A stretch of 64,000 bases of DNA from Promethearchaeota archaeon (GTDB lineage: Archaea > Asgardarchaeota > Lokiarchaeia > Sigyniarchaeales > SOKP01): positions 32,001 through 96,000 of the forward strand of contig JBHLOI010000002.1 in assembly GCA_048940645.1 (NCBI GenBank), written 5' to 3'. The notes beneath the pieces were generated by a model. The model saw only the letters and a list, made by a program, of their open reading frames with translations. It searched no databases and had not been told where the DNA came from. The position numbers and the translations under genes were made by a program. This document shows, in pieces, positions 1 through 64,000 of this stretch. Positions within the stretch are counted from its first letter, which is position 1, and each line of letters starts with the position of its first letter.

Positions 1-537
1 GAAATCAGGAGGTTTTTGTAATATTTTTAGTAATAATTTTCCAGTTTCTCTATTAAAGTGACTCTTAAATGATTCTGCATGTAATAAATTAAGTTTTGCT
101 TTGAAAATATCCTCTCTATTAACAATCTGTGAATTAATTTCAGTTCCAACTAAAAAACTGTTAAATTCATATTCTTTTATATTACTTATTGCTTCATCTA
201 CATACTTTTGTAAGTCTAAGAAAATGTCATTACATAAATAACAAGTTGGATTAAGTTCAGGTTTTTTATAATTTAAACCTTCATTTTCTAAAACTTTCTG
301 TGCGGCAGTACAATGAGCCTTTTCAGCTAGAATTTTTAAATTTTTAATTGAATTGTCTTGGTTTTTGCCACGATTTAAATAAATTCTATGATTTTCCATT
401 GTTATTGAAAGTAATAGAGAATCTCCTCTATATTGATTGGTGGTATTGCTCCCTAAAAGAGAAAACATCCTACCTAAACAATGAGTACAAATAAAATGTT
501 CTTCATAAATTTCTATAACTTTACTGAAAATGCTCAT
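1..537 (-). CDS. pus10: tRNA pseudouridine(54/55) synthase Pus10, N-terminal part (runs off the window start)
   Basis: Not in the ORF track. Manual translation from ATG at 537 gives MSIFSKVIEIYEEHFICTHCLGRMFSLLG...TCYLCNDIF...FNSFLVGT...ESFKSHFNRETGK...KPPDF. CxxCLGRxF, CxLCxxIF, FLVG and the FNRExGK motifs are typical of the Pus10 N-terminal Zn/THUMP region. Confidence 0.85.
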   Translation of the reverse strand, partial: MSIFSKVIEIYEEHFICTHCLGRMFSLLGSNTTNQYRGDSLLLSITMENHRIYLNRGKNQDNSIKNLKILAEKAHCTAAQKVLENEGLNYKKPELNPTCYLCNDIFLDLQKYVDEAISNIKEYEFNSFLVGTEINSQIVNREDIFKAKLNLLHAESFKSHFNRETGKLLLKILQKPPDF

Positions 538-693
538 ATTCAATAAATATAATTGGAACTCATTTTTCTTTTTATTGATTTTAATAAAAGAAATCAAATC
601 TTATTAAAAAAATTTTAAAATCAAAGTTTCTTCTCCTAATTAATCTTTAGGTCATCTTAAAATAGGAAATTTAATAGTTTAGGAGAAAAAGTT

Positions 694-930
694 ATGAGCA
701 AAAGAAAGACTGGTTATGTAAAATGGTTTAATTATCGAAAAGGTTATGGCTTTATAACCACTGATGAACAACAAGAGGTTTTTGTACACTTTTCTAACAT
801 AGATATGGACGGATTTAAAAAATTAGATATGGGAGATCATGTTGAATTCGAATTAAAAGAATCTAAAGATGGTAAAGGTTCTGAAGCTACAAATGTGAAA
901 GTAATTCTTAAAGATAAAAGATATTTTTAG
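694..930 (+). CDS. Cold-shock domain protein (CspA family)
   Basis: GYVKWFN..KGYGFI (RNP1) and VFVHFS (RNP2); AGGAGA upstream. Confidence 0.95.
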   Translation: MSKRKTGYVKWFNYRKGYGFITTDEQQEVFVHFSNIDMDGFKKLDMGDHVEFELKESKDGKGSEATNVKVILKDKRYF

Positions 931-999
931 AAAAAAAATGAATATGCATAAAAATAAGTAATAATGAAGATAAGATTTTAAGAACTAATTATCGTCTTC

Positions 1000-1974
1000 T
1001 CAGTCTTCTTCTTCATCCCATCCTAAATCTTTTAAAACAGATTCAAAAGTCTCTGATTCTTTATCTAAAACGAATTCTGTATCGTATTCAGAGGCGGTTT
1101 CTATATTCTGTGATTCTAATTTTGGGGGGGATAAATCATCAAGAGAAGGTAATCCGTCTGGAACTTGTTTTTCTTGGACAATTTGCGGTTCTTGGGCATT
1201 GGTGTCTTCCTCAATTTCCATAGGTGTATAATCTTCAAGAGGAACTGGAGGGATTTCATCATCATAAACCTTAAATCCTGCTTCAGAATCTTCTGAAATT
1301 TGAGGTGTTTCAACAGTTTCCTCAGTTGCAGGAGGATGTTCATGTATTTTTTCATATTCTAACCCAACTGATTTTGGAATTGAAACAATATTATTCTCTG
1401 CCTTTTCTTCAAATTCCTCAACCGCTATTCCTTCCTTTTCCCATTCATTAAGAAATCCCAATAGATCATCTAAAGCAGCTTTATCTTCTTCAAGTGAAGG
1501 GATTTTTAATGCTGAAGCCTCTTGATCTTGTTCTCTAACTAATTTTTGTCTTTCAGATTCTTCTAATGAAAGCGTCATTTCTGTTATTTCATCCCCTGAT
1601 ATTAAGCGATTTAACTTTTTAGCTAACTCACGGAGGTATCCTAAATAATATCCAATTCGATAGACATTCTTTAATCCTCCAAATACAATATATTCATCAT
1701 TTATTGCTAATAATATACTATAACCTGATGTATTATGAAGGATAATCTCTGTTAAGGCCCCATGGGCCGTAGCTTCACTTAATCTTAATCCTAAATCAAT
1801 TAATGCTGTACTTGAAGCAGAAGTAGCATCAGCATCTAATTCTGAGGATAAGGCAGAGGCAACCTTCATTCCAACTCTTGATAATACAGCTAAATTCTCT
1901 AAATCTGTTCTGTCTTCTTCGATTTTAAGAATATTCATCATTTTTTCTCTAACATCTTGAACAAGGGAAGACAT
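1000..1974 (-). CDS. Roadblock/LC7 domain protein with long acidic disordered C-terminal tail
   Basis: The first ~125 aa show the roadblock pattern (AVLSRVGMKVASAL...SASSTALIDLG...LTEIILHNTSGYSILLAINDEYIVFG). The rest is E/D/P-rich. Confidence 0.75.
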   Translation of the reverse strand: MSSLVQDVREKMMNILKIEEDRTDLENLAVLSRVGMKVASALSSELDADATSASSTALIDLGLRLSEATAHGALTEIILHNTSGYSILLAINDEYIVFGGLKNVYRIGYYLGYLRELAKKLNRLISGDEITEMTLSLEESERQKLVREQDQEASALKIPSLEEDKAALDDLLGFLNEWEKEGIAVEEFEEKAENNIVSIPKSVGLEYEKIHEHPPATEETVETPQISEDSEAGFKVYDDEIPPVPLEDYTPMEIEEDTNAQEPQIVQEKQVPDGLPSLDDLSPPKLESQNIETASEYDTEFVLDKESETFESVLKDLGWDEEED

Positions 1975-2078
1975 TTTTAGTCAAAAACTCATTTAGATTT
2001 AAATTTTATTAATAGCAATACTTTTTACCTATTCTTAAATATACAAATAAAATTTATACTAATATATTTTATTATGGG

Positions 2079-2795
2079 TCAAACTAAAAAATCACTTAAA
2101 GTTGTTTGAGTGGATGGAATTTTTTCTAACTTCTTAAAAGAATAACCAGATATATGTGTAATAATCTCTTCAATTTCTTTAACTACATCATCTTCTAAAA
2201 GGTTTTCAGTATCAATAATAAATAATTTGTCTGATTGATCTTGGGATAATAACATCTGTTCATATTGAGAAAGAATTTTTAGAAGATATTCTTTCTCATA
2301 TTCATTCCATTCTCTTCTTATCTTTTCTAATGAACCTCTTTGTATAATTCTTTTAAGGATCGTCTCGGGATAGGCACTAAGATAAATAATATAATCTTCT
2401 CGCCATCTAACTGATTTAAACATATCATATATAAGATTATAATCCTTTTCTTTAAGGTTTAGACTTTTAGAATAAATTAAAACACATTTAGGAGTTCGAT
2501 CTAAGATAATTATCCTTCCGTTGTATAATCTATCAAAATTGAGAATGTTTTGATTTCTTTTAATAAATTGTTGGAGAAAATGCATTTCACTTCTAAAAGC
2601 AATTTGTTTATCAGAAGATCCAAATGGAAAAGGAGGTATTTTTTTATATCTTTCTGGAAAAAATTTGAATTTTTTATTGTTTTCTAATTTTTTCCTTAAA
2701 AGATAATATATTGTAGTTTTTCCAACTCCATGAGCACCAGCTATTGAGATGACTAAATTTTTTTTGCTGCCTTTATTTCTATAAATTTTACCCAA
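2079..2795 (-). CDS. Deoxynucleoside/thymidylate kinase-family P-loop kinase with C-terminal PIP-box-like motif
   Basis: P-loop GAHGVGKT, ILDR motif, lid IYLSAYPETILKRIIQRG; ends QTTLSDFLV. Confidence 0.75.
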   Translation of the reverse strand: MGKIYRNKGSKKNLVISIAGAHGVGKTTIYYLLRKKLENNKKFKFFPERYKKIPPFPFGSSDKQIAFRSEMHFLQQFIKRNQNILNFDRLYNGRIIILDRTPKCVLIYSKSLNLKEKDYNLIYDMFKSVRWREDYIIYLSAYPETILKRIIQRGSLEKIRREWNEYEKEYLLKILSQYEQMLLSQDQSDKLFIIDTENLLEDDVVKEIEEIITHISGYSFKKLEKIPSTQTTLSDFLV

Positions 2796-2916
2796 TCTAT
2801 CTTTCTCCGTAAAGCGATTTTACCGTATAATAAAGAATTTAAGGTGTTAATAATACCATTAGAGTTATTTAATTTTTCTTATTATTAAATTTATATATTA
2901 AGTAGTAAATTGAATT

Positions 2917-4008
2917 CTAAAAAAATAGGATTACAATAACAAGAACTATATTGTAGAAGGTACCTGCTAGGATTGTATTATAGATGTTATTGTTCAATTC
3001 AAAAATTATTCCCAGTAATATTGAACTTGAAAAATAGAATAAAAAAAAGAAAACACTTATCGGAAGCAAAAATACCAAATTTAATAAAGAATACACCAAA
3101 GCAACCAAAATAATTACAGTGATTCTTCCAATAATGTTGTTTTCAAAATGATTTTTTAATGTATTATGTAAAACTCCTCTAAAAACAATTTCAGAGGATA
3201 TAGTACTTATGCTCATAAAAATAATTAATATAATGTCCCATAAAAGTCCAGCTTCTCGAATAATTTGATTTTGTAAGGCAATTTCACCAGGAAGATCAAT
3301 ACCAAAAGTAATACCAGAATTATAGAGAAAATCTGTGAACATATCAGAAAAGAAACTAATCTCAAATAAAATTACACTAGATATTACTCCGATAATAAAA
3401 GCAAGTACAATCAATTTTTTACGAGATCTAAATCCTAATTTCGTAAAACTGTGTTTTTTAGAATAAATATACCATAAAGGATAAACACCAAAAATTATTT
3501 CAGGAATGTGACTTAAGAAAATTGTAAAGATATTCACATCTCCAGAAACTCCCGTTAATAACATGATAATCAATAGTCGAATAGTTATATATGCCATTAA
3601 GGAATTTCCAAAAACACTAATTCCCTCCCTCAAATTCCATATATCTTTTTTTAATATGAGTTTTTGTTCAGGTATTAATTTTTTATTTGTGAAAATGAAT
3701 CCTGAGCTTTTTTGAGGAACTTGAGATGCAACTCGCTTTTGATCTTTCGATAATTTTTCTAATTTTGTATTACAAATTGGACATTGCTCTAATATAGGAG
3801 AAGTAATTATAGAACCACATCCAGGACACTTTCTAGATACAGTTTTTTTGACTTTTAATGAGGTTGGTTCTTCAATTAAATCTACTTTTTCAGATTTCAT
3901 CTTTAAAACTAATTTCCCGCATCGGGGGCAATAAGTTTGATTCATGTCAACAGTTTCACCACAATGTACACAATATTTTACTGCTGGTTTTTTGTTATTA
4001 TCTGACAT
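2917..4008 (-). CDS. Double zinc-ribbon plus CPBP/Abi (type II CAAX protease-like) membrane protein, catalytic motifs degenerate
   Basis: Four CxxC pairs (CVHC, CPRC, CPGC, CPIC), multiple TM helices, SEIVFRG similar to EExxFRG. Confidence 0.7.
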   Translation of the reverse strand: MSDNNKKPAVKYCVHCGETVDMNQTYCPRCGKLVLKMKSEKVDLIEEPTSLKVKKTVSRKCPGCGSIITSPILEQCPICNTKLEKLSKDQKRVASQVPQKSSGFIFTNKKLIPEQKLILKKDIWNLREGISVFGNSLMAYITIRLLIIMLLTGVSGDVNIFTIFLSHIPEIIFGVYPLWYIYSKKHSFTKLGFRSRKKLIVLAFIIGVISSVILFEISFFSDMFTDFLYNSGITFGIDLPGEIALQNQIIREAGLLWDIILIIFMSISTISSEIVFRGVLHNTLKNHFENNIIGRITVIILVALVYSLLNLVFLLPISVFFFLFYFSSSILLGIIFELNNNIYNTILAGTFYNIVLVIVILFF

Positions 4009-4156
4009 TGTTATATCGAAATTAGGATTTTAATATTCTTAAGCACATAACATATGTAAAAGTACTTGTTTTAACTTAGTAAAAAATATAAATTAAAAAT
4101 TATATAGTTTATGATTATTTTTACTAATTATCAAATAATTTCATAACTATTTTACT

Positions 4157-5308
4157 ATGAAGAGTAGAGAAAGGGTTAAAAGAGCGTTCCATTATGAAAA
4201 ACCCGATCGAGTTCCAATGTTTAGCATGAATTTGATTAAATCAGATTTTTTATATGGTATTCTATTTAATTCAAAAATATGGCAACCTGAAAACTATCCA
4301 CCTCACGTTTCAGGAGGAGTATATTCAATTTCCAAATTATATTATCGCCTTCTTGTATATAATTGGGAGAAAAAGTTTAGAAAGAAAGCAGAATACCCAA
4401 AAAGATGGTGGAAATACCCTCATACTAGTATAGATGAGTGGAATATTTTGTGGAAATCTGCTGGAACTGAAAGCAAAGATATTACCAAAGGACATCCTTG
4501 TTTTGGTCCAATTCAGGATAATTGGGACAATTTAATCAACTTTGAAATACCTAATGGATCAAATTCAGATAGATTTCGATTAGTTCGATTTAAATTATGG
4601 AAAATCTTGGCAAAAAACAAATACACTGTAGGAGTATTAGATGTAAATGGCTTTTTCAATTTATGTTCCCAACTTAGAGGTTTTAATAACATTTTAATAG
4701 ACTTTGTGAGAAATTCTAATAAGGTGCATATATTAATAAACAAATTGGTTCCCTACTTTCTAGATCAGATAAAGGAATATAAAAGCCAATATCCAAAATT
4801 AGATGCAATATATGTAGCTGATGATCTAGGTACACAAAAGTCACCTTTCATAAGTCCGGTAATATTTAATACATTTTTTAAGAAACCTTACAAGAAAATT
4901 ATTAATTTAACACATGATTTAGATATGGATTTTATACTCCATTCATGTGGCCAAATTTTCGAACTGATGCCAAATGTCATAGATACCGGGGTTGATGTTT
5001 TTCAATTTGATAGCCCTTTAATGACTGGTGTAGAAAATTTCAAGCTGTATTCCGAACAAAGAAAGGTTGCTTTTTGGCTCTCTTCGAACATTCAGAGCAC
5101 TTACATACTTGGAACTCCGATAGATGTGGAGAATGAAATAAAATATTATATTGAGCAGATAGGGAAAAAGAATGGGGGATTAGCGATTTGCGAATATGAC
5201 TCAAATAGCACTTTAGGCACTCCCAAAGAAAATATTATAGCCCAAAGGGAAGCTACATTAAAATGGGGCATATATAATCAGGAAGGGTATATTACTTGGT
5301 TAGTATAA
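4157..5308 (+). CDS. Uroporphyrinogen decarboxylase / MtaA-CmuA methyltransferase-family protein
   Basis: MKSRERV...PDRVP start, DDLGTQ, ILHSCG, GVDV motifs. Confidence 0.8.
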   Translation: MKSRERVKRAFHYEKPDRVPMFSMNLIKSDFLYGILFNSKIWQPENYPPHVSGGVYSISKLYYRLLVYNWEKKFRKKAEYPKRWWKYPHTSIDEWNILWKSAGTESKDITKGHPCFGPIQDNWDNLINFEIPNGSNSDRFRLVRFKLWKILAKNKYTVGVLDVNGFFNLCSQLRGFNNILIDFVRNSNKVHILINKLVPYFLDQIKEYKSQYPKLDAIYVADDLGTQKSPFISPVIFNTFFKKPYKKIINLTHDLDMDFILHSCGQIFELMPNVIDTGVDVFQFDSPLMTGVENFKLYSEQRKVAFWLSSNIQSTYILGTPIDVENEIKYYIEQIGKKNGGLAICEYDSNSTLGTPKENIIAQREATLKWGIYNQEGYITWLV

Positions 5309-5451
5309 TATAAAAATTTATCTAAAAAAGGTTATATAAATTAAATTATGAAGATTTTCAAGAAAAGAATTAATGAAATTAGAGGAAAATTTGTAATAAT
5401 TGGATAGGAAATATTAAAAATTTAATATAAGCAAAATAGAATGAATATTTA

Positions 5452-6708
5452 TTAAGGTTTGTCGTCAAATTTTTTTAAATTTTTTCTTGTAATATTATAC
5501 ATTTCCATTAATAACAATCCATGATAATATGATATCGCATCAAAATAAACTTCTCCCAGTTCAGATTTACCAGAATGTACTAAAGCCAATTGAGCATTCA
5601 AAGCGGTTTTAATTAACAATTCTACCCCAGTATAAATTAAATTTGGACTCCAAATCCCTCTATCTGGATTTGCCCACCAAGTAGGACAAGAATATAATCC
5701 TCTATCATAAAAATATCGAGCGGTTTTATAATAATTCTCAATATCCCAATCTTCTGTAAAATCTAAACTATCCACTATATTAATTAGATTATGTAAGCTA
5801 TTCATTATTTTCCAGTAATATTTATGAATGATATTATCTGGATTTCTCCATAGGGGGTAGGGTAATCCAGATTTTAAATCATCATAGGTAGTACTCCAGC
5901 TTGAATCATTTGGTATTATATGTTTCTTCACCATAGGGAAATAATTATTTAATTCAGATATAAAAATCATTTTGATACTTTCTTCTTCACTGATTAATTC
6001 CATAGTTTTTCCCAGAAATATTTTTTCATAGTTCTTTACGTGATGCCCAAATGTTTCTCCATCCATTGCTGTTATGATATATGTATCATTGGCATTTTTC
6101 TGCTTTGGATCCTTATGGGTAGTTTTTAAATCTTTAACAAATTCTTTGGCGGAAATATGTTTAAACGAAATTTTATTACTCAATATGTCATCTCTAAAGT
6201 AAAGCAATAAACCATTTGGGGAAGTAAAGATCTTATCATAAGGCCATTCCACAGGACAAGCAATTCCGCTTAAAATGACCCATTTATAACCTAAATCTCT
6301 TAAAAATTTAGCCACTTTAGAATTAATCGATAATTCGGGAGGGAAAAAGCCTTTTCTTTCCCATCTTCCAAATGTCTTAATGTTCACTTCTTCATTTATT
6401 TGAATTTGATGTTGTGCTTCTTTTCTTGGAATTAAGGGCAAAATTGGATGAAATTTTGCGGTACCAACTACTTCTATTTTATTTTCAACTACTAAGTCTT
6501 TTATTAATTCAATAGTATCTCCAAAATCATATTCATATAACATTTCGATAAGGATACCATTAATATTTAAACAAAATTTAGCGTTATCATATCCTTTAAT
6601 TAGAGAAAATAATGGTTTATAACATTCTTCATTAATCCTCTTTAAAACTTTAATATCCTGAGTCGGAGGTTGATATATATGTATAAGAGGGGCAAAATAT
6701 GTTGTCAT
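5452..6708 (-). CDS. Glycoside hydrolase family 57 (amylase/amylopullulanase-like)
   Basis: HIYQP, HPILPL, GFFPPELS (nucleophile E), MDGETFGHH (acid/base), SSW. Confidence 0.9.
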   Translation of the reverse strand: MTTYFAPLIHIYQPPTQDIKVLKRINEECYKPLFSLIKGYDNAKFCLNINGILIEMLYEYDFGDTIELIKDLVVENKIEVVGTAKFHPILPLIPRKEAQHQIQINEEVNIKTFGRWERKGFFPPELSINSKVAKFLRDLGYKWVILSGIACPVEWPYDKIFTSPNGLLLYFRDDILSNKISFKHISAKEFVKDLKTTHKDPKQKNANDTYIITAMDGETFGHHVKNYEKIFLGKTMELISEEESIKMIFISELNNYFPMVKKHIIPNDSSWSTTYDDLKSGLPYPLWRNPDNIIHKYYWKIMNSLHNLINIVDSLDFTEDWDIENYYKTARYFYDRGLYSCPTWWANPDRGIWSPNLIYTGVELLIKTALNAQLALVHSGKSELGEVYFDAISYYHGLLLMEMYNITRKNLKKFDDKP

Positions 6709-6775
6709 TTTTAATCTATATTTAATTAGTTATAATTTAAAAAATTAATAATTTGTATTGCTAATTAATTTTGGG

Positions 6776-8335
6776 TTAACTAAATGAAGTTTTAAAATTT
6801 TGTAGGGCTTTATTACGATTTATACAAGGTTTACATTTTCCACATGGCTCGTTAAAATCTCCATAACAACTCCATGTTAGATCAATAGGGACCTTAAGCT
6901 TTTTAGCTAACTTAATAATTCCTAATTTATCTAGTTTTGCTAAAGGAAAAATTAATTTTAAATTAGTTCTATCCTCTTTATGTTTAGATTTCAATATTAA
7001 TTTTTCCAAAGATTTAAAGAAAGATAATTCAGAATCCGGAAAAGATTTTGGATCCTCAACAATATGGCCTCCAATGACAAATTCACATCCGTAAATTTGT
7101 GCATAATAAGCTGCTATAGAATAAAATATTAAATTACGCAGCGGTATATAGCCTTCGGGTGCATTAAAAGCGGAAATAACAGGATACCCCTCAAAAAGTA
7201 GATCGGTTGCTTGTGCTATAAATGGGATATTAACCTCAGTTAATTCAACTCCAGCTATCTTTGCTAATTCTCTAGCAGCTTGTTTTTCTTTCTCTGGTCT
7301 ATATTGATAATTCATCGAAAGCGTAATAACTCTATAACCTTGTTTAATTGCCCAAAAAAGCGTTGTTGTAGAATCAATACCACCAGAAAGTAGTATTATT
7401 GCTCGGTTTTCTGATCTATCTAACTTAGGTTGTAGTTTCGCTAATACTGCTGCTTTAACTGCTTCACTTAAAGAGGTAAGCTTATAATTCAAAATTTGGG
7501 CAGTTAAATTTCCATCTAAATTTAGATTACACCGCATAACATCAACCATTTCTTCGCAAATGTCTAATTCATCAGCAGCTTTATCATAGTCAATGTAATT
7601 AAAATCTGGTTTGGGAATATTTATGCCAATTTTTTTTATATTTGAATAGACCCTATCAACTAATTTATTCATATTGGTAGTTTCTGGGCCTACAAGGTTG
7701 TATATTTGATTATCCTTACCAATTCCATCAGCAGCTGCTAAAAATGCTTTAACCGCATCTTTAACATAAATAGGTTGCATTGGGATTTTTCCATCTCCAG
7801 CGATTAATACAATCCCATTAGAGATTTGCTCAATAATCTCAGGAATTAACTCATCATTTGGACCTAAGATATAGGAGGGTCTAAAAATAATATAAGGAAT
7901 TTTACTCTCTTGCAATAGCTGTTCTGCCTTTTTTTTTGAGTAAAAATAATTATTATTGGCCCATTCCTCAATACCAACTTTATCAACACCTAACCCCGAG
8001 GGATATATTATTCTTGATACATTTTGGCTTTTAGCAGCTTCTATAACATTTTTCAACCCATTAACATTTATACTTTCAAATAATTCCTTACTTCCACATA
8101 CAATATTCGCAAAATGTAATACTGCCTTACACCCATTAAATGCTTGTTCTAATTTTTCGATTGCAAAATTTTTTACAATATAAGGTTTTGCTCCTAGGTT
8201 TTTAACCAACTCAACAACTTCTTGTCGTCGTACAATAGCATTAACTTTCCATCCTAATTTTATTGCTTCCTTTATAGTGTGTTGTCCAAGGTAGCCATTA
8301 GCACCAGTTATTGCAACTCTTTTTGTTTCATTCAT
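6776..8335 (-). CDS. queC: NAD(P)-binding SDR/epimerase domain fused to 7-cyano-7-deazaguanine synthase QueC
   Basis: N-terminal half has GANGYLG, YxxxK (YFYSK) and FRPSYILG. C-terminal half has SGGIDS, YIPLRN, FPD and WSCY..PCGKCKPC. Confidence 0.88.
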   Translation of the reverse strand: MNETKRVAITGANGYLGQHTIKEAIKLGWKVNAIVRRQEVVELVKNLGAKPYIVKNFAIEKLEQAFNGCKAVLHFANIVCGSKELFESINVNGLKNVIEAAKSQNVSRIIYPSGLGVDKVGIEEWANNNYFYSKKKAEQLLQESKIPYIIFRPSYILGPNDELIPEIIEQISNGIVLIAGDGKIPMQPIYVKDAVKAFLAAADGIGKDNQIYNLVGPETTNMNKLVDRVYSNIKKIGINIPKPDFNYIDYDKAADELDICEEMVDVMRCNLNLDGNLTAQILNYKLTSLSEAVKAAVLAKLQPKLDRSENRAIILLSGGIDSTTTLFWAIKQGYRVITLSMNYQYRPEKEKQAARELAKIAGVELTEVNIPFIAQATDLLFEGYPVISAFNAPEGYIPLRNLIFYSIAAYYAQIYGCEFVIGGHIVEDPKSFPDSELSFFKSLEKLILKSKHKEDRTNLKLIFPLAKLDKLGIIKLAKKLKVPIDLTWSCYGDFNEPCGKCKPCINRNKALQNFKTSFS

Positions 8336-8510
8336 ATTAATATCTCATTTTTATATTGATTATCCAAATTAATATTTATCCTACATATTTTAAAAATCAT
8401 AAGAACAGATAGAATAGATTTATAATCTTTAAACACAAAATATAAAAAGATTCAAAAGAAATTCAATACAATTCCAATAATTAAAATAATTTAAAATAGA
8501 TTGACATTCT

Positions 8511-8966
8511 ATGGGATATAAAGTTATTATCAATTCTAACAAAATCAAATTCAGTGCTTGTCATTTTCTTAAAGAACCTCGCAAATGTTCAAGGCTTCAT
8601 GGTCATAATTATTATGTTTCTGTTGAGCTAGAAGATGAATTAGATGATAATTACTTTGTTGATGATTTTATCAAATTAAAAAAGAATATTAAGGAAATTG
8701 TTAAACATTTAGATCATTTCATTCTGATACCAGAAGAAGCACCTTATTTAAAATTCAAAAAAGATCAAACCTCTGTAGAAGTTCTAACATCAAATAAACG
8801 CTATGTTTTTCCTCTCTCAGAAGTTAAATTTCTTCCAATTCCGGCTAGTACTAGTGAACTTTTAGCTAAATATATTCATAGTAAAGTTAAAGAGATCTAT
8901 AAAGATAAGAAAATTTCTGTTAAATTAGAAGAAAGTAAAGATGCAATAGCTGTTTATGAAGATTGA
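8511..8966 (+). CDS. queD: 6-carboxytetrahydropterin synthase (QueD/PTPS family)
   Basis: FSACH, CSRLHGHNY (CxxxHGH), LDH, STSELLA; divergent from queC. Confidence 0.88.
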   Translation: MGYKVIINSNKIKFSACHFLKEPRKCSRLHGHNYYVSVELEDELDDNYFVDDFIKLKKNIKEIVKHLDHFILIPEEAPYLKFKKDQTSVEVLTSNKRYVFPLSEVKFLPIPASTSELLAKYIHSKVKEIYKDKKISVKLEESKDAIAVYED

Positions 8967-8980
8967 TAATTACACTTTTA

Positions 8981-10090
8981 CTACTTTTCTATTATTGTTT
9001 CTTTTATTTTTGTACCAAAATGTGTGGCTCCTGGTCCAAGATGAACTAAAATTTCATCTCCTAATTTTATATCTACTACTGATTTTGCATTACCATTTGA
9101 ATCCACTAATCTTATAGTTTCTGCATTTTGACAGATACAACTTAAATGAATCCTCTCATTATTAATAACTGTCTCCAATTTAAATCTTAGCATAGGGCGT
9201 GTTTCTATTTTAACTCTTCCCACAGAGGCAATTCTTCCAATTCCATCAACATTAACAATTAAAACTTTATCTCCCCCTTCTAATTCACTTAGATATTTCG
9301 TTCGGAAATTGAAAGGGTCATCTCCAGGTACTAATATATAGGCAGATACATCCCCCGCATTGACACGAAATGGTCTGGAAGCAACAAACTGCGTTTCAAA
9401 TACTTCTGCATGAACTAAAGCAAAACCTTGAGCAGTACTTCCCACAAGCATACCTTCTCCTTTATATAAGAGAGAAGTAGTATCAACACAGACTCTATCA
9501 CTTTCAGGTAATTTTTGAATATTAATGACTTTTGCTTTATTTAATCCTACTCTAATAGCTGGTTGCATAATTTTCTTTAATTCTGCTAAATCATTCACAT
9601 CCTTTGGAGTTATTAAAATTCCATCAACACCGATTTCAAGTGTTTTTAGCATTAATTCTACTTCTTCAATATTATCTACATTTGCTATCAGTTCAATATC
9701 AGTTGATTGTGTCATAGCAATTAAATTTTCAAATGGAATTATTTTCCAATCAGGAGCAGAAACAATTATAAAATCAACTTTTTTGTTTTTTGATAGTTCT
9801 TTTACTAATATCTCATTTTCCTTTGATTCAATAATTTCATAAAAGCCAATACTTTTTTCTTCGGAATATTTTTTTCCTAACTTTTCTAAATCCTCTTTAG
9901 AATCAAAAATTATATGATCTGTGGATATCTCAGGAAATCTGGAATATATATTAATACGCTCAATATTTTCGAAATATTTAACTGTTTCATTAGATACTAA
10001 AAAATTCAAAAAGTCTTTATTAAAAGCTTCTTGGACTAATTCATTAAATTTATTTATTTCATGCTCAAAATTCAAAATTATTCGTTTCAT
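8981..10090 (-). CDS. aroB': 3-dehydroquinate synthase II (archaeal type)
   Basis: WKIIPFENLIA, DRVCVDT, GEGMLVGS, RPFRVNAG, GRVKIETRP, QNAETIRL, HFG..IKETIIEK. Confidence 0.93.
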   Translation of the reverse strand: MKRIILNFEHEINKFNELVQEAFNKDFLNFLVSNETVKYFENIERINIYSRFPEISTDHIIFDSKEDLEKLGKKYSEEKSIGFYEIIESKENEILVKELSKNKKVDFIIVSAPDWKIIPFENLIAMTQSTDIELIANVDNIEEVELMLKTLEIGVDGILITPKDVNDLAELKKIMQPAIRVGLNKAKVINIQKLPESDRVCVDTTSLLYKGEGMLVGSTAQGFALVHAEVFETQFVASRPFRVNAGDVSAYILVPGDDPFNFRTKYLSELEGGDKVLIVNVDGIGRIASVGRVKIETRPMLRFKLETVINNERIHLSCICQNAETIRLVDSNGNAKSVVDIKLGDEILVHLGPGATHFGTKIKETIIEK

Positions 10091-10241
10091 ACACCATCGA
10101 CAAATTCTGGACTCTGAAAGTTTTATTGCTATAAAATTTTTTTTTAATTATATTCTATTAAATTTTTAAGTTAAAAAAATCATATTAATTATAAAAGAGA
10201 TAACATTAAAATAAACTTCTAACGGGAGTTGAAAAAAGCAA

Positions 10242-10892
10242 GTGGGACTGAAGAAAAAATTGTTCCCTCGAAAAAGTAAAGAAAAAGAAGATTTAATTAT
10301 AAAAGCTAAGTCTCATATCCGACAAATTTCTTTAGCAAATAAAACTTATAATCAGAGATCAGAAATAGCAAGAAAGAATGCGAAAATTGCCTTAAAAAGG
10401 GGAGAACGCGAAAGAGCAAAGAATTATTTAATTCAATTTAAACAATATCAGCGAAAGGTGGACCGAGCAAACAATATAAGGGCAAAAATAGAAAGACAAA
10501 TAGAAGCGATAGAGGAAGGACAAATGATTTCAATGACAGGAGATTTGATGGGTGGAATACGAGATGAGTTAGAAACTATTGCCACGAAAGCGTCTCCTAC
10601 TAAGGTCGCTGAGATTGCGGAAGATTCTGAGGCTTATGTTGCCGAAATAGAAGAATCCGCAGAAATTCTTGCGGGTGATCCCGAAATTGACTTGGCGATT
10701 GACGTCACAGATGATTTGAACCAGCTTGAGACCGAAATGTTGTTAGAACAGGGTGGTCAAATGCCAGAAGTTCCGATTGATGATTTGCAATACATTTCTG
10801 AATTAGATATTGAAGAAGAACCAGAAATCAAAACTAAAGCTAAACTAGAAGATGAAATTGAAAAATTAAGAAAAGAATTAGAAGGCGGATAG
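10242..10892 (+). CDS. Snf7/ESCRT-III family protein (Vps20/32/60-like)
   Basis: Basic helical N-terminal half (AKIALKRGERERAKNYL), acidic C-terminal half with DDLNQLETE, MPEVP (MIM2-like) and a terminal helix. Confidence 0.8.
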   Translation: MGLKKKLFPRKSKEKEDLIIKAKSHIRQISLANKTYNQRSEIARKNAKIALKRGERERAKNYLIQFKQYQRKVDRANNIRAKIERQIEAIEEGQMISMTGDLMGGIRDELETIATKASPTKVAEIAEDSEAYVAEIEESAEILAGDPEIDLAIDVTDDLNQLETEMLLEQGGQMPEVPIDDLQYISELDIEEEPEIKTKAKLEDEIEKLRKELEGG

Positions 10893-10940
10893 AATTTTAT
10901 TGTTCTTCCATTCTTTACTTATCGAAGATTATTGTTAAAA

Positions 10941-13097
10941 TTAACTAAAGTATCTTTTTTTATCAAATTCTCTATTAGATCTCCTTAGAGATTCACTTTC
11001 TCTTATTTCTTCTTCTAAATTTTCGATCTTTCTATCAATTAAATAAATTTCCTTTTGAAGATTTTTAAATGTCCTAAAATAATCAATTTCAGAAATTATC
11101 CCATTATCAAACTTTGAGTCCAATGTTTTTAGAGTTTCTTCAAGGCTATATTTTTCTTTTTCTAATTCGAGCATTTTTTTTCTTTTTATCTTCTCAACTT
11201 TAGATATTCTCTTCTTATGCATATAATTTTCCTGAGATAATGTGTAATCTGGGTTAAATAAATCCGATAAATGATTTTTAGAATATTCCCGATATATTGG
11301 CATCCTATTTTGTTCACTTCTTCTATTATTTAGTTCCATATATAACTCATCGTTAATATTATAATTATATTTATCAATAGGGTTTAATATTGGTGGATTA
11401 TTACGCTGTATTTGTTCTAATTTTCGCATTAAAATGTTTTTTTCATCTAGATCAGCAATATTTCGAATATGTGGATCCTCAAACCTTTCTGAGCGATAAT
11501 TCTGTATTCTGTTTGGATCATAAAAATTTTGGAGAAAGAAGTCATTCTCATTATAATTGGGTGGGAGATATTGCCTTAACGCATTTCCATAATATCTTAT
11601 ATCCCCAGGAGTTTGTATCTGAGAATTTCTTAAATCATAAGGATAAATATTATTCTGATAAAGCGATTGATTTTGAAAATTAGGATTAAAATTTTTATAT
11701 GCTCCTGGAGGTAAAATGGCGGGATTTTGATAAGGGTCAAAATTTTGAGGGTTTCGATTTTGATTTTGATTTTGAACAGAGTTAAATTGGACTTGTTTAA
11801 CAGGATTATATGGATTTTGAATAAAAAGATTATTATTTTTATGCTGGTTATTAAAAGTATTGTTCTGGTGGATAGTATTGTATTTACATTTTAAACTGAA
11901 AAAGGAGTTTATTGCTTCTTCAATATAATTAATTATATCTGAAAAATCTATGTCCATTTCATAAAGATTTTTAGCCGAGTCTTCATCATAGATAACACAC
12001 TCATCAAAGTTTCTAGCTAAGAGGATGTAATCCATAACTTTTGTGAGGACTTTCGGAGGAAGTGTAAATTCATATCTCCCATATTCAAATTCTACATATA
12101 GTTTTTTAAATAGCTTTCCCCTAAGTTTAATTCTAGTTAAATCTTTTACTGGAGCTTTGAAGATTGTTTTTTGTTTTTTCTTAATTTTTCCATACCTTTG
12201 TACGAAAGATAAATCAAAATTTGTTATAAAAAGAATACCTTTATTTTTTTTAAACTTATCATGATTATTTAAGCCATTGGTAAGTTTAGCATAAACTGCA
12301 TATACAGGCTTCTCTTTATCTGCTAGATTAAGATATTTCCTATATGAATTAAAAAGAATATTGATTTTGTCAATAAAGTAGAGATTCTTTTGGATGGGTT
12401 CAACGCTATTAGTTATAGTAATTATATTATTAGTAATAAATTCATTAATAGAGTGGTAATTTGTATTTAAATTTTCAAAAATGCCCTCAATAATCTTTAC
12501 ATTTGAATTTGGTTGAGTATAAATATTAAAAAAATACTCTTTATTAAGAGAAAAATGATGAAAGAGGATGCTAATCTTTTCTAATAAATTTTCCTTAGCA
12601 TAACCAAATAATTTAAACAGAGATAATAGGTCAGATTCCATATTTGGATAATGATGACATCTAATTGGAGGAGCTCTGGCTTTTTCAATTTTTTGTCTTA
12701 ATGTATACAAATTATTAAGGGCATCTCGTAGAGGATCTATAAATGTGCGAGCATTTTTAATAAGATCCAAGAATTTTTTTTCTAATTGTTCCTTTTTTTC
12801 ATAAATATTGATAATTTGATGAGAATGGCATCTAGGACAGGATTTTAATTGTTGGTTTACTAGTTTTACGTTCTCCTTTCCACAATTTTTACAGACTTTC
12901 TTTTTTCCTGAATCTAAAATCTCAATATTTTTTGAGTTACAGTCTTGACATACATAAAAATCATATTTTTCTTCATGTAGGCAATCAGAACAACAACTTG
13001 TGCCACATTCTTCACAGTAATAAGCTAACTTAATATTCCTTTGACAGAAACGACAAATTTGTATGTGTTGGTCTGACATTTTTATGATTTGATCCAA
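10941..13097 (-). CDS. Multidomain protein: Cys-rich Zn fingers, helical/coiled-coil region, PH/GRAM-like domain, N/Q/P-rich linker, C-terminal Vps23/TSG101 steadiness-box-like helix pair
   Basis: About six CxxC pairs in aa 15-90; KGILFITNFDLSF...KLYVEFEYGRYEF is PH-like; LEETLKTLDSKFDNGIISEIDYFRTFKNLQKEIY resembles the steadiness box. Confidence 0.55.
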   Translation of the reverse strand: MDQIIKMSDQHIQICRFCQRNIKLAYYCEECGTSCCSDCLHEEKYDFYVCQDCNSKNIEILDSGKKKVCKNCGKENVKLVNQQLKSCPRCHSHQIINIYEKKEQLEKKFLDLIKNARTFIDPLRDALNNLYTLRQKIEKARAPPIRCHHYPNMESDLLSLFKLFGYAKENLLEKISILFHHFSLNKEYFFNIYTQPNSNVKIIEGIFENLNTNYHSINEFITNNIITITNSVEPIQKNLYFIDKINILFNSYRKYLNLADKEKPVYAVYAKLTNGLNNHDKFKKNKGILFITNFDLSFVQRYGKIKKKQKTIFKAPVKDLTRIKLRGKLFKKLYVEFEYGRYEFTLPPKVLTKVMDYILLARNFDECVIYDEDSAKNLYEMDIDFSDIINYIEEAINSFFSLKCKYNTIHQNNTFNNQHKNNNLFIQNPYNPVKQVQFNSVQNQNQNRNPQNFDPYQNPAILPPGAYKNFNPNFQNQSLYQNNIYPYDLRNSQIQTPGDIRYYGNALRQYLPPNYNENDFFLQNFYDPNRIQNYRSERFEDPHIRNIADLDEKNILMRKLEQIQRNNPPILNPIDKYNYNINDELYMELNNRRSEQNRMPIYREYSKNHLSDLFNPDYTLSQENYMHKKRISKVEKIKRKKMLELEKEKYSLEETLKTLDSKFDNGIISEIDYFRTFKNLQKEIYLIDRKIENLEEEIRESESLRRSNREFDKKRYFS

Positions 13098-13285
13098 CCT
13101 AATTCTGAAAAAATTGATTATTAAAACGCTTTATCATAAATAGTAGATTAAAAATACTACTAAAATAGGTATGATATACTTATAATATTCAAATATTATC
13201 TGTAAAAAGCAAAAATCGAAAATAAGACAAAAACATAGAAAGCTAAAAACTTATCTTTAAATTATTATAGAGAGACTATTTGGGT

Positions 13286-13579
13286 TTATTTTATGATCTT
13301 TACTTTTGTCCCGAGAGCTTGTCCGGGTACACCAGCTTTTTTGAAATGGGCTCTTACAGCTCCATTATTTCCATGAGAGCGGGTAATTTTACCTTTTAAT
13401 TCTTTACCGGTTGAAGTGATCCAAACAATAGTTCTTCCAATTAATTTATTTGCTTCTTTCTTAGTTTGTATATTTGGAAAAACTATTATACAGTGTTTAG
13501 GGTGTACTGTGTGGCGTCCTCTTTTGTAGTTAGAGATTGTCCCTTCCATTCCTAAAATTTCTAATTTATTTGAAGTCAA
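13286..13579 (-). CDS. rpl35ae: 50S ribosomal protein L35Ae (eL33)
   Basis: YKRGRHT, GKITRSHGNNGAVRAHF, PGQALG. Confidence 0.95.
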   Translation of the reverse strand: MTSNKLEILGMEGTISNYKRGRHTVHPKHCIIVFPNIQTKKEANKLIGRTIVWITSTGKELKGKITRSHGNNGAVRAHFKKAGVPGQALGTKVKIIK

Positions 13580-13711
13580 AAGAATAACCTAATATCTTGA
13601 AATTATTAAGAAGAATTTTTAAAAAAATAAAAAATTTACGTATCTATAGTCTTGTTTTATTTAGTAATAAAAAAGAAATGTTTTTCTACATCAAATTTTT
13701 AATATAATAAA

Positions 13712-15106
13712 GTGAAAGTAGCTTTTAGTAGAGTTGATATTACTCCGAAAGAGTTCATTGGAAAATCAATGGCAGGTTATACTCGGAAAGACCGTTGCCT
13801 TGGAAAACTAGATGATATTCATGCTTATGGTGTATTAATAGGAAATGATTCATTAAATAAAGAATATCTTTTATTAATTTCTATTGATACTCTTAAAATT
13901 CCACTTTCTATAGGAAATTATTGTAAAAATAAAATCATAACTGCATTTCCGGTATTAAAATTGCATAATGTCATCATCCACGCTACTCATACTCACTCTT
14001 CTTTAGATCTTACAGGAGAGTTCTATTGGCCTGGTGGATTTTTCAAGATTGTTAAAGGGATTATGTTTGGAATGAATAGAAATGATAAATTTATCATCTG
14101 GCTTTCTTATAAAATAGTAAATATGGTTAAAAATTTATTTAATAGTCTCGAATCTTGTAAAATAGCATTAAAAAGTAAAACATTTAATTCTAATATTGTT
14201 ATTAATCGAAGACATCCAGAAAGAAAGGTTCAACCAAACTTAATGATTTTGGTGTTTAAAAATTTACAAACAAACCAATTAAAAGGGATACTTATTAATT
14301 ATGCATGTCATCCTACAACACTTTCCTTTAAAAACAATAAATTATCAGCAGATTATCCAGGTAGGATTATATACAGAATAAGTGAATTATCTAATCATAT
14401 AATATCCACTATATATTTTAATGGCCCTTCTGGTGATTTAAATCCAATAACCACATGTGGAATTGATTTTGAAAAATTATCTCAAGATAAAAGTCTTATT
14501 TATGATCAATTAGGAGATTATAATGATACAATAAGGATTGGAAACTCTATAGCAGAAGAGGCATTAAAATTAGCAAAAAATATTCCCGAATCGGACTTTT
14601 TTGATGATATTAAATTTCAAGTCTTTAAACGCAAATTTTTAGTTCCTATGAAGGATTATAAGTATTTCACAAAAACTTGGTTTATTAATAAGCTTTATTT
14701 TTCAATTAAAAAATATTTTATATTAAAATTTAGTAAAGGGAACATACAAAATGCTAATTTCCCGATATTTTTACTAAGACGTCGGAGATTAAAATTATTT
14801 TGTGAATCTTTGGTTCAATTCATTAAGTTAAAAGCCCAATCAGAGATAAACTCAGTTGAGTTTGGTATTATGACAATACCAGGTGAATTATTTGAAGATA
14901 TTGGAAAAAATTTAATTAAAGTGTCACCTACAAAAGATAACACTCTCATTTTTCAAAATTCCCAGGATTGGATTGGATATTTGTTTCCAATAAAAGAATA
15001 TATTCAAGAGGGAGGCTATGAACCAGTACCCAGCTTTAGTCCCTTATGTGGATATTATGTTTTAAAAGAAATGAAGAATTTATTACATAATTTTGGAAAA
15101 TCCTAA
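13712..15106 (+). CDS. Neutral/alkaline ceramidase-family metallohydrolase
   Basis: DITP...MAGY, HATHTHS, YACHPT, SADYPG, GDLNP, PGELF, GGYE. Confidence 0.8.
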   Translation: MKVAFSRVDITPKEFIGKSMAGYTRKDRCLGKLDDIHAYGVLIGNDSLNKEYLLLISIDTLKIPLSIGNYCKNKIITAFPVLKLHNVIIHATHTHSSLDLTGEFYWPGGFFKIVKGIMFGMNRNDKFIIWLSYKIVNMVKNLFNSLESCKIALKSKTFNSNIVINRRHPERKVQPNLMILVFKNLQTNQLKGILINYACHPTTLSFKNNKLSADYPGRIIYRISELSNHIISTIYFNGPSGDLNPITTCGIDFEKLSQDKSLIYDQLGDYNDTIRIGNSIAEEALKLAKNIPESDFFDDIKFQVFKRKFLVPMKDYKYFTKTWFINKLYFSIKKYFILKFSKGNIQNANFPIFLLRRRRLKLFCESLVQFIKLKAQSEINSVEFGIMTIPGELFEDIGKNLIKVSPTKDNTLIFQNSQDWIGYLFPIKEYIQEGGYEPVPSFSPLCGYYVLKEMKNLLHNFGKS

Positions 15107-15110
15107 ATTA

Positions 15111-16313
15111 TTATTTTATTAATTTTTTAATTTTATTCCAAGTTTCTTGATTTAAAGCTATTATTTGATTTATAAATTTGGTATGATTTTTACTACACTC
15201 TTCGTTTTGAAGCTCTCTTACTTTTCTCAAAACATTATTTTCTATAGTTTTAATAGATTTGAAAAAGTTATTTTTTTCAGATTGGTTTAAAAATTTATCA
15301 TAATCTCTTATCAAGGAAGAATATCTAGTCCAAATCCAATCTGGATTTATTTTGGAATATGGACCAGGTTTTAAATACTCTTGACCTAGAATTGGAAACG
15401 TGTATGGTTTATAAATACTTAAGCAAGGAAGAGTTGTTCCCGTAAACCAGTGAATCGTACAATTATTATCTTTTTGTATTTGGGATACTTGTGAACCAGT
15501 TGATTCGAAATCACCATGCATGCATATTCCTGCTTCATGTTCTCTCAAAAATTCCATCATAATAGCAGGATTAATTTTTCCCTTATTCTTTTGTAATAAA
15601 ATTGTTGATTTTCCTCCTCTAGAAAATTGTGAAGGTGTATTTGGTATATTAGATCCAGTAAATGTAGTAGCAAAATCAAAATCATCATCATCTTTACAAT
15701 AACCTTGTTCAATTGCATGTTGAATTATGCCTTTTCTCCTTATATCTCCTTTTCCTCTGATTGAAAGCCAATTTGAAATAGATCTTACACTTTTCACCTT
15801 TTCTACGATCCACCAATCATCAGCAGTTTCTAAAACATAACCTTCATTTGAATCAGCAATCAGAAATGAATTGTGATACATCCAACTAGAATCATCATAA
15901 GCACAACCTCCACCTTGATGATATTTTTCAAGTAATTCAGTTATTATATATAAAGCTTCTTTGGCGGTTTTACCCCTCTCAAGACCCAAGCGGATTAAAT
16001 CCATACCTAATAAGCCAATATGCCGGAGAGGCTCATAAGAATAAACTGCTTCATTTCCAATAACTACATTATATTCATTACATGCCATCTCTGCGCCCCA
16101 TAACCAAAACGGTTGGTTCATAAGTAAAGCATTTGTTTCAGTTACTTGTGGGATAGAGATATATGTACATTTTACCTCTTCACCTTTAGAATATCTCTTC
16201 CTTGGTGCATATGTGATTAACTGAGCTTCATTATTAGGTCTATCACTATTCTTTCCAAAGATTACACTTCCATCTATAGTTGAATTCCCTAATGCTAGTA
16301 GAGTGTCACACAA
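15111..16313 (-). CDS. Peptidase C69 (secernin/dipeptidase) Ntn-hydrolase, paralog 2
   Basis: N-terminal CDT, FGKNSDR, WGAEM, IGNEA, LLGMDLIRLGLER, YHNSFLIAD. Confidence 0.9.
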   Translation of the reverse strand: MCDTLLALGNSTIDGSVIFGKNSDRPNNEAQLITYAPRKRYSKGEEVKCTYISIPQVTETNALLMNQPFWLWGAEMACNEYNVVIGNEAVYSYEPLRHIGLLGMDLIRLGLERGKTAKEALYIITELLEKYHQGGGCAYDDSSWMYHNSFLIADSNEGYVLETADDWWIVEKVKSVRSISNWLSIRGKGDIRRKGIIQHAIEQGYCKDDDDFDFATTFTGSNIPNTPSQFSRGGKSTILLQKNKGKINPAIMMEFLREHEAGICMHGDFESTGSQVSQIQKDNNCTIHWFTGTTLPCLSIYKPYTFPILGQEYLKPGPYSKINPDWIWTRYSSLIRDYDKFLNQSEKNNFFKSIKTIENNVLRKVRELQNEECSKNHTKFINQIIALNQETWNKIKKLIK

Positions 16314-17504
16314 CTAAATTATCATCCCTAGAGATTTTTTCCAAGCTTGGTTGTTAATTTGAGAAATTTTCTCGACAAATTCATCTCCTAGAAGTTTATC
16401 CTCTCGATTAAATACATCATAAAATTTTCTAATCAAGTCATTTTCAATTGATCTTAATTCTTTAATATATACATCTCTCTCAACATTTTCTTTTAGAGGA
16501 TTTCTCATAAAAGGTTTTATAAAATCAGCATGTCTAATCCAAAACCAATCTGGATTAATTGCGGGGTAAGATTTAGCTTCTAATACCTTTTGACTTTTAA
16601 TTGGAAAAGTATAGGGTTTATATATACTTAAACATGTTAGAAGACTCCCTGTAAACCAATGAATTGATTTTGATTTACCTTTTCTAAGATGAGACACTTG
16701 TGATCCAGCTGTCATGTCTTTTCTTTTGTGTCTACAAATATTTCCTTCATGATCTCTTAGTAAATTCATCATTAAAGCAGGGGTTATTTGTTTTTTATAT
16801 TGACTTAATTGTCGCATAGAACATTCAATATTACTTGGTAATTTTTGGGGACTTGAGAATGTAATTGCAAAATCAAAATCATCATCGTCTTTACAATAAC
16901 CTTTTTCTACAGCATGATCAATTATTCCTTTCCTTCTTATGTCGCCTCTACCCCTAATCGAAACATCATTGGAAACGGACCGAAAATCTTTTACAATTTC
17001 AACGATCCACCAATCACCTGCAGTTTCCAATAAAAAAGCTTCTTGAGGATCTGCTATTATAAACGAGTTATGATAATTATGTCCTGTTAAACTATGTTCA
17101 CCTCCTTGTCCATACACTTCTAATAGATTGGTAATTATATTTAATGCTTCCTTAGCTGATTTTCCACGTTCAAGACCTAATCTTAAAATATCCATGCCTA
17201 ATAAACCTTCTTCATTTAGAGGTTCTTTTGTCATAATTGCTTCATTTCCAATAGATACTCCATATTCATTTGCACCCATCTCAGCCCCAAACATATAGTA
17301 AGGTTGGCTTAAAATAACAGCAGCAGTTTCTGAAACTTGAGGTATCGAAATATGAGTGCATTTTACATTAACTCCTTTTGAATACTTCATTCTAGGTTTA
17401 TATGTTATTAACTGTGCTTCTGAGGAATTTCTATCACTATTTTTACCAAAAATTACATTTTTATCCTTGGATGATTCAGATAAACATACATAAGTATCGC
17501 ACAT
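16314..17504 (-). CDS. Peptidase C69 (secernin/dipeptidase) Ntn-hydrolase, paralog 1
   Basis: MCDT, FGKNSDR, GAEMGANEYGV, LLGMDILRLGLER; clearly paralogous to the adjacent ORF. Confidence 0.9.
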   Translation of the reverse strand: MCDTYVCLSESSKDKNVIFGKNSDRNSSEAQLITYKPRMKYSKGVNVKCTHISIPQVSETAAVILSQPYYMFGAEMGANEYGVSIGNEAIMTKEPLNEEGLLGMDILRLGLERGKSAKEALNIITNLLEVYGQGGEHSLTGHNYHNSFIIADPQEAFLLETAGDWWIVEIVKDFRSVSNDVSIRGRGDIRRKGIIDHAVEKGYCKDDDDFDFAITFSSPQKLPSNIECSMRQLSQYKKQITPALMMNLLRDHEGNICRHKRKDMTAGSQVSHLRKGKSKSIHWFTGSLLTCLSIYKPYTFPIKSQKVLEAKSYPAINPDWFWIRHADFIKPFMRNPLKENVERDVYIKELRSIENDLIRKFYDVFNREDKLLGDEFVEKISQINNQAWKKSLGMII

Positions 17505-17699
17505 AAAATTATGCCCATATTTATTCGGATTTTAAAATTAAAATGACTAAGATTTTAAAAAAATTTTGATTGTATATTTTATAGCAATCTTCATTTTCAA
17601 TTTATAATAAAATGGAATTTGATAATTAAACTTTTTAATTAACTTTTAATTAGAATAAATTTTTAAGATTTTAGTAGCAATTGAAAGAAAGATCTCACT

Positions 17700-19502
17700 T
17701 TGATTAATCAGAGAAAGAAATTATGGATTTTTTCATTTGAATATGCTGGTATTGCCAAAGTTGGAGGATTAGGAGAAGTACCTGCCAATCAAGCAAAACA
17801 TTTAAGCAATTTATATGATATTACTGTATTTTTGCCTTCACATGGACAATTAGATAGATTGAAGCAAAGCTTAGAATATGAAAAGCTACCTTTTGCTTGC
17901 GTTGGAATAATAAATCCTTCTGATTTTGGAGTTATGGAGCCAGAAACTAGATATTCCATTTCATTTTTCAAATTTAAGATGGATAGTGTGAATATTATAC
18001 TTCTTTCAGGAGGAAATTCATTCACAACAAAATTCTTAGATGATAAGTCAGTATATAATCCCGATACAATTAAGGGGAAAATTAATCTTTTTAGCCTTGG
18101 AGTTAAGTGTTTTACTGAATATCTAACTTATTTAAAGAGAGATGATTTGCCCAATATAATTCATTTGCATGATTATCATGTAACCTTACCCTTTATTAGT
18201 ATGAAACAAGTATTAGCTAAAAATGGGTTAGATGTTGCTTCAATACTTACAATTCATTTATTAACATGGCCTCGATTTGAGTTTGAATTTTATAAAGCAT
18301 GCGGTATTGATAATACACCAATAAAAATTCGATTACCTACTGAATTTAAACAGTTAACGTTTACAGAAATATTTACCTTGAATAACGATATAGAAAAAAT
18401 ACCTACTGTAGAAAAGATTGGCGCTATAGTATGCGATATGGTTACAACCGTAAGTGAATCTTATTTAATATCAGATATAATTCCCAATTGCGGTCAAAAT
18501 TTAATTGAATTTAAAGCTGATTTTGTATGGGATGGATGTGATTGGAAATATGAAGAAATTTATTCTAAAATATTACAATTACTAGGAACAGAGATTTATG
18601 AGATATTAAAAATTTCTCATGATACACAAATTGATAGAAATGATTTTAAGAAATACTTGCTTGAATATAAAATTGAAAATTTAATCCAAAGCCCTTTAAT
18701 TAATTCTCAAAAAGTATTAAAGACTATAAATGAAATATCAAATGGTAAAATTTTCATTAGAGATGGGAATATAAAGGGATTTTCGGAAACTGGCCCTTTA
18801 GCTATTACCACAGGTAGGATATCTCCTCAAAAAGGATTTGAAACAATTTTTGAGGCAATACCAAAAGTAGTTGAAGTAATTCCAAATGCAAAATTTTTAT
18901 TTTTAATAATACCAACTGATTACAGTCTTAATGAAATTAAAGTTTATGCTAAATATGTCAAAGATTACCCAAATAATGTAAGAATAGTTTTTGGAGTGGC
19001 TACTGATATTTTTTATCTTGCACACTTAGCGGCAGATGTCTACTGCGCTTTATCCCGTTGGGAACCTTTTGGAATAATGGCTTTAGAGAGTATGGCTTCT
19101 AAAATCCCAATAATTGCCACTAAAGTTGGAGGACTACAAGAAACTATAGTTGATATGAGAATATATCCAGAAATAGGTACAGGCATTTTAATAGAAAAAG
19201 ATAATTCATCTCAATTTGCTAATGCATTAATTTCTCTTTTTAAAGCAGCCGAGGTTAGTGAAAAAGTCAAGGATTCTGAAATTCACACAATTTATGATAC
19301 TCAAATCTTAAAGATTGTTAATCAAATACCTGATGAAATTATAAAATCTAGAGTGTTATTAGATCCAAATTATTATTTTACAATTAAAGAAAACTGTTTT
19401 AAAAGAGTGAAAAATCATTTTACTTGGAAGATAGTTTCTAATAAGCTAATAGATTTGTATTCTGAAATAATCAAATTACATTTAAATGGAGAAAAAGTTT
19501 GA
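17700..19502 (+). CDS. glgA: Glycogen/starch synthase (GT5)
   Basis: AKVGGLGE, IHLHDYH, TTVSESY, GRISPQKG, SRWEPFGIMALE, KVGGL. Confidence 0.88.
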   Translation: MINQRKKLWIFSFEYAGIAKVGGLGEVPANQAKHLSNLYDITVFLPSHGQLDRLKQSLEYEKLPFACVGIINPSDFGVMEPETRYSISFFKFKMDSVNIILLSGGNSFTTKFLDDKSVYNPDTIKGKINLFSLGVKCFTEYLTYLKRDDLPNIIHLHDYHVTLPFISMKQVLAKNGLDVASILTIHLLTWPRFEFEFYKACGIDNTPIKIRLPTEFKQLTFTEIFTLNNDIEKIPTVEKIGAIVCDMVTTVSESYLISDIIPNCGQNLIEFKADFVWDGCDWKYEEIYSKILQLLGTEIYEILKISHDTQIDRNDFKKYLLEYKIENLIQSPLINSQKVLKTINEISNGKIFIRDGNIKGFSETGPLAITTGRISPQKGFETIFEAIPKVVEVIPNAKFLFLIIPTDYSLNEIKVYAKYVKDYPNNVRIVFGVATDIFYLAHLAADVYCALSRWEPFGIMALESMASKIPIIATKVGGLQETIVDMRIYPEIGTGILIEKDNSSQFANALISLFKAAEVSEKVKDSEIHTIYDTQILKIVNQIPDEIIKSRVLLDPNYYFTIKENCFKRVKNHFTWKIVSNKLIDLYSEIIKLHLNGEKV

Positions 19503-20674
19503 TTTTATCAATGAGAACAGTGATTTCTTCGCTCATAACTACTTTTTTTTTCAATACTATTGGAATGGCAATATTTTCTTATATTCCCCCTTATTTACTC
19601 GCATTAGAAAATGAGGGATTTATTGCTCCATTAGTCTCTTCAATATTTCCGTTAACTGCTACTATTTTTCCCTCTCTTTTAGGTAAAAGGTCTGATTTAA
19701 TACAAAATCGATCAATTTTTTTTATTATAGGAACTATTGGCACTTGTTTAACACTTTTTTTACTATTATTTGTCAAGGAACTAATCTGGATAATTACTTT
19801 GCTATTTTTGTATGGTATCTTTAACGCTTGTTTTGGATTAATATTTATATTGTATCAAGAGGTGGTAGAAAATAATCCAAGATTAATTAGCTATTATAAT
19901 GCGATTATTGTATTAGGATGGTTTGCGGGTTCTTTATTTGGGGGAATATTTATAGATTTTTACGGAATTTTAAATCTTATTTGGTTTTTATTCCTAGTTT
20001 CGGTTATAAGTGTTGTTCTATTACCTCTTATTAAAGAAGATAGAGAGATGATATTAGAACATTACAATATAAGAAGTAATCAAGAAGTGAATGATGGTAT
20101 TGAACAACAAAGAAATAAAAAAATATCAAAATCTATTTATTTTGGATTATTCTTCAGAAATTTTGGAGTTAGACCTGTTATGGCAATATTAGCAATAACG
20201 ATAGGCTTATATTTAACTAGTAAAATTGCAATCGGATTTCTGATTGGCCTCAATCCATTACTTCAATTTTTTCTAATGATATTGATTGGGAATGTTATTA
20301 AGAATAAAAATCAAAAGATCATTATAGTAATCGGATATCTTTTAGGCGCTTTAACTTTATTTGGTTATGCTATTTCAATTGATTTTATTGGATTTCTATT
20401 TTACCAGGGATCAGCTTCTTTTTCATATGCAATGTTTTGGAATGCTACACAGATATATATTGCCCAGAGAACAACTCCAAAAAATAAAGGAAAATATATT
20501 GGATATGCAAATTCAAGTTTCTTTTTGGGAAGCTTTATAGGTGGTCTTATATTTAGCCTTTTATCATTTATTGCTGATTTTTATTTTGCAATGTGGTTTA
20601 TGATAATTTTTCCAGTAATATCCGCGCTAATCATTTTTCTCAAATTAAATAATGAAGAAAAATCAGAATCATGA
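19499..20674 (+). CDS. MFS transporter
   Basis: About 12 TM helices in a 6+6 arrangement, motif A-like GKRSDLIQNR; overlaps glgA by 4 nt. Confidence 0.85.
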   Translation: MILSMRTVISSLITTFFFNTIGMAIFSYIPPYLLALENEGFIAPLVSSIFPLTATIFPSLLGKRSDLIQNRSIFFIIGTIGTCLTLFLLLFVKELIWIITLLFLYGIFNACFGLIFILYQEVVENNPRLISYYNAIIVLGWFAGSLFGGIFIDFYGILNLIWFLFLVSVISVVLLPLIKEDREMILEHYNIRSNQEVNDGIEQQRNKKISKSIYFGLFFRNFGVRPVMAILAITIGLYLTSKIAIGFLIGLNPLLQFFLMILIGNVIKNKNQKIIIVIGYLLGALTLFGYAISIDFIGFLFYQGSASFSYAMFWNATQIYIAQRTTPKNKGKYIGYANSSFFLGSFIGGLIFSLLSFIADFYFAMWFMIIFPVISALIIFLKLNNEEKSES

Positions 20675-22642
20675 ATTCCAAAAAATATGCAAATTTTTAG
20701 TAATTTCTCCTGCTTTATCGGGTATTACTTTAAGTTCACTTCTGATCCAATCAGAAATCCATTTAGATTTATCTTTAAATCGAGTATCCATGAAAATTAT
20801 TGCTCCTTTATCTTTAATTTTTCTAATTGGTCGACCAGATGCTTGATTTGCCCGTTGAACCGCAGGATATAGATAAGCAAAATTCCAACCTTGTTTATTA
20901 AAGACTTTATCATAATATTTAATTTTTGCATTAACTCTTGGAGTGGGTAAATGATAAGGAAATCCAGCAACTACTACCGAATTCATAGAATTCCCAGGAT
21001 AATCTTCCCCTTCTGAATTTCTCCCTCCACATACACCTAATAAAACAGCGCCTCCATTTGAAGACATACTTTTGAAATGTCCAATTAATGCAGCATTTTC
21101 AGAAGCAGATAATCCAGGTTCTTCAATAAATAATTTTTTATTGTTTTTTTGTACTATAGATTCTATACCATTTTCTATAAGTGCATTTAAAATTCGATAG
21201 GATGCACAAAAAATCCCAACATTTGCAGGAGTACATTGTAAAACCTCATTAATTTTCCCAATCATCTTTTTAAACATTCTTGGTATCCTGTTAGCTCTTT
21301 TAGTATCAACTCCTTCAGTGATAATAGCCTTAACGTTTTTATTGCTAAATGGTGAGGCTGCTATTATCCCCTTATAAGTTTTTCCACTCTCTTTAAATCC
21401 AATTAATTTATTAAAAACATAAGGATTAACAGTCCCCGAAAGGTTAAGGCAAGTAAAGCAATCTTTTAAAATAGGTATAGTAATATCTCGAGGATCTAAC
21501 GCAACAATCTCTATTGAAACCGATTTACGTCCTTTTATCTGTTTTATGGAGTAGCAAAAAAAATAATTAGGCAGTAAATAAGTATTAACCCACTTAATCC
21601 AAAATTCTGCTAGAGATCCAATATTATTTCTGGAGAATTCTCCATTAGCTATTCTTTCCTCGTGAATTGAGGTCCCAAAATCAAGGAGATCATTGATAAG
21701 ATTTTCTAGTTGTTTTAAACTTGTTAATCCAAGGCTTTTATTTAGATTTTCAAGAAAAGTTTCAGGTTCGATCTCTTTTTCATCAACATTGAGATTTTTC
21801 GCCTTTTTTTCTAAATGGTTTAAAAGCAAGTTAACAAAATTTTGTAATAAGATTGGAGAGTTATATAACTCTAAATCTCTCAAACATAATCTTAATAAAT
21901 AAGGAGAAATTCGCTCAGAATTAATTTCTGTAGCGACTTGGATTAAATTATGACATTCATCTATAACTAAAATACATTCTTGAAGTTCCTTCCCCACAAA
22001 TTTCAAGAAGTTAAACCTAATATATGGATTAAAGAGCCACTGGTAATTACATATAACTAAATTCATCTCATTTAGGAGAAATTTACTTAGATAATAGGGA
22101 CAAAATGTTTTTTCCCTGCAAAAATATATAAGTTCTTCAGCATCTATAGGTTTATTAAGCATTTCAGGAGCAATTAATTTTGGATCACTATATTGGTCTT
22201 TTTTCTTAATTAAATTATTATAATGAGCACAATTTCGATTTTTCCTTAAATCACTACAAACTGACATTGCCTCTCTTGGATTCAATCTAAGCTGTAATAA
22301 TGTTTTATTTAAGCACATTTCGTTCCGCCCTCTAATAGAAAGTCCATTGATTTTAATATTTAATTTTTTATTTTCTATTAACTTTGAAACTTTGGTCAAT
22401 TCTTTAATTATTCGTGTATTTTGTGCATGTGTTCGACACATGTAAATGATTTTCAAGTTTTTTTCATAGGTTAAAGGTAATAATGCACTCAAGGCCATAA
22501 TTGTTTTTCCAGTACCATTTGGAGCAGAGAGTAAAATAATTTTTCTTTCTTTTGACGCATTTTCAAGTTGCTTTATAATAACTTCCTGATCTTGCCTAAA
22601 TTGTTCATAAGGAAAAAAATTATAATAATTGAAGTTTGTCAC
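20669..22642 (-). CDS. xpd: XPD/Rad3-family Fe-S DNA helicase
   Basis: FPYEQFRQDQ, APNGTGKT, Fe-S cysteines including CPYY, DECHN, SEGEDY, QASGRPIR. Confidence 0.92.
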   Translation of the reverse strand: MTNFNYYNFFPYEQFRQDQEVIIKQLENASKERKIILLSAPNGTGKTIMALSALLPLTYEKNLKIIYMCRTHAQNTRIIKELTKVSKLIENKKLNIKINGLSIRGRNEMCLNKTLLQLRLNPREAMSVCSDLRKNRNCAHYNNLIKKKDQYSDPKLIAPEMLNKPIDAEELIYFCREKTFCPYYLSKFLLNEMNLVICNYQWLFNPYIRFNFLKFVGKELQECILVIDECHNLIQVATEINSERISPYLLRLCLRDLELYNSPILLQNFVNLLLNHLEKKAKNLNVDEKEIEPETFLENLNKSLGLTSLKQLENLINDLLDFGTSIHEERIANGEFSRNNIGSLAEFWIKWVNTYLLPNYFFCYSIKQIKGRKSVSIEIVALDPRDITIPILKDCFTCLNLSGTVNPYVFNKLIGFKESGKTYKGIIAASPFSNKNVKAIITEGVDTKRANRIPRMFKKMIGKINEVLQCTPANVGIFCASYRILNALIENGIESIVQKNNKKLFIEEPGLSASENAALIGHFKSMSSNGGAVLLGVCGGRNSEGEDYPGNSMNSVVVAGFPYHLPTPRVNAKIKYYDKVFNKQGWNFAYLYPAVQRANQASGRPIRKIKDKGAIIFMDTRFKDKSKWISDWIRSELKVIPDKAGEITKNLHIFWNS

Positions 22643-22737
22643 CTTGAAATTGGGTATATTTTAATAATTCTATAATTTATAGTTTATATTAACAAGGAGT
22701 ATAAAAGTTTAATTATTAAGAATATTATAATTAAAAA

Positions 22738-23631
22738 ATGACTAAGGATAATTCTGAAAAACCATATTTACTTCTAAGAGAAATATTCAATGAAATACTC
22801 TTAAGAGATATTATTCTCTTTACAATACTATTTTTATTTATCCTTGCCCAAACTTGGGATACTATCATTCTATTTTTATTTCCAATTATCTCTTTTGCCT
22901 ATTCACTAATTTTTAGAATTATAAGCACAAATAAATGGAGAATGTATTCTGAAAATAGTCCACTAATCTATAATCCTGTAGGTGTTGAAAAACGACATGC
23001 CAACAGGCTTGAGTTTTGTACTTTACTTCAATTAATTCTTTTATTTTGGATAGGTGCTGAATCCTTGTACCATCCCCAATTGATAGATGATTACACTATT
23101 TATTTTAACATTCTCTATTTCTTTATTTACTCTTTCGGATTTTATTGGATAATGATTGATATCTGGAAATATAGTAGATTTGGAATTATATTAAAAAACA
23201 TCGATCTTGAATATGAAAAAAGCAATTCGGGAAAAGAAATCAATAATTTAATTAACTTTTTAAAATTTGAAAAGTTCAAGCGAATCTCTATAGTAAATTT
23301 AATAATCTTTTTAGTAGTAAACATGTTAAATATCTTGTTTGCGTTAGGTATTCATTATAATGCAATATCAGGTATACCTTTTCTATTGCCAGGTACAGGA
23401 ATAGAATCTTCAAAACCGATACAAATTACCCTAGTTTCATTTTTTATAATTGTTATTTCTCCACTACTAACAAGCTATTTTCTAATTCTTATCTATAGAG
23501 ATGTAAACAATTTTTCACTTGACAATTTAAATATCGCAATAGAATATTTGCCTGATAAAGTGAAACAACAAATTTTAAAAAATATTAAAAATTTGAACAA
23601 TCACTTTTCTAAAATACTATCAATAGAGTAA
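22738..23631 (+). CDS. Hypothetical multi-pass membrane protein
   Basis: About 6 hydrophobic segments; no family motif recognised. Confidence 0.6.
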   Translation: MTKDNSEKPYLLLREIFNEILLRDIILFTILFLFILAQTWDTIILFLFPIISFAYSLIFRIISTNKWRMYSENSPLIYNPVGVEKRHANRLEFCTLLQLILLFWIGAESLYHPQLIDDYTIYFNILYFFIYSFGFYWIMIDIWKYSRFGIILKNIDLEYEKSNSGKEINNLINFLKFEKFKRISIVNLIIFLVVNMLNILFALGIHYNAISGIPFLLPGTGIESSKPIQITLVSFFIIVISPLLTSYFLILIYRDVNNFSLDNLNIAIEYLPDKVKQQILKNIKNLNNHFSKILSIE

Positions 23632-23715
23632 ATATTTATTAAAGTCAAAAAGTAACAAATTATAAATTTCTGCTATTTATATTATTTTAAAAAAACTTCA
23701 TTTTTAACTTGAATT

Positions 23716-24255
23716 ATGACTCAAATAGCCGATCAAAGCCGAAAATACCTCTTTAAAGTAGTAATAGTCGGTGATGGGGGAATTGGAAAGAGCACTATGA
23801 TACAGAGACTAATAACAGGGCAATATATTCCAATGAAAGTGACGATTGGTACAGATTTAAGTACTTTTTCTTCCAAATTGGAGGAAAGCGAAGTTAAATT
23901 GCAAATATGGGATTTTGCTGGTGAAAAGCGTTTCAGGTTTTTTCTACCGAATTACTCACGTGGAGCAAAAGGATGTTTGTTATGTTACGATATTACCAGG
24001 TATACCAGCTTCCAAAATTTATCTGATTGGTACGAGATTATAAAAATGAATGCGGGTAATCCAATTTTTATACTAGTAGGATGTAAACATGATTTAGCGG
24101 ATTTAAAAAGGTCAGTTTCTACAGAACAAGCACAAAAGTTTCAAGAAGAGTATAATATTCCATATTTCTTTGAAACATCTTCAAAAACAGGATATCATAA
24201 TGGATTAATTTTTGAGAAATTAAGTAAAGCAATACTTGAATTTCATAGTAATTAA
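23716..24255 (+). CDS. Rab/Ras-like small GTPase
   Basis: G1 GDGGIGKS, G2 TIG, G3 WDFAGE, G4 CKHD, G5 ETSSK; no C-terminal Cys. Confidence 0.92.
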   Translation: MTQIADQSRKYLFKVVIVGDGGIGKSTMIQRLITGQYIPMKVTIGTDLSTFSSKLEESEVKLQIWDFAGEKRFRFFLPNYSRGAKGCLLCYDITRYTSFQNLSDWYEIIKMNAGNPIFILVGCKHDLADLKRSVSTEQAQKFQEEYNIPYFFETSSKTGYHNGLIFEKLSKAILEFHSN

Positions 24256-24313
24256 AGCTTCTTTTGAAAAGTAAAAAAAAAAATGAGAATCACTATGGGA
24301 GAATTCTATAAGT

Positions 24314-25255
24314 TTATTCTAGCAAATCTTTAAATTCATCAATATTTAATTCCAAATATTTTGCTGTAATTAAGTCTCTGCCCATAAGAGTTCTAAAGTT
24401 TTTTTTGCGTTTATTGTTAAGAAATTTTTTCATTTCGCTTAAGTCTGGTTGTTTATTTGTTATTTCTAGATATTTCTTTTTTATTGCATGCTCAACGATC
24501 TTTTGCCCTACGTCTGTTCTTATTATTAAAAATGCTTCACCTGAACCTTTAGGAGCCCCCCACGGGCTATATGAAATATCAGAAAATTCACCAGAAAAAT
24601 CAGTACAATATTTACAACCTGTCATACCCCCAGAAGAGCAAGCATAAGCAATTTTCAATGATGTACGTTCTGCCCCAGTGTTAAAATCTGATACCAATAT
24701 CTTTCCTAGACCTTGAAGATGACACGGATTAGCTATTATGCCGATATCTCTTTTTTTATCTAAATAGGCCTTTCCTATACCTGTTATAAGGGGACCTGCG
24801 TTATCCATCGTGGCTTTGGGTATATATTGTTTAGCATCCTTAGCATTATCAACAACAACTGGGAATGCGACAGGTGGTTTTTTACTTTTTAGTTCACTGA
24901 GTACAAAATGTTTTACAACACCAGATTCAAAAGCAGCTAAAACTAAATTATATAAAATATCATCGTTATTTTTCGATTTTACTTGGATAATATCTTTATA
25001 GACTCCTACTGCTAAATCAACTCTGGTTTGACCGAATAATTTTTCTTCGATTTCTGATACAGGCAAAAAACTTCTTGGGCAAGCATTATAGCATAGTCCT
25101 ACAGTTTCAGCACATTCATCAACTACAAATGCTTCTCCAGTTTCGCTATTGAAGTCCATATGGGGACAAAAAGCGTTACAACTTCCACAATGGATACAAA
25201 GACCTGCATAAATTACTTCATTTTCAAGATCTTGACTAGATTTTTCAATTTTCAT
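24314..25255 (-). CDS. frhB: Coenzyme F420 hydrogenase/dehydrogenase beta subunit family (FrhB/FdhB-like) with N-terminal ferredoxin
   Basis: CIHCGSCNAFCP, CYNACPR, NPCH, GCKYCTDF..EFSDIS, IIRTDVG. Confidence 0.8.
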   Translation of the reverse strand: MKIEKSSQDLENEVIYAGLCIHCGSCNAFCPHMDFNSETGEAFVVDECAETVGLCYNACPRSFLPVSEIEEKLFGQTRVDLAVGVYKDIIQVKSKNNDDILYNLVLAAFESGVVKHFVLSELKSKKPPVAFPVVVDNAKDAKQYIPKATMDNAGPLITGIGKAYLDKKRDIGIIANPCHLQGLGKILVSDFNTGAERTSLKIAYACSSGGMTGCKYCTDFSGEFSDISYSPWGAPKGSGEAFLIIRTDVGQKIVEHAIKKKYLEITNKQPDLSEMKKFLNNKRKKNFRTLMGRDLITAKYLELNIDEFKDLLE

Positions 25256-25491
25256 AACATAAATTCACAAAAATGCATTTTTTATAGCTTATTTTCTTAA
25301 AATTTTTGATTGCAAATAAATTTAGTGCGAAATTAAATGAAATTTCACACTCTTCAAGTTTTAATCCATAATAAAGAAAACTTAAAGAATGATTGCGAAA
25401 ACTTGTAGAAATATGAATTAAAGAAGATTTTAAGAAATCCACTTAACTTTCCTTTAGGTGAACTATAAATACTTCTTCCAGATAAACGTAT

Positions 25492-25806
25492 TTAAGGAAT
25501 TGTATATAAAATTCTGCTTGATTTGGTGAGTTTTTTGAGGAGTATAGAATTTTTTTCTATATTTTCTGCCCTTAATAGTATAGCAGTAGGACTAAATAAG
25601 TAAAGACGTAGCATAACATCATATTCCGCAATAATAACATAATGAATTAGTTCGTGCTGTTTAACGATTAAAGAAGGCATAAATCCTCGTTTAAAGACGG
25701 TTTTATCCCTAACTCTCAGGATTGTCACCTTTAATGGTTTTTTTTCCTTATATTCACGCCTTCCAAATTGAATTAATTGTTTAGGTAATTTTCTTAAATC
25801 AATCAT
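25492..25806 (-). CDS. Hypothetical basic protein
   Basis: 104-aa ORF preceded by AGAGG; no motif recognised. Confidence 0.6.
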   Translation of the reverse strand: MIDLRKLPKQLIQFGRREYKEKKPLKVTILRVRDKTVFKRGFMPSLIVKQHELIHYVIIAEYDVMLRLYLFSPTAILLRAENIEKNSILLKKLTKSSRILYTIP

Positions 25807-25973
25807 CCTCTAATGAAATAATTAACTTATCCTTTCAAACTTTTACTTTTTCTATTATTCTTTAAATTTTCTTTTTTAACTATCGAAACAATAAAAAATG
25901 GACTCCTTATACTTTTTTAAGGTGGAAAAATTTTTGATATTTGGTATAGCCTAGAAAAAGCTGATGATAATAA

Positions 25974-26555
25974 ATGTCAGATATTAATTTAACAAGAAAT
26001 TTCCAAAAATTTGGGAAAAATGTTCATACTATTGCCATTCTCATGATACTTTCTTTTCCATTTCCTTTCCTTATTATAGGAATTTTAGTTTTAATGAGTA
26101 ATTTATTGAAGAATATAAAAAATATAAATATAATATTAAATAACAAAAATTTATTGGAGTTTTATACCAAATATAAATATTCTGCGGTTTTAAGGGTTAT
26201 AGGGCTTTTATTTACTGCTGGAAGTATAACGGCATTTACATTTGCCTTAAGAAACCCTCTTTTTTTCAATCCATGGTATATTTTAATAATCCTGATTTGT
26301 AGTATTATGATTTTATTTGCAGGCTCGGTGAGTGAGGCAAAAGGGTGGGAGGAATTAAAACAATTTATTGAGGAGAATGCTAATCTATTTCCGAGTGAAG
26401 TTTTAGATGATTCTATCGATGGTTGCAGTAAATTGAGAAAGGGATCTTTAATCTATCATCTATGGTTCTTAGTAATTCCAATTCTGATTGGTTATGGTTT
26501 TCAAGTTAAAGGGTTTTTTAAATTATCAAAACTTAAAGATTTAGCGATGTTTTAG
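25974..26555 (+). CDS. Hypothetical membrane protein (DUF973/DUF996-like)
   Basis: About 4 TM segments in a repeated helix-TM pattern. Confidence 0.5.
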   Translation: MSDINLTRNFQKFGKNVHTIAILMILSFPFPFLIIGILVLMSNLLKNIKNINIILNNKNLLEFYTKYKYSAVLRVIGLLFTAGSITAFTFALRNPLFFNPWYILIILICSIMILFAGSVSEAKGWEELKQFIEENANLFPSEVLDDSIDGCSKLRKGSLIYHLWFLVIPILIGYGFQVKGFFKLSKLKDLAMF

Positions 26556-26741
26556 TTGTATTAATCATAAACTCATACTAATCATAAAGAATTTTTATCT
26601 ATGTGATTTAAAAAAACTTTAAAACTTAAGATGGGAGGTAACACTGTAATATTATCTTAATTTAAATAATTATAATCTCATTTTAATATCCAGCGATCAT
26701 CTTTTCAAAAAAGTTAAAAATTAAAGATTGGAGGATAAGCG

Positions 26742-27182
26742 TTGGAATATTTAAGAGAATTCTTAGTTTTGAAAGAAGGGGGCAAAGTCTTATACTGTAA
26801 TTCCTCCGAGTTAATAAAAGATGAGATATTATTTGGTGGATTTCTTGAGGCAATCAATTCTTTCTATAATATCTCTCTTAAAGATGATTTACGGCAAATT
26901 GAAGGAAATGTTCTAAGAATTTCTTTTTTAACAAAGTTAGGGTGTCAATTTATTGGTATTTCTTCAATGAATGATAGTTGTAATGATGCATTAGAAGAAT
27001 TACAATTTTTTACTAATAGATTTGTTGAACTGTTTCCAGAAATCTTAAACAAAGATAATGAAAATGATGTTCGCGTTTTTCAGAGGTTTAATTCAGAGAT
27101 AATTAAAACCAAGAAAGATTATTTGGGAAAAGGTTTCGAAAGCAATTATCTCTCATATTTATTAGAATCAGAAGACTGGTGA
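26742..27182 (+). CDS. Longin-like domain protein, paralog 1
   Basis: FLVLKEGGKVLY...LFGGFLEAINSF...LRQIE...ISF...FIGIS pattern; GGAGG upstream. Confidence 0.7.
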   Translation: MEYLREFLVLKEGGKVLYCNSSELIKDEILFGGFLEAINSFYNISLKDDLRQIEGNVLRISFLTKLGCQFIGISSMNDSCNDALEELQFFTNRFVELFPEILNKDNENDVRVFQRFNSEIIKTKKDYLGKGFESNYLSYLLESEDW

Positions 27183-27192
27183 AAAAAAAATC

Positions 27193-27612
27193 ATGGTTGA
27201 ATACTTAAAAGATTTTTTTGTGTTAAAAGAAGGAGGTAAATGCATTTTTTCTAAAAATTCAGATTTAATCAAGGATGAGTCGTTGTTTACGGGTTTCCTT
27301 GAGGCAATTAATGGTTTTTATACTTTAGCCTTTAACGATGAATTAGACCAAATTGAAGGCAAAAATCTACGAATTACATTTATAAATAAAGAAGACTGCC
27401 AATTTGTTGGCATTTCTCCTATGACTGTTAAAAATGAAGAAGCGAGAGATGAGCTTGAATATTTTGCAGATATTTTTATTTCACGTTTTGGGGATGCATT
27501 AGAGAATGGAGAAAATGTCAGGATTTTTCACAGTTTTAGTTCAGAAATTATAAAAACCAAAAGTCAGTACCTTACAGAATTGCTAGAGAAATATTATCTT
27601 GTTAAAAATTAA
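27193..27612 (+). CDS. Longin-like domain protein, paralog 2
   Basis: FFVLKEGGKCIF...LFTGFLEAINGF; tandem duplicate of the preceding ORF. Confidence 0.7.
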   Translation: MVEYLKDFFVLKEGGKCIFSKNSDLIKDESLFTGFLEAINGFYTLAFNDELDQIEGKNLRITFINKEDCQFVGISPMTVKNEEARDELEYFADIFISRFGDALENGENVRIFHSFSSEIIKTKSQYLTELLEKYYLVKN

Positions 27613-27622
27613 TTTAATAATT

Positions 27623-27916
27623 TCAACACTCTTCTTCTTCCTCTTCTTTAAGAAAACGGGAACATGTATCGTCTAATTTCTTTATGATATGATCTCTGTC
27701 CTTCCAAATTAACCACGTTCCACCACTTTTCTCAAAATGGAATCCTTCATAATTACCAACCATGCCTTTTAGTGTCTTTTTGATAAAACTCCAAGAAAAA
27801 TTCGTCCTTTCAACCACTTCAGAAATCGCAATAGGGTGATTAATTTCTAAATCGTTATTAAAAAATTCTATTACTCTATTTAAGCCAGTTTTAGGTGCTG
27901 ATTCTTTTTCTGACAT
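27623..27916 (-). CDS. Small winged-HTH-like protein
   Basis: IAISEVVERTNFSWSFIKKTL is HTH-like and is followed by a beta-hairpin (FHFEKSGGTWLIW). Confidence 0.5.
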   Translation of the reverse strand: MSEKESAPKTGLNRVIEFFNNDLEINHPIAISEVVERTNFSWSFIKKTLKGMVGNYEGFHFEKSGGTWLIWKDRDHIIKKLDDTCSRFLKEEEEEEC

Positions 27917-27995
27917 GCTTACCAGGCATCTTAATCTATTATTTATTACAAATTATAGTTTTTATATCAATATTAACATTAGAAAAATTTGAAGA

Positions 27996-29201
27996 TTATT
28001 TTCTCATCTTAATAAATTCTCCAGATTTCATTAACTCACATGGTTTTAAATATGTTAATCCTGTTTTTTCTGAGAGTTCTTCAAGCATTTTGGTCCACTT
28101 TACATAATTTTTTTTCCCAGGTCCAAAGGGTCCTGGCATGTCCATTCCTGCGAGCATAGTATCGTCAATGGTTTTATAATTGGAAACAATACCTTCTTCT
28201 AGAAGTCTACAACCTTCATTCAATTGAATAGCGTAATAATATTCTGGGCTGGATAATTCTGCTTTTTCTGTAGTTTTAATTTTTGGTTTTCCTTCACTCC
28301 AATCATAGATACCTTTTCCCGTTTTTTTTCCTAAGTGACCTTCTTTGAGTAATTTAGTAAGAGTTTTTCCCGGTACAAATTCAGGTGAAAGTTCCTCGGT
28401 AAAATAGTTCATAGTATTACATATTACGTCGAGACCAAAGTAATCCCATTTAGCAAATATACCGAGTTCTGGTGGAGTTACAAAATCATTATCAACTTTT
28501 TCATAGGGGATTCCTTTTTCAGTTGCTAAATCTAATAACCAATTTAATAAAAGGTTTGATGCAATGGTTAGGCGATTTACAATAAACCCTGGGCTCTCCT
28601 TTTCAATTTTGGCGATAAATCTTTTACCTTTTAGAGCTGGTAACTTACTCCCTAGTTCTACTGCCGTTTCAAAGGTTGCGTGAGAGGTTTTTTCACCTTT
28701 AATAATTTCTATTAATCTAAGAACTGGGACAGGAGTAAAAAAATGCATGCCTATAACTTTATCAGGTCGATTAGAAGCCTCTGCTATTTTTGTGATACTC
28801 ATGGTAGACGTATTAGTTGCTAAAATCGCATGTTTGGGTGCTAATCTTCCTAAATTTTGAAATAATTCTTGTTTTAACCCCATCACTTCGGGGATTGCTT
28901 CAACAATGAAATCAGCATCTTGAATAGATTTTTTTAAGTTTTTTTCTTTAATTAGAGTACCCATTAATGAATCGATTGATGATCCCTGACTTAATAGCCC
29001 CTTGGACTTTATTTTATTTAATCCATTTCGAATAAAATTTACAGCCTTTTCCAAGGCATTTTTATTAATGTCATTTAATATGACTTTCTCGAATAATCCT
29101 GACATTAGAGCAACTTGAGCAATTTCTCGCCCCATGGTGCCTGCTCCGATAACTGTGAAAACCCTGATATTATCAATGATTACCAATCTGAAATTCACCA
29201 T
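27996..29201 (-). CDS. 3-hydroxyacyl-CoA dehydrogenase
   Basis: GAGTMG, EAIPE, ATNTST, GMHFF, PGFIVNR, GKKTGKG. Confidence 0.92.
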   Translation of the reverse strand: MVNFRLVIIDNIRVFTVIGAGTMGREIAQVALMSGLFEKVILNDINKNALEKAVNFIRNGLNKIKSKGLLSQGSSIDSLMGTLIKEKNLKKSIQDADFIVEAIPEVMGLKQELFQNLGRLAPKHAILATNTSTMSITKIAEASNRPDKVIGMHFFTPVPVLRLIEIIKGEKTSHATFETAVELGSKLPALKGKRFIAKIEKESPGFIVNRLTIASNLLLNWLLDLATEKGIPYEKVDNDFVTPPELGIFAKWDYFGLDVICNTMNYFTEELSPEFVPGKTLTKLLKEGHLGKKTGKGIYDWSEGKPKIKTTEKAELSSPEYYYAIQLNEGCRLLEEGIVSNYKTIDDTMLAGMDMPGPFGPGKKNYVKWTKMLEELSEKTGLTYLKPCELMKSGEFIKMRK

Positions 29202-29276
29202 AAATTAAGAAATTGATAAAAAGTAGGCATAAGTAATATAAAAATTTTTTTTATGAAAAAAAGAGTATTTATAAAA

Positions 29277-30338
29277 TTAAATAATTGAAATAATATACCA
29301 TGAGATTAGCATTGTACCTATTCCTAAAAATATTGAAATGGGAAGACCAGGCAAAATTTTATTACGTTTTAGCCCCATGATTGTTATACCTGTTCCAATT
29401 ATGATTGCAATTGCTGTTAAAATCATGACTATTACGCTATTTGCTTGAATAAGTGCACTTGAAGTAAGCATGCTATAAAAAGCTAAATCCCCAATTCCAA
29501 TTTCTAATTTAGAAGTGTCATATACAGCTTCACCACTATCAATCTTTTCTTGGATATCTTTCTTAGCTAAATCCTTATTTACATCCCCTTGGGAAGCGAT
29601 GTCTATCATTTCTTTTATTGGTCCCTTTTTATAGAGTACAGCAAATATATCCCAAATAGATATTCCAATTAAAATTGCTAATGTAGTCCAAAGTGGCATT
29701 AACACCCCCATAGATGCTCCAACCAATAAACCCATGTATAACACGATAATATTCTTAGTAAATACTGATTTCGATGTAAAATATCCATAAAGTAAAAAGA
29801 GGGTAAAAATTCCAACATATATAGGTAAAAGAATATTTGCTAATGCATTATAAGTATAAACTAATGATGGTGATTCGGGAAATTGTATAAAGAATAAATA
29901 TAAAATAATGGAACTAAAAAACAGTGATAAGAAAAAGCTTAAAAAACCAAAGCTTAAACCAAATATATACTTTAAAACATCAATCCCTCGTTTTTTCACC
30001 AAGTAGATTATTAGAAATGCTGAAGCAGCAGCCATAATAGTGAAAATAACTCCATTTAATATTCCGCCTAAAGCTCCAAACTCCTCTTCAGATAAATAAC
30101 CACCGTCTATTTGAACTCCGGCTTCTATATATGTAAGATAAGATAAAATCCCAGCAATAATTACAACAAGTATAATTGGTAATGCATAAAATTTAGAACT
30201 AATTCTATATGTAGGTAAAAAATGTGGCACAAAATCTTTTTCAATTACTTCTTTTTCTGATTCTGTTTCTTCTGTATCTCTTTGATTATTTGGTTGATTT
30301 TGATGGTCAATCTGTGAATTTTCAAAATTTTCTGACAT
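29277..30338 (-). CDS. Presenilin-family (A22) GxGD intramembrane aspartyl protease
   Basis: ISIWDIFAVL (YD equivalent), IGIGDLAFYS, LPGLPIS (PAL equivalent), about 9 TM helices. Confidence 0.9.
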   Translation of the reverse strand: MSENFENSQIDHQNQPNNQRDTEETESEKEVIEKDFVPHFLPTYRISSKFYALPIILVVIIAGILSYLTYIEAGVQIDGGYLSEEEFGALGGILNGVIFTIMAAASAFLIIYLVKKRGIDVLKYIFGLSFGFLSFFLSLFFSSIILYLFFIQFPESPSLVYTYNALANILLPIYVGIFTLFLLYGYFTSKSVFTKNIIVLYMGLLVGASMGVLMPLWTTLAILIGISIWDIFAVLYKKGPIKEMIDIASQGDVNKDLAKKDIQEKIDSGEAVYDTSKLEIGIGDLAFYSMLTSSALIQANSVIVMILTAIAIIIGTGITIMGLKRNKILPGLPISIFLGIGTMLISWYIISII

Positions 30339-30457
30339 ATTATTATAGTACTTTGTTTATGAATTAATTATTTAAGGTAATAATATAATTAATAATTTAA
30401 ATATCTGTTATTTATGAAAAATATTAGAAAACAACTCGATGTAAATAATTAAAAATA

Positions 30458-31144
30458 ATGTCAAAATACCAAAATTTTGAACAAAAATTAAGTAAAGCTT
30501 ATTTAAATTTTTTGAATAGTGATATTAGAAAAATTTATCATAACCCTATATTTCCGTGTCATTTAGGAATTATTTTTTTTAGTAATAATCATAGTAATTT
30601 ATTTGAAAAATTAAATATAGAAATTAATAACGTTTTTGAGCGTTTTTTCTTTGGGATTATGAGCTTTGAAATTAAAAATGATTATTTCTTCTCTATAAAA
30701 GAAAGAATTAAAGTTAAAGGATTATGTAATGATGTTTTTGTATATCCTTCAAATTATTTTTATACAATTATTTCTGATTACAAAATTAAAAACAATTCTG
30801 ACATAGGTCTTGGGATAACGAATTTACCCATATACTCAAGCGATAGAAAAAATTTGATATTTCTATATGGTGAGGCACATCTACGTCAAAATTGTGCTGT
30901 TGTGTCTTCCTACAATTTAAAATTGAATGCCCATTCTCAGCATGATGATAAAACTAATCATAGATTGATTAAAGAAGCGATTCATGAAATTGGACATATT
31001 ATTTTAGGAGCTGGGCATTGTTTAAATAAATTATGTGTTATGAGTTTCTCCAAAAATATTGAGGCAATTGATAAAAAATCACTAAAGCTATGTTCAAATT
31101 GCCAATTTGAATTAAAACGGTTAAGAGCAAAATTAAACTTTTAA
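30458..31144 (+). CDS. Archaemetzincin (peptidase M54)
   Basis: FLYGEA, AVVS, KEAIHEIGH..GAGHC...CVMSFS...D.K...LCSNC. Confidence 0.85.
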   Translation: MSKYQNFEQKLSKAYLNFLNSDIRKIYHNPIFPCHLGIIFFSNNHSNLFEKLNIEINNVFERFFFGIMSFEIKNDYFFSIKERIKVKGLCNDVFVYPSNYFYTIISDYKIKNNSDIGLGITNLPIYSSDRKNLIFLYGEAHLRQNCAVVSSYNLKLNAHSQHDDKTNHRLIKEAIHEIGHIILGAGHCLNKLCVMSFSKNIEAIDKKSLKLCSNCQFELKRLRAKLNF

Positions 31145-31160
31145 AAAGATTCAATTTTTC

Positions 31161-32408
31161 TTAAAAATAGACATTTGGAAACTGTTGTATAAATTCTTTC
31201 AATAAATTTACTCTATGCCTTCTTTCTTCTCTACGATAACGCAATGGATATAATTCATCAATAGTAAATTTATATAATTGAACCCATGTTTTTGCTACTT
31301 TTTCGATTCTATAATTTTCCGAAATTAATTTCGCATTTTTTCCGAACTCTTCTCTAAGATCATCATCTTTTAGTAATTTAATTACATATTCATTGAATTG
31401 ATCTAAATTATTAGCTAAATATCCTGTCTCTCCATGTCTTATTATATTAGCTATACCACAACCATTAGCTCCAACACTAGGAGTTCCTTGAGCCATAGCT
31501 TCCGCTAAAACTAAACCCTCTGCTTCAACCCAAGACCATAGACACGTTAAATCAACAGTATTATATAATTTTAACAAATCCTCGAATGGTACTCTCCCTT
31601 CATATGATACAAAATCTCTATATTTCTTATTCTTAACGATTTTCTCTACAGCATCAGTAGATGGACCGGGACTACCTACTAACATTAAATGAGAATCAGG
31701 AACCTTTTTATGAATTTCTCTAAATGCTTTTATAACTCGAATTGGATGTTTTTCAGGTGATAATCTTGAAGCATATAATAATACTTTTTTATCTCCTAAA
31801 TTATATTTTTCTCTAATTCCATTTTGTTTAAGCGTTTTAAAGTAAAAATCAGGAATTCCCGTATTTAGAGCAATTATTGGTTCTTTAAACTTATATCTAA
31901 GTAATAAATCTTTTTTTGTTTTAGTTGGAACATGAACCAAATCATATTTGTCTAAGACTTGCCTTTCATATCTCCAGATGATATCATTTTTGGCCAGTAA
32001 TTTGCCGAATATTGGTATATATTGAGCTGTATAAAATTGCATAGGACTATGATGGGAACCAATCATAGGGATTCCTAAATATTTTGCCCAGTTGATGGCC
32101 ATCGCTCCCACTGTCGCGTGTGTATGAATATGTGCGATGTCCAAATAATCCTCTTGGCAAAGGAAGATTTTATGTATTGGGACAGTTAGAACAAACTGGG
32201 TCTTATGTCCTATTTGAACACCTCCTAAATCGTGAAAGTGGAGTGTCTTTGGTTTTTTATATCCGTCCTGAATACAGGGAGCAAAAATATGTACATTATG
32301 TCCTAATTTTGCTATGGCATTACTTAAAAATCTTACACCATGTGCAAGACCATTCATTTGACTGTACATATTACTGAAAATTCCAATTTCCAGTTTATTC
32401 TTAACCAT
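31161..32408 (-). CDS. Glycosyltransferase family 4
   Basis: SRLSPEK, EAEGLVLAEAMAQGTP, HIHT. Confidence 0.88.
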   Translation of the reverse strand: MVKNKLEIGIFSNMYSQMNGLAHGVRFLSNAIAKLGHNVHIFAPCIQDGYKKPKTLHFHDLGGVQIGHKTQFVLTVPIHKIFLCQEDYLDIAHIHTHATVGAMAINWAKYLGIPMIGSHHSPMQFYTAQYIPIFGKLLAKNDIIWRYERQVLDKYDLVHVPTKTKKDLLLRYKFKEPIIALNTGIPDFYFKTLKQNGIREKYNLGDKKVLLYASRLSPEKHPIRVIKAFREIHKKVPDSHLMLVGSPGPSTDAVEKIVKNKKYRDFVSYEGRVPFEDLLKLYNTVDLTCLWSWVEAEGLVLAEAMAQGTPSVGANGCGIANIIRHGETGYLANNLDQFNEYVIKLLKDDDLREEFGKNAKLISENYRIEKVAKTWVQLYKFTIDELYPLRYRREERRHRVNLLKEFIQQFPNVYF

Positions 32409-32683
32409 GGTTTTAATCCTAAAAATAGAAAAATATTATATTTATCTAGATACATTTTTATTTAAAAAACTATGTTTTTAATAAAAAATTGGTGATTTTT
32501 TAATAAAATCTTAAAAATTATCATTAAGTCTTTAAAGTCTATTAATTACAGCTTATTTTTTTCTCTAAGTTAGATTCAATTCATTATTAAATATATTCAA
32601 ACCTAATAAAAACCTTTATTTATCTTGTTAACTGAATTATTTCAGTTAAATATGTATGACTGAAAGTTAAGAGGATATATTAA

Positions 32684-33166
32684 ATGCAGAAATACCATAT
32701 GAGAAAATTAGAAAAAGAAATAACAAATAGAGAAAAGATATATGATATTTTAAAAAGGGGAAAATATACCATTCTTTCATTATGTCGAGATAATGAACCA
32801 TATGTAGTAACTCTAAGTTATGGGTTTGATGATAAAAAAAATTCATTGTATCTTCATACTGCTAATCAAGGTTTAAAAATTGATTTTATAAAAAGAAACC
32901 CAAACATATGTGGGACAGTAATAGAAGATCATGGTTATAAAATGAATCAATGCTCTCATGCTTATTGTTCGATAGTTTTTTGGGGAAAAATATCTGTAAT
33001 AGAAGACCTTAAAGAAAAAAAGCATGCATTTAACGTCTTAATAAATCATTTAGAAGAAAATCCTGATGAAGTTAAACAGAGATTTTTAAAAAAAGATACT
33101 GTTTATTATGATACATGTTTGTTACGACTTGATATTATCGAAATAACTGGTAAAAAGAGTTTGTAA
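32684..33166 (+). CDS. Pyridoxamine 5'-phosphate oxidase / NimA-like flavin-binding protein
   Basis: MRKLEKEI, EPYVVTLSYG, LYLHTA..GLK, NPNIC, YCSIVFWG, ITGK. Confidence 0.88.
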   Translation: MQKYHMRKLEKEITNREKIYDILKRGKYTILSLCRDNEPYVVTLSYGFDDKKNSLYLHTANQGLKIDFIKRNPNICGTVIEDHGYKMNQCSHAYCSIVFWGKISVIEDLKEKKHAFNVLINHLEENPDEVKQRFLKKDTVYYDTCLLRLDIIEITGKKSL

Positions 33167-33215
33167 GATATTTAAAATAAAAAAATTTTTTTTAAAAGAA
33201 ATATAATTAAACTTT

Positions 33216-33392
33216 ATGGATGCTAAAGAAGAACAAAAAATTGTCGAAGAAATATTAAAAGATAGAAGATTACCACATTCAATAGAGATATTAGATGTTG
33301 ATGGAGATAAATACACTGTTCGAAATAATTTTGGTTCTACAATTATATACTATAAAAAAGGAGAAAATTATTTTTTAGAAGAAGAACTATAA
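33216..33392 (+). CDS. Small hypothetical protein (58 aa)
   Basis: Not in the ORF track. MDAKEEQKIVEEILKDRRLPHSIEILDVDGDKYTVRNNFGSTIIYYKKGENYFLEEEL has natural composition, is co-oriented with its neighbours and fills the gap. Confidence 0.65.
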   Translation: MDAKEEQKIVEEILKDRRLPHSIEILDVDGDKYTVRNNFGSTIIYYKKGENYFLEEEL

Positions 33393-33634
33393 AAGAGGAT
33401 AATTTAATAGTAATTCAGGCAGAATACCCTAATCCTTTCGTTTGATTTTTAGTTTATAAATAAATTCCTTCTATTAAATGTATCTATAAGTCTTCTTTAA
33501 ATTGATTTATTCTATAAATAATAAATACTAAATATCTATTGAATCTTTAAATTATTCATAGTTAAGATTATAAGATCGTAATTTTTTTTATTAATCATAG
33601 GAAAAAGAAAATAGCAAGAGTAATTTACAAACTC

Positions 33635-34825
33635 ATGAGAAGGAGAAAAATCAAATCAGAAAGCTCTGAAGAGAAATTTAAGGAAAAATTTCGGGCTGTA
33701 ATAGATAACTCAACTTCATTATCTATGTATAATGAAAAGAAAAAGGCTATTTGTATTATAAAAAAGAATTTAGCTAAAGATTATGAAATTGAAGTTGATG
33801 CCTCTGAAGCCCCAATCCTTAATAAAATGACCGAAACTCCTGAACCATATGAAAATTCTATAGCAGATCTTAAAATTTTGGAAGAAGAAGTTTTCCCATT
33901 AAGTAAAGCATTTAAGAATGTTTTTGGTGAAGAAAAAGAAATAGAATTATATTCAATAAAATTAGCTATCGGAGGAAGTAATACTGATTATGTTACAATC
34001 AGTGAAAAGGATTTGGTAAAATATGACGTGGAACCAACACTAAGTGGTTTAAGAGATTTCATAAAGGAAAATACAGAGAGCATTTTAGGTTTTCTTGATA
34101 GTAAATATATAAGTGAAGAGGGAAATGTCATTTATTTGAGGTGTGGAAAAAAAAATGTTTCTGACAATATATTTTCTTTAAAGATTGTAATACTTGCTTC
34201 TTTACAACAAAGAGGATATTTTCTTCAGCAAGAGCATAAGTACTATGGACTTCAGCTCTTTTTAGTTATAGAATCTAGAAAAGAAAATGATGATAAATTA
34301 CTAGAATTCTTAAAGGAATTAGGTATTGATTGGGAATTAATCTTTTTCAGAAGAAAATTAGCTATTCACGATTGGACTGAAATAGAATGTGAAAGAAATT
34401 CAGAAAATCTAAAAAGTTATCTACGAGCAAGATATGATACCCTGAATTATTTCGACATAAATAATATAATAAGATTAATAGTTAAAAATCAATTACCATT
34501 TAAAGTTGCAGATAAGATGGCTTCACTACTTTACAAAATGAAAACTGAGAGGGCACTACAAATGCATGAAAAGAAATTCGAGCAATCAAAGGTTAAAGAG
34601 AGAATGTATATTGATGATTCAGTTCAAAATTTTTCAAGAAGTGCTAATGATGATGATAAAATTCAAGCTGGAGATGAATATTCTCTTACCCTCAAAAAAG
34701 CTGAGATTGTTGCTGCTGCAAAAATTGCCTGTGCTTATTTAGGAATACAAATTGAGATTAAATTTGATAGAGATATCTCAACAGAAGATGTTTTAAAATA
34801 TCAGGATGAGTTAACTAATTTTTAG
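33635..34825 (+). CDS. Hypothetical protein
   Basis: 396-aa ORF with typical codon usage; no motif recognised. Confidence 0.7.
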   Translation: MRRRKIKSESSEEKFKEKFRAVIDNSTSLSMYNEKKKAICIIKKNLAKDYEIEVDASEAPILNKMTETPEPYENSIADLKILEEEVFPLSKAFKNVFGEEKEIELYSIKLAIGGSNTDYVTISEKDLVKYDVEPTLSGLRDFIKENTESILGFLDSKYISEEGNVIYLRCGKKNVSDNIFSLKIVILASLQQRGYFLQQEHKYYGLQLFLVIESRKENDDKLLEFLKELGIDWELIFFRRKLAIHDWTEIECERNSENLKSYLRARYDTLNYFDINNIIRLIVKNQLPFKVADKMASLLYKMKTERALQMHEKKFEQSKVKERMYIDDSVQNFSRSANDDDKIQAGDEYSLTLKKAEIVAAAKIACAYLGIQIEIKFDRDISTEDVLKYQDELTNF

Positions 34826-34875
34826 TCTCTACTCTTTTAAAAATAATAAAGAAAAAATTTAAGATTTTTATAAAA

Positions 34876-35880
34876 TTAATCTAATCCATAAGAACTTTTT
34901 AATAATTCATAGTTTACTGCTCCAGCGGTGATTGATCTTCCAGTTCTAATATTATTAACAGTATAAGTTGCGGGAGCAAATAAACCAGGATCAATTTTAT
35001 AGAAGTCATAATCTGCTTCTTTAAAGATTGTGTTAAATGGTTTTCCATAGCTAGAGGATTGGTTAGAAGGGGCATTTTTTATAAGCTCAAATAAATTTTC
35101 TTCTTTTTCTTTTTCAACATCAATTGTGTAGAAAACTTTTCCTCCAGCTATTATAGAATCATTAGTGGTTCCCATTGCTGCAAAATCATCGTTAGCAATT
35201 GGTGCAATTGATGTCGTTCCAAAGCCATCCTTAATCACTTCCAATGGAAAATGAATTTCATGGAGTTTATGAATCCCGGTTTCCACGATTCTTGCGGCCA
35301 CCTGAATGGATCCCGTTAAACAGGCAGTAGGAGCACATACTGCATATGTATTTTCTGGTGTTACTTTAGATTTTTCAGACACAATAGCCAATACTTCCTC
35401 ATTGGGCATCTTTCTCGTCTCAAATACTATTATAGCACAATCAGAATCATCAATATATTTTAACTCATCAAAGAGTTTTTCAACTTTAGCTTTTGCTCTT
35501 GCTGGTCCTGAGCCTAAAGATTGAAATACTACCTTCTTTTTAATTTCTCCATTTTTTTCAACTTCTTTTTTTAATTTCACAGACCATCCTGCCAATTGAG
35601 ACGCCATACATGATATAATTGGTTCTGAAGTATATACATTAACAGCAGGGAAAAAGTGACCATCTAAACTAAAAGTTGTAAATTCTACAGTTCCTAAACC
35701 ACCCATGCAAATTTCTCCAACTAATTTTCCTCCCATCCATGATGCATTTGTCATATCTAAGATTGTAGAACCATTACTTAATTTATAGACTTCAGCTTTA
35801 AAATAATCTTTATTTTCAATAATTTCTTCAACAATTTTCAAGGCGAGATTATTAATTTTCACGTGGTGCATTATTATCAC
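34876..35880 (-). CDS. mch: Methenyltetrahydromethanopterin cyclohydrolase
   Basis: EICMGGLG, SQLAGW, LGSGPARA, APTACLTGSIQVAARIVETG, AMGTTND, DFYKIDPGLFAPA. Confidence 0.95.
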   Translation of the reverse strand: MIIMHHVKINNLALKIVEEIIENKDYFKAEVYKLSNGSTILDMTNASWMGGKLVGEICMGGLGTVEFTTFSLDGHFFPAVNVYTSEPIISCMASQLAGWSVKLKKEVEKNGEIKKKVVFQSLGSGPARAKAKVEKLFDELKYIDDSDCAIIVFETRKMPNEEVLAIVSEKSKVTPENTYAVCAPTACLTGSIQVAARIVETGIHKLHEIHFPLEVIKDGFGTTSIAPIANDDFAAMGTTNDSIIAGGKVFYTIDVEKEKEENLFELIKNAPSNQSSSYGKPFNTIFKEADYDFYKIDPGLFAPATYTVNNIRTGRSITAGAVNYELLKSSYGLD

Positions 35881-35964
35881 CTAAATAACAATTTTTATTG
35901 GGTATTTAAAATTAAATTTTTATTTTATTATATTAACATAAGTTTTAATTAAAAGTTTATAAAA

Positions 35965-37479
35965 ATGGATGAATCAATAGCTAAATTAAAAGAATTAACC
36001 AATGACTTGATCAATACAAAATCTTTTTTTTTTGAAAAACTTAATAAAATAAATTCATCCATTCATATTTTCACTCATTTAGATGCTGATGGATTAGCTT
36101 CGGGTGCAATATTAGGGAGAGCTTTATACAGAGAGAAAATTCCATTTCAAATTTCAATTCTTAAGCAATTAGAACGAGAGGAAATATTAAAAATTAAAGA
36201 ATTGTCTCAAGAATATAACTACTTTTTTATATTTTCTGATTTTGGAAGTGGTCAGTACTTAGAATTGATTAATAAATTGAAATCTGATGATGGATTAAAG
36301 TCCTTTATTATCCTTGACCACCATATTCCCCAAAATGTATCTGATAAAGAGGATAATTCTATTTTTAATATATATAATGAAACCAAGCCTTGGCATATTA
36401 ATCCTTATTTCTATGATATTGATGGAAGCACTGAAATTTCTGGAGCAGGATTGTGTTATTATTTTGCTAAAGTTTTAAATGAAAAAAATGTAAATCTTTC
36501 CCCTATTGCTCTAATTGGAGCAACAGGAGATATGCAATATCAAGAACCTAAAAAGTCGTTTATAGGGCTTAATAAACTTATCTTAAATGAAGCAATGCAA
36601 TTAGATATTATTGAAATGGTAAATGATTTAAATTTTTCACCGATTAAACCATTAAACGAGGCAATTGCTTATTCTAGTGACATTAACTTACCAGGTTTAA
36701 CTGGAGATCCCAATAAAGTCTTAATTTTTCTACAGAAGTTAGGTATTTTAATGGAAAACACAAATGGGAATATAAAAGCTCTAGCTGATCTGAATCAAAG
36801 TGATAAACAAAAAATTACTTCAGCAATTATTCGATATATTTCATTTAAATTAGACCTAGATCCTAATGAGATATTAGATAAATTAATTATTAATCGTTAT
36901 ATTTTGAAGAATGAAATTAAGGCATCAGAACTTCATGATTTGAATGGATTTTCTAATTTATTGAATTCATGTGGAAGAACTGATGTTGGGGGACTAGGAA
37001 TTGTTGTTGCAATGGGAGATAGAGGAAAGGCTTTTCAAAAAGCCCTAGAAAATTTAATGATTTATAAAAAATCTATTGTTAAAGCTTTAACTTGGATACA
37101 CGAAAAGAGGAAAATTCAACATAAAGACTATATACAATATTTTTTTGGAGAAGACATTATACCTGAAAAAATTATTGGTACCATTAGCTCAATGTTAATT
37201 TTTGAAAAGAGTGATTTATTGGATACCTCAAAACCAATATTTGGTTTTGCTAAGAGAGAAGAGGGAAATATGTATAAAGTTTCAGCTAGAGCTGATAAAA
37301 AACTCGTGAATGAAGGACTAAATTTATCAGAAGTGATAAGAGAAGCTTTAGAATTAACAAATCTAGAGACTTTAGGAGGGGGTCATCCACCTGCTGCTGG
37401 TACCAAAATACCAATAGATCGTGTAAATGATTTTTTAGAAAATTGTAATAAGACTGTTGAAAAGCAACTTTCTAAATGA
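35965..37479 (+). CDS. RecJ/Cdc45-like DHH nuclease (GAN type)
   Basis: HLDADG, SDFGSG, LDHH, LPGLTGD, LLNSCGR, GGGHPPAAG (DHHA1). Confidence 0.88.
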   Translation: MDESIAKLKELTNDLINTKSFFFEKLNKINSSIHIFTHLDADGLASGAILGRALYREKIPFQISILKQLEREEILKIKELSQEYNYFFIFSDFGSGQYLELINKLKSDDGLKSFIILDHHIPQNVSDKEDNSIFNIYNETKPWHINPYFYDIDGSTEISGAGLCYYFAKVLNEKNVNLSPIALIGATGDMQYQEPKKSFIGLNKLILNEAMQLDIIEMVNDLNFSPIKPLNEAIAYSSDINLPGLTGDPNKVLIFLQKLGILMENTNGNIKALADLNQSDKQKITSAIIRYISFKLDLDPNEILDKLIINRYILKNEIKASELHDLNGFSNLLNSCGRTDVGGLGIVVAMGDRGKAFQKALENLMIYKKSIVKALTWIHEKRKIQHKDYIQYFFGEDIIPEKIIGTISSMLIFEKSDLLDTSKPIFGFAKREEGNMYKVSARADKKLVNEGLNLSEVIREALELTNLETLGGGHPPAAGTKIPIDRVNDFLENCNKTVEKQLSK

Positions 37480-37495
37480 ATTCTAATTGAACATT

Positions 37496-38800
37496 CTAAA
37501 TACTGTAAATTTCTCCAGTTTCAGGAGCAACAGAATTATAACCTTCATTGGCGAGACCTCGCGCAAATGAAGTAGTTGCCTTATCATCACCATGAATACA
37601 AAACACATACTTCGAATTGTCAAGAAAATTTAGATTATGGATATATTTCAATAAGTGTTTTCGATCAGCATGACTAGAAAAATCATAATAATCAATCTGA
37701 CAATTTGCTTTTTTAACTATTTTTCTGTTTGGATTTTTACTCTTATTATTTAGTTGATATTCAAAAATCTTCTCGTCTAATAGTTTTCTTCCAGGTGTTC
37801 CCTCAACTTGATATCCAACTAGATATATTGCAGAATTGGGATCATCTAATAGTAATTTAATATAATCAACTGCAGCTCCACCTCTTAGCATCCCAGATGG
37901 AGAAATTATAATTGAATTAGATTTCTGTGCAATTTTTTTTCGATTTTTCTCAGAAACAAACTCGGTTTTTTTCAATGATTTCTTATAGTAACTGAAGTCT
38001 CGAAAAAATGATGGATAATCGAAGTAAGCTACCCCTACCTTTCTAGCTAATCCATCCATATAAATTTGGTTTTTTAAATTATATTTATTTAGAATTAATA
38101 AGACTTCTTGAGAACGTGCGACTCCGAAGGCTGGGATAAGGACTCTACCATCATTTTCATTTACATCTATTACATGTTCTACAAAAATTCGCTCTAATTC
38201 TTTCCTTGAAGGATGATCTCTAAGAGCATAGGTTGATTCTATAATTAATGCATCAATATTTGGAATTATTGAAGTTTCTGCAGGATTTATTAAATTAGTT
38301 TCAATTAAATTAATATCTCCAGTATAAAGAAGTTTCTTTTTATCAACTTCAATTAAAATTGATACACTACCGGGGATATGCCCTGCATTATAAAAAGTGA
38401 TATAAAAATCTTCATCAATTTTTTTTCGATTCTCATTTTCTAAAAATTGAGCATTTTTTCTTAACTTTTCTATTTCTCTATATCCAAAGGGGTAATGATA
38501 ATTTGAAACTTTTATCATGTCTTTTAAAAGAATTTCGGTAATTCTCAATGTTAATGGATTAGTAAAGAAGGGCACATTAAAATTTTTAAAAAGGTAAGGT
38601 AAACCTCCAGAATGATCTATATGACAATGACTTAATGCAATTGCTTTAAGATTGCTTAAATCTGTATCATATGGTAATCGATTATCTTCACTGAATCTTA
38701 CTCCATAATCTAGAATACATTTTGTACCTTTATTGGATTCAATTAAGACTGCTGAACGCCCTACTTCTCTGCAACCACCTAGAAACGAAATTTTTGTCAT
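37496..38800 (-). CDS. Metallo-beta-lactamase/beta-CASP ribonuclease (aCPSF2-like)
   Basis: GGCREVGRS, SHCHIDHSG, AGHIPGS, YTGD, ESTY, PAFGVARSQE, SGML.GG, FSSHAD, IHGD. Confidence 0.9.
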   Translation of the reverse strand: MTKISFLGGCREVGRSAVLIESNKGTKCILDYGVRFSEDNRLPYDTDLSNLKAIALSHCHIDHSGGLPYLFKNFNVPFFTNPLTLRITEILLKDMIKVSNYHYPFGYREIEKLRKNAQFLENENRKKIDEDFYITFYNAGHIPGSVSILIEVDKKKLLYTGDINLIETNLINPAETSIIPNIDALIIESTYALRDHPSRKELERIFVEHVIDVNENDGRVLIPAFGVARSQEVLLILNKYNLKNQIYMDGLARKVGVAYFDYPSFFRDFSYYKKSLKKTEFVSEKNRKKIAQKSNSIIISPSGMLRGGAAVDYIKLLLDDPNSAIYLVGYQVEGTPGRKLLDEKIFEYQLNNKSKNPNRKIVKKANCQIDYYDFSSHADRKHLLKYIHNLNFLDNSKYVFCIHGDDKATTSFARGLANEGYNSVAPETGEIYSI

Positions 38801-38920
38801 GAAAGATTAATCTCTATAAAATATGAAAAATATCAAAAAACTTTTTACATATTTAAAACAATCAAGAAATATCAAGTTTTTTATTGATATATTTTAAATT
38901 TTTCTGAAGATGATATTTTT

Positions 38921-39784
38921 ATGAAATTTGAGGGAAATGCAGAAATCGGCATTATAGGAGGAACAGGCGCAGATATTGCGTTAGAAGATGCTGAAGAATT
39001 AAAAATTTATACTCCTTACGGAAATACTTCTGAATTTATTAATGTGGGTTATTTTAAAGGTAAAAAAGTAGCATTTTTACCTCGCCATGGAAAGGGTCAT
39101 ACGATACCACCTCATAAACTAAATTTCAGAGCAAATATATGGGCTATGAAAGAGTTGGGAGTAAAATACATTATTTCTCCTTCAGCAGTGGGATCCTTAA
39201 AGAGAGAATTGGATAAGGGACACTTTTTATTAGTAGATCAGTATATAGATAGAACAAAGAAACGCTTAGATACTTTTTATGAGGGAGGTCAAGTATGCCA
39301 CATTGGACAAGCCGAACCTTTCTGTGAATATTTAAATAATCTTTTTTTTGAAAGTGGTACGGAAATTGAAAGTTTAAATATTTTAAATGGAGGTACATAT
39401 GTGTGTATTGAAGGGCCCCGCTTTTCTACAAGAGCAGAATCTAAAACATTTCGCCAATGGAATGCCGACATAATAGGTATGACAGTTTATCCTGAAGTGG
39501 TACTTGCAGCAGAAAAGGAAATATGTTATTGCACTATAGCTATGATTACCGATTATGACGTTTGGGCAGCTTATTGTAAAAATTGTGGTATTGTAGAATA
39601 TGGAGAAAGATGTGAAAATTGTGGCGGATCCTTGGAGAAACTAGCCGTAAGCATCGAAGAAATTCTCGATACCGTTAGAAGAAACGAAGGAAATCTTAAA
39701 AAATTGTTAGAAATAGTCATTCCTAAAATAGATACTCAACGAGATTGTGGATGCCATCATACTCTTACAGGAGCAGTTATTTAA
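38921..39784 (+). CDS. mtnP: 5'-methylthioadenosine phosphorylase with zinc-ribbon insertion
   Basis: IGIIGGTG, LPRHG..H, RANIWAM, EGPRFSTRAES, IGMT, TDYDVW; insert CKNC...CENC. Confidence 0.92.
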   Translation: MKFEGNAEIGIIGGTGADIALEDAEELKIYTPYGNTSEFINVGYFKGKKVAFLPRHGKGHTIPPHKLNFRANIWAMKELGVKYIISPSAVGSLKRELDKGHFLLVDQYIDRTKKRLDTFYEGGQVCHIGQAEPFCEYLNNLFFESGTEIESLNILNGGTYVCIEGPRFSTRAESKTFRQWNADIIGMTVYPEVVLAAEKEICYCTIAMITDYDVWAAYCKNCGIVEYGERCENCGGSLEKLAVSIEEILDTVRRNEGNLKKLLEIVIPKIDTQRDCGCHHTLTGAVI

Positions 39785-39844
39785 TAAAACTTGAAAGTTT
39801 TAATTAATTTTTTTTATTTTTAATATAAAATAGTTTGAAGTTTT

Positions 39845-40843
39845 ATGAAAAAAAATAAGGTTTTAGTCCTTGGATCCTTAGCCTTTGATTACATTATGGG
39901 TTTTAAAGAAAAATTTGTTAATGCTGTGTCAATTAATCAAAAAAAAGAAGAATACCAAAGCACAATTACAGCAGATAGTCGACAACTACATTTTGGAGGG
40001 ACTGCTGGCAACATTGCTTATAATCTCGGCTTATTAAATGTTGTAAGTGTTCTTTTAGTGGGTTCAGTGGGAAAAGATTTTGAAAGTTTAGGATATAAGG
40101 GTCATATACAACGCTTTAGAAATATTGAACTGTCAATTGATGAATATGATGATCTTTTCACTGCTGCTTGTTATATAGTCAATGATATTAAATCGAATCA
40201 AATGATTATATTTCATGGTGGTGCCCTAGATAAAGGTAAGAATATAAATTTAGAAGATAAGATCAAGAATCCAAAAGAGTTTGCCTATGCGATTAATTCA
40301 ACACAAAGTATCGAAGCTATGAGTAATTTTGCTGAGCAACTAAATAATTTAAAGATCCCAACAATTTTTGATCCTGGGCAAGTTACGCCACTTTTTCCAA
40401 AAGAATTATTAATCAATATAATTAAAAAGTCTGAAATTTTAATTGGCAATTCTTATGAAATAGAACAAATAAAAAGGAGAACTGGATTTACAGAAAAAAA
40501 ATTAATTGAATCTGTCAAGGCAATTATAACCACTAAGGGCTCAGATGGTTCAGAATTAATTTATAAAGATGATAAGAATAAGATTTATAAAATAAATATT
40601 CCTATAGCAATTCCAGAAAAAATAGAAGATGCTACTGGAGCAGGAGATGGGTATCGAGCAGGAATATTAACAGGGTTAATCTTAAATATGACAATTTTAG
40701 ATTCTTGCAGATTAGGTTCTATAGTGGGATCATTTGTAATTGAAAGTAGCGGAGCACAGAGCCAATATTTCAATATAAACCAAATTAGAAAAAGATTTTT
40801 CAATACTTATGGATACATTCCTCCTGAATTAGAAAAAATATAA
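39845..40843 (+). CDS. PfkB-family nucleoside (adenosine-like) kinase
   Basis: GSLAFD, GGTAGNIAY, FDPGQ, DATGAGDGYRAG. Confidence 0.88.
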   Translation: MKKNKVLVLGSLAFDYIMGFKEKFVNAVSINQKKEEYQSTITADSRQLHFGGTAGNIAYNLGLLNVVSVLLVGSVGKDFESLGYKGHIQRFRNIELSIDEYDDLFTAACYIVNDIKSNQMIIFHGGALDKGKNINLEDKIKNPKEFAYAINSTQSIEAMSNFAEQLNNLKIPTIFDPGQVTPLFPKELLINIIKKSEILIGNSYEIEQIKRRTGFTEKKLIESVKAIITTKGSDGSELIYKDDKNKIYKINIPIAIPEKIEDATGAGDGYRAGILTGLILNMTILDSCRLGSIVGSFVIESSGAQSQYFNINQIRKRFFNTYGYIPPELEKI

Positions 40844-40867
40844 AGTTTAGTTTTTGACAACTTGTAC

Positions 40868-42304
40868 CTAATCATGTAATATTGGTTTTCTAGCAGCAAG
40901 GACAGCATCTAAACGCCCTATAGAGGTATTATGTGGAGAAGTTTTTACCAATTCAGGGTCCTCATGAGCTTCTTCATATATTTTATACATTATATCCACA
41001 AAATTATCGAGGGATTTTTTAGATTCTGTTTCTGTAGGTTCAATCATAATTGCTCCATTCACTATTAATGGAAAGTAAATAGTTGGAGCATAAATTCCAT
41101 AATCTAAAATTCTTTTAGCAATATCTTCAGTTATTACTTCATTTGGTAAACCTTTATCCGATAACACAAACTCATGTTGACAAATTCTGTTGTAAGGAAG
41201 ATCATATTTTTTTTGTAGTAAAACTCGTAGATAGTTTGCATTTAGGACTGAAATTTGACCTACTTGTTCTAAACCTTCACTTCCTAATGCTAAAATATAA
41301 GTATATGCGCGTATAATAACTCCAAAATTACCCCAAAATGCTTTTATCCTTCCTATTGATTTTTCATTATTACTTTTACATATAATTCCTTCACTAGTTT
41401 TTATAATACAAGGTTTAGGTAAAAAAGGAATAAGATTATTTACTACTCCAACTGGTCCTGATCCAGGTCCACCTCCTCCATGAGGGGTAGAAAAGGTTTT
41501 ATGCAGATTTAAGTGGACTATATCGAATCCCATATCTTTAGGTCGACAGATTCCTAACATTGGATTTAGGTTTGCTCCATCATAGTAACAGATGCCACCA
41601 TTCTCATGTACAATTCGTGTTATTTCTGTTATTTGACGATCGAAAACTCCTAATGTATTTGGATTGGTTAACATGATCCCTGCTACATCTTTTTCTTTCA
41701 TTGCATATTCTAATTGATCTAATGGAACTTCACCATTTTTATCAGATTGTAATTCAATAATCGAAAATCCAGCCATTTTTGCAGAAGCAGGATTAGTGCC
41801 ATGAGCAGAATCCGGTACTATTATCTTACTTTTCTTAACTTTTCTGCTCTTAAAATATTTTTTCATTATTAATAAGCCTGTTAGTTCACCATGGGCACCA
41901 GCAGCAGGTTGTAGGGTAAATGCCTCCATACCGGTTATTTCTCCTAACATTTTCGAAGTCTTATAGATTACTTCCATCGCCCCTTGATTTTCTTCCTGAA
42001 GTGGATGGATTTGAGAAAAACCAGATAAGCGTGCAGTTATTTCATTTATTTTTGGATTATATTTCATAGTACAAGAGCCCAATGGATAAATTCCATTATC
42101 TACACCGTAATTTTTTTGACTTAAATTAATATAATGTCTTACAATTTCTATTTCAGGGTTATCTGGAATATCTAATTGGGCTCTCTGGTAATTTGGTGGA
42201 ATAATTTCATCAATATCAATACGTTCAATATCCATTTTAGGTATGAAATTTTTATGTGCCTTTCCATTTCCTTTTTCAAAAATTAATAATTCTTTCGAAG
42301 CCAT
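40868..42304 (-). CDS. gcvPB: Glycine dehydrogenase (decarboxylating) subunit 2
   Basis: YPLGSCTMKYNP, QPAAGAHGE, HLNLHKTFSTPHGGGGPG. Confidence 0.95.
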   Translation of the reverse strand: MASKELLIFEKGNGKAHKNFIPKMDIERIDIDEIIPPNYQRAQLDIPDNPEIEIVRHYINLSQKNYGVDNGIYPLGSCTMKYNPKINEITARLSGFSQIHPLQEENQGAMEVIYKTSKMLGEITGMEAFTLQPAAGAHGELTGLLIMKKYFKSRKVKKSKIIVPDSAHGTNPASAKMAGFSIIELQSDKNGEVPLDQLEYAMKEKDVAGIMLTNPNTLGVFDRQITEITRIVHENGGICYYDGANLNPMLGICRPKDMGFDIVHLNLHKTFSTPHGGGGPGSGPVGVVNNLIPFLPKPCIIKTSEGIICKSNNEKSIGRIKAFWGNFGVIIRAYTYILALGSEGLEQVGQISVLNANYLRVLLQKKYDLPYNRICQHEFVLSDKGLPNEVITEDIAKRILDYGIYAPTIYFPLIVNGAIMIEPTETESKKSLDNFVDIMYKIYEEAHEDPELVKTSPHNTSIGRLDAVLAARKPILHD

Positions 42305-42319
42305 TTTTTGTTTACTCTC

Positions 42320-43657
42320 CTAATAATTTTCTACAGCCTTTTTTGCTGCATCAATAAATTTTTCCATCGATTTTTGGCTATTACATTCAGTAACACACAC
42401 TAAAGCAACATTATCTAATTCTGGATAATATTTTGACAACTTTAGAGGAGGGAGTAAATCTTTCTTTTTACATTCATTAATTAGTGCTTCAATATTTGGG
42501 CATTTCAACATGAATTCATTATATGTTGGTTTTTTATTTAAAATTTCATAACCAGGTATTTTTATTAGTTCTCTTTTTAGATAATGCGTTTTTTGAAAAT
42601 TCTGGGCGGCTATTTCTTTTAAACCAGTTTTACCTAATGATAATAAATATATTAGGGCTGCTAAGGAACAGAGAGCCTGATTTGTACAAATATTCGAGCT
42701 TGCTTTTTCTCTTCTAATATGCTGTTCACGTGCCTGAAGGGTTAAAATAAATCCAGTTTTTTCTCCATATAGCTCCTTTGTTTTTCCAATCAACCGCCCA
42801 GGCATCTTCCGCAAAAATTTTTGTTTAGCCGTAAAAATTCCTAACCCTGGGCCTCCAAAAGAAGGGGAAATGCCAAATGGTTGACCTTCTGCTACATATA
42901 TATCAATATCTAATTCCCCAGGGGTTTTTAATATACCTAGGCAAGTGGGATCTGTCATAACTTGGATAATTAAACACTTTTGTGATCCTTCTCGTACAGT
43001 TCTAACCATATCTTCTATATTTTCAATGTCTCCAAAAAAATTTGGACTTTGAAATAAAACTGCCGCAATATCTTCTGTAATTTCATTCTTTAATTGGTTT
43101 TCTTTAATAATTTTATGATCAATTTCTTGTCCCCAACAATAAGTTTCAACAACCTCAATATATTCTGGATGGATTCCTTCTAATAAGATAACCTTACTTT
43201 TACTGGTAATGATTGTAGCCATTATTGCTGCTTCTGCTAAAGCTGTTGAACCATCATACATACTTGCATTTGCAATATCCATCTGAGTTAATTTAGAAAT
43301 TATTGTTTGATATTCAAAAATTGCTTGTAAATAACCTTGACTTGCTTCTGCTTGATAAGGTGTGTAAGAACTATAGAATTCTGGACGACTAATTATAAAA
43401 TCAACTATAGATGGTACATAATGGTAATAGCAACCTGCCCCTAAAAAACTATAAGAATATACTTTATTTTGATGGGAAAGATTATTTAAATATCTTAATA
43501 AATCCGGTTCTGATAATCCAGTAGATAAATCTAATTTCTTAATTTTTATATTGTTCGGTATATCTTGAAATAAATCATCTATAGAATTTACACCAATAGT
43601 TTTAAGCATCTCTTCAATTATTTTCTCATTATGAGGTATAAAGTCCAATTTTAACAA
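42320..43657 (-). CDS. gcvPA: Glycine dehydrogenase (decarboxylating) subunit 1
   Basis: FLGAG.Y.H, YTPYQAE.SQG, NASMYDG, REQHIRREKASSNICTNQAL. Confidence 0.95.
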   Translation of the reverse strand: MLKLDFIPHNEKIIEEMLKTIGVNSIDDLFQDIPNNIKIKKLDLSTGLSEPDLLRYLNNLSHQNKVYSYSFLGAGCYYHYVPSIVDFIISRPEFYSSYTPYQAEASQGYLQAIFEYQTIISKLTQMDIANASMYDGSTALAEAAIMATIITSKSKVILLEGIHPEYIEVVETYCWGQEIDHKIIKENQLKNEITEDIAAVLFQSPNFFGDIENIEDMVRTVREGSQKCLIIQVMTDPTCLGILKTPGELDIDIYVAEGQPFGISPSFGGPGLGIFTAKQKFLRKMPGRLIGKTKELYGEKTGFILTLQAREQHIRREKASSNICTNQALCSLAALIYLLSLGKTGLKEIAAQNFQKTHYLKRELIKIPGYEILNKKPTYNEFMLKCPNIEALINECKKKDLLPPLKLSKYYPELDNVALVCVTECNSQKSMEKFIDAAKKAVENY

Positions 43658-43702
43658 CTCATGGAATTTAATTAAAAAAATTAATAAAAATATTATTAGA
43701 AT

Positions 43703-44098
43703 CTAATTCTCTTCGTTTTGCACTAATTCTTTATATTTATTAACAGTAAGAAGACTATTGACCTCATCATAGTTAGAAAACTTCACTTCTAAAATCCATC
43801 CCTCCTCAAATGGCGAGGAATTAACGAGTTCTGGGCTTTCAGTAAGTTTTTCATTTATACTAATAATTTGTCCTGATAAAGGCATAATAATATCTCCAAC
43901 TGCTTTAACAGATTCTATTTCTCCAACACTAGTTTCTTTTTCAACACTAGTGCCAAGATCAGGAAGCTGGATAAAAACAATATCTCCTAACTGATGCTGA
44001 GCATAATCAGTTATCCCCACTCTAGCAATATCCTCTTCAATTCTGACCCACTCATGAGAAGAGGTATATTTTAAATTATCAGGGAACTTATAATCCAT
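43703..44098 (-). CDS. gcvH: Glycine cleavage system H protein
   Basis: HEWV, GITDYAQ..LGDIVF, ESVKA (lipoyl Lys). Confidence 0.95.
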   Translation of the reverse strand: MDYKFPDNLKYTSSHEWVRIEEDIARVGITDYAQHQLGDIVFIQLPDLGTSVEKETSVGEIESVKAVGDIIMPLSGQIISINEKLTESPELVNSSPFEEGWILEVKFSNYDEVNSLLTVNKYKELVQNEEN

Positions 44099-44132
44099 TT
44101 TATTTCACATGTTGTTTAATTTATGAATATTT

Positions 44133-45233
44133 CTATACATTCCGATAAAAAGGTATAGGTACAATAATTCCTTTTAGCAATTTTCCTCGAATTTCAATTT
44201 CTAATTCTGTTCCGATTTCACTATACAGGGATTGCACTAGACCTAAGCCAATAGTTTTATCAAGTGTAGGTGAATACCCCCCAGAAGTAACATACCCAAT
44301 TTCTTGACCATCTTTAAAAATTTTATATGTGTCTCTAATAATTCCTCTTTCTATTAAATTTAAACCTACGATAATTCTCTCTGTTCCTTTTGATTTTTGA
44401 TTTAATAGAATTTCTTTCCCAATATATTCTATACCTTCTTTAGGTTTTGCGAGCCAATTTAATCCGGCTTCTATTGGAGTTATTGAATCACTAATCTCAT
44501 GACCATAAAGTGAATAACACGCCTCTAACCTCAATGAATCTCTTGCACCTAATCCGGCTGGACTTGCTCCAGTATTAATTAAGTCGTTCCAAATTTTTTC
44601 AGCATATTTATTCTCAAATGAAATTTCGAATCCTCTCTCTCCCGTATATCCAGTTCTAGCAATAAAAATAGGTATATTTTTCAGATTACAATGCGCAAAA
44701 TAAAATCGATTTATTTTTGATAGGTCTACATCGACTAAAGGTTGGAACAGTTGATCTGCTTTTGGTCCTTGAAATGCTAAACGGCAACGCTTATCTGAGA
44801 GATTGGTTATTTTAACATCTTTATTTCCAATATGATCATTTAACCATTCCAAATCCTTTTCTCTATTACTGGCATTTACTATCATTCTAAATCTTTCGGG
44901 GGTCTCCTCATAGTATACTAAATCATCAACTACCGTCCCATTCTCATAGCACATTATTGAATATTGTCCTTTAGATGGTTCTAATAGGCTTAAATCATTG
45001 ATCATTATATATTGAAGAAAAGAAATTACGTCCCTTCCCTCAAATAAAAATTCGCCCATATGTGTAATATCAAACACACCGGCATTTGAACGAATAGCCT
45101 TATGCTCTTTTATAATGCTCTCATATTGTACAGGCATATGAAAACCAGCAAATTCTACCATTTTTGCACCTAATTTAACGTGAATATCATAAAGTGGTGT
45201 TTTCTTAACATCTTGAACTTCTTGTTTCGGCAT
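44133..45233 (-). CDS. gcvT: Glycine cleavage system aminomethyltransferase T
   Basis: KTPLY, FDITHMG, RTGYTGE.GFE, GLGARDSLRLEA. Confidence 0.95.
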   Translation of the reverse strand: MPKQEVQDVKKTPLYDIHVKLGAKMVEFAGFHMPVQYESIIKEHKAIRSNAGVFDITHMGEFLFEGRDVISFLQYIMINDLSLLEPSKGQYSIMCYENGTVVDDLVYYEETPERFRMIVNASNREKDLEWLNDHIGNKDVKITNLSDKRCRLAFQGPKADQLFQPLVDVDLSKINRFYFAHCNLKNIPIFIARTGYTGERGFEISFENKYAEKIWNDLINTGASPAGLGARDSLRLEACYSLYGHEISDSITPIEAGLNWLAKPKEGIEYIGKEILLNQKSKGTERIIVGLNLIERGIIRDTYKIFKDGQEIGYVTSGGYSPTLDKTIGLGLVQSLYSEIGTELEIEIRGKLLKGIIVPIPFYRNV

Positions 45234-45394
45234 ATCTACACCTTTTTATGTGTTGAATTTAATATTGTGAGTATAAAGTACAGAGAATTATTTAAATTTT
45301 CAGACTAAATTTTAATTAATTGCTATATGCGGGGAAAAAAATGGGTGTTTTAAGTCTAAAATAATAAGAAAAATAAGGAATTATTTCCAGCAAA

Positions 45395-45922
45395 TTATTC
45401 TTCTACAGGTATTTCTATTAATGAAAGAATATCATAACCCTGTATTTCATCTCTGCCATGCAAACTCCCAGTTAGCTCAATTACAAATGCAATTCCAATA
45501 ACAGTTCCACCAGTTTTTTCTATTAATTTACATGCCGCTTTTGCTGTCCCTCCAGTTGCTAATAAATCATCAAATAATAAAACTTTTTCTCCCTTTTCAA
45601 TAGCGTCAATATGCATCTCAATTGTGTCTGTACCATACTCAAGTTCGTATGTCTCACTAAGTGTCTTATAAGGTAATTTTCCTGGCTTTCTAATCAAAAC
45701 AAATCCTGCACCCAATTGATAAGCAATTACGCCACCCCAAACATAACCCCTAGCCTCTATTGCTGCGACTTTATCGATTCCTTTATCCTTATAATGATTT
45801 ATTATTCGATCGCAAGATTCTTTAAAAGGGGAATACGCTTTACATAATGTTGTAACATCTTTAAATTGGATACCAGGTTTTGGCCAATCTGGGACGTTTC
45901 TTATATATTTCTCCAAATCCAT
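45395..45922 (-). CDS. apt: Adenine phosphoribosyltransferase
   Basis: PKPGIQFKD, EARG, RKPGKLP, YELEYG, DDLLATGGT. Confidence 0.95.
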   Translation of the reverse strand: MDLEKYIRNVPDWPKPGIQFKDVTTLCKAYSPFKESCDRIINHYKDKGIDKVAAIEARGYVWGGVIAYQLGAGFVLIRKPGKLPYKTLSETYELEYGTDTIEMHIDAIEKGEKVLLFDDLLATGGTAKAACKLIEKTGGTVIGIAFVIELTGSLHGRDEIQGYDILSLIEIPVEE

Positions 45923-46123
45923 TCATATAAACCTTTTACTTCTATTTACAAATTAAATTTATTTTCAGAATAATTTTAATTTCTATTTATGGTAATTAAA
46001 AATTATATTTAATTGAATCGTCAAGACTTAATTTTCTCATCAAAATTAAGAATTAGAAAAAATTATATAAAGACAATCTTATAAGAAATATATTAGACAA
46101 TCAATTTTTAATAATAGATTAAA

Positions 46124-47107
46124 ATGAAGATATTATTATTTGGTCCACAAAATGCAGGAAAGACTAGCTTAATGAGGACAACCTGCTTAGGATATAACTT
46201 CATGAAGGTTTTAAATCTAAAACCAACAAAAGGTATTTCAAGAGAGAATTTTATCTTCCGCGGTATCATGGAACTCAACTGATTTTGCCATTTCGGGAAT
46301 TTCTGAGAAGTTTGGGACGCGGGAGGCCAACAACGGTATATGGAGCGATATTTCTCAGATACACACCGAGAACTTATATTTTCAGAAGTTAAAACTGCGA
46401 TTTTTATGGCAGAATCTACTGTTATTGAGGATAGAGTAAAAGAAGTCTTTGATAAATTTTTAACCTACCTCTTTGAATTTAGCCCTCAAACAGAAACAGT
46501 TTATGTTTTATTGAATAAAATTGATTTACAAGATTCAAAGGAAGATGAACTTTATAATTTATTAATTAAGGGCATTGATAGTGATTTGAAGGAAAAACTT
46601 ATTTTTACTCCTGTGAGCGTAAAGGAGGGGAGTGCCCAACATCGTCTTATTGAAGTTTTAGATTTCGAAATTCAAAAGAATACTCTTGCATTGCAACGGC
46701 TAGGTAAAATAAGACATTTATTAGATCAACTTAAAGTTAATACTTTATCTGAATATCTTTTATTTAATCAACCAGATGGCTTGTTAATAGCTTCAACTTT
46801 GGGCAAATTTGAACATAAACCTTTACAGTTTATGAAATTTGAAATTGGAACGCTTGATTCTAATGTGTACCAGATCTTTAGTAAGATTATGGAACTAATG
46901 AATACTTCAATTTCACCTTTAGAATTAACTACTGTTATATATGAAAGTGAAAGCAATTATATTCTTGTAAAGGAAGTAAGCAATGGCTCGGTCTTAATGG
47001 CTGTTACCCATAATAAAAATAATGAAGTTTTTTCAAATGTTATGGAAACCCTCACTGGGGAGAATTTTATAAATTTAAAAAATTATTTAACTACTTCTGA
47101 TTTTTAA
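46124..47107 (+). CDS. RagA/Gtr1-like GTPase with C-terminal roadblock domain; predicted join(46124..46279,46310..47107), 317 aa
   Basis: Exon 1 (52 aa) MKILLFGPQNAGKTSLMRTTCLGYNFMKVLNLKPTKGISRENFIFRGIMELN carries G1 and G2. It is in frame with exon 2, VWDAGGQQRYMERYFS..RELIFSEV...LLNKID...PVS (G3-G5), followed by a roadblock-like tail (FNQPDGLLIAS...NYILVKEVSNGSVLMAV). The joined sequence parallels RagA ...FLGNLVLNLWDCGGQ..FMENYF... Confidence 0.88.
46280..46309 (+). other. Candidate 30-nt bulge-helix-bulge (tRNA-type) mRNA intron
   Basis: Sequence tgattttgccatttcgggaatttctgagaa, with two in-frame TGA. Central helix CUCA(46274-77)/UGAG(46304-07); 3-nt bulges ACU(46278-80) and AAG(46308-10). 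Cutting after the second bulge nucleotide on each strand excises exactly this segment. Confidence 0.8.
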
Positions 47108-47173
47108 AATATTAAAAAATTTTTTAAAATAAAAAATAAAGAATTTAGAAAAAATATCTGAAAATATTATCTA

Positions 47174-48031
47174 TTATTGTTCTTTTTCCATAAGTGTTTT
47201 TTTGGTTAATATATGTTGTTTTGCATGATGAGGCCTTCTTAAAACAGTGTCATTTGATTTTTCTATCTCTCTTGCTTGATCACACATAAAAGCCGCAGTT
47301 CTCATCATTTCATGGGCGGCTGCTAATAAAGGCATATAATCTTCTCTTTCTTTCAACACAAAGCAAGCTTTCGCTGTAACTTTTGAAACTGAAGCTGCTA
47401 ACTCAAAAGCAGCAATAGCTTTTGCTTCTGCATATGGATTAGAAAAACCAGCAGCTTTAACAGCTTTAATAGCATCAACGATTATTCTTGGCATGCTAGG
47501 AGCTGTTCCTTCAAGCATGCTCATAATTACCTTATTCAATTCTCCTGCAATAACTCGAAGTGCTCCAGTTATCGTAAGAACTTTTAACAAGTCCGAATTA
47601 AAACAACTCATTTCAGTTGGATCTAAAAAGGGTCTTCTTGCACCAATCATGCTATCACAGTTAACTAAAATGTATCCCATCCCTTTTTCTTCAATCTCTT
47701 CCACCGCCTTTTTCGCTGGAGCATCAGAAATTACAATAGTAGGAATTCCAGCCTCTTTAGCCATATCTCTAGCAGCTAATGGTCCTTTTAGAGCAGCATT
47801 CGGACTAGACATTAAAATAAGTTCTGGCTCCCACTTTAATAGATCTTTCATTGTTTCAGTACACATTTCTGGTGGATGCATTTTAGCACCTGATGTTACT
47901 TCATAGACATTAATTCTTGTAGCTTCAGCTCTTTCATCCATAAGGAATGCGAGCAATAAAGAAGAACCAATGGTTCCATTTTTAAGGATGCCGATTTTTA
48001 GTATTTTACCTTCTTCACTCATTTTTGACAC
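47174..48031 (-). CDS. mtd: F420-dependent methylenetetrahydromethanopterin dehydrogenase
   Basis: KIGILKNG, DERAE, SGAKM, SPNAALKGP, DSMIGARR.FLDPTEM, FSNPYA.AKA, AAHEMMR, RRPH. Confidence 0.95.
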   Translation of the reverse strand: MSKMSEEGKILKIGILKNGTIGSSLLLAFLMDERAEATRINVYEVTSGAKMHPPEMCTETMKDLLKWEPELILMSSPNAALKGPLAARDMAKEAGIPTIVISDAPAKKAVEEIEEKGMGYILVNCDSMIGARRPFLDPTEMSCFNSDLLKVLTITGALRVIAGELNKVIMSMLEGTAPSMPRIIVDAIKAVKAAGFSNPYAEAKAIAAFELAASVSKVTAKACFVLKEREDYMPLLAAAHEMMRTAAFMCDQAREIEKSNDTVLRRPHHAKQHILTKKTLMEKEQ

Positions 48032-48186
48032 TTTTTTCTAAAATTAAATAATAATTTTACGTATTATTTTACTTACAATTTCCCACTATTTTTAATATTT
48101 CTTTAATTTTGATTCTACTATTTTAAAATTTTATATGAAATCAATGTCTAATTATTAATATTATTCAAAAAAAAAATCGAGTTGAG

Positions 48187-49104
48187 ATGAAAATGGAATT
48201 AAATGGAGTTGAAATAGAAGATACTTACTGTGAAGCTTTTACTGCTGTTTTTACCAGAATTTTAGTCACAGCGAAAAATGAAAAATGGGTAAAAATAGCT
48301 AGTCAAGTAGCAACGGGTTATGGAACATCTACGATTCATTGTGATTCTGAAGCAGGCATCGATGTTTTTGTTCCATCAGAAAAGACACCAGATAAACGTC
48401 CAGGAGTCATTTTAATGTTTTTTAAAACAAAAAAAGATCAAATGGACAATGTACTATTGAATCGTATTGGACAATGCATTTTAACTTGCCCTACAACAGC
48501 ATGTTTTGATGCTATAAGTGGTTCAGTCGATCCAATTAAAGAATTCGAAATTAAAACAGGTTATAAACTGAAATTTTTTGGGGATAAATTTGAAGAAAAA
48601 ATAGAAGGAGTATTTCCTTTCGAGGCATGGAAAATTCCTGTAATGGATGGAGAGTTTATTGTTCAAAGCAATTTTAAGGTTGGGAAGGGAATCGCAGGTG
48701 GTAACTTCTTAATACTTTCAGAAAGCCAAGAATCAGGACTACAAGCTGCTGAAGCAGCAATTGAGGCGATAAAAGATGTTGAGAATGTTATTACTCCATT
48801 TCCAGGAGGAATAGCAAGGTCAGGATCAAAAGTAGGTTCAAAATATTCCTTTTTAAACGCAAGTACTAACGACCCACTTTGTCCAACATTAAGAAAGGTC
48901 AGCGAAAATTCTCAATTAGGAGAAAAGGATAATTGTGTTTATGAGGTAATTTTGGATGGAGCAATTGAGGAGTCTATAAAGAAAGCTATGAAATTAGGTA
49001 TTCAAGCATCAGTAAAAGTGCCTGGGGTTAATAAGATTTCCGCAGGAAATTATGGTGGTAAATTAGGTAAATTTCAGTACCGTTTACACGAAGTATTAAT
49101 GTAA
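48187..49104 (+). CDS. ftr: Formylmethanofuran-tetrahydromethanopterin formyltransferase
   Basis: IEDTYCEAF, TPDKRPG, RIGQCILTCPTT, IAGGNF, PFPGG..RSGSKVGS, SAGNYGGKLG. Confidence 0.95.
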   Translation: MKMELNGVEIEDTYCEAFTAVFTRILVTAKNEKWVKIASQVATGYGTSTIHCDSEAGIDVFVPSEKTPDKRPGVILMFFKTKKDQMDNVLLNRIGQCILTCPTTACFDAISGSVDPIKEFEIKTGYKLKFFGDKFEEKIEGVFPFEAWKIPVMDGEFIVQSNFKVGKGIAGGNFLILSESQESGLQAAEAAIEAIKDVENVITPFPGGIARSGSKVGSKYSFLNASTNDPLCPTLRKVSENSQLGEKDNCVYEVILDGAIEESIKKAMKLGIQASVKVPGVNKISAGNYGGKLGKFQYRLHEVLM

Positions 49105-49138
49105 AATTTTGAAAAATTTATTTTAAATTTACTTATTT

Positions 49139-50845
49139 TTATTTTAATTTTCGTTTTATCTTTCTTTGAGGAGGTTTCTTTTCTGGTTCTTCTTCTAGTT
49201 CAATTTCTTCAATTTCTTCCTCTGTTATTTTTTCTTTTGGTGGTTTTTCCTTTTTCTTTTTTGGAGTTATTTCCTTTTTCTTAGTAATCATTGGTTGCCG
49301 TTCGACAAATTTAGTTTTGACTCTTTTATATGAAAAGGCTATTCCTGCTAATATTCCAAAAACTAAGCCTATAATTAACATAATCAAAGGCATTAAGGGT
49401 GTTAATTCATCAGGAATAATTCTTATTTCTTTTGGCCCAAGTCCAAAATCAGAAGTAACGTGAGTCGTATCCCCATCCTCGTCAGTTACAGAAATGTAGA
49501 CATACCAAACACCTGTGATTAAATTAACTGATCGAATTAATAATGTCATACTATCTGAATATACTTTTGTAACATTATGCCAATTATCATTTTCATCTAA
49601 TAGACTAACAGTTACATAGGCAATTGTGTCTTCTACATCAGAAATATTAAAAGTGAAGATCATATCTTCTCCATAATTTATAGCAATGCTTTCTTCAATA
49701 CCCAAACCATTTATCCAGAATTCATGGATTTCTGGAAAGTTATTTTTTATTGTTAAAGTTTCATTATAAGTACTTACTCCATCAAACTGATCTTTAACCT
49801 TCAAAATTGCTTGATAAATTCCGACTGGCTTATCAATATCTATTGAAAAAGTTCCATCAAACGTCCAGTCTTTGTTGTTACTCAATAGATACGGAGTCTC
49901 TTTTTGTCCAATAGATGTAATCAATATTAAAGAAACATTAAGATATCCTGGTCTTGTATTTGGGTCAGCATCAGATACATTCAAGGAAATGTGGCAGTCT
50001 TCATCTCTATTAAATTCTTGTAATGAAAAATTAACTGATAATTCACTTATTTGTGGGATTGAATTTAAAACTTTAAACGGGATATAAGCAGCGATTTTCT
50101 TAGAAGGTGAATCATCTGACATATTAATTTTAACATAATAGATTTTATTAGGTTGAGTAAATCTATCATCTATCTGAAATGAAAAGTGCTGAATATTATT
50201 TCCTAAATCAAAAAGGTTTACTTGAATACTTTCAGATATACTATCAACAACTGTTACATTCCAGTTGAAATTATAAATGTCGTGATCATCTACATAAAGG
50301 TTTCCATCTACAAAGTCTCCTCTATTATGCTCAAAACTATTAAGGCCTGCTACATAATTCGATTTAATAGTGAAATTTGTATAGGTAGTATGAGCATTTA
50401 CTATTTCATCCGATATATTATAGATTAAAAAGCTAACATTTTGAAACTCTAATGGTGCGAATGATTTAGGTGAATATACATATGAATATATATCAGTTTC
50501 AATGAAAGACATGTTGTAGTTACCAACACTTCTATTAGAAAAATCGATTTGCATGAATGTGTATTTCACATTATCAAAACCAGAAACATTAACAGTAAAT
50601 TTAATAGATTCAAAGAATCTATATACAATTGTATCATTTCTTGTTATTGAAGAAAAATTTAGAGCTTTTTTTCCACTTTGGGAGGTTCTTATGTCTTTTA
50701 AATTTACTTCATTTACATTATTATCTAGATTTGAATAGCTATTATTTTGTGTAATTAAAACAAGATTGAAGGAAATTCCAAGAAAAATAAATAGAATAAA
50801 AGTGCTTCTTATAAAATTCTTGTAATTAATCATTTTTTTGTTCAT
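49139..50845 (-). CDS. Cell-surface protein: N-terminal signal/TM, beta-rich Ig-like repeats, C-terminal TM, charged cytoplasmic tail
   Basis: Hydrophobic N-terminus, many NxS/T sequons, VSVTDxDG-type strands, TM near aa 485-507, K/E-rich tail. Confidence 0.7.
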   Translation of the reverse strand: MNKKMINYKNFIRSTFILFIFLGISFNLVLITQNNSYSNLDNNVNEVNLKDIRTSQSGKKALNFSSITRNDTIVYRFFESIKFTVNVSGFDNVKYTFMQIDFSNRSVGNYNMSFIETDIYSYVYSPKSFAPLEFQNVSFLIYNISDEIVNAHTTYTNFTIKSNYVAGLNSFEHNRGDFVDGNLYVDDHDIYNFNWNVTVVDSISESIQVNLFDLGNNIQHFSFQIDDRFTQPNKIYYVKINMSDDSPSKKIAAYIPFKVLNSIPQISELSVNFSLQEFNRDEDCHISLNVSDADPNTRPGYLNVSLILITSIGQKETPYLLSNNKDWTFDGTFSIDIDKPVGIYQAILKVKDQFDGVSTYNETLTIKNNFPEIHEFWINGLGIEESIAINYGEDMIFTFNISDVEDTIAYVTVSLLDENDNWHNVTKVYSDSMTLLIRSVNLITGVWYVYISVTDEDGDTTHVTSDFGLGPKEIRIIPDELTPLMPLIMLIIGLVFGILAGIAFSYKRVKTKFVERQPMITKKKEITPKKKKEKPPKEKITEEEIEEIELEEEPEKKPPQRKIKRKLK

Positions 50846-53595
50846 CTCCTTAATAATTTATGTTTTATTTCTTTATTTTTATAAAATAAAACAATAGCGA
50901 TGGGAATAAGAATAGGTAATAAATAAAACACGACGAAATTGAAGGTTGTAAGTTCAACTTTTATATTAAAATAAAATTGGGCAATAATGTTATTAGAACT
51001 ATCTCTTAAAACAAATGTGTAAGATTTTGATGTAAAATCATAAGGGTTAATGGTGGGTAACACCTCTGCGGTAACTGTATTTCTTCCTGGACCTAATCCA
51101 TTGATATTAGTCTCTAGCTTTTCTCCATTTGCATATAATGAAAAAATTTCAGAGATTTCTTGGTTATTTTGAATAATCACAATAAAATGTGCGTAATCTC
51201 CCTGGGGTACAACGCTAGGAAAGGTTACACTCAATATTTCAAATTTCTTAATAATTTGAATTGAAAAGGATTTAGTATAAAAGATTGTATTGCCTTTTTT
51301 TATATTCATCTCTATTTCTGTTGTATCAGATATTATATTATCTGCTAATTCTATTGAATAAAATACAGTTTTAGTTTCACTTTTTAATAAAGTGATTTCC
51401 TCTACTATCTCTTGAGCTAAATCTTCGCCTGAGAAAGTAATATTGAGATATTGTGAACTATTGGGTAGAAAGTTTAGAAGTTTTAGAGATAAATCAATAA
51501 TTCCTCCACTTGTTACTATACTTTCATAAAAAAAATCTGCATAATCAAATGAGTAACCAATATCTATAATTCTTATAATTTCTAAATAAAGAATATTATC
51601 TTTTTTAAGTTGAAACGTTAAATTGTGGTCACCTAAATCAGCATCAAGTACAGCTATTAAGTTAAATGATATGTTAGTTAAAACCATTGTCGGTAGATAT
51701 ACAATTTGTGAGCCGTTATAAATATCATCTCCTTCCATAGACATATTTAATGTAACATCTTCATTCCGAGTATTATTTATTTGAAGCGTTATATTATAAG
51801 TTGGACCTTGGTAGACCCTTTTAGGTAATCCTAAAATTCCTTCATATCTTAATCCAGATATTATATTATAACGTTTTAAGCTAATAGCCGTCGCAAAGAT
51901 TGAAGTATTTGCATATATATATAAATAATAGCCACTCCCGACTGGCATAGAATCATTAATATTATATAATAATGTTATGGACTCATCAATTATTTGGTGC
52001 TGTCTCTTTTCTAGTAATGTACCATTTGGATATTTGAATAGATATGTAATATCGGCAGAAATTATGTTATATTGGCTTTTATATATCTCATACTCCTCAG
52101 TAGTTGTATTATAAAAATCAAGATTTTTTTCAAATGAATAAACACATGTAATATTCATTGTATCCTCATTAAAAATATAATCTGGAATTTCTTCTGACAC
52201 ATTATATGAAGCTTTAATCACTGTACTGGTATATATATCATCCGCATACAAATAAGCTTCACTTAATTTTAAATTAGCATAGAAATTCTTATTATTATTA
52301 ATAGGAGAATCAATAGATAATCTGTAAGCGTTTACTGTTTCATCATAAAAACTATTTTCAAATGTCTCATGCAGTTGCCAAGCTCTATTATAATAAGTTA
52401 TATTACCTGTGGTTTCAAATAACTTCATGCATGCCATTAATGTAATAGAATTTGATTCTAATTCTATAGTTCGAATAGCGCCTGAGATATCCCATACTCC
52501 ATCGCGACTGTATTCATAGGCATTAAATCCTGGATCCCACATTGCTTCTAGCTTATTAAAAAGGTTTTTAGCAAATTGTAAATATAATGAATCATTTTTC
52601 ATTCCATTTACTTTCCAAATTTCGATTAAAGTGATTATTCCTAATGCGTTGACAGATAAATATTTATAGTCACTGCCTGTAGTCCAATCCTGTAAAGAAT
52701 AATATTTAAATCCCCCGTTTGTATCATCCCATACGTTTGCTAGGAGTTTATTCATTGTATTATTTGCTAATTCAAGTGCTTTGTTGCTTATATCTTGATC
52801 CAGATCCAGTTTTTCATAGAGTTTGTGAATCTCCAAATTTGCTAATATGGCATATAAATTACTTTCTGTATATTTATCCGTGGTTGAGTTATGGTGATAA
52901 AACCCTGCTTTTGAAGAGGTGTCCCTAAATTCCGTTGAATTTATAAGATCAAACATTTCTTCAAGAGAAGATATATAATTAACATCCCCTATATTTTCAC
53001 CAATGTTTTCAATTAAAAGAAATATAGGCATTAAGTTATCAATAAGATACCTGTCATAATTATATACCTTATTAGTTTTACCATTAATTGACCTCACAAA
53101 TCCATATTTCTTTAGATTAATGTCACCTTCATACCATAAAGGAGATTCCCTTAATAATAAATAATTATCATATGTTGCACTTGGACTAATATCATCTTTT
53201 AATAGGGACTTATATAATAACAAATTATCAATAGGATATACTCTATCATCCAGAATACTGCCTGTGCTATCTCCCTCTCTATAATATGTATCTATTTGTA
53301 GGGTTAAATCTGATTCATAATTATTTCTAAAAAAATTCCATATTTTGTCAAAATTTTTTTTAAAAGGATCTTGAAATACATATCCAATATCTGCCGAATT
53401 AATAATAATTGGCTGATCTTGATTATTATCATATTGTAAAGATGAACTTTTATTTTCAGAATGATAAAAATTGTTAAAAATATAAAAAAAATTCAAAACA
53501 CAAATAAAAACTAAAAATAGACATAAAAGTTCCTTTTTATTGAGTCCATTTTTTCTATATTTCATCTGAGAACTAGAAGTTTTTAAGAGACTCAT
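50842..53595 (-). CDS. Large cell-surface protein with (alpha/alpha)6-barrel GH76/AGE-like domain, Ig/CARDB-like repeats and C-terminal TM
   Basis: Signal-like N-terminus; repeated [WY]D...G[GA][FY] helix-loop motifs (VWDDTNGGF, MWDPGFNAY, FYDETVNAY); C-terminal TM; 4-nt overlap with the next gene. Confidence 0.6.
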   Translation of the reverse strand: MSLLKTSSSQMKYRKNGLNKKELLCLFLVFICVLNFFYIFNNFYHSENKSSSLQYDNNQDQPIIINSADIGYVFQDPFKKNFDKIWNFFRNNYESDLTLQIDTYYREGDSTGSILDDRVYPIDNLLLYKSLLKDDISPSATYDNYLLLRESPLWYEGDINLKKYGFVRSINGKTNKVYNYDRYLIDNLMPIFLLIENIGENIGDVNYISSLEEMFDLINSTEFRDTSSKAGFYHHNSTTDKYTESNLYAILANLEIHKLYEKLDLDQDISNKALELANNTMNKLLANVWDDTNGGFKYYSLQDWTTGSDYKYLSVNALGIITLIEIWKVNGMKNDSLYLQFAKNLFNKLEAMWDPGFNAYEYSRDGVWDISGAIRTIELESNSITLMACMKLFETTGNITYYNRAWQLHETFENSFYDETVNAYRLSIDSPINNNKNFYANLKLSEAYLYADDIYTSTVIKASYNVSEEIPDYIFNEDTMNITCVYSFEKNLDFYNTTTEEYEIYKSQYNIISADITYLFKYPNGTLLEKRQHQIIDESITLLYNINDSMPVGSGYYLYIYANTSIFATAISLKRYNIISGLRYEGILGLPKRVYQGPTYNITLQINNTRNEDVTLNMSMEGDDIYNGSQIVYLPTMVLTNISFNLIAVLDADLGDHNLTFQLKKDNILYLEIIRIIDIGYSFDYADFFYESIVTSGGIIDLSLKLLNFLPNSSQYLNITFSGEDLAQEIVEEITLLKSETKTVFYSIELADNIISDTTEIEMNIKKGNTIFYTKSFSIQIIKKFEILSVTFPSVVPQGDYAHFIVIIQNNQEISEIFSLYANGEKLETNINGLGPGRNTVTAEVLPTINPYDFTSKSYTFVLRDSSNNIIAQFYFNIKVELTTFNFVVFYLLPILIPIAIVLFYKNKEIKHKLLRR

Positions 53596-53726
53596 ATTGA
53601 AATCTATTTAGTTTTGAATTTGTTTTATTTTAAAAGGTATATTTTTTAAAAAAATTTTCTTCTCTTTAAAATCTTTTTCTGAAAACCTCGGTTTTTTAGA
53701 GATATTTTAACTTGAATTTTAATCGT

Positions 53727-55208
53727 TTATTTATTTATTATATTTGGAACTTCAGAAATCTCCACTCTAACTTGATTCATCGAATCTCTCTCTCTAATAG
53801 TTACTGTGTTATCTTCAAGTGATTGATAATCGATTGTTATACAAAATGGGGTTCCTAATTCATCTTGTCTACGATATCTCTTCCCAATAGATCCTGCTGC
53901 ATCATAGAAAGATTTAATTCGGAGTTCAAGTAAATTACGATGTATTTTTATTGCTAAATTTCTTATTTTTTCTTTATTTCTTACTAATGGAAATACAGCT
54001 ACAGTATTAGGGGCTAAGTCCTTTTCTAGTTTTAGATTTATTCTTCCATCTTCAACACTAAATGCATTTTCTAATAATGTATAGATAATTCTATCGATTC
54101 CAAAAGCAATTTCAAGGATTTGAGGGATTTCTTTTACATTTGGATCAGATCCCATGCTTACCTTAAAATCTTGCTTTGAATAATCTCCATGTCTTTTTAA
54201 ATCATAATCAGTTCGGTCGTGTACCCCACAAATTTCAACCCATCCAAATTGATTAGTCTTTATTTCTAAATCCCAAGCATCATCAGCATAATGGGCTCTC
54301 TCATGAGGAGAATGTTGCCTGTATCTTATTACTTCTTCAGGAATACCTACTTTTTTTGTTAAATAATAGCCTAAATAAAGGCAATAAGCGAAAGCGGGTT
54401 TCTTTAATATTTTTTTATTTATTGCTTGCTCAAGAGATATTAGATTAGGTGTATCTATTTTTTTTTCTTGGATTTGCCAGTCTAGTAATGGTAATTTGAA
54501 TTTTTTGATCTCAGAATAATCTTCAAAATCCATTTCTTGCTCCTTACCTATAAATAATTGAATTTCAAACTGATCAAATGCTCTCATTCTTAATATTAAT
54601 TGTCTTGGAGAGATTTCATTTCTGTATGCTTTTCCATATTGATAGATTTTAATCGGGTATTGTCTTCTAGCATCTTGATCTAATCTATTGAAAAGCAAAT
54701 ACGTGGTTGTAGCTGTTTCTGGTCTTAAATATGCAATTGTATCATTTCCAACAGTAGTTTTTAACATTAAATTATATTCTTCAATTTTATAGACAACATT
54801 GCTACATTTTGGGCATAAAATTCTATTCTTTTTAATTAACTCTTCCATTTCTTCAAAGGAAAGCCCATCAATTATTTGATCGGGTAGAGCTTCTTGAAGC
54901 AGTTTATCAACTCTATATTGAGTATTACATTCTTCACATTTTATTACAGGATCAATAAATCGTTCTAAATGGCCTGAAGCTCTCCATACGACCTCAGGCA
55001 TAATTGTGGGGCATTCAACTTCCCCAAATCCAAAATATCTTAACTCTCTTCTAAGCATGGATAAAATATTATGCTTTAATTCCATTCCAGCTGGACCATA
55101 TGAGTAAAAACCCGCTAAACCACCATAAATTTCTGGTGATGGGCCCCATATGAATGAACGTCTTTTGATCAATGAATTAAAGGTTTCTATATTATCCTCG
55201 ATTTTCAT
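53727..55208 (-). CDS. glyS: Glycine-tRNA ligase (alpha2, archaeal/eukaryotic type)
   Basis: EIYGG.AGF..YGP, YLRPETA, GKAYRNEISPR, ERAHYA, GSIGKRYRRQDELGTPFC. Confidence 0.95.
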   Translation of the reverse strand: MKIEDNIETFNSLIKRRSFIWGPSPEIYGGLAGFYSYGPAGMELKHNILSMLRRELRYFGFGEVECPTIMPEVVWRASGHLERFIDPVIKCEECNTQYRVDKLLQEALPDQIIDGLSFEEMEELIKKNRILCPKCSNVVYKIEEYNLMLKTTVGNDTIAYLRPETATTTYLLFNRLDQDARRQYPIKIYQYGKAYRNEISPRQLILRMRAFDQFEIQLFIGKEQEMDFEDYSEIKKFKLPLLDWQIQEKKIDTPNLISLEQAINKKILKKPAFAYCLYLGYYLTKKVGIPEEVIRYRQHSPHERAHYADDAWDLEIKTNQFGWVEICGVHDRTDYDLKRHGDYSKQDFKVSMGSDPNVKEIPQILEIAFGIDRIIYTLLENAFSVEDGRINLKLEKDLAPNTVAVFPLVRNKEKIRNLAIKIHRNLLELRIKSFYDAAGSIGKRYRRQDELGTPFCITIDYQSLEDNTVTIRERDSMNQVRVEISEVPNIINK

Positions 55209-55376
55209 TATTTCTTTCTCCTCTGCGATTATTATTTAAAGAAATTTTTGATAATATTTGTATTTTAAGAATTCAAGTTAGTCAATTCTAATAATATAAA
55301 TTTTTATATAAGAAAAAGATAGTATTATTATATTTTTAAGTGATTATATCAAATTATATAAATTTAAAATTTTAAA

Positions 55377-56246
55377 TTGATTATTATGATTTTCCAAGAT
55401 GATCTTTTTACTAAATTTACTTTCTGGGACGCTATTGAATCTGGATTATATTATGTAATTGTAGGATATTATTTTCTGATATTTGCTTACTTCCTATTAA
55501 TGAGATTTAGAACTTCAAAAAAATATTTTTGGTTGTATTTCTCAGTATTATTTTTATGTTTAGCTGCTAGTAGAGTTTTCTTTATTATTTATTATTTCTA
55601 TACGCCTGAACTTGAGGGTACAATTAGCTCTTCTGAACTTGTAGGTATCTTAATGCTTCAGTATCGATTGGCTACATTTTCAACTTGGCTGGGCATTGCA
55701 AGTTTAATGGGAGTTTTTGGAATCTTAATCTTCCCACCTATTACAGAAATGGAAGGGTTGAGTGAAAAAAACGAAGTTAAAAAGAAGTATAAAAAATTTT
55801 TAAAAAATAAAAATCTGAGAATCAGTTTTAAACTATTAATAATAGTTATTCCAGTAATAATAGGAATTTTAGCTTTAGTTTTACCAGATTTATTATTTAT
55901 GGATCCTGATTTTGTTGATTTATATTTTGGAGGAATAGATCCAGGTTTGGTTACAATATTCGGATATCCAGTGGGAAGAGCTCTATTAAATTTCATCTTA
56001 TTACCTTTATTTGTGGCGATAATTCCATTTTTGTTTATTAGTTTGGCATTGAGAACTTTTGGAGTTCTGCGAAGATCATATGCTCTTAATGCTATTGGAT
56101 TTTTGATTTATTTTATTGGACGTATCCTTCAAGGAGTATTTGACACATTAGAATGGACTCATGTAAATGCAGTTGCACCACCTCTATTAATATTGTTATC
56201 CTTACTGATAATCGTTATTGCTAACAACTATGAACAATTAAGATGA
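55377..56246 (+). CDS. Hypothetical multi-pass (about 7 TM) membrane protein
   Basis: About 7 hydrophobic segments with one basic loop. Confidence 0.6.
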   Translation: MIIMIFQDDLFTKFTFWDAIESGLYYVIVGYYFLIFAYFLLMRFRTSKKYFWLYFSVLFLCLAASRVFFIIYYFYTPELEGTISSSELVGILMLQYRLATFSTWLGIASLMGVFGILIFPPITEMEGLSEKNEVKKKYKKFLKNKNLRISFKLLIIVIPVIIGILALVLPDLLFMDPDFVDLYFGGIDPGLVTIFGYPVGRALLNFILLPLFVAIIPFLFISLALRTFGVLRRSYALNAIGFLIYFIGRILQGVFDTLEWTHVNAVAPPLLILLSLLIIVIANNYEQLR

Positions 56247-56354
56247 AAATTTTAATATTATTTTATTAAAAAAATAAAATTTTTAGGAATAATTAATTTG
56301 TTATCTTCAACGTTAAACTATATTATAAATATCAAAATTTAAGGGGTTTATTTT

Positions 56355-57986
56355 ATGTCGATTCATGGAAATCAATATATTTTACCACTATTTAATACCC
56401 CTTCCACTATAGCTCCTATTAAAGAAAATGATGAGTTGGCACTAGCTTTTTATCTATTATCAAAAGATTTACAACCATACGAGAAAATAATCTCTTTTTC
56501 TAGATTATTATGGCCATTTCTATGTATTCAAGGCGTAATTGGAACTCATATAATTTTAGACGGTTTGAATGTGTTTTCCAAAGAAGGGAAACTAACTAAT
56601 CCTCCTCGTCAGCCTTTAATTGGCCATTTATTGAGAAATGTTGAAAATAGAAGTAAAATTGAACAATTAAATAAAATTATTGAAGTTTTAACTTATAAAG
56701 ATACGGGAGCTGAAGAAATAGGTGAAGGTGAAGAATCAGAATATCAAAAACTCAAAATTAATGGTTTAATTAATCCAGAATTTCTTCAATCATTAGTAAA
56801 TCTAATTAATCTCGTAGAATATAAACCAGTTTCAGATTATATGCCTTTAGATTATGGATTAAGTACTGATGAGGCATTAAACGTGGCTGAAAAGTATAGG
56901 AATATCATCGATTATATGAAAGGAAATGCCTACAGATGGAATTCTCAAATTGAACTTATTGAAAAAGAAGTCGAAAAGTGGTTAGTAAATCTTAATGTTC
57001 AATTAAAAGATATTGATACTAGATACACATCACAAATAAGTAAAACATCTCAAGCAATCGATTCTGATCAAATTAAAGAACAAGTTGCTTTAGAGAGTGA
57101 TAAAATTGATCAATGGAAAGTAAATGAGAAAAAGTCAGTAATTGAAAATATCTGTGTTTTATTTAAAACAGCTGAAAGAGAACTTGAAGAGATCATTAAA
57201 AAAAACAAATTCTTTACTGTTGCTGAAGTTTTAAAAAGTAAAGTCTTTGAAGATCTTACAGAATCTTTTGAAAATCACTTTAAATTTTTAATAGATGAAG
57301 GAAATAAATTTGTGGACTCTATTAATTCTTTAACAGGGAAATACATGGAATTAAAAGAACGTGCTTATCAAGTTGATGATGAAGCAAAAATAAAATTAGA
57401 AAAGTTTTCAAATGAATTGAATTCAAAATTAAAAGATAGAGACCAAAATTTGTCTACTTTTGCTGAAAAGAAAAATGAAGAAATAACACAAATTGAAAAT
57501 TTAAAGATTGTTCTAGAGAGATTATTTTCTGAGATTAAAAAAATTATTCAAAATAAAAATGGAACATGTCTACAGGAAGCTAAAGATTTAATTGCATGGT
57601 CTTTAAGTGACAACCAAGCAGAGTTATTTAATAGGCCTATTCAATGGGTTTATATGCCTTTATATGGGATGTTTGTAGAAAATGAAAACACAATGGAAGA
57701 GGGAATAAAATTCATCTTTCCAGGTGATATTAAATCTGATCCACTAAATATATATACAGAGACTTCAGAATCTATGAAAACATTAAAAGAGCTAATAATT
57801 GAAAAAGTAGAAGATGATATGGCTTTAAGGTCAAATTTTGAATTTTCCTGCGAAACTAAGAATTTACTTTCAGATAGAAGCTTTAAGAAAAAGCTTCAAC
57901 AAGGCATTTCAATTTTAAGAGGTAAAGCTGTACTCAATAATCAAATGGAAACTGAACTAAGAGAAAAGCTTAATATATTAGTATAA
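56355..57986 (+). CDS. Hypothetical protein with long central coiled coil
   Basis: Heptad-rich, charged region at about aa 170-410, flanked by LLWPF and YMPLY beta motifs. Confidence 0.65.
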   Translation: MSIHGNQYILPLFNTPSTIAPIKENDELALAFYLLSKDLQPYEKIISFSRLLWPFLCIQGVIGTHIILDGLNVFSKEGKLTNPPRQPLIGHLLRNVENRSKIEQLNKIIEVLTYKDTGAEEIGEGEESEYQKLKINGLINPEFLQSLVNLINLVEYKPVSDYMPLDYGLSTDEALNVAEKYRNIIDYMKGNAYRWNSQIELIEKEVEKWLVNLNVQLKDIDTRYTSQISKTSQAIDSDQIKEQVALESDKIDQWKVNEKKSVIENICVLFKTAERELEEIIKKNKFFTVAEVLKSKVFEDLTESFENHFKFLIDEGNKFVDSINSLTGKYMELKERAYQVDDEAKIKLEKFSNELNSKLKDRDQNLSTFAEKKNEEITQIENLKIVLERLFSEIKKIIQNKNGTCLQEAKDLIAWSLSDNQAELFNRPIQWVYMPLYGMFVENENTMEEGIKFIFPGDIKSDPLNIYTETSESMKTLKELIIEKVEDDMALRSNFEFSCETKNLLSDRSFKKKLQQGISILRGKAVLNNQMETELREKLNILV

Positions 57987-58008
57987 TCCTTAGGTTTTTT
58001 CAAAGAAA

Positions 58009-58680
58009 ATGTCCGAAAAAAAAGGGTTTAGAAGAAAAATCTTTTTAAAAAAAAAATTTTTAAGATCTCTTTTTTTAAGTATTGAGAAAGATAGGGAAAA
58101 AGGAAAAGTAAGTAATCATGAAAGGGAAATCCTTGATCAAGGATTGGTCTATGTCCAAATGAGGTTACCAGTAGATAAGATAACAAAAGATTTTGAAGAT
58201 TATTTGAAAAAGAAGATAGAACATAATATATATCATGCAGATATTAGAGAGGCTACAGAGAAAGACTTACAGAGTGTTGTAAACATCTATAATAAGTCTT
58301 GGCTTACAGCAAACACCCCTTTCAGGCCTATAGAACGTGATACATTAAAAAAAATTTTTGTGGATCCCGATACTGTTTTTTTAATTGCAAAAGTGTATGG
58401 TATAGATGGAGCCTTTGCTATTTTGGATTTTGAAGGAGATAATAAAGAATATGGCATTATTGCAGGATTAGGTGTATTACCTCGCTTTCAAAGAAAAGGA
58501 TTAGGAACAGTATTAGGTTTAGCAGCTTGGAATTATTTTAAAAAGAAGGGTGTTAAAGAATTACGTTGTGAAGTATATAAAGAGAATCAGAGGTCTTTCA
58601 ATTTTATAAACGGACTTAATTTTGAAGTATTTGGACAAAAATCTTACCGTAAAGAAGATTTTGAATTAGAGGATGTATAA
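58009..58680 (+). CDS. GNAT N-acetyltransferase, paralog 1
   Basis: IREATEKDL, LGVLPRFQRKGLG, EVYKENQRS..F...LNF. Confidence 0.88.
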   Translation: MSEKKGFRRKIFLKKKFLRSLFLSIEKDREKGKVSNHEREILDQGLVYVQMRLPVDKITKDFEDYLKKKIEHNIYHADIREATEKDLQSVVNIYNKSWLTANTPFRPIERDTLKKIFVDPDTVFLIAKVYGIDGAFAILDFEGDNKEYGIIAGLGVLPRFQRKGLGTVLGLAAWNYFKKKGVKELRCEVYKENQRSFNFINGLNFEVFGQKSYRKEDFELEDV

Positions 58681-58749
58681 AATAAAATTTTTTTAAAATC
58701 TGGTTTTTTATTTAAACAAATTAGCATTTTTCTTTAAGGAATAAATTAT

Positions 58750-59406
58750 ATGTCAGAGTCAAAGTCAAGTTTTAAAAAAAAAAGAGTTAGAAGTTTTTTC
58801 TTAGCTTCACACAAAAAAGAAGTATCTAAAAGCGATTTAGAAGATGAGTTAGAAAAGAACGGAATGCTTTATATTCAAATGAGATTACCTATTGATAAAA
58901 TTACACCTAACTTTGTAGCTAATTTGAAAAAAAAAGTAGAACGAAATATACTTAAAGCTAAGATTAGAGAAGCCATAAAATCTGATTTAGAAAGCGTCGT
59001 ATATTTATATAATAGAAGTTGGATGACTTCTTGTACACCATTTTCTCCCTTATCAATTGATTCTTTAAAAAATCTTTATGAGTATCCAGAGATTAAAATT
59101 TTAATAGCAAAAGTATATGGCTCTGATTCAGGATTTGTAATTCTAGATCTGGATGGTCCTAAAAATGAATATGGAGTTATTGCAGGTTTGGGTGTTTTAC
59201 CAAGATTTCAACGTAAAGGATTAGGAACTGTTATAGGAATGGCTGCATGGAATTATTTTAAAAAAAAGGGGATAAAAGAATTACGATGCGAGGTATACAA
59301 GGAAAATAAAGCGTCTTATTACTTTATAAAATCTCTAGGTTTTGAAGAATTTGATACTAAAGTTTATAAACGTGAAGATTTTGAAATAAGAGATAGCATT
59401 AACTAA
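58750..59406 (+). CDS. GNAT N-acetyltransferase, paralog 2
   Basis: Same motifs (LGVLPRFQRKGLG, NKASYYF..SLGF); tandem duplicate. Confidence 0.88.
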   Translation: MSESKSSFKKKRVRSFFLASHKKEVSKSDLEDELEKNGMLYIQMRLPIDKITPNFVANLKKKVERNILKAKIREAIKSDLESVVYLYNRSWMTSCTPFSPLSIDSLKNLYEYPEIKILIAKVYGSDSGFVILDLDGPKNEYGVIAGLGVLPRFQRKGLGTVIGMAAWNYFKKKGIKELRCEVYKENKASYYFIKSLGFEEFDTKVYKREDFEIRDSIN

Positions 59407-59471
59407 GTTTTATAGGTTATAGAAAATTAAATTTTTTTATTCATTAAAAATTAAAATAAGGTGTAATAATT

Positions 59472-60632
59472 TTGAAGAGCATAAATAGCATTGAATTAAC
59501 TAAAGGAATTGCAATCTTATGTGTCTTATTAGCAAACACAATTAATTATTGGCTAATTATTGATTATCAATCAAGAACTTTCCTCAGTTTGCTAATTATA
59601 TTATTGGAAATATTTGGCTCTTCTCTTTACATATTTTTATTTTCATTTTCTGTTATATTTACATTAAAGAAAAAAATGGGTTGTATTCCAGAAAGAACAA
59701 ATAGGAACAAAGTTCTCAAACAAGCTTTTTTTCTGATTTTTTTAGGGCTTATATATAGCGTAATCTTTAATTATATTGATAAATCTACTTTAATTTTTTG
59801 GGGATGGAATATATTAATTTTCATAGGTTTTGGGCAGCTTTTTTGCTTTTACGCTTTTAAATTAGTAAGATGGGTGAGGATAGGAATTGGTTTGACTATT
59901 ATTTTAATTACACCAACTGTTAGAGAACTACTTTATATTGGAAAAGAAAGTAGCCCAATAGTTTACGTTTTACATCAGATTTTTGTTTCTTCAACTCCAA
60001 TTTATCCATTTCTCCCTTTTGCATCAGTATGGTTTCTTTCTACTGTTTTTGCAGAACTAATTTATGAGTCGATACTTTTAGAATCAAGGATAGCTAATTT
60101 AAATGCCGCACGCTCAATTTTAAAATATGGAATTATTTTTATAATCTCAAGCTTTCTTTATTCAGCAGTACAATTATTTCCCTTTGTAGAACAATTTAGT
60201 TTTAATCCGGATAAATTTCCATTTATTGATGCATTGCCAATTTTAAGAGGGTCCTCGATTATTTATATCCCTGGATTACCAGAAGTATTAGTAAAAGGTT
60301 CAATTCAGAATATCTTTTTCATAATAGGAATTTTCTTAATGGTTTTTGGATCGATCTATTATAGCATTGATATTAGACAAAAGAATAATAGATTTTTTAA
60401 GATTTTAATTACGTTTGGAAAAGCATCTTTAACTTTATTGTTTTTACAATGGGTTTTTATACCATTATTTAACCAATCATTAATATATTATGTATTTCTT
60501 GTAGTTTCCCTAATTTATCTAATCTTAATTGGGGGTATCATCTGTTCCTGGGACAAGTATGGAAGTCTAAAATACAGCTTGGAATGGTTGATAAGAAAAT
60601 TGAGCAAGAAAATGTACGATGAAATCATTTAA
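59472..60632 (+). CDS. DUF1624/HGSNAT-like membrane acyltransferase-family protein
   Basis: INSIELTKGIAI (degenerate RxxxxDxxRG), WGWNIL..IG, FGKASLTL, SLEWLIR. Confidence 0.6.
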   Translation: MKSINSIELTKGIAILCVLLANTINYWLIIDYQSRTFLSLLIILLEIFGSSLYIFLFSFSVIFTLKKKMGCIPERTNRNKVLKQAFFLIFLGLIYSVIFNYIDKSTLIFWGWNILIFIGFGQLFCFYAFKLVRWVRIGIGLTIILITPTVRELLYIGKESSPIVYVLHQIFVSSTPIYPFLPFASVWFLSTVFAELIYESILLESRIANLNAARSILKYGIIFIISSFLYSAVQLFPFVEQFSFNPDKFPFIDALPILRGSSIIYIPGLPEVLVKGSIQNIFFIIGIFLMVFGSIYYSIDIRQKNNRFFKILITFGKASLTLLFLQWVFIPLFNQSLIYYVFLVVSLIYLILIGGIICSWDKYGSLKYSLEWLIRKLSKKMYDEII

Positions 60633-60645
60633 TTGGTCAATATTA

Positions 60646-62076
60646 CTATTGCTCTAATGATTTGATTTTTTCTGATATAATATCAGAATTATAATCATCT
60701 TCTAAATCTTGATAATAATCTTTTGATTGTTTAAAATAATTTAACGCATTTTCTAAGTCATTACTACTCACACACAAATCACCAAGGATGTTTAAAATTT
60801 CTGCAGCTTCTTTTAAATAATCTGAAGTTTCAAATATTTCTAAAGCCTGTTCATAATAATCCCGGGATTTGATATTATTTTGCATATATTTTTGATATAT
60901 CTTTCCTAATTTTCTTTTAATTTCAGCAATTTTAATTTTGTCTCCATATTTTTTATAGATTTCAATAGCATAATTTAAATATTCAACCGATTTATTATCT
61001 TCTCCTTTAAGTAAATGTAATTTTGCTAAATCTTCTAATACTATACCCTCTTTAATATGTTCCTTTAATTCAAAAGTTCTAATGGCTTCCAGACTTTTAA
61101 CTAAATAATCCTCTGCTTCTACATCATTATCCCAAATTAGGTTTAATTTCCCTAAATAGAGATAACATTCCCATTCTAATTTGGATTTCACATATATTGA
61201 GACTTGATCTTTCAACTTTCTAATAAGGTTTAGAGCATTGTTAAAATTTTGATAAGATTGATCATAATTAGGTTCTCCACGAAAATAATTTAGTTTCCCA
61301 TATTTTATTAGAGTTTGAATAACTCCGTATATATCTTGATTTTTTTCAAAATATTCCGAATTCCTTTTCAGAATTTTAGATACTCTATCATAATGCTTAA
61401 ATTTAAAAAGTATTTCAACTAAATTACTAGCCGATTTTACTGCTTCTAATTCTAAATCTTCCTTCTCAGCTAGATCCAGAGCTTTCTGATAATACTCATA
61501 TGATTTCTCTAAATCTTTTATAAGATAATAAACATTACCTAGATTATTTAATACTTGTATGATTTTCTGCTGATCGTTTAGATCCTTGAGGATTGAAAGA
61601 GATCTATCGAAGCGATAAATAGCTTGTTCAAAATAGCCACTATCTTCATAAATTAATCCAATTTCATTATGACAAATTGCAACATTTGCTTGATCGTTTG
61701 TTTCTAAGAAATTTTTTAAAGCTAATTCTAGATTTGAAATAGCTCGTGAAAAATCTCTTAATTTATAATAGAGACTGGCTTTTTTTAATAATAAATCCCC
61801 TGACAAATCACCTTGAATTTCTCGTTGTCTCAATTCATCATCAAGTTCTGAAAGTTTGTTTTCAATTTCTTTATCTTCAATTAAATTTACGTCATAATAC
61901 CCTTCTTCCAGTTCAGTATCGGAATAGAAGGAAGTTCTTTCTTCATGAGCCCGTGAAGAACTTCTTTCTATGAAATTATCTAGATTTGTAATTAGTGGTT
62001 TTCCACAATTATGACAATATAACCAGTGTTTTTCAATTGATTCTTTACAATAAGGACATGTTGGCTGATTATACAT
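60646..62076 (-). CDS. Zinc-ribbon plus TPR repeat protein
   Basis: CPYC...CHNCG at the N-terminus, then several TPRs (NNLGNVYY..KSYEYYQKAL). Confidence 0.85.
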   Translation of the reverse strand: MYNQPTCPYCKESIEKHWLYCHNCGKPLITNLDNFIERSSSRAHEERTSFYSDTELEEGYYDVNLIEDKEIENKLSELDDELRQREIQGDLSGDLLLKKASLYYKLRDFSRAISNLELALKNFLETNDQANVAICHNEIGLIYEDSGYFEQAIYRFDRSLSILKDLNDQQKIIQVLNNLGNVYYLIKDLEKSYEYYQKALDLAEKEDLELEAVKSASNLVEILFKFKHYDRVSKILKRNSEYFEKNQDIYGVIQTLIKYGKLNYFRGEPNYDQSYQNFNNALNLIRKLKDQVSIYVKSKLEWECYLYLGKLNLIWDNDVEAEDYLVKSLEAIRTFELKEHIKEGIVLEDLAKLHLLKGEDNKSVEYLNYAIEIYKKYGDKIKIAEIKRKLGKIYQKYMQNNIKSRDYYEQALEIFETSDYLKEAAEILNILGDLCVSSNDLENALNYFKQSKDYYQDLEDDYNSDIISEKIKSLEQ

Positions 62077-62177
62077 TGATGGTTGCTTAAGAATGAATAA
62101 TATTATTAAAATGATTTAGATAAAAAAGATAGTTTCTCTATTTATAATTATTGGTCTTAATCTAATTAACTTAAATT

Positions 62178-63086
62178 TTAAATTTTATTGCTAGCTTTTA
62201 ATTCTTCTTCTATATCTTTATCATTTAGTCCAAGGGACTTTAATAAGATCTTTAATTGGATGATAGCATTTTTAGCTTTTACTTCCTTCGCTAGAAGGAG
62301 AGCCCTTATGAATTGATCTTTAGCTTTTCCAATTTGGCCTAAAAGAAAGAAAATCTCTCCAATATAGCTTAAACCTTTAATGATAAGTTCAGGATAATTA
62401 CTTTCATATGCAAGAGTTAAACCTTTTTTAAAATAGTTTAAAGCTTCATTAAATTTTTTCTCTTTCTTTTGAAGGATTCCCAAATTAAATGAACTGACAA
62501 TGATTCCTTTATTATCTTTTAATTGCTTGAAACTTTCTAAGGATTTTTGATATAATTCCTTTAAAACATCCCAATTTTCTTCTTTTTCATAAATATATAT
62601 CAAATTCCCCAAACAATCTAATAAATTATAAATATCATCATTATCTGAACAAAGTGCACAACAATCCAAGAAAAGATCACTTGCTTCTTCATTTTTATTT
62701 AACTTGATATAATTGCTCCCAATACCTTTCAAACATGTAATTTCTTCTTGAATTTGATTTAACTCCTTATAAATCTTTAATGCTTCATTATAATACTCTA
62801 TTGATTTTTCATATTTCTTTTTTTTAAAATTTAAAACTCCAAGCACTCCAAAAACAGCAGCTTGCCCTAATCTATCTCGTTGAATTTTAAAGTGATTCAA
62901 ACATACTAGTATATTTTTTTCAGCTTCTAAATAATCTTCTATTTCAATCTCTAGAAGTGCTAAATTGCTTAATTCTTTGATGTAGTTAGAATCCTTTCCA
63001 AATTTTTTTAAGACCTCAAGTTTTTCTTTAATTTCTTTTATTAATTGTTTAATTTCATTCCTATCCAATTCACCATCTTTTTTCAT
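62178..63086 (-). CDS. TPR repeat protein
   Basis: Repeated LG...A..Y..AL TPR units. Confidence 0.85.
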   Translation of the reverse strand: MKKDGELDRNEIKQLIKEIKEKLEVLKKFGKDSNYIKELSNLALLEIEIEDYLEAEKNILVCLNHFKIQRDRLGQAAVFGVLGVLNFKKKKYEKSIEYYNEALKIYKELNQIQEEITCLKGIGSNYIKLNKNEEASDLFLDCCALCSDNDDIYNLLDCLGNLIYIYEKEENWDVLKELYQKSLESFKQLKDNKGIIVSSFNLGILQKKEKKFNEALNYFKKGLTLAYESNYPELIIKGLSYIGEIFFLLGQIGKAKDQFIRALLLAKEVKAKNAIIQLKILLKSLGLNDKDIEEELKASNKI

Positions 63087-63257
63087 ATAAATAAAAAAAT
63101 CACCAATTCCTTGTCAATGTAATCTCTTTATCTTTTATAAATCTAATAGGACAACTTTCTAAAGGAAAGCAGATATATTTATATAAAAATTATAAAAATT
63201 CTTATCTATTATTTATTTAGTAAACTATAAGAAATTATCAACTAGAGCTAATCTCAA

Positions 63258-64000
63258 ATGAAGAAAAAAGCAAGATTATGGGATTCACTTGAAAAAAATA
63301 AGGTAAAATGTCATGTTTGTGCCAATGAATGTATTATAATGCCTGGGAAAGTGGGCATTTGCCGTACTCGAAAAAATTTTGATGGAGAATTATATACTCT
63401 TATATATGGTTCACTTATTTCTAAAGGAAGTTTAGATCCCATTGAAAAGAAGCCTCTTTATAATTTTTGGCCAGGTGCAACTGCTTATTCAATAGCATCA
63501 ATAGGATGCTCTTTTAAATGTCAAAACTGCCAAAATTGGAATATTTCACAAGCTAATCCAAGTGATAACGGAAAAAATGGCTTTTACACTCTTGAAGGAT
63601 TAGAAAATCGTAGGATGTCTTTAGTTGAAATGACACCAGAAGAATTATTGAAACGAGTTGTTAAAAGTGGAGCAAAAACATTAGCTTATACCTATAACGA
63701 ACCTTTAATTTGGCATGAATATATAATAGATACAACGAAATTACTTAAAAAAGAAGATATAAAAACCATATTAGTAACTAATGGATATTCGACATCAGTA
63801 GCCACTAAAGAGTTAATAGCGGTAGGAATAGATGCTGCTAATATTGATATTAAAGCTATGTCAGATGATTTTTATAAAAAAGTTTGTGGAGTAAAATCAG
63901 TACAACCTGTTTTGGATACAGCAAAGAGATTAAAATCGAAAGGAGTCCATGTTGAAATTACAAATTTAATCATACCAGATTTAAATGATAGTAAAGAGGA
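63258..64000 (+). CDS. amrS: AmmeMemoRadiSam system radical SAM enzyme (runs off the window end)
   Basis: Not in the ORF track. MKKKARLW...CHVCANEC..GKVGICRTR...DPIEKKPLYNFWPG...GCSFKCQNCQNWNISQ...AYTYNEP...VTNGY...NIDIK. Confidence 0.9.
   Translation, partial: MKKKARLWDSLEKNKVKCHVCANECIIMPGKVGICRTRKNFDGELYTLIYGSLISKGSLDPIEKKPLYNFWPGATAYSIASIGCSFKCQNCQNWNISQANPSDNGKNGFYTLEGLENRRMSLVEMTPEELLKRVVKSGAKTLAYTYNEPLIWHEYIIDTTKLLKKEDIKTILVTNGYSTSVATKELIAVGIDAANIDIKAMSDDFYKKVCGVKSVQPVLDTAKRLKSKGVHVEITNLIIPDLNDSKE

What the first reader, a model, noticed from the sequence alone, without database searches (positions are those of the whole stretch)
46254..46326. Bulge-helix-bulge (tRNA-type) intron inside the mRNA of a Rag-like GTPase
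SEEN: an ORF from ATG 46124 encodes G1 (GPQNAGKT) and G2, then reads ...ATG GAA CTC AAC | TGA TTT TGC CAT TTC GGG AAT TTC TGA GAA | GTT TGG GAC GCG GGA GGC CAA. A 30-nt in-frame insert with two stops therefore sits between ELN and VWDAGGQ (G3). Folding by hand gives a BHB. The central 4-bp helix is C46274-U-C-A46277 paired with U46304-G-A-G46307. The bulges are ACU (46278-80) and AAG (46308-10), on opposite strands and each 3' of the central helix. The inner closing pairs are G46281-C46303 and A46282-U46302, followed by an imperfect intron hairpin. The outer pairs are A46273-U46311, A46272-U46312 and G46271.U46313. KNOWN: the archaeal splicing endonuclease EndA cuts after the second nucleotide of each 3-nt bulge and RtcB ligates the exons. 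Applied here, the cuts fall at 46279/46280 and 46309/46310, the junctions that protein homology predicts independently (LN|VWDAGGQ versus RagA LNLWDCGGQ). BHB introns are well known in archaeal tRNA and rRNA; the classic mRNA case is crenarchaeal cbf5. INFERENCE: this is a spliced protein-coding intron in an Asgard eukaryotic-signature gene. I know of no description of one, and gene callers would report only a truncated 255-aa ORF or a pseudogene.
Basis: partly seen in the sequence, partly recalled or inferred. Interest (0 to 1): 0.97.

Follow-up and report, generated by a model that had tools for sequence, protein, structure and literature searches.

The report
tRNA-type mini-intron in Asgard Rag GTPase
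A 30-base insert with two stop codons breaks a Rag/Gtr1-like GTPase gene of an Asgard archaeon; its shape, exact borders and comparison with about 50 related genes indicate it is cut out of the messenger RNA by the tRNA-splicing enzymes, which papers report inside an archaeal coding sequence only for cbf5.

Summary
An ORF from ATG 46124 runs in one frame to the stop at 47105-47107 and is broken only by 30 nt (46280-46309) that carry two in-frame TGA codons.

- **Presence and absence.** 37 of 40 orthologues in the genus, and 7 in sister families, join ...ELN directly to VWDAGGQ. They lack exactly these 30 nt. Three species and at least 8 further public contigs carry the insert at the same site.
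- **Fold.** The RNA forms a bulge-helix-bulge (BHB). The cuts after the second bulge nucleotide fall on the borders that homology gives. A motif this good at a fixed border is expected in about 1e-4 of cases.
- **Selection.** Both exons are under strong purifying selection, so this is not a pseudogene.
- **Enzymes.** The genome encodes two EndA paralogues and RtcB.
- **History.** Exon 1 plus the intron has a different history from exon 2 and the flanks. The intron seems to have moved between species as a patch of about 210 bp.
- **Not isolated.** I saw four more inserts of 30-31 nt in other genes of this genome. This scan has noted similar introns in other Asgard genomes.

No RNA data could be checked, so splicing is inferred, not shown. 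I rate it a new member of a known kind (the cbf5-type mRNA BHB intron). Confidence is about 0.85.

The parts
46124..46279 (+). Exon 1 (52 codons): G1 P-loop GPQNAGKT and switch I, ending ...GIMELN
   Evidence: The 52-aa peptide is identical in G000, G045 and G020, with 0 nonsynonymous and 14 synonymous differences between G000 and G020. Public gene callers call it as a separate 52-aa gene.
46280..46309 (+). 30-nt BHB mini-intron, phase 0, with in-frame TGA at 46280 and 46304
   Evidence: Absent from 44 orthologues exactly here. Present in G045 and G020 and in 8 further contigs. Single copy in the genome.
46310..47107 (+). Exon 2 (265 codons plus stop): G3 DAGGQ, G4 NKID, and a C-terminal roadblock-like domain
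   Evidence: dN/dS is 0.04-0.13 between intron-bearing alleles. Aligns to yeast Gtr1 up to residue 299.
46271..46313 (+). Bulge-helix-bulge motif: outer helix 46271-73/46311-13, central helix 46274-77/46304-07, bulges 46278-80 and 46308-10, intron hairpin 46281-46303
   Evidence: The central helix is paired in all 6 distinct alleles.
46255..46262 (+). 5' strand of an 8-bp exon-exon clamp helix (CUUCCGCG), made of the rare codons TTC and CGC
   Evidence: MFE. Codon shares: TTC 0.20, CGC 0.042. The intron-less sister G047 has TTT AGA here.
46318..46325 (+). 3' strand of the clamp helix (CGCGGGAG), within the G3 codons GAC GCG GGA GG
   Evidence: 95.8% of cells are paired across alleles. The same letters occur in the intron-less G047, so this strand is not intron-specific.
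46097..46309 (+). Mosaic patch (short leader, exon 1 and intron) shared by the intron-bearing species but not by their intron-less sisters
   Evidence: Exon 1 identity is 91% for G000-G020 against 79% for G000-G047. Upstream 1.4 kb and exon 2 show the opposite pattern. The 5' edge, just after the TATA-like box, was read from the alignment.
46063..46072 (+). TATA-like box (TTATATAAAG) in a block conserved in all nine aligned loci; function as a promoter is inferred
   Evidence: Alignment. Not tested further.

Best explanation
The 30 nt at 46280-46309 are an archaeal bulge-helix-bulge intron inside the coding sequence of a Gtr1/RagA-like GTPase. The gene is transcribed with the insert. In the pre-mRNA, exon nucleotides CUCA pair with intron UGAG, which sets up two 3-nt bulges; a short intron hairpin and exon-exon pairing hold the motif. 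The two-subunit splicing endonuclease EndA would cut after the second nucleotide of each bulge (46279|46280 and 46309|46310). RtcB would then join the exons to give ...GAA CUC AAC|GUU UGG GAC... and a 317-aa GTPase-roadblock protein. Shown here: the anatomy, the exact borders, presence and absence among relatives, selection on both exons, and the enzymes in the genome. Inferred: the cleavage and ligation themselves. Also inferred: the intron arose once and spread between two lineages of the genus by homologous recombination of a patch of about 210 bp (short leader, exon 1 and intron).
For: - **Borders.** 37 of 40 genus orthologues and 7 from sister families join N52 directly to V. G000, G045 and G020 have exactly 30 extra nt there. 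DNA contigs of relatives stop matching at 46279 and continue with GTTTGGGAT or GTCTGGGAT. Yeast Gtr1 shows a 10-residue gap at the insert.
- **BHB.** The geometry puts the cuts on those borders, with chance about 1e-4. The cut rule is the one stated in PMC2738675.
- **Not a pseudogene.** Exon 1 shows 0 nonsynonymous against 14 synonymous changes, and exon 2 has dN/dS of 0.04-0.13 between intron-bearing species. At least 8 further contigs keep both ORFs intact.
- **The RNA shape is conserved, not the peptide.** G020 differs at 5 of 30 nt, which changes 4 of the 10 read-through residues. One U-A pair becomes C-G, and a G.G mismatch becomes G.U.
- **The stops are not what is kept.** Alleles L060 and X5 turn the second TGA into TGG while keeping a U.G pair in the central helix. 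The structure is 93.9% paired, against 32-53% when slid.
- **Machinery.** One EndA paralogue carries the Tyr/His/Lys pattern expected of the catalytic subunit (my reading, not aligned to a characterised enzyme); a second lacks the His; RtcB is also present.
- **Same genome.** A near-perfect 30-nt hBHBh' intron sits in a VWA_CoxE gene, with an intron-less 93% copy elsewhere. Inserts of 30-31 nt split conserved motifs of purA, S27ae and mevalonate kinase.
- **Patch.** On exon 1 the three intron alleles form one clade (96/93 support). Exon 2 rejects that clade (AU p = 4.9e-6). The upstream 1.4 kb follows exon 2.
Against: No RNA was seen, so neither the spliced junction nor the excised intron is shown. 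The outer helix is only A-U, A-U, G.U; it is absent from the MFE, and in G020 it is kept only by a register shift with one extra unpaired A. The intron hairpin has internal mismatches. Covariation is thin: one double-sided change, and 65 of 500 shuffles reach the observed score. The genome probably uses TGA for selenocysteine in HdrA-like genes, so TGA is not always a stop here.
Confidence: 0.85

Rival explanations
1. Inactivated gene: the 30 nt are a neutral or disabling insertion, for example a mobile-element footprint, and the GTPase is no longer made.
For: Two in-frame stops. Gene callers split the gene. The genome has many paralogous GTPases that might compensate: 12 matches to Gtr1_RagA at least as strong as this gene's own, and 82 Ras matches.
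Against: Both exons are under strong purifying selection in three species and in at least 8 further contigs, with no other stop or frameshift. The insert keeps its BHB core while its would-be peptide changes. Its borders match the EndA cut rule.
Confidence: 0.05
2. Translational recoding: the insert is translated with TGA read as selenocysteine or another residue, or the ribosome hops over it.
For: HdrA-like genes of this genome carry an in-frame TGA at the position of the known Sec residue (judged from my own knowledge of HdrA). The insert is in frame, and a stop plus hairpin follows the last exon-1 codon, as in known bypass sites.
Against: All 44 intron-less orthologues and yeast Gtr1 lack the 10 codons altogether, and the insert would sit in the strand just before the DxxG motif. 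4 of the 10 read-through residues differ between G000 and G020, while the flanking 52 aa are identical. One allele replaces the second TGA by TGG. No Rfam match such as a SECIS element was found in 45900-47400. The codon before GTT is GAA, which does not match the take-off codon AAC needed for a hop.
Confidence: 0.03
3. Two separate products or a switch: the unspliced RNA yields a 52-aa peptide, and a 255-aa protein starts at ATG 46340 (GGAGG lies 13 nt upstream). Splicing is absent or only regulatory.
For: ATG 46340 and GGAGG 46322-26 exist. Gene callers predict a 255-aa gene.
Against: The same GGAGG and ATG occur in intron-less orthologues because they encode G-G and Met, so they are not evidence for an internal start. 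Codons 46310-46339 (VWDAGGQQRY), upstream of that ATG, stay conserved. A G domain lacking G1-G3 would not bind nucleotide (established knowledge of P-loop GTPases).
Confidence: 0.04
4. Assembly or sequencing artefact: the 30 nt are not in the real DNA.
For: None found.
Against: An identical Logan contig from a DNA run spans 45995-46391. A mangrove-metagenome contig from another study spans 46047-46803 with the insert. Two other species MAGs and 8 contigs from NCBI, JGI, ENA and Logan carry it.
Confidence: 0.01

Closest known systems
BHB intron in the cbf5 (pseudouridine synthase) pre-mRNA of Desulfurococcales and Sulfolobales (Watanabe 2002; Yokobori 2009, PMC2738675)
   Same: A short non-spliceosomal intron inside an archaeal coding sequence. 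A BHB-type fold whose cuts, between the 2nd and 3rd bulge residue, match the exon borders. A heteromeric EndA in the host. Patchy presence among relatives, implying gain and loss. Gene predictions are confused by it.
   Different: A different phylum (Asgard, not Crenarchaeota) and a different gene (a Rag/Gtr1-like GTPase). Here the intron is only 30 nt, in phase 0, with two stops. Here there is evidence that the intron travelled with its upstream exon between species. cbf5 splicing was shown by cDNA and in vitro cleavage; this one has no RNA evidence. This genome carries several such introns, whereas cbf5 was reported as the only confirmed coding-sequence case (PMC7714728).
BHB introns of archaeal tRNA and rRNA genes, including the heavily interrupted tRNA genes of Asgard archaea (bioRxiv 10.64898/2026.10.13.758758)
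   Same: The same motif, and presumably the same enzymes (EndA and RtcB). The same host group: ARAGORN finds only 13 tRNA genes in this 3.8-Mb genome, 6 of them with introns, which fits many hidden interrupted tRNA genes.
   Different: The host RNA is an mRNA, so the exon half of the motif must be built from codons. Rare codons CTC, AAC, TTC and CGC are used. There is no tRNA body to help recognition.
BHB intron in the 5' UTR of Haloferax volcanii HVO_1309 mRNA (Schwarz 2020, PMC7714728)
   Same: An mRNA cut by EndA at a BHB, confirmed there in vivo and in vitro.
   Different: That intron lies in the untranslated leader and does not interrupt a reading frame. This one must be removed for any full-length protein to be made.
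HAC1/XBP1 unconventional mRNA splicing in eukaryotes (from my own knowledge, not checked here)
   Same: Spliceosome-independent removal of a short mRNA intron by an endonuclease acting on stem-loops, followed by a tRNA ligase (RtcB in animals). Removal changes the protein made.
   Different: The endonuclease there is Ire1, not the tRNA splicing endonuclease, and the motif is not a BHB. It is a stress-regulated switch. No regulation is shown here.

Membership tests
Archaeal BHB intron (EndA substrate) | [quoted passage not shown] | tested here: met
   CUCA 46274-77 pairs with UGAG 46304-07; the bulges are ACU and AAG. Paired in all 6 distinct alleles.
Archaeal BHB intron (EndA substrate) | Flanking helices on both sides of the bulges (h and h') | tested here: inconclusive
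   Inner side: 2 bp plus a hairpin with mismatches. Outer side: only A-U, A-U, G.U, not in the MFE, and +3.8 kcal/mol to enforce; G020 keeps it by a register shift. An 8-bp exon helix lies 8 and 4 nt outside it on the two strands. Relaxed motifs are cut by two-subunit EndA (PMC5829648, abstract).
Archaeal BHB intron (EndA substrate) | Cuts between the 2nd and 3rd bulge nucleotide reproduce the exon borders | tested here: met
   The borders 46279|46280 and 46309|46310 come from 44 intron-less orthologues and from yeast Gtr1. Shifting by one base either way would change N or V.
Archaeal BHB intron (EndA substrate) | Splicing endonuclease and RNA ligase encoded by the host | tested here: met
   Two tRNA_int_endo proteins (201 aa and 205 aa; I read a Tyr/His/Lys pattern in the first and no His in the second, by eye) and one RtcB.
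Archaeal BHB intron (EndA substrate) | Intron actually removed from the RNA (spliced junction, excised or circular intron) | not testable with these tools
   No RNA run holding the locus was listed.
Archaeal BHB intron (EndA substrate) | Structure kept by compensatory change in homologous introns | tested here: inconclusive
   One U-A to C-G double change and two wobble-preserving changes; 93.9% of cells paired against 32-53% when slid; but 65 of 500 shuffles reach the score.
Gtr1/RagA GTPase family | Gtr1_RagA-type G domain | tested here: met
   Pfam PF04670, 60.5 bits against a cut-off of 22, residues 2-157. G1 GPQNAGKT, G3 DAGGQ and G4 NKID are read.
Gtr1/RagA GTPase family | C-terminal roadblock domain fused to the G domain | tested here: met
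   phmmer aligns residues 2-299 to yeast Gtr1 3r7w_A residues 5-289, E = 7e-13. The fold itself was not predicted.
Gtr1/RagA GTPase family | Heterodimer with a RagC/Gtr2-type partner | not tested
   The genome has 12 Gtr1_RagA matches at least as strong as this gene's own. No pairing was examined.
Selenoprotein gene (TGA = Sec) | Homologues carry Cys or Sec at the aligned positions | tested here: not met
   Orthologues lack all 10 codons. One allele has TGG at the second TGA.
Selenoprotein gene (TGA = Sec) | SECIS element in the transcript | tested here: inconclusive
   No Rfam match in 45900-47400 at E up to 10. I do not know how well Rfam covers archaeal SECIS elements.

The most novel reading that the evidence does not exclude
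This Asgard genus routinely splices messenger RNAs. A class of hairpin mini-introns of about 30 nt sits in many protein-coding genes, including a eukaryote-type Rag GTPase and core genes (S27ae, purA, mevalonate kinase, phosphofructokinase). They are removed by the tRNA-splicing enzymes and spread between species as small exon-plus-intron DNA patches. The closest archaeal relatives of eukaryotes would then already have interrupted protein genes and obligatory mRNA splicing, by a route unrelated to the spliceosome.
Probability: 0.7. Interest if true: 0.9.

Novelty: new member of a known kind. Interest (0 to 1): 0.8.

Why it matters
If the intron is spliced, an Asgard archaeon needs mRNA splicing to make a eukaryote-signature Rag/Gtr1-type GTPase. 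In the papers I could search, splicing inside an archaeal coding sequence is confirmed only for cbf5 of Crenarchaeota (PMC2738675, PMC7714728).

It matters in three ways:

- **Annotation.** Public gene calls split this gene into 52-aa and 255-aa fragments. Asgard proteomes, and counts of eukaryotic signature proteins, are therefore distorted wherever such mini-introns occur.
- **Intron biology.** Exon 1 and exon 2 have discordant histories. This gives a concrete, testable picture of how a BHB intron spreads in protein genes, namely by homologous replacement of a short exon-plus-intron patch.
- **Origin of eukaryotic gene structure.** This genome alone holds several such introns. That makes [quoted passage not shown] directly testable with RNA from Asgard enrichment cultures.

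Tried and rejected
- **RNA evidence.** The look-up of sequencing runs listed no RNA holder, so expression and splicing could not be checked.
- **More alleles by pattern.** The scan of JGI metagenome contigs gave only two unrelated matches, both in one other gene. The genome-contig scan gave the two known congeners and a chance hit in Chryseobacterium.
- **Rfam.** Nothing at gathering score in the whole window, and only chance-level matches around the gene.
- **Covariation statistics.** Too few distinct alleles. The shuffle control is not significant at 164/500 and 65/500. I rely on border precision and selection instead.
- **Genome-wide BHB scan.** It gave 6352 raw ORF-joining hits, mostly adjacent genes and AT-rich noise. 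A strict-helix filter kept 56, of which only the VWA_CoxE intron on C72 is convincing; it rejected the intron under study, so helix strength is a poor filter. A paralogue-continuity filter kept 76, of which two are convincing: this intron and C72.
- **False leads.** The "1 TAA inside" flag on a Ras match at C46:14439-14951 is just the terminal stop. A 26-nt likeness of the intron on C6 lies in an ordinary ORF on the other strand.
- **Rejected readings.** Assembly artefact, pseudogene, Sec or readthrough, ribosomal hop, and two separate products; see the rival explanations.
- **Rare codons near the intron.** They are weaker support than they look, because the exon-2 strand GACGCGGGAGG is identical in the intron-less sister G047.

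Full report
**1. What is in the sequence**

The + strand has an ORF from ATG 46124. It encodes a P-loop (GPQNAGKT) and stops at TGA 46280-82. The same frame carries a second TGA at 46304-06 and then runs open to 47105-07.

Read through, the product is 327 aa. It matches Pfam Gtr1_RagA (60.5 bits). It also aligns over residues 2-299 to yeast Gtr1 (3r7w_A, E = 7e-13), covering both the G domain and the C-terminal roadblock part. In that alignment Gtr1 has a 10-residue gap exactly at the insert...MTLN then LWDCGGQ. Rag-type GTPases of Asgard archaea are already described (PMC10933270).

**2. Organism**

The window is contig C52 (32001-96000) of a 3.8-Mb, 29.8% G+C genome of 126 contigs. Congeners carrying the same intron are deposited as "Promethearchaeota archaeon YT2_053" and "Candidatus Hermodarchaeota archaeon DZ1M.51". 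Both belong to kingdom Promethearchaeati, the Asgard archaea. The genome has 82 Ras-family matches.

**3. Presence and absence among relatives**

In 42 genomes of the genus, 40 have the orthologue.

- 37 join N52 directly to V, giving ENFIFRGIMELN|VWDAGGQ or close variants.
- Only G000, G045 and G020 have 30 extra nt there, each with two TGA codons.
- Seven orthologues from three sister families also lack the insert.

A shift of the borders by one base would change Asn or Val, so homology fixes the intron as 46280-46309.

DNA contigs of relatives in two metagenomes stop matching at 46279 and continue with GTTTGGGAT or GTCTGGGAT. That is exon 2 joined directly to exon 1.

The insert is real DNA:

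- An identical Logan contig spans 45995-46391.
- A contig from another study spans 46047-46803 with the insert.
- A look-up of the exact 52-aa exon-1 peptide found 8 more contigs from NCBI, JGI, ENA and Logan. In the five whose DNA reaches that far, a second ORF of about 255 aa is called 57 nt downstream.

**4. The fold**

The MFE of 46254-46326 is -24.0 kcal/mol (z = -2.47). It contains the following:

- the central helix CUCA/UGAG;
- the ACU bulge;
- the inner pairs and the intron hairpin;
- an 8-bp exon-exon helix, 46255-62 with 46318-25.

The three outer pairs (A-U, A-U, G.U) are not in the MFE. Enforcing the full BHB costs 3.8 kcal/mol.

Cutting between the second and third bulge nucleotide is the rule stated for cbf5 (PMC2738675). 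It gives exactly the borders that homology defines. At random positions of this genome with L = 30, a motif this good occurs at 9.5e-5, and at 1.1e-3 with relaxed rules.

**5. Variation among intron alleles**

Five distinct intron sequences are known: four among the aligned alleles and one on the X5 contig.

- G020 differs at 5 of 30 nt. One U-A pair of the hairpin becomes C-G, and a G.G mismatch becomes G.U. One change is in the loop and one in an unpaired stretch.
- Those five changes alter 4 of the 10 would-be residues, while the flanking 52 aa are identical.
- Two alleles (L060 and the X5 contig) turn A46306 into G. This keeps a U.G pair in the central helix and destroys the second stop codon.
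- Another allele type changes a mismatched hairpin base and the second nucleotide of the 3' bulge.

The proposed structure is 93.9% paired, against 32-53% when the partners are slid. With six distinct rows the shuffle control is not significant, at 65/500. Covariation therefore supports the structure but does not prove it.

**6. Not a pseudogene**

Between G000 and G020, exon 1 has 0 nonsynonymous and 14 synonymous differences. Exon 2 has dN/dS of 0.05. For G000 against G045, exon 2 gives 0.13. No allele has any further stop or frameshift.

**7. Machinery**

The genome encodes two EndA paralogues. One, of 201 aa, carries a Tyr/His/Lys pattern that I read by eye as the catalytic residues; I did not align it to a characterised enzyme. 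The other, of 205 aa, lacks the His. This is the layout of the two-subunit enzyme, which has broad substrate range (PMC5829648, abstract; Asgard census in bioRxiv 10.64898/2026.10.13.758758). One RtcB is present.

ARAGORN finds only 13 tRNA genes, 6 of them with introns. This fits many heavily interrupted tRNA genes.

**8. History: a mosaic patch**

On the whole coding sequence, the intron needs two changes on the tree.

| Region | G000 vs G020 (both with intron) | G000 vs G047 (intron-less sister) |
|---|---|---|
| Exon 1 (156 nt) | 142/156 identical | 123/156 identical |
| Exon 2 | 78% | 94% |
| Upstream 1.4 kb | 79% | 94% |

On exon 1 alone, the three intron alleles form one clade (96/93 support). 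Exon 2 rejects that clade (AU p = 4.9e-6, log-likelihood difference 149). I defined the group by the trait before testing, which the test allows.

The 5' edge of the shared tract lies about 30 nt upstream of the ATG, just after a conserved TATA-like block. Intron-less G047, G010 and G018 instead have a leader 70-90 nt longer and a probable TTG start.

The simplest reading is a single origin of the intron, followed by transfer of a patch of about 210 bp (short leader, exon 1 and intron) between two lineages by homologous recombination. Exon 1 dS of 0.69 against about 2 for exon 2 places this after the lineages split. This step is inferred.

**9. Not an isolated case**

My scan of the genome found a second 30-nt intron on C72 (6691-6720, minus strand) in a VWA_CoxE gene. 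It has a 7-bp outer helix, central AGCA/UGCU, a 10-bp hairpin and the same AA|G 3' bulge. A 93%-identical copy on C12 has no intron and reads straight across the junction.

Following notes of this scan, I saw three more cases myself:

- a 30-nt insert splitting the GDEGKGK loop of purA (C54 14730-14759);
- a 31-nt insert splitting S27ae (C88 49889-49919);
- a 31-nt insert splitting the GE|H motif of mevalonate kinase (C114 14316-14346).

Read by hand, the four whose borders I parsed (this one, C72, S27ae and MVK) have a similar build: one bulge nucleotide, a short hairpin, four central-helix nucleotides and two bulge nucleotides; for purA I checked only the central helix and bulges. This scan has also noted similar introns in GTPase genes of other Asgard genomes.

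**10. Literature**

The searches found mRNA BHB introns only for cbf5 in Crenarchaeota and in the 5' UTR of Haloferax HVO_1309. A 2020 paper states that cbf5 was the only other case (PMC2738675, PMC7714728). No paper describing such introns in Asgard protein genes was found. The library does not hold most subscription journals.

**11. Verdict**

The kind (an EndA-type intron in an mRNA) is known from cbf5. This is a new member, in a new phylum and a new gene, and I infer that it spreads as an exon-plus-intron patch. The missing piece is RNA evidence.

Noticed in passing
G000 contig C72 6691-6720, minus strand (locus L052 692-721): A second 30-nt intron in a VWA_CoxE-type gene with a near-perfect hBHBh' fold (outer 7 bp, central AGCA/UGCU, inner 10 bp, 3' bulge AA|G). 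A 93%-identical copy at the end of contig C12 has no intron and reads ...VVGDAAMASWE... straight through.
   Followed up: partly
G000 contigs C54 14730-14759 (+), C88 49889-49919 (-), C114 14316-14346 (-): Inserts of 30-31 nt split conserved motifs of purA (GD|EGKGK), ribosomal protein S27ae and mevalonate kinase (GE|H). Each brings a stop or a frameshift, and the MFE folds show a hairpin in the S27ae and MVK inserts. Earlier notes of this scan pointed to them; I checked only the sequence and the MFE.
   Followed up: partly
G000 contigs C13 about 4749-4820 (-), C107 about 11248-11352 (-), C77 about 3591-3614 (+): HdrA-like genes with an in-frame TGA in the motif ...PTDDC(A/G)I-TGA..., most likely selenocysteine. 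This genome therefore probably reads some TGA codons as Sec.
   Followed up: no
whole genome G000: ARAGORN finds only 13 tRNA genes (6 with introns) in a 3.8-Mb genome that is 90% complete. Most tRNA genes are probably hidden by non-canonical or multiple introns.
   Followed up: no
loci L032, L006 and L007 upstream of the orthologue, compared with window 46097-46123: Two leader types exist in the genus. Intron-less G047, G010 and G018 have 70-90 extra nt between the TATA-like block and the coding start, ATT in place of the ATG, and a probable TTG start three codons upstream. The intron-bearing alleles and G013, G022 and G019 have a short leader and ATG.
   Followed up: partly
window 44133-49104: The GTPase gene sits between gcvT (44133-45233, -) and a phosphoribosyltransferase (45395-45922, -) on one side. 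On the other side are methylene-H4MPT dehydrogenase Mtd (47174-48031, -) and an Ftr-like ORF (48187-49104, +). The same neighbours appear on other contigs.
   Followed up: no
whole genome G000: 82 matches to the Pfam Ras family and 39 to Gtr1_RagA at E up to 0.001 (35 over the cut-off). Only the gene studied here has stops inside a Gtr1_RagA match of its own strength or better.
   Followed up: partly

Follow-up and report, generated by a model that had tools for sequence, protein, structure and literature searches.

A Rag/Gtr1-like GTPase gene carrying a 30-nt in-frame insert

The window, that is, the whole 64-kb stretch of DNA analysed, covers positions 32001-96000 of contig C52 of an Asgard genome from a metagenome assembly (3.83 Mb, 29.8% GC, GC3 20.9%). 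At 46124-47107 on the plus strand it encodes a small GTPase, Rag/Gtr1-like, with apt and gcvT (minus strand) on one side and mtd on the other; a GenBank contig of assembly GCA_048938985.1 matches the GTPase gene without difference. Its reading frame falls into two in-phase ORFs, one of 52 and one of 255 codons, divided by a TGA at 46280, with a second in-frame TGA at 46304. It is the sole Rag/Gtr1-like ortholog in the genome, the remaining matches being paralogs with at most 36% identity. In the Pfam profile Gtr1_RagA (PF04670), exon 1 (46124-46279, plus strand, 52 codons with the P-loop and switch I) corresponds to positions 1-51, and exon 2 (46310-47107, plus strand, from the G3 motif WDAGGQ to the stop) to positions 52-146. 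Given that profile positions 51 and 52 are contiguous across the insert, the 30 nt between the exons (46280-46309, plus strand, starting with the first TGA and containing the second) are extra.

In what follows, G000 denotes the genome of the window, G030 and G020 the two other intron-bearing species, and L-numbers the loci compared. At least one of two queries matched 41 of the 42 genomes of the genus, and the insert is present in three of them (G000, G030 and G020). In genomes that lack it the gene is 30 nt shorter, and in 30+ orthologs the insert is absent to the base, leaving exactly the junction GIMELN/VWDAGGQ. The G000 and G020 inserts differ at 5 of 30 bases, which on in-frame reading gives four nonsynonymous changes and one synonymous. 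For the same pair of species, exon 1 has pN=0 versus pS=0.45 and exon 2 a dN/dS of 0.05 (0.04-0.13 across comparisons). To judge from these substitution patterns, translation involves the exons but not the insert, with purifying selection acting on the exons alone. TGA terminates 192 of the 1463 long ORFs of G000; recoding of this codon was ruled out, given its ordinary use as a stop and the non-coding mode of evolution of the insert. Derivation of the intron from another genomic copy was likewise ruled out, no further copy being found in the G000 genome. An Rfam search of 45900-47200 gave no match.

The C-terminal 165 residues of the GTPase (46610-47104) have no Pfam match, and the region is left unassigned, as Pfam gave no confirmation of a 'roadblock' domain proposed for it by eye. 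At the position of the G000 ATG, codons of the ATA, ATT or TTT type occur in many orthologs (L013, L014, L017-L036), and an internal Met (residue 27) is the first residue of database proteins 289-291 aa long; the start codon of this GTPase family seems to be often non-canonical or miscalled.

A candidate BHB motif at the insert boundaries

In the unconstrained minimum free energy (MFE) fold of all three intron-bearing species, CUCA in exon 1 (46274-46277, plus strand) pairs with UGAG in the intron (46304-46307, plus strand) to form a 4-bp central helix H with a 3-nt bulge on each strand, a 3-4-3 BHB geometry. The four pairs of H are invariant across G000, G030 and G020, and a natural variant, A46306G, retains a U.G pair. 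According to the rule that the text of PMC2738675 states for cbf5, a BHB is cut between the second and third bulge bases. Applied to the 5' bulge AC/U (46278-46280, plus strand) and the 3' bulge AA/G (46308-46310, plus strand; AG/G in L073 and L074), this rule predicts splice sites at 46279/46280 and 46309/46310. The resulting junction, 46279/46310, is the same as that of the intron-less orthologs. The inner helix h' and the intron stem-loop occupy 46281-46303 (plus strand), with G46281-C46303 and A46282-U46302 followed by the stem-loop. Two of the five intron differences between G000 and G020 lie in loops, two form a compensatory change from U-A to C-G and one turns a GxG mismatch into G.U.

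On the exon side, the only pairs available beside the bulges for an outer helix h are A46273-U46311, A46272-U46312 and possibly G46271.U46313. The MFE of the window allele has a 5x5 internal loop there, and that of G020 has 3 bp and a 1-nt bulge. Given these weak pairs, the motif is best described as a relaxed hBHBh' in which strong pairing is displaced outward, to the helix described below and referred to as the clamp. The enzymes for such splicing are encoded in G000: two EndA paralogs (PF01974; contigs C2 and C25) and one RtcB (PF01139; contig C7), all above the cut-off. Asgard EndA is reported to be of the broad-specificity (alpha-beta)2 type with an L1 loop (PMC5829648).

A distal exon-exon helix built from rare codons

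The exon-1 stretch UCUUCCGCG (46254-46262, plus strand) and the exon-2 stretch CGCGGGAGG (46318-46326, plus strand) form nine antiparallel pairs, including the wobbles U46254.G46326 and U46257.G46323, so that the 9-bp helix with two G.U pairs proposed in the sequence-only reading was borne out. RNAfold recovers eight of the nine pairs in both the MFE and the centroid, for 46240-46340 as well as for 46254-46326. The 5' arm spans the codons ATC, TTC and CGC and the following G, and the 3' arm the codons GAC, GCG and GGA and the following GG, within D-A-G-G; at the core, an Arg CGC stands opposite an Ala GCG. The 5' arm is identical in 11 of 11 intron-bearing alleles, and the variant C46318U in the 3' arm retains a G.U pair. 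The same reading had placed the helix just outside the BHB. It does lie outside, although it does not adjoin the motif: 11 nt on the 5' side, and 8 nt including the bulge nucleotide on the 3' side, separate it from the central helix. In the MFE this gap is bridged by a 3-bp helix between 46266-46268 and 46313-46315 (both plus strand).

The earlier count of 38 G+C in the 77 nt of 46254-46330 is exact. Windows of 77 nt as GC-rich as this make up 0.08% of those within the 64-kb window and 0.48% genome-wide, and by part the exons have 27 G+C in 47 nt (57%) and the intron 11 in 30 (37%). The codons that had looked uncommon are indeed rare in this genome: within their synonymous sets, ATC accounts for 13.5%, TTC for 20%, CGC for 4.2%, GAC for 13%, and GCG and GGC for 8.4% each. 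Of GGC, the third base (46327) lies outside the helix.

When the fold extends over 150-300 nt of exon 2, the clamp and helix H of the window allele drop to probabilities of 0.01-0.06, because UCUGAGAA (46302-46309; the 3' strand of H and the bulge) can pair with the complementary UUCUCAGA in exon 2 (46352-46359, plus strand; codons Y-F-S-D). In this long context the fold with clamp and H lies 3.2 kcal/mol above the MFE, and it prevails only as long as no more than ~45 nt of transcript follow the intron. The possible competitor is confined to the window allele: it is weakened in G030 by a TTC to TTT change and absent in G020, where the clamp has a probability of 0.94. Given this lack of conservation, we read the competing pairing as incidental.

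Comparison with synonymous shuffles

Dinucleotide shuffles (z=-1.36 for 101 nt and -2.47 for 73 nt) were set aside as an unsuited null for coding sequence, and a protein-preserving null was used instead. Synonymous codons were shuffled according to the genome's own codon usage, holding fixed the protein, the intron and the three codons of the BHB core. The exon-exon duplex of G000 has an energy of -17.2 kcal/mol, compared with -7.6 +/- 2.2 in the shuffles (P=0.0005), and the native duplex energy of G020 was reached by none of 2000. For the MFE of the pre-mRNA, P was 0.004 in G000 and 0.002 in G020. Helix H has a probability of 0.66 in the native sequence and a median of 0.005 in the shuffles, none of 500 being as high, and the complete BHB appeared in the MFE of only 15 of 500 synonymous samples.

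When the shuffles were matched for GC3, P rose to 0.015 for G000, and 0 of 3000 matched the G020 duplex. GC-richness therefore accounts for part of the effect, and complementarity contributes beyond it. The native sequence thus outdoes codon-shuffled controls, and for the exon-exon duplex it does so with GC3 matched as well.

The strong helix is confined to intron-bearing alleles

Among 33 orthologs, the three intron-bearers have the three strongest exon-exon duplexes (-17.2, -17.2 and -22.1 kcal/mol), the 30 intron-less orthologs ranging from -3.0 to -11.4 with a mean of -6.6. GC3 over the 18 flanking codons is likewise 11-12 in the intron-bearers versus 3-8 in the intron-less orthologs, so that the GC-rich codons are not present, as a set, where the intron is missing. 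In the gene tree the intron-bearers form two separate lineages, each with intron-less sisters: G000 and G030 (-17.2) contrast with L040 (-7.2), and G020 (-22.1) with L013 and L014 (-8.6 and -7.7). A strong exon-exon stem is thus confined to alleles with the intron, in two independent lineages. Together with the shuffles, this contrast supports the earlier proposal that synonymous sites of both exons have been selected for the splice structure. The nearest intron-less relatives do retain some of the codons, namely ATC, CGC and GAC in L009-L011 and the full exon-2 arm in L040, and in the intron-less L009 the BHB would still fold in silico.

In G020 the exons pair in another register, with GGCAUC/GAUGCC, CCGC/GCGG and four more base pairs giving 14 bp. 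It reads GAT at the site of GAC in its sisters, GCC in place of GCT or AGT, and GGC in place of GGT or GGA, and the register of G000 has two of its nine pairs broken in G020. The second lineage thus represents helix turnover into another register, unlike classical pair-by-pair covariation. Across the intron-bearers the clamp shows no double change, and the covariation score, equalled by 162 of 500 shuffles, is not significant; with two lineages and three species, or with nine alleles, such a comparison has little power. The longest run of identical codons in the gene between G030 and G020 is codons 39-52, the 14 preceding the intron. Nucleotide differences between these two species number 0 of 42 in this run, 14 of 114 in the upstream part of exon 1, 5 of 30 in the intron and 8 of 42 downstream. 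The exon-1 arm is shared by both intron-bearing lineages, by descent or by transfer.

The motif itself does not demand such codons, given that the paralogs lack them: in the 28 paralogous GTPases of G000 with the same G3 motif, GAT outnumbers its synonym by 25:3 and the mean GC3 is 5 of 18. An exact look-up of the 52-aa exon-1 peptide found seven more intron-bearing alleles in other samples, all of the G000/G030 type. Their few changes leave pairing intact (G.U for G-C in the clamp and U.G for U-A in H) or else fall in a bulge or mismatch. A protein search with exon 2 returned hundreds of intron-less homologs and, among its top 120 matches, no 255-aa split form. A pattern scan of metagenomes for the BHB core gave two chance matches only, both rejected as unrelated sequence adjoining a trpA-like gene. 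Chimeras in which the intron was placed in silico into intron-less exon contexts mostly formed no BHB; as the CUCA strand is altered there along with the clamp, the two effects are confounded and these folds carry little weight.

Intron state follows a recombining 5' patch

For codons 1-38, which exclude the clamp codons, the three intron-bearers cluster (support 85/61) and the intron-less L040 groups with L013 and L014 (97/96); the grouping of G000, G030 and L040 seen for exon 2 is rejected for these codons (AU p=0.011). For exon 2, conversely, a single intron-bearer clade is rejected (AU p=2e-68). The divergent tract extends from ~100-260 nt upstream of the ATG to the intron. Given that the intron state tracks exon 1 and not exon 2, it appears that the intron, or its absence, has been exchanged between species as a 5' gene patch. 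L040 retains the GC-rich arm of G000 in exon 2, with AGA, TTT and ATT on the exon-1 side, a combination that fits a loss of its intron through patch replacement.

The gene as a whole is a recombination mosaic, the 5' patch comprising part of the intergenic region, exon 1 and the intron (45860-46310; loci L001, L008, L012 and L040). In two comparisons the phylogeny changes exactly where the intron lies. Between G000 and G030, the tract from ~-460 to ~+250 of the CDS is nearly identical. No homing enzyme was found adjoining the GTPase gene.

These data qualify the view of the intron as old and maintained. Maintenance over some time is indicated by two versions 17% apart, the compensatory pair and the purifying selection on the exons; the intron is, on the other hand, rare (3 of 42) and carried on a patch by recombination. 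The accompanying claim that it is not a recent inactivating insertion stands, considering the intact exons, the diverged versions and the compensatory change.

Alternative explanations

A founder effect or pre-adaptation is one alternative, which we consider unlikely, though deserving of some weight: the codons would have preceded the intron in the allele with or into which it came, the exon-1 arm being a passenger of the patch with no later synonymous selection. Such a history would agree with exon 1 and the intron sharing one phylogeny, unlike exon 2, with the identity of the exon-1 arm in all intron-bearing alleles, and with the presence of CGC in L009-L011 and of the complete exon-2 arm in L040, all of them intron-less. 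It does not explain why exon 2 of G020 departs from its sisters exactly at the synonymous sites that make the 14-bp pairing with the incoming arm, a fit that no GC3-matched shuffle attained. Nor does it account for the last 14 codons of exon 1 being free of differences while the rest of the patch is not, and the helices of intron-less lineages are weaker. The GC-rich codons might also have another cause, such as GC-biased gene conversion at break points or a preference for accuracy codons at G3, with the helix incidental. NNC codons (TTC, ATC, AAC, GAC) are often favoured at conserved sites; the region lies at a recombination break point, and the G000 helix, once GC3 is matched, reaches only P=0.015. 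We nevertheless judge this very improbable, as the paralogs sharing the motif show no GC enrichment, orthologs with the same amino acids have a GC3 of only 3-8 of 18, GC alone gives no complementarity of the kind seen in G020, and CGC, GCG, GCC and GGC are not NNC-type accuracy codons of two-fold sets.

Finally, the insert might remain unspliced, with the gene inactive, the TGAs read through or recoded, or the 255-aa part made alone from the ATG at 46340. The last variant would draw on GGAGG (46322-46326), 13 nt upstream of this in-frame ATG, as a ribosome-binding site. This motif was ruled out as an internal Shine-Dalgarno sequence, since G020 has GGCGGT in its place, and a product starting at 46340 would be without the P-loop, switch I and G3. 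Both exons have remained intact, at dN/dS of 0-0.13, between lineages that approach saturation at synonymous sites, and the VWDAGGQ codons between the intron and the ATG vary synonymously save for one Q/E change, and hence are translated. The insert itself, in contrast, accumulates mostly nonsynonymous changes when read in frame, and TGA is an ordinary stop in this genome. An unspliced insert is thus very unlikely, the least probable of these alternatives.

A splicing clamp written in synonymous positions

Set against these alternatives, the reading we prefer is that the clamp is the extended outer exon-exon helix of a relaxed hBHBh' splicing motif in the GTPase pre-mRNA, supplied by rare codons; on the strength of the folds, shuffles and ortholog contrasts, we consider this probable. 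In the corresponding mechanism, the pre-mRNA would fold with CUCA against UGAG and the two 3-nt bulges, the two-subunit EndA would cut after the second base of either bulge, and RtcB would ligate the exons. Only two or three weak A-U or G.U pairs are at hand beside the bulges in a message of 30% GC. The strong distal stem would instead come from rare synonymous codons of both exons, CGC facing GCG together with TTC, ATC and GAC. This stem might nucleate the BHB fold and hold the exon halves together from cleavage to ligation, by analogy with the anticodon stem of a pre-tRNA. We infer both splicing itself and an effect of the clamp on cleavage or ligation, and it seems that splicing shapes codon choice around the intron. 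In a more general and tentative form, which we regard as possible but rather doubtful, Asgard tRNA-type introns in protein genes would impose an RNA-structure code on nearby synonymous sites, as a structural counterpart of eukaryotic exonic splicing constraints. They would spread between species as short DNA patches of promoter, exon 1 and intron, after which the resident downstream exon would gain compensating rare codons, forming a clamp in any available register.

The closest known counterpart is the BHB intron of the cbf5 pre-mRNA of Crenarchaeota (Watanabe 2002; Yoshinari 2006; Yokobori 2009, PMC2738675). According to the text of PMC2738675, the two have in common a short intron in an archaeal coding sequence, a relaxed BHB cut between the second and third bulge bases, reliance on a hetero-oligomeric EndA, and patchy occurrence including secondary loss. 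The present case differs in its Asgard host, its gene and its temperature regime (a 30% GC genome), and in an intron state that tracks a recombining 5' gene patch. The text of PMC2738675, in which 'exon-exon' occurs 0 times, describes no distal exon-exon helix of rare synonymous codons. In archaeal pre-tRNA and pre-rRNA, the hBHBh' motif (Marck and Grosjean 2003, cited by PMC5829648 and by a 2026 Asgard tRNA-intron preprint) is, as presented in these citing sources, similar in its 4-bp helix, opposed 3-nt bulges and exon-made outer helix joining the halves (anticodon stem or rRNA processing stem). In the GTPase, however, the outer helix is protein-coding and hence written in synonymous positions, internal loops lie between it and the bulges, and its register varies by species. 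In the unconventional splicing of XBP1/HAC1, an exon-pairing 'RNA zipper' has been described (Peschek et al. 2015, PMC4687415). There too, a non-spliceosomal mRNA intron is removed by a structure-specific endonuclease, with RtcB ligation and exon-exon pairing proposed to hold the exons. The analogy is one of mechanism only and implies no homology, as that system is eukaryotic and stress-regulated and uses IRE1 rather than EndA and a stem-loop pair rather than a BHB.

Our literature search found archaeal coding-sequence splicing documented for cbf5, and nothing on BHB introns within protein-coding genes of Asgard archaea or on exon clamps built from codons. Should splicing depend on the clamp, the removal of mRNA introns by tRNA enzymes would override codon bias and mark coding sequence measurably in the closest archaeal relatives of eukaryotes. 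A rare-codon stem bracketing a small insert would then also be a practical signature for finding more such introns. That the intron state tracks a recombining patch raises the question of how these introns move.

Other inserts in the same genome

The sole RNase HII gene of G000, rnhB (C86:1097-1726, locus L077), contains at ~1100-1200 a 30-nt in-frame insert with a TAA, located between GIDEAGR and GPVLGPMV. It is probably another mRNA mini-intron; its exon-exon pairing is weakly above that of synonymous shuffles (P=0.064). The sole PFK-family gene (C37:3362-4333, locus L078) has a Pfam match of 266 positions that is interrupted by a TAG and a TAA, as would fit two further small inserts in this gene.
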